In this document: positions 1 to 6,235 of the stretch, piece after piece | Position numbering within the stretch: position 1 is the first letter of the stretch | How the letters are laid out: each line of letters opens with the position of its first letter | Assembly: GCA_043819375.1 (NCBI GenBank) | Contig: JBDREV010000121.1 | Coordinates: forward strand, 1-6,235 | Direction of reading: 5' to 3' | DNA from: Candidatus Woesearchaeota archaeon | GTDB taxonomy: Archaea > Nanobdellota > Nanobdellia > Woesearchaeales > GW2011-AR9 | DNA: 6,235 nt | Notes under the pieces: model-generated | The model's database searches: none | The model's input: the letters and a program-made list of their open reading frames with translations, nothing else | Told to the model about the DNA's origin: nothing | Translations under genes and position numbers: made by a program

Positions 1-501
1 ACTCTACCTTTTCCCAAAGCAAAAAAACCAAGAATAGCTGCATTTGTAGCTCAGGAGCTCAGCGAGCAGGCAGATAAAGTCTGTGATTTTGTGTTAAGAG
101 AAGCAGACTTTGTCAAGTATGATACTAAAGCACAGAAGAAACTGGCCCAAGAGTATGATTATTTCATTGCTCAGGCTAATCTCATGCCCAAGGTGGCCCA
201 GGTCTTTGGTAAGACTTTAGGTACTAAAGGGAAGATGCCCAATCCTAAATTTGGTTGTGTAGTTCCTCCTAATGCTAACCTAGAACCCTTGGTGAAGAAG
301 CTGCAATCAAGCGTGAGGATGTCTGCCAAAAAAAGCACCAACTTACAATGTTTTGTAGGTAAAGAAGATATGCCTGAAGAACAGGTTATTGAGAATATCC
401 TTTCATTACATACCACTGTCCTTAAACAACTGCCTCTGGATCAGCAGAACATCAAAGGTATATTTTTAAAATTAACCATGAGCAAGCCGGTGAAGATCTA
501 A
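1..501 (+). CDS. rpl1: 50S ribosomal protein uL1 (L1), 5' end cut by the window edge
   Basis: Frame 1 is open from base 1 (TLPFPKAKKPRIAAFVAQELSEQADKVCDF...), so the GTG at 91 in the ORF track is internal rather than the start. The translation has typical uL1 segments (GKTLGTKGKMPNPKFGCVVPPNANL, ...FLKLTMSKPVKI at the C-terminus). It occupies the first position of the conserved archaeal L1-L10(P0)-L12(P1) cluster. Stop is TAA 499-501. Confidence 0.93.
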   Translation, partial: TLPFPKAKKPRIAAFVAQELSEQADKVCDFVLREADFVKYDTKAQKKLAQEYDYFIAQANLMPKVAQVFGKTLGTKGKMPNPKFGCVVPPNANLEPLVKKLQSSVRMSAKKSTNLQCFVGKEDMPEEQVIENILSLHTTVLKQLPLDQQNIKGIFLKLTMSKPVKI

Positions 502-502
502 A

Positions 503-1834
503 ATGACCTCAGAAAAAAAGATAAAATTTGTACAAGAACTGGCCAAGAAGGCCCAGTCTTATCCCGTGATTGCTGTGGTCGATATGCAGAGTCTTCCTGC
601 TCGTCAGCTGCAGAATATGCGTGCTCAGCTGTATAAAAGAGGTATTGAATTGATTATGGCCAGAAAGAGGCTGTTAGAACTTTCTTTGAAAAATTCTCAG
701 AAAGAGAACATTACTGCACTTATTGAGAAGATGAGAGGAATGCCTGCCTTAATTTTATCTAAAGAAAACCCCTTCTTACTTTACTCCACTTTGCAAAAAA
801 GCAAATCACAGGCCCCTGCCAAGGCCAATCAGATTGCGCCTAAAGATATTGTAGTCAAAGCGGGAGGAACCAATTTTGCTCCCGGTCCAATTATTTCAGA
901 ACTGGCTAGTGTAGGGATTAAGACTAAAGTAGAAGGGGGCAAGTTGGCTATCGTCAACGATGCAACTGTAGCTAAAGAAGGAGCTATTATCACTGCTAAG
1001 CTAGCTGAAGTGCTCAAGCGTCTGAATATTCAACCGATGGAAATAGGATTGAATGTAGTTGCGGCTTGGGATAATGCGATCATCTTTTCCGCTAAACAAC
1101 TACATGTTGACGAAGAAGAGTATTACAACAATATTGTGACTGCCTTCCAGGAAGCCCTCAATCTGGCGATGGAAGTGGCCTATCCAACTACAGAAACAGT
1201 TGAGTTATTATTACAAAAAGCTTTCAGGGATTCAAAAGCTGTGGCTTTAGAACAGGAGATTTTTACTGATGCGACCACTGAAGAGATTTTGGCCAAGTCA
1301 GAACGGCAGGCTTTGTCATTGAAAGAAGCTGCTAGTCTGGAGATTCCAGAGAAAAAAGAACAGCCAAAAGCTGAAGTGAAACAGGAAACTCCAAAAGAAG
1401 AGAAACAGCCAGAAGTTAAAGAAGAAGTTAAAGTAAAAGAGTCTGTGAAAGAGATAAAAAAAGAAGAGAAACCAGTGGAAGAAAAAGCTGAAGAGAAGAA
1501 AGAAATAAAGAAAGAGAAGCCTGCAGAAAAACCAATCGAACCGAAGCAGGAAGAAAAGAAACCTGCTGAAGAACCAAAACAGGAAAATCTAAAACCAGCT
1601 GCTGAGCCTTCAGAAGCTGACAAAGAAGATCTCCCTTCGGCAGAAGAGATGATCAAGGCTACTCAGGAGAAATTTGCTCCTAAGAAGATTGAACCAAAAG
1701 TTGAAGATAAACCTTCAGCTGAATCTCTAGTAGATGAAGAGTTGAAAAAAGCTGACGCAGAAAAGCCCCCTAAAGAGGTTCAGGAAGTAGAGGCGCTCTA
1801 CGAAAAGCTTAAGAAACAGGGTTCTCTCAAATAG
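503..1834 (+). CDS. rplP0: ribosomal stalk protein P0 / uL10 with an unusually long K/E/P-rich C-terminal extension
   Basis: ATG 503 lies 1 nt after the uL1 stop, and GGTGA 489-493 is an SD-like site. The N-terminal roughly 280 aa look like archaeal P0 ([36 protein letters not shown]..., [30 protein letters not shown], then helical spine region). The gene sits between uL1 and P1. At 443 aa it is longer than the usual archaeal P0, which I recall as roughly 280-350 aa. Confidence 0.9.
1340..1831 (+). repeat. low-complexity K/E/P-rich coding tract (P0 residues about 280-443)
   Basis: Direct reading gives [82 protein letters not shown]... This is purine-rich DNA with degenerate KEEKP/PKQEE-like repeats. 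The same composition creates the long spurious antisense ORF 1180-1656. Confidence 0.85.
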
Positions 1835-1872
1835 GACAAACACATTCAAAAAATCATATGGAGGTATCAAAA

Positions 1873-2172
1873 ATGGAATATGTCTATGCTGCCATGTTGC
1901 TTCACAAAGCAGGTAAGGAGATAAACGAAGAAAATGTCAAGAAAGTTTTAGCTGGAGCTGGTGTCACTGTTGATGAGGCCAGAGTGAAAGCTTTAGTCAC
2001 AGCTCTGAATGGAGTTGATATCGAAGAAGCAGTCAAGAAAGCTGCTGTCGCTCCAGTTGCTGTTGCGGCTGCATCTGCTGCTCCTGCTGAAGAGAAGAAA
2101 GAAGAGAAAAAAGAAGACGACAAGAAGACAGAAGAAGCTGCTGCTGCTGGTTTGGGCGCACTCTTCGGATAA
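1873..2172 (+). CDS. rpl12: ribosomal stalk protein P1 (archaeal L12, aL12/P1)
   Basis: [31 protein letters not shown]... is the canonical archaeal P1 N-terminus. An A/E/K hinge follows, then the conserved stalk tail [18 protein letters not shown] at 1860-1864 lies 8 nt upstream of ATG 1873, so I prefer 1873 over the track start at 1858. Stop is TAA 2170-2172. Confidence 0.93.
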
Positions 2173-2180
2173 AAACTTAC

Positions 2181-2203
2181 TTGTTTGTTTTTTTTTATTT
2201 TTT
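2181..2203 (+). terminator. oligo-T tract downstream of the stalk operon; may overlap the promoter of the next gene
   Basis: TTGTTTGTTTTTTTTTATTTTTT starts 9 nt after the P1 stop, and archaeal termination typically uses sense-strand T runs. The adjoining TTTTTTAT/TTTTTAAA (2191-2206) is TATA-like and lies about 20-27 nt upstream of ATG 2222. Confidence 0.5.
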
Positions 2204-2221
2204 AAACTAGATCTCAATGCT

Positions 2222-3082
2222 ATGAAAGAAGCTAATAATGAACTTAGAAAAGAATTCAATGAATTGAAGAAACTCGTTACTAGTCTTAAATCCAGACTTA
2301 ATAGACTAAGCATTGAAAAGAGAAAGATTTCTCAGGAATCAAGGGATCTCCGCAACAAGATCAAGAGCAATACCAGTAAGATCAAGAACTTGAAGACAGA
2401 GCGCGATAACCTGACTAAGAAAGTTAAGGAGATGAAAGGGGAACGGGAGAAGCTCAATAAAGAAGTCAAGGATAAATTTTCTGTCAAGAAAGATATTGAC
2501 CAAAAACGCAAGGATCTGCTGCAAAAACTTAATCTTAAGCAGGATCCTGAACAGCTTAAACAGCAGATTGAAGCTCTGGAACTGAAGATCGAGACTGAAC
2601 CGATGCAGTTTTCTAAGGAAAAGCAGATCACCAAGACCATCAAGGAAATGAAGAAGAAATATGGTGAAGTAGAGAAGATGGGCAGTGTCTGGAAGGAGAT
2701 CAATGCTGCATCTCAGGAGATTGGCCAGACCAGGAATCAGGCAGAGGATGTTCATCAGGAGATCCAGAAACTGGCCCAGGAATCACAGAAGAAACATGAA
2801 GAATTGAATGTTCTTTTCAATGAGCTGAAGCCGTTAAGGGAAAAGATCCAGCCCTTTGCTGAAGCGATGCTCAAGCTGACTGTGGAATATGAAAAGGTCA
2901 AGACTGAACTGGAAGAGAATCTGAAGAAGTTCAATGAGCTCAGCCAGCATTTCAAGGACGAGGAAGAGAAGTCAGTCAAGGCTATCCTGCAGGAGAAAAC
3001 TGCGGAAGTGAAAGACAAGATCAAGAAAGGCAAGAAGCTTTCTACAGAAGATATTCTGGCTTATCAGGCTACCAAAGAATAA
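2222..3082 (+). CDS. coiled-coil protein, 286 aa; resembles the uncharacterised archaeal coiled-coil family (COG1340-like, from memory)
   Basis: The true start is most likely ATG 2222 (MKEANNELRKEFNELKK...). The track ORF from 2009 overlaps P1 out of frame and crosses the T-tract. Heptad-like K/E/L-rich sequence runs throughout. A central segment (QQIEALELKIETEPMQFSKEKQITKTIKEMKKK) and a C-terminal KKGKKLSTEDILAYQ match what I recall of that family. I could not run a database search. Confidence 0.7.
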   Translation: MKEANNELRKEFNELKKLVTSLKSRLNRLSIEKRKISQESRDLRNKIKSNTSKIKNLKTERDNLTKKVKEMKGEREKLNKEVKDKFSVKKDIDQKRKDLLQKLNLKQDPEQLKQQIEALELKIETEPMQFSKEKQITKTIKEMKKKYGEVEKMGSVWKEINAASQEIGQTRNQAEDVHQEIQKLAQESQKKHEELNVLFNELKPLREKIQPFAEAMLKLTVEYEKVKTELEENLKKFNELSQHFKDEEEKSVKAILQEKTAEVKDKIKKGKKLSTEDILAYQATKE

Positions 3083-3084
3083 TC

Positions 3085-3630
3085 TTAAAACTTTTCTAGA
3101 ATATCACTCTTGCTGATCAACCCTCTGACCTCTCCTTTCTCTGCAACCAACACAATCGAATTTTCCTTTAATAATTCTAGGATAATCTTTTGGCTGGTTT
3201 CCAAAGAGATAATCGGTGGGGAATCATCCATCACTTCTTTCACTTTCAGTTCTGCAATATTCTTCCCCTCAGAGATATTTTCCAGGATTATCTTTTCATT
3301 GACCATGCCGCTGATCTTCTTCTGGTCAAGAACCGGCAGCTGAGAGATCCCTTTCTCTTTCATCAGTCTGATCACTTTTTTGATTATATCATTAGGCTTG
3401 ATGAAGATGACTCTCCTGTTCATCAGATCCTTAGCTTTCAGTTCCTCTTTCTCCTCTAATTCATTCAATGCTTCAAAGATTCTCTTGACTTTAGAATAAG
3501 TGGGCTCAATCTTTCCGGATTCAATCTTAGCGATCAGGCTTTGAGACACTCCTGCTTTTACAGCAAGCTCTTTCTGGTTGATTCCTAATCTGTTCCTAAT
3601 CTTTTTGATCTGTTTCAATTCGTCCAGCAT
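3085..3630 (-). CDS. transcriptional regulator: N-terminal XRE-type helix-turn-helix plus C-terminal CBS domain pair (COG3620-like)
   Basis: LGINQKELAVKAGVSQSLIAKIESGKIEPTYSKVKRIFEAL is a classic HTH_3/XRE motif. Two CBS-like repeats follow (DLMNRRVIFIKPNDIIKKVIRLMKEKGISQLPVLD... and VKEVMDDSPPIISLETSQKIILELLKENSIVLVAEKGEVRGLISKSDIL). The stop codon is 2 nt from the convergent coiled-coil gene stop. Confidence 0.85.
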   Translation of the reverse strand: MLDELKQIKKIRNRLGINQKELAVKAGVSQSLIAKIESGKIEPTYSKVKRIFEALNELEEKEELKAKDLMNRRVIFIKPNDIIKKVIRLMKEKGISQLPVLDQKKISGMVNEKIILENISEGKNIAELKVKEVMDDSPPIISLETSQKIILELLKENSIVLVAEKGEVRGLISKSDILEKF

Positions 3631-3650
3631 AACTAGGCAGTAATTAAAAT

Positions 3651-3660
3651 TATTTATAAA
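3651..3660 (-). promoter_or_regulatory. TATA box for the HTH-CBS gene; predicts a leaderless mRNA
   Basis: The minus strand reads TTTATAAATA. The centre of the box is about 26-27 nt upstream of the A of the start codon (3630), which is the canonical archaeal TATA-to-TSS distance. No SD-like sequence lies between them. The box is nearly symmetric, so it could also fire toward metK. Confidence 0.5.
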
Positions 3661-3678
3661 TATTCCTATGAGAATATT
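3659..3678. promoter_or_regulatory. perfect 7-bp inverted repeat AATATTC-N6-GAATATT; candidate operator in the divergent regulator/metK intergenic region
   Basis: AATATTC (3659-3665) and GAATATT (3672-3678) are exact reverse complements separated by CTATGA. The repeat abuts or overlaps the regulator TATA box and lies 13 nt upstream of the metK-proximal TATA box. The background is AT-rich, so chance occurrence is not negligible. Confidence 0.35.
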
Positions 3679-3690
3679 GTTTTCAAGAGA

Positions 3691-3700
3691 TTTTATATAT
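3691..3700 (+). promoter_or_regulatory. TATA box candidate for metK
   Basis: TTTTATATAT is preceded by the purine-rich AAGAGA (BRE-like). The predicted TSS is near 3722, giving a short leader that contains GAGGT (3722-3726) 7 nt before ATG 3734. Confidence 0.45.
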
Positions 3701-3733
3701 CAACAGTCCAGCGAAAAATGAGAGGTAAACAAA

Positions 3734-4923
3734 ATGACAAATTATCTTTTTACATCAGAAAGTGTTACTGAAGGTCACCCAGATAAAATTCAATAGGTTT
3801 CTATTGGATGTCTTGAGTGAGTGACCAGATTTCCGACGCTATTTTAGATGCAATGATTAAAGACGACCCCAATAGCCGGGTTGCAGTAGAGTGTTTGAAT
3901 AAAACCGGATTTGTAGTAGTAGCCGGAGAAGTGACTACTAAAACATATGTTGATATCCAGAAATTAGTCCGGCAGACAATTCTTGATATCGGTTATGACA
4001 AACCGGAATATGGTTTTGAAGGTTCCACCTGCGGAGTGCTCGTGGCAATTTCAGAACAATCTCCAGATATCTCCCAAGGTGTGACTGAAGGAGAAGGATT
4101 GCATGAGGAGCAAGGAGCAGGAGACCAGGGCTTGATGTTTGGCTATGCGACTAATGAAACTCCAGAATACATGCCTCTACCAATCATCCTGGCGCATAAG
4201 CTGACCAAGAGATTGGCTTCTGCTCGTAAAAGAGGAGAAATCTGGTATTTACGTCCTGATGGAAAATCACAGGTTACTGTTGAATATGAAAACGGAAAAC
4301 CAAAGCGTGTTGATACTGTAGTCATTTCTACCCAACACCATCCCGATGTTGATCTGGAAACGATCCGCAGGGATGTGATTGAGAAAATTATCAAGCCCAT
4401 CTGCCAAGAATGGATTGATGAGAGCACAACTTATCATGTCAATCCCACCGGTAAATTTGTGATCGGCGGTCCCGTAGGTGATGCGGGCTTGACTGGCAGG
4501 AAGATCATTGTCGATACCTATGGGGGACATGGATCTCATGGGGGTGGATGCTTCTCTGGAAAAGATCCTTCCAAGGTAGATCGTTCAGCTTCATATTATG
4601 CTAGGTACGTCTCCAAGAATATTGTGGCTGCTGGATTAGCTGGTAAATGCGAAGTGCAGGTGGCTTATGCTATCGGCGTAGCCCAACCAGTCAGCATCTT
4701 GGTAAACACTTTTGGCACAGGAAAGATCCCTGATGAAAAGATTGCGGAGCTGGTCAGGAAAGTATTCGATTTCCGTCCTAAAGCGATTATCGAACAGCTG
4801 AACTTGAGAAGACCGATCTACAAGAAAACTGCTGCCTACGGACATTTCGGCAGGGATGATCCAGATTTCACTTGGGAGAAAACAGACAAGGCAGAAGTGT
4901 TGAAGAAGGAAGCTGGGATTTAA
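3734..4923 (+). CDS. metK: S-adenosylmethionine synthetase, bacterial/eukaryal MetK type. Two coding segments (3734-3786 and 3816-4923) are separated by a 29-nt stop-containing intervening sequence. It is a pseudogene if that sequence is not removed.
   Basis: Segment 1 (frame 2) encodes [18 protein letters not shown](IQ*). Segment 2 (frame 1) encodes (V)[25 protein letters not shown]...[23 protein letters not shown]...[12 protein letters not shown]...[29 protein letters not shown]...[23 protein letters not shown]...TAAYGHFGR. Together they cover every MetK signature I know, collinear with E. coli MetK. The joined product is 386 aa. Stop is TAA 4921-4923. Confidence 0.85.
3787..3815 (+). other. 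putative 29-nt bulge-helix-bulge (BHB) type intron inside metK
   Basis: The inner helix is 3788-3796/3801-3809 (9 bp, GUUU loop, contains the TAG). The first bulge is AAA 3785-3787. The central 4-bp helix is AGAU 3781-3784 / GUCU 3810-3813. The second bulge, UGA 3814-3816, is on the opposite strand. Outer pairing is UCAC 3775-3778/GUGA 3817-3820, or GGUCAC 3773-3778/GUGACC 3821-3826. The equivalent positions of the two bulges are 29 nt apart, which is the length needed to restore the frame and the [13 protein letters not shown] motif. Confidence 0.55.
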
Positions 4924-4930
4924 TTTTTTT
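4924..4930 (+). terminator. T7 run immediately after the metK stop
   Basis: TAA is followed directly by TTTTTTT, an archaeal oligo-T termination signal. Only 10 nt separate the convergent stops of metK and the 129-aa ORF. Confidence 0.45.
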
Positions 4931-4933
4931 AAT

Positions 4934-5323
4934 TTACTTCTTCTCCAACTCCTTCAACCACATGATCCCGACCTTGATCATCATCTTGTTGAACTTGTCA
5001 GATAATTTATATGTCTTCTTATACAAATCATAATCAATCAAACCCATCCCTCGCATCGGAGTCAGGATCCGATCATAGAACTGTCTTTTATTATAAGAAA
5101 GCTTGATCTCTTTTTCAAATGGCCCCTTACCTTTCTCTTTGACCACCACTTCTCCATCATGGAGCTTCATGGCAAACATACTCATCTCAGTCTTGCCGAT
5201 CTCTCCGCCATTCTTCTTGAGATAGCTGATCAGTAATCTGCCTACAACTTCCTGTTGTTCTGTAGCAAAAATGACCTTGTAGATGCTTTCCGGCATATTG
5301 AACTGGTCAAAAAGTATTACCAT
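4934..5323 (-). CDS. hypothetical protein, 129 aa, with a possible winged-helix-like C-terminal half
   Basis: This is the only long ORF in the interval, with an ATG start and non-repetitive composition. A TATA box lies at the leaderless distance upstream. RQFYDRILTPMRGMGLIDYDLYKKTYKLSDKF resembles the recognition-helix plus wing pattern of small wHTH regulators. I recognise no family. Confidence 0.6.
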   Translation of the reverse strand: MVILFDQFNMPESIYKVIFATEQQEVVGRLLISYLKKNGGEIGKTEMSMFAMKLHDGEVVVKEKGKGPFEKEIKLSYNKRQFYDRILTPMRGMGLIDYDLYKKTYKLSDKFNKMMIKVGIMWLKELEKK

Positions 5324-5346
5324 GAATGTAGAATAATTTAGATTAA

Positions 5347-5354
5347 TATATAAA
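5347..5354 (-). promoter_or_regulatory. TATA box for the 129-aa ORF (leaderless geometry)
   Basis: The minus strand reads TTTATATA, centred about 27 nt upstream of start codon position 5323. No SD motif lies between them. Confidence 0.45.
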
Positions 5355-5410
5355 TGTTATCTTTAAGTATACTGAGTTCTCTATTTCCTGAGAGTAGAAA
5401 CGGGGGAAAA

Positions 5411-5420
5411 GTTTATAAAA
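5411..5420 (+). promoter_or_regulatory. TATA box for the eS17-Alba transcription unit (near-leaderless)
   Basis: GTTTATAAAA is preceded by the purine-rich GGGGGAAAA (BRE-like). The box centre is about 29 nt upstream of ATG 5445, predicting a TSS within a few nt of the start codon. Confidence 0.5.
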
Positions 5421-5444
5421 CACCTACTCAACTGAATCAAATAT

Positions 5445-5633
5445 ATGGGAAGAATCAAGACAACTTTAATGAAGAGAAAAACCAAAGAACTGTTAGGTTT
5501 ACATGGAGATAAGTTCACCGCAGATTTTGATGAGAACAAAAAGATTACTGAACAGTTTACTGACGTTTCCAGCAAGAAATTGAGGAATATTATTGCAGGA
5601 TATGCAACCAGGCTTAAGAAAAAAGAAGCGTAG
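5445..5633 (+). CDS. rps17e: 30S ribosomal protein eS17 (S17e)
   Basis: MGRIKTTLMKRKTKELLGLHGDKFTADFDENKKITEQFTDVSSKKLRNIIAGYATRL matches the archaeal S17e pattern (MG.IRT..VKR..KEL......FT.DFE.NK.......V.SK.LRN.IAGY.TR). The 62-aa length is typical. Confidence 0.9.
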   Translation: MGRIKTTLMKRKTKELLGLHGDKFTADFDENKKITEQFTDVSSKKLRNIIAGYATRLKKKEA

Positions 5634-5644
5634 GAGGTTAAAAA

Positions 5645-5926
5645 ATGGGAGAAGACAACTCTGTATTTATTGGTAACAAGCCGTTTATGAACTATGTTAC
5701 TGCAGTTGTGATGCAGTTTACGACCAAAGGCACACCAGAAGTAATTGTGAAGGCAAGAGGAAAGTTCATCAGTCGGGCTGTTGACGTGGCTGAAGTGTCT
5801 GCTAAGAGATTTCTGGACAACACAGTGGAAGTGAAAGACATCAAGATTGACAGTGAAGAATTTACCAACAAGGAAGGAAGAGAAGTAAGAGTAAGCAACA
5901 TTGAAATAACTTTATGTAAACGATAA
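5645..5926 (+). CDS. albA: Alba (Sac10b/Sso10b family) DNA/RNA-binding protein
   Basis: NSVFIGNKPFMNYVTAVVMQFTTKGTPEVIVKARGKFISRAVDVAEVSAKRFL...EGREVRVSNIEITL is collinear with Sso10b (NVVLIGKKPVMNYVLAAL...[26 protein letters not shown]...DGRQSRVSTIEIAI). AGGAGGT at 5632-5638 lies 6 nt upstream of ATG 5645 and overlaps the eS17 stop. Confidence 0.9.
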   Translation: MGEDNSVFIGNKPFMNYVTAVVMQFTTKGTPEVIVKARGKFISRAVDVAEVSAKRFLDNTVEVKDIKIDSEEFTNKEGREVRVSNIEITLCKR

Positions 5927-5944
5927 AACTTCTATACTATTTTC

Positions 5945-6235
5945 TTATTTTTCAATATTTTCCCAAATTTTCATTACTGCTTTTATATCTTTAGCTTTAG
6001 AGATCTCTTTGCGCATGACTGTGGCATTTTTAATTCCCTTAGTGAAATAGATCGCTTGCATCTTGATGTTCTTAAACTCAATTTTATGTTTTTTGGCAAG
6101 TTCTAGATACTCAAAGAATACTTTTTTATTATCAACTTTTTCAGAATATTCTCCTTTTTTATTGTACTCTTGGATCTGTTTAAAGATAAAAGGATTGCCG
6201 ATGGCTGCCCTGCCGATCATCACATAATCACAACC
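5945..6235 (-). CDS. tRNA-dihydrouridine synthase (Dus family), C-terminal part; the 5' end lies beyond the window
   Basis: The minus-strand frame is open to base 6235 and reads GCDYVMIGRAAIGNPFIFKQI... This is the conserved Dus motif (G.DGVMIGRGALGNPWIF) that ends the TIM barrel, followed by a helical C-terminal domain. Stop is at 5945-5947. The GTG/ATG at 6223 in the track is internal. Confidence 0.8.
   Translation of the reverse strand, partial: GCDYVMIGRAAIGNPFIFKQIQEYNKKGEYSEKVDNKKVFFEYLELAKKHKIEFKNIKMQAIYFTKGIKNATVMRKEISKAKDIKAVMKIWENIEK

Follow-up and report, generated by a model that had tools for sequence, protein, structure and literature searches.

A probable tRNA-type intron in the metK pre-mRNA of a DPANN archaeon

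The interrupted metK gene

The window, which is the whole stretch of 6,235 nt analysed here, derives from contig JBDREV010000121.1 of a Candidatus Woesearchaeota archaeon and was read on the forward strand. It contains a metK (SAM synthetase) gene of the bacterial type that is flanked by archaeal genes (L1, L10/P0, L12, S17e and Alba). The metK reading frame is broken close to its 5' end. The first frame runs from ATG 3734 to TAG 3794-3796, and the downstream frame, closed upstream by TGA 3814-3816, extends from GTG 3817 to TAA 4921-4923 and encodes 368 aa. TGA is present in all three frames, at positions 3814, 3818 and 3822. A re-reading of the window confirmed all the statements about the sequence in an earlier note on this DNA, which had attributed the break to an intron. 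The gene is composed of the following features:

3722-3726, + strand: Shine-Dalgarno-like GAGGT, 7 nt 5' of the metK ATG 3734, read directly from the sequence
3734-3786, + strand: predicted metK exon 1, ending with AA, the first two bases of the GHPDK Lys codon
3787-3815, + strand: putative intron of 29 nt, at a site that also bears inserts in 21 further archaeal metK genes
3816-4923, + strand: predicted metK exon 2, which starts with the third Lys base and continues with VSDQISDA...; stop codon TAA 4921-4923

The boundary of exon 1 was set by the bulge-helix-bulge (BHB) rule, by which the cut falls between bulge nucleotides 2 and 3 (PMC2738675). The leader is identical in L001 and L003 in the Shine-Dalgarno-like GAGGT region of metK. 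Inserts of 29-32 nt interrupt the 21 further DPANN archaeal metK genes at the identical codon, so that the element is present in at least 22 related archaea; the set of 22 sequences comprises the window, L003 (the same element from a different sample), 17 GTDB species and 3 later metagenome contigs.

Removal of 3787-3815 yields a gap-free ORF of 386 aa that encodes a bacterial-type MetK. The conceptually spliced protein matches bacterial-type MetK structures over its full length (E = 5e-161) and shares 92% identity with P0001, an intact relative. The predicted spliced junction reads GATAA/AGTGAGTGACC in the window and GATAA/AGTTAGTGACC in L003 (here and below, a slash marks the cut). The earlier claim that this excision exactly restores the active-site motif is thus correct as to the product, but the restoration is not specific to a BHB, since any 29-nt deletion starting at 3786-3796 (11 positions) also restores the frame.

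The arrangement of the two frames bears on programmed ribosomal frameshifting across the insert. The frames differ by -1/+2, and in 3 of 19 tabulated sequences (L003, L013 and L020) the target frame can be traced back to the Lys codon without a stop. In the other 16, the last target-frame stop lies past the first zero-frame stop, so that no single shift can work; the earlier statement that a single-site frameshift is unable to join the frames therefore holds for the window and 15 others. The window has no position at which both frames are open, which excludes frameshifting in this sequence. Moreover, L012 has a 30-nt insert with in-frame stops, and a frameshifted product would carry approximately 10 extra residues within the active-site motif. 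The probability of frameshifting is, in our view, close to negligible.

The downstream frame could alternatively represent a split or N-terminally truncated gene, in which a restart at GTG 3817, or its equivalent, produces a MetK of 368 aa that lacks the first 18 residues and might be complemented by the separate 20-aa peptide. GTG or ATG is often found at or near the exon 2 boundary, and gene callers yield proteins of the type MSKICDQ... or MCDQ.... Such a truncated protein would be devoid of the GHPDK motif, which all homologues conserve. Furthermore, exon 1 is strictly conserved at the protein level in 22 of 22 sequences, no ribosome-binding site lies upstream of 3817, and a restart leaves unexplained both the RNA covariation and the purine-ending 3' bulge described below. 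We consider a restart very unlikely.

Fold and covariation of the insert

The insert and its flanking codons fold into two exon-containing helices and an intron hairpin, which comprise the following elements:

3773-3778, + strand: outer exon-exon helix, 5' strand GGUCAC (Gly and His codons), pairing with 3821-3826
3781-3784, + strand: central 4-bp helix, 5' strand AGAU (third base of the Pro codon and the Asp codon), pairing with 3810-3813
3785-3787, + strand: 5' bulge AAA (GHPDK Lys codon), with the predicted 5' cut at 3786/3787
3788-3809, + strand: intron hairpin of 9 bp (3788-3796/3801-3809) with the loop GUUU at 3797-3800, showing compensatory changes
3810-3813, + strand: central 4-bp helix, 3' strand GUCU (intron), covarying with the synonymous positions 3781 and 3784
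3814-3820, + strand: 3' bulge UGA (3814-3816) and four unpaired exon bases GUGA, with the predicted cut at 3815/3816
3821-3826, + strand: outer exon-exon helix, 3' strand GUGACC (Ser/Cys, Asp and Gln codons), complementary to GGUCAC 3773-3778

The in-frame stop TAG 3794-3796 sits in the 5' arm of the hairpin. The seven unpaired nucleotides 3814-3820 and CC 3779-3780 on the opposite strand form a 2x7 internal loop; this loop contains the 3' splice site, which is therefore of the relaxed kind.

The window alone is weak evidence for the motif. Its minimum free energy (MFE) fold has -19.3 kcal/mol (z = -2.4) and differs from the BHB, folds of which have -12.7 and -16.6 kcal/mol. The local fold proposed in the earlier note is recovered in part, as the hairpin and the GGUCAC/GUGACC helix are retained in the MFE structure, in which the middle part has other pairings. 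In shuffled versions of the window, chance alone produces a half-motif composed of a 4-bp helix, a 3-nt bulge and a 9-bp hairpin at a rate of about 0.4 per window, which rises to 2.7 with a 7-bp stem. The window has no match to Rfam families at the gathering score. A search with ARAGORN, made for local tRNA introns to compare, gave no tRNA gene for the window or for 19 loci. Because the single-sequence statistics are weak, the significance of the motif comes from the comparative data.

Covariation across the 22 sequences shows the fold of the element. Bases are paired in 94.5% of the cells, compared with 84% after shuffling (none of 500 shuffles reaches 94.5%), and pairing falls to 26-44% when the partner strand is slid. 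Double changes were observed in 58 cells, against 14.8 expected. The central 4-bp helix is paired in 98.9% of the cells in the 22 sequences and in 100% in 19 of them; an A.C mismatch is found in L148. In this helix, the third bases of the Pro and Asp codons, which are synonymous positions, pair with the insert, and the paired positions covary (column 21/56: GC 9, AU 8, GU 4, UA 1; column 24/53: CG 8, UG 8, UA 6). Compensatory double changes occur at 7 of the 9 pairs of the inner hairpin. The succession of helix, 3-nt bulge and 4-bp helix was also predicted independently by RNAalifold.

The outer helix is paired in 96% of the cells of the 22 sequences, with 2 of its 6 pairs mismatched in L152 (GGC and UGC). 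Two outer helices had been offered in the earlier note; GGUCAC/GUGACC is the conserved one, and the other, UCAC/GUGA, is broken in L003, is not conserved elsewhere and was rejected. Codon choice in the outer helix is biased towards pairing. The His codon is CAC in 17 of 19 sequences, compared with 36% gene-wide, and the Asp codon is GAC in all 22, under a scan pattern that permitted GAY, compared with 42% of the Asp codons gene-wide. A pattern forcing GGT supplied 17 of the 22 sequences, and the U-A pair of the outer helix is consequently tested in 5 sequences only (GGT in 4 of these).

The two bulges are constrained as well. The 5' bulge AAA is invariant in 22 of 22 sequences, whereas AAG accounts for 40% of the Lys codons in the same genes. 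The third nucleotide of the 3' bulge is A in 21 sequences and G in one, and since this bulge always ends in a purine, AA/R reconstitutes the Lys of GHPDK. RUN, which specifies Val, Met or Ile, is the codon that follows in every sequence; its U is invariant and its third base free. When each bulge is cut after its second nucleotide, GHPDK[V/M/I][C/S]DQ is intact in 22 of 22 sequences. An in-frame stop lies 1-3 codons past AAA in the 19 tabulated sequences, and likewise in the three later ones.

These constraints can be set against translational bypassing as in phage T4 gene 60, in which the peptidyl-tRNA would hop to a matching codon about 30 nt downstream on an uncut mRNA. A stable hairpin with an in-frame stop is found just past the break in 19 of 19 sequences, as bypassing would have it, and the AAA Lys codon recurs at the right place and in frame in 7 of these (3' bulge AAA). 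The other 12, the window included, are without a productive matched take-off/landing pair, their 3' triplet being UGA, UUA or AAG, and the stop is separated from AAA by 1-3 codons rather than adjacent to it. Bypassing also leaves the covarying 4-bp exon-insert helix and the exon-exon helix unexplained. We know of no report of bypassing in archaea, and it seems to us a very improbable explanation for the metK genes.

As to the class of the motif, the central helix between the cleavage sites is exactly 4 bp long, a 3-nt bulge is located at the 5' splice site between the central helix and the second helix, and a functional product would result if each strand were cut between nucleotides 2 and 3 of its bulge. 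In a canonical hBHBh' motif, the 3' bulge is directly flanked by the outer helix. Here, nothing conserved closes the bulge, and neither the covariation table nor RNAalifold revealed a conserved partner for 3817-3820 among the 22 sequences. With seven unpaired nucleotides before the outer helix, the element fits only the relaxed class of hBH/HBh'-like motifs (described in PMC4090602 and PMC5829648). The 22-sequence comparison hence supports the earlier proposal of a BHB-type intron whose 5' site is canonical, whose outer and 3' side is relaxed and whose cuts follow nucleotide 2 of each bulge.

The departure of the 3' site from a canonical bulge might point to excision at the same boundaries by a nuclease and a ligase other than EndA and RtcB. 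The element combines a 4-bp helix with a bulge of 3 nt in the 5' strand and with a 3' cut that would fall exactly 2 nt past the helix in the opposite strand. Such spacing is nevertheless the signature of EndA substrates, and no other archaeal enzyme with such specificity is known to us. This possibility is judged to be unlikely.

Distribution among DPANN archaea

The genomes that bear the insert are labelled Woesearchaeota, Nanoarchaeota and Aenigmatarchaeota. The three further metagenome contigs with the insert were traced via N-terminally truncated proteins. L003, L149 and L152 derive from SRR7614767, SRR16110278 and SRR27205364, respectively. The window and L003 have 27 of the 29 intron bases in common, whereas their exon 2 sequences are just 75% identical and dS is saturated; the conservation of the insert thus exceeds that of synonymous sites.

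Intronless relatives provide a direct comparison. L147 shares 99% of the residues of the protein core and 90% of the nucleotides with the insert-bearing L008, and is devoid of exactly the predicted 31 nt. At the outer-helix positions, L147 has GGA, CAT and GAT, and intronless relatives show GGA or GGG and CAT at the Gly and His positions of GGUCAC. Across the GHPDK-DQISD motif, the spliced products of L008, L010 and L004 equal P0062, P0115 and P0027, their respective nearest intronless relatives. An alternative junction in which the first hairpin codon is kept in exon 1 (AAA AUU/UGU) does not reproduce the L147 sequence; it was rejected because it predicts Ile, and the nearest intronless relatives have Met or Val. 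The comparison with related genomes suggested in the earlier note, for presence or absence of the insert and for compensatory helix changes, is borne out by the 21 carriers, the intronless L147 and the compensated hairpin pairs (7 of 9).

All metK genes readable to their end are intact once spliced and have no other lesion. In the insert-bearing genes, dN/dS is approximately 0.1 or dS is saturated; by this measure, the rest of metK is under strong purifying selection. These data agree with the earlier remark that the rest of the gene is free of lesions, which had been taken to argue against decay. They also bear on a pseudogene or a lesion at the DNA level, with the 29 nt as an inactivating insertion or an assembly or sequencing artefact. 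Stops in all three frames and the truncated public gene calls (e.g., P0034 and P0121) would be accounted for in this way. By contrast, the insert is found in 22 independent assemblies from several DPANN lineages, between intact exons, and is itself conserved and covaries with synonymous sites of the exons. A pseudogene or an artefact appears exceedingly improbable. Gene callers truncate these metK genes (P0034, P0121 and eight clusters), and metabolic reconstructions of these metagenome-assembled genomes will consequently see either a MetK without its active-site motif or a pseudogene.

A scan of viral contigs with a tighter pattern gave 0 matches. A metagenome scan with the reverse-complement pattern TGGTC...YTTRTCNGGRTGNCC, which freed the Gly codon, gave no insert-bearing metK among the matches listed; the 120 matches listed are all ordinary intact metK genes, mostly bacterial, the 5-nt anchor being too weak. 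A naive scan for a half-BHB with ORF joining in about 30 DPANN loci returned 130 matches, mostly spurious. Only the metK sites stood out in these loci, and a second intron-bearing gene was thus not found among them.

Proposed splicing and comparison with known systems

The comparative data argue strongly that the 29 nt at 3787-3815 are a tRNA-type (relaxed bulge-helix-bulge) intron in the metK pre-mRNA of a DPANN archaeon, a reading that we regard as highly probable. In the fold shown by covariation, GGUCAC of exon 1 pairs with GUGACC of exon 2, and NGAY (the last Pro base and the Asp codon) forms the 4-bp helix with RUCY of the intron. The AAA Lys codon constitutes the 3-nt bulge, and the remainder of the intron a hairpin of 8-10 bp, with the 3' splice site 2 nt beyond the 4-bp helix on the other strand. 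In the proposed mechanism, EndA would cleave each strand between the second and third nucleotides of its bulge, at 3786/3787 and 3815/3816, and an RtcB-type ligase would join the exons to give GAU AA/A GUG AGU GAC. Ligation would thereby recreate the active-site Lys codon of GHPDK and the 386-aa MetK.

Both the splicing of the element and the type of EndA involved are what we infer from the sequences. Strict alpha4 or alpha'2 EndAs do not cut motifs with such a 2x7-loop 3' site. In DPANN, non-canonical tRNA introns have been linked to EndAs that carry an L3 loop (PMC5829648). Neither endA nor rtcB lies on the DNA analysed here. Translation of an unspliced mRNA would stop in the hairpin after about 20 residues, so that MetK synthesis would depend on splicing. 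A point against the proposed mechanism is that translating ribosomes would unwind exon 1, so that splicing would have to outrun translation.

We consider it conceivable, although rather doubtful, that the intron is more than a passive passenger and acts as a splicing/translation gate or gives rise to a functional excised RNA. As the intron lies only 52 nt into the metK ORF, is more conserved than synonymous sites and carries stops in its hairpin, MetK output could depend on a race of EndA/RtcB splicing against translation, and SAM supply would thereby be gated post-transcriptionally. Another possibility is that the excised RNA of 29-32 nt, likely circular, has its own function. The occurrence of the intron at one codon, under several lineage labels and in a bacterial-type gene suggests that it would have been gained after transfer of the gene into archaea, and that it would subsequently have spread or been lost repeatedly and precisely.

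Endonuclease-type introns in archaeal protein-coding genes are essentially those of one gene, cbf5, in Crenarchaeota and relatives, and papers from 2018 and 2025 cite cbf5 alone as an archaeal pre-mRNA intron. The novelty claimed in the earlier note is consistent with the searched literature, which has no report of a metK intron and no paper pairing BHB with metK or MAT. The metK element would add a rare second case to the introns of archaeal protein-coding genes and would be the second conserved over long evolutionary distances, in a new superphylum (DPANN) and in a central metabolic gene of the bacterial type. Since the same bases are under coding and RNA-structure constraint, it would allow the study of intron origin and loss and of the breadth of DPANN EndA specificity. 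It also poses the question of how splicing proceeds alongside coupled transcription and translation.

Several known systems resemble the metK element. Like metK, phage T4 gene 60 is interrupted by tens of noncoding nucleotides whose 5' edge bears a hairpin and a stop. Bypassing in gene 60 depends, however, on a take-off codon that matches the landing codon and directly adjoins the stop, which most metK sequences fail to provide. The HAC1/XBP1 introns of eukaryotes are likewise small (26 nt in XBP1) and defined by structure, their removal changes the frame, and the exons are joined by a tRNA-splicing ligase (tRNA ligase/RtcB), as proposed for metK. Their endonuclease is Ire1, which recognizes twin 7-nt loops and not a BHB, and their splicing is regulated by stress.

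The non-canonical tRNA introns of archaea, of the hBH, HBh' or bulge-helix-loop type (Marck & Grosjean 2003; PMC5829648; PMC4090602), are the comparator for the relaxed motif. They share with the metK intron one well-formed site (4-bp helix, 3-nt bulge and flanking helix), one degraded site and the same presumed enzymes, EndA and RtcB, and the 29-32 nt of the metK intron are within the tRNA-intron range of 11-175 nt. Unlike tRNA introns, the metK intron resides in an mRNA, and its exon helix strands are made of codons, so that structure and coding constrain the same bases.

The closest known system is the cbf5 pre-mRNA intron of Crenarchaeota (Watanabe 2002; Yoshinari 2006; Yokobori 2009, PMC2738675), for which the cut between bulge nucleotides 2 and 3 and relaxed motifs are documented (PMC2738675). 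Splicing of cbf5 was demonstrated by cDNA sequencing and EndA assays, whereas that of metK is predicted by comparative analysis. The host gene encodes an RNA-modification enzyme in cbf5 and a bacterial-type metabolic enzyme here, the superphylum is TACK in the one case and DPANN in the other, and the two introns have no sequence relationship. Nevertheless, both are short introns in archaeal protein-coding genes with a BHB-like fold at their borders; both motifs are relaxed, with predicted cuts between bulge nucleotides 2 and 3. Both introns lie inside the codon of an active-site residue, and both have a patchy distribution in which close relatives are intronless.

The metK locus and its interrupted reading frame

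The window represents a DPANN-type archaeal locus and carries the following genes:

ribosomal protein L1
503-1834, ribosomal protein L10/P0
ribosomal protein L12
DUF7121 coiled-coil protein
3085-3630, reverse strand, divergent HTH_3 + CBS-pair regulator
3734-4923, metK, with the 29-nt insert at 3787-3815
ORF of unknown function
ribosomal protein S17e
Alba
Dus fragment

The L10/P0 protein, at 443 aa versus 402 aa in L001, the locus of a relative, ends in an unusually long C-terminal tail rich in Lys, Glu and Pro. The regulator adjoins metK here and in relatives' loci L001/L002, L141, L142, L144-L146, L148 and L150. A perfect palindrome between the two genes (AATATTC-N6-GAATATT, 3659-3678), kept in L001 and L003, is a candidate operator through which sensing of an adenosyl ligand, possibly SAM, might control metK. 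In most intronless relatives (L141-L147, compared with window 3631-3733), a further ORF of some 100-130 aa, with no Pfam match, lies between these genes; it is missing from the window, L001 and L003.

The metK homologues in the protein search (83-92% identity) are labelled Woesearchaeota or Nanoarchaeota, and the MetK of the window, spliced in silico, aligns end-to-end with bacterial-type MetK structures (E = 5e-161). Every coordinate in the earlier note was found to be correct. The ATG at 3734, with GAGGT 7 nt upstream, opens a frame of 20 residues that ends at TAG 3794-3796, and the second frame, closed by TGA 3814-3816, is open from GTG 3817 to TAA 4923. The 9-bp hairpin (3788-3796/3801-3809), the central helix AGAU/GUCU (3781-3784/3810-3813), the AAA and UGA bulges (3785-3787 and 3814-3816) and the exon-exon complementarity GGUCAC/GUGACC (3773-3778/3821-3826), referred to as the outer helix, are all present as described.

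Taken alone, the window sequence is weak evidence for a bulge-helix-bulge (BHB) intron. Excision at the predicted cuts (3786|3787 and 3815|3816) does restore the frame, as had been claimed, but 11 different 29-nt deletions (starts 3786-3796) each give an open frame, so that an open frame by itself does not point to the BHB cuts. The minimum free energy fold (-19.3 kcal/mol, z = -2.4, equalled by 6 of 200 shuffles) retains the hairpin and the outer helix and loses the central 4-bp helix; BHB folds range from -12.7 to -16.6 kcal/mol. Chance alone yields about 0.4 copies of the half-motif (4-bp helix, 3-nt bulge, 9-bp hairpin) in each shuffled window, and 2.7 if the stem is 7 bp.

Recurrence and covariation among relatives

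P0001, the nearest of the intact homologues (92% identical and syntenic; L001, L002), is free of the insert. By contrast, protein P0034 (91% identical) starts MSLVSDQISD, and its contig, L003, has the same 29-nt insert, which rules out an artefact. The motif region of L003 differs from the window by three substitutions, two of them within the intron (27/29 identical), and exon 2 is 75% identical. With each GTDB species represented by one genome, a scan for GHPDK and DQISD 30-60 nt apart revealed 17 species, all of which have 29-32 nt inserted at that same codon; their labels are Woesearchaeota, Nanoarchaeota/Nanoarchaeia, Aenigmatarchaeota or plain archaeon, with three Methanosarcinales. The latter labels (L004, L012 and L016, titled 'uncultured Methanosarcinales archaeon') look unreliable, as the intron-bearing metK of these loci is Woesearchaeota-like. 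When proteins were searched again from an Aenigmatarchaeota-like seed, 8 of 120 clusters proved to be truncated exactly at this site, and the insert is present in the DNA of three (L148, L150, L152). The public calls P0034, P0121, P0123, P0146, P0147, P0149, P0154, P0159 and P0237 begin at or just before exon 2, and starts such as MSLVSDQ, MSKICDQ, VSRICDQ and MCDQ, without GHPDK, represent a systematic annotation error.

The inserts share the layout GGYCAY-CC-NGAY-AAA-[hairpin 8-10 bp]-RUCY-[3 nt]-RUN-[U/A]GY-GACC. Across the 22 aligned sequences, 94.5% of cells are paired versus 84.3% in shuffles, and double-sided changes occupy 58 cells versus 14.8 expected (0/500 shuffles reach either value); sliding the partner by 1-3 columns lowers pairing to 26-44%. 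RNAalifold alone predicts the helix, 3-nt bulge and 4-bp helix, and 7 of 9 hairpin pairs display compensatory changes. The central helix is 98.9% paired. Its pair types at the third bases of the Pro codon (with the last helix base: GC9, AU8, GU4, UA1) and of the Asp codon (CG8, UG8, UA6; A only opposite U) indicate that synonymous exon positions covary with intron bases. The sole exception is L148 (JAIYHS010000019.1, 1451-1532), where GCCC in place of GUCC on the 3' strand leaves an A.C mismatch.

The outer helix (96% paired) hardly varies and was therefore examined through codon bias instead of covariation. In 19 sequences, GAC is used in 19 (42% gene-wide), although the scan pattern allowed GAY, CAC in 17 (36%) and AAA in 19 (60%), and three later-added sequences agree. 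GGT was forced by the pattern in 17 sequences; of the five pattern-independent ones, four have GGT and L152 has GGC. Eight intronless relatives use mixed GGA/GGG/GGT, CAT/CAC, AAA/AAG and GAT/GAC. As the earlier note had anticipated, the 3' side is relaxed: seven nucleotides (3814-3820) face CC (3779-3780), which assigns the site to the hBH/HBh' class rather than to a clean 3-nt bulge. Such motifs are cut by broad-specificity splicing endonucleases (EndAs). DPANN EndAs with an L3 loop have been reported alongside non-canonical tRNA introns (PMC5829648).

After in-silico excision, all genes readable to their end are intact (385-436 aa), the others being L010 and L011 (sequence stops early), L017 (run of N) and L014 (reads into a probable intein up to the contig end). 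With dN of 0.08-0.30 and dS of 0.8-1.9 or saturated, intron-bearing metK is, by its sequence, a living gene. Recurrence and covariation in relatives, together with these intact, selected genes, exclude decay, and a pseudogene or artefact is exceedingly improbable. In L014 (CAYXOT010000113.1), metK past locus position 1223 has, besides the BHB-type insert, a protein-level insertion after ...GRHGGGAF|CISGDAMV... that contains a LAGLIDADG domain (PF14528, 4e-20) and weakly matches an intein-splicing domain. This insertion is probably an intein, and this metK appears to hold both elements together.

Predicted splice junctions and competing explanations

Published work puts EndA cleavage between bulge nucleotides two and three (PMC2738675). 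By this rule, AA closes exon 1, and the first base of exon 2 is nucleotide three of the 3' bulge, an A in 21 cases and a G in one, while the first two vary (UG, UU, AA, AG). The AA|R junction encodes Lys in every sequence. The triplet that follows is RUN in every case (Val, Met or Ile), with an invariant U, a free third base and no pairing partner, a pattern that bears the mark of coding sequence. In the hairpin, by contrast, the first triplet covaries with its partner. The predicted products of the intron-bearing loci L008, L010 and L004 read GHPDK-M/V/M-CDQ, the same as their nearest intronless proteins P0062, P0115 and P0027. An alternative junction, AAA AUU|UGU, was rejected, as it would give Ile in all three. 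P0062 is encoded by L147, whose identity to L008 is 99% over the protein core and 90% at the nucleotide level; L147 departs from L008 at exactly the outer-helix codons (GGA, CAT, GAT). When the two are aligned, one gap opens, precisely 31 nt long, at ...GAT AA[-]A ATG TGT.... Its placement can shift over 4 nt, a range that takes in the BHB cut.

The earlier note had argued that no single-site frameshift joins the frames; this applies to the window and to 16 of 19 sequences overall, leaving a single ribosomal frameshift practically inconceivable. Gene-60-like ribosome hopping requires matched codons, and seven sequences with a verified AAA 3' bulge do offer an AAA to AAA match, but the window and 11 others have no productive pair and the exon-intron helix would be left unexplained; we regard it as very unlikely. 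Restart at 3817 is just as hard to sustain, because it would throw away GHPDK although the residues encoded by exon 1 are strictly conserved. Excision by a nuclease other than EndA is improbable, if somewhat less so, given that the geometry matches EndA substrates. The 29-nt element is thus very probably a relaxed BHB-type intron in the metK pre-mRNA, only 52 nt into the ORF. The RNA would be cut at the predicted junctions, presumably by EndA, and ligated, presumably by RtcB.

Relation to known archaeal introns

In line with the novelty claimed earlier, full-text literature searches returned nothing combining BHB with metK, MAT or SAM synthetase, and for pre-mRNA introns EndA papers of 2018 and 2025 cite cbf5 alone. 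The mode of action of the metK element would resemble that of the cbf5 intron and of relaxed tRNA introns. It shares no homology with the former and resides in a different gene and a different superphylum, and it is therefore best classified, from sequence comparison, as a new case of a known intron type.
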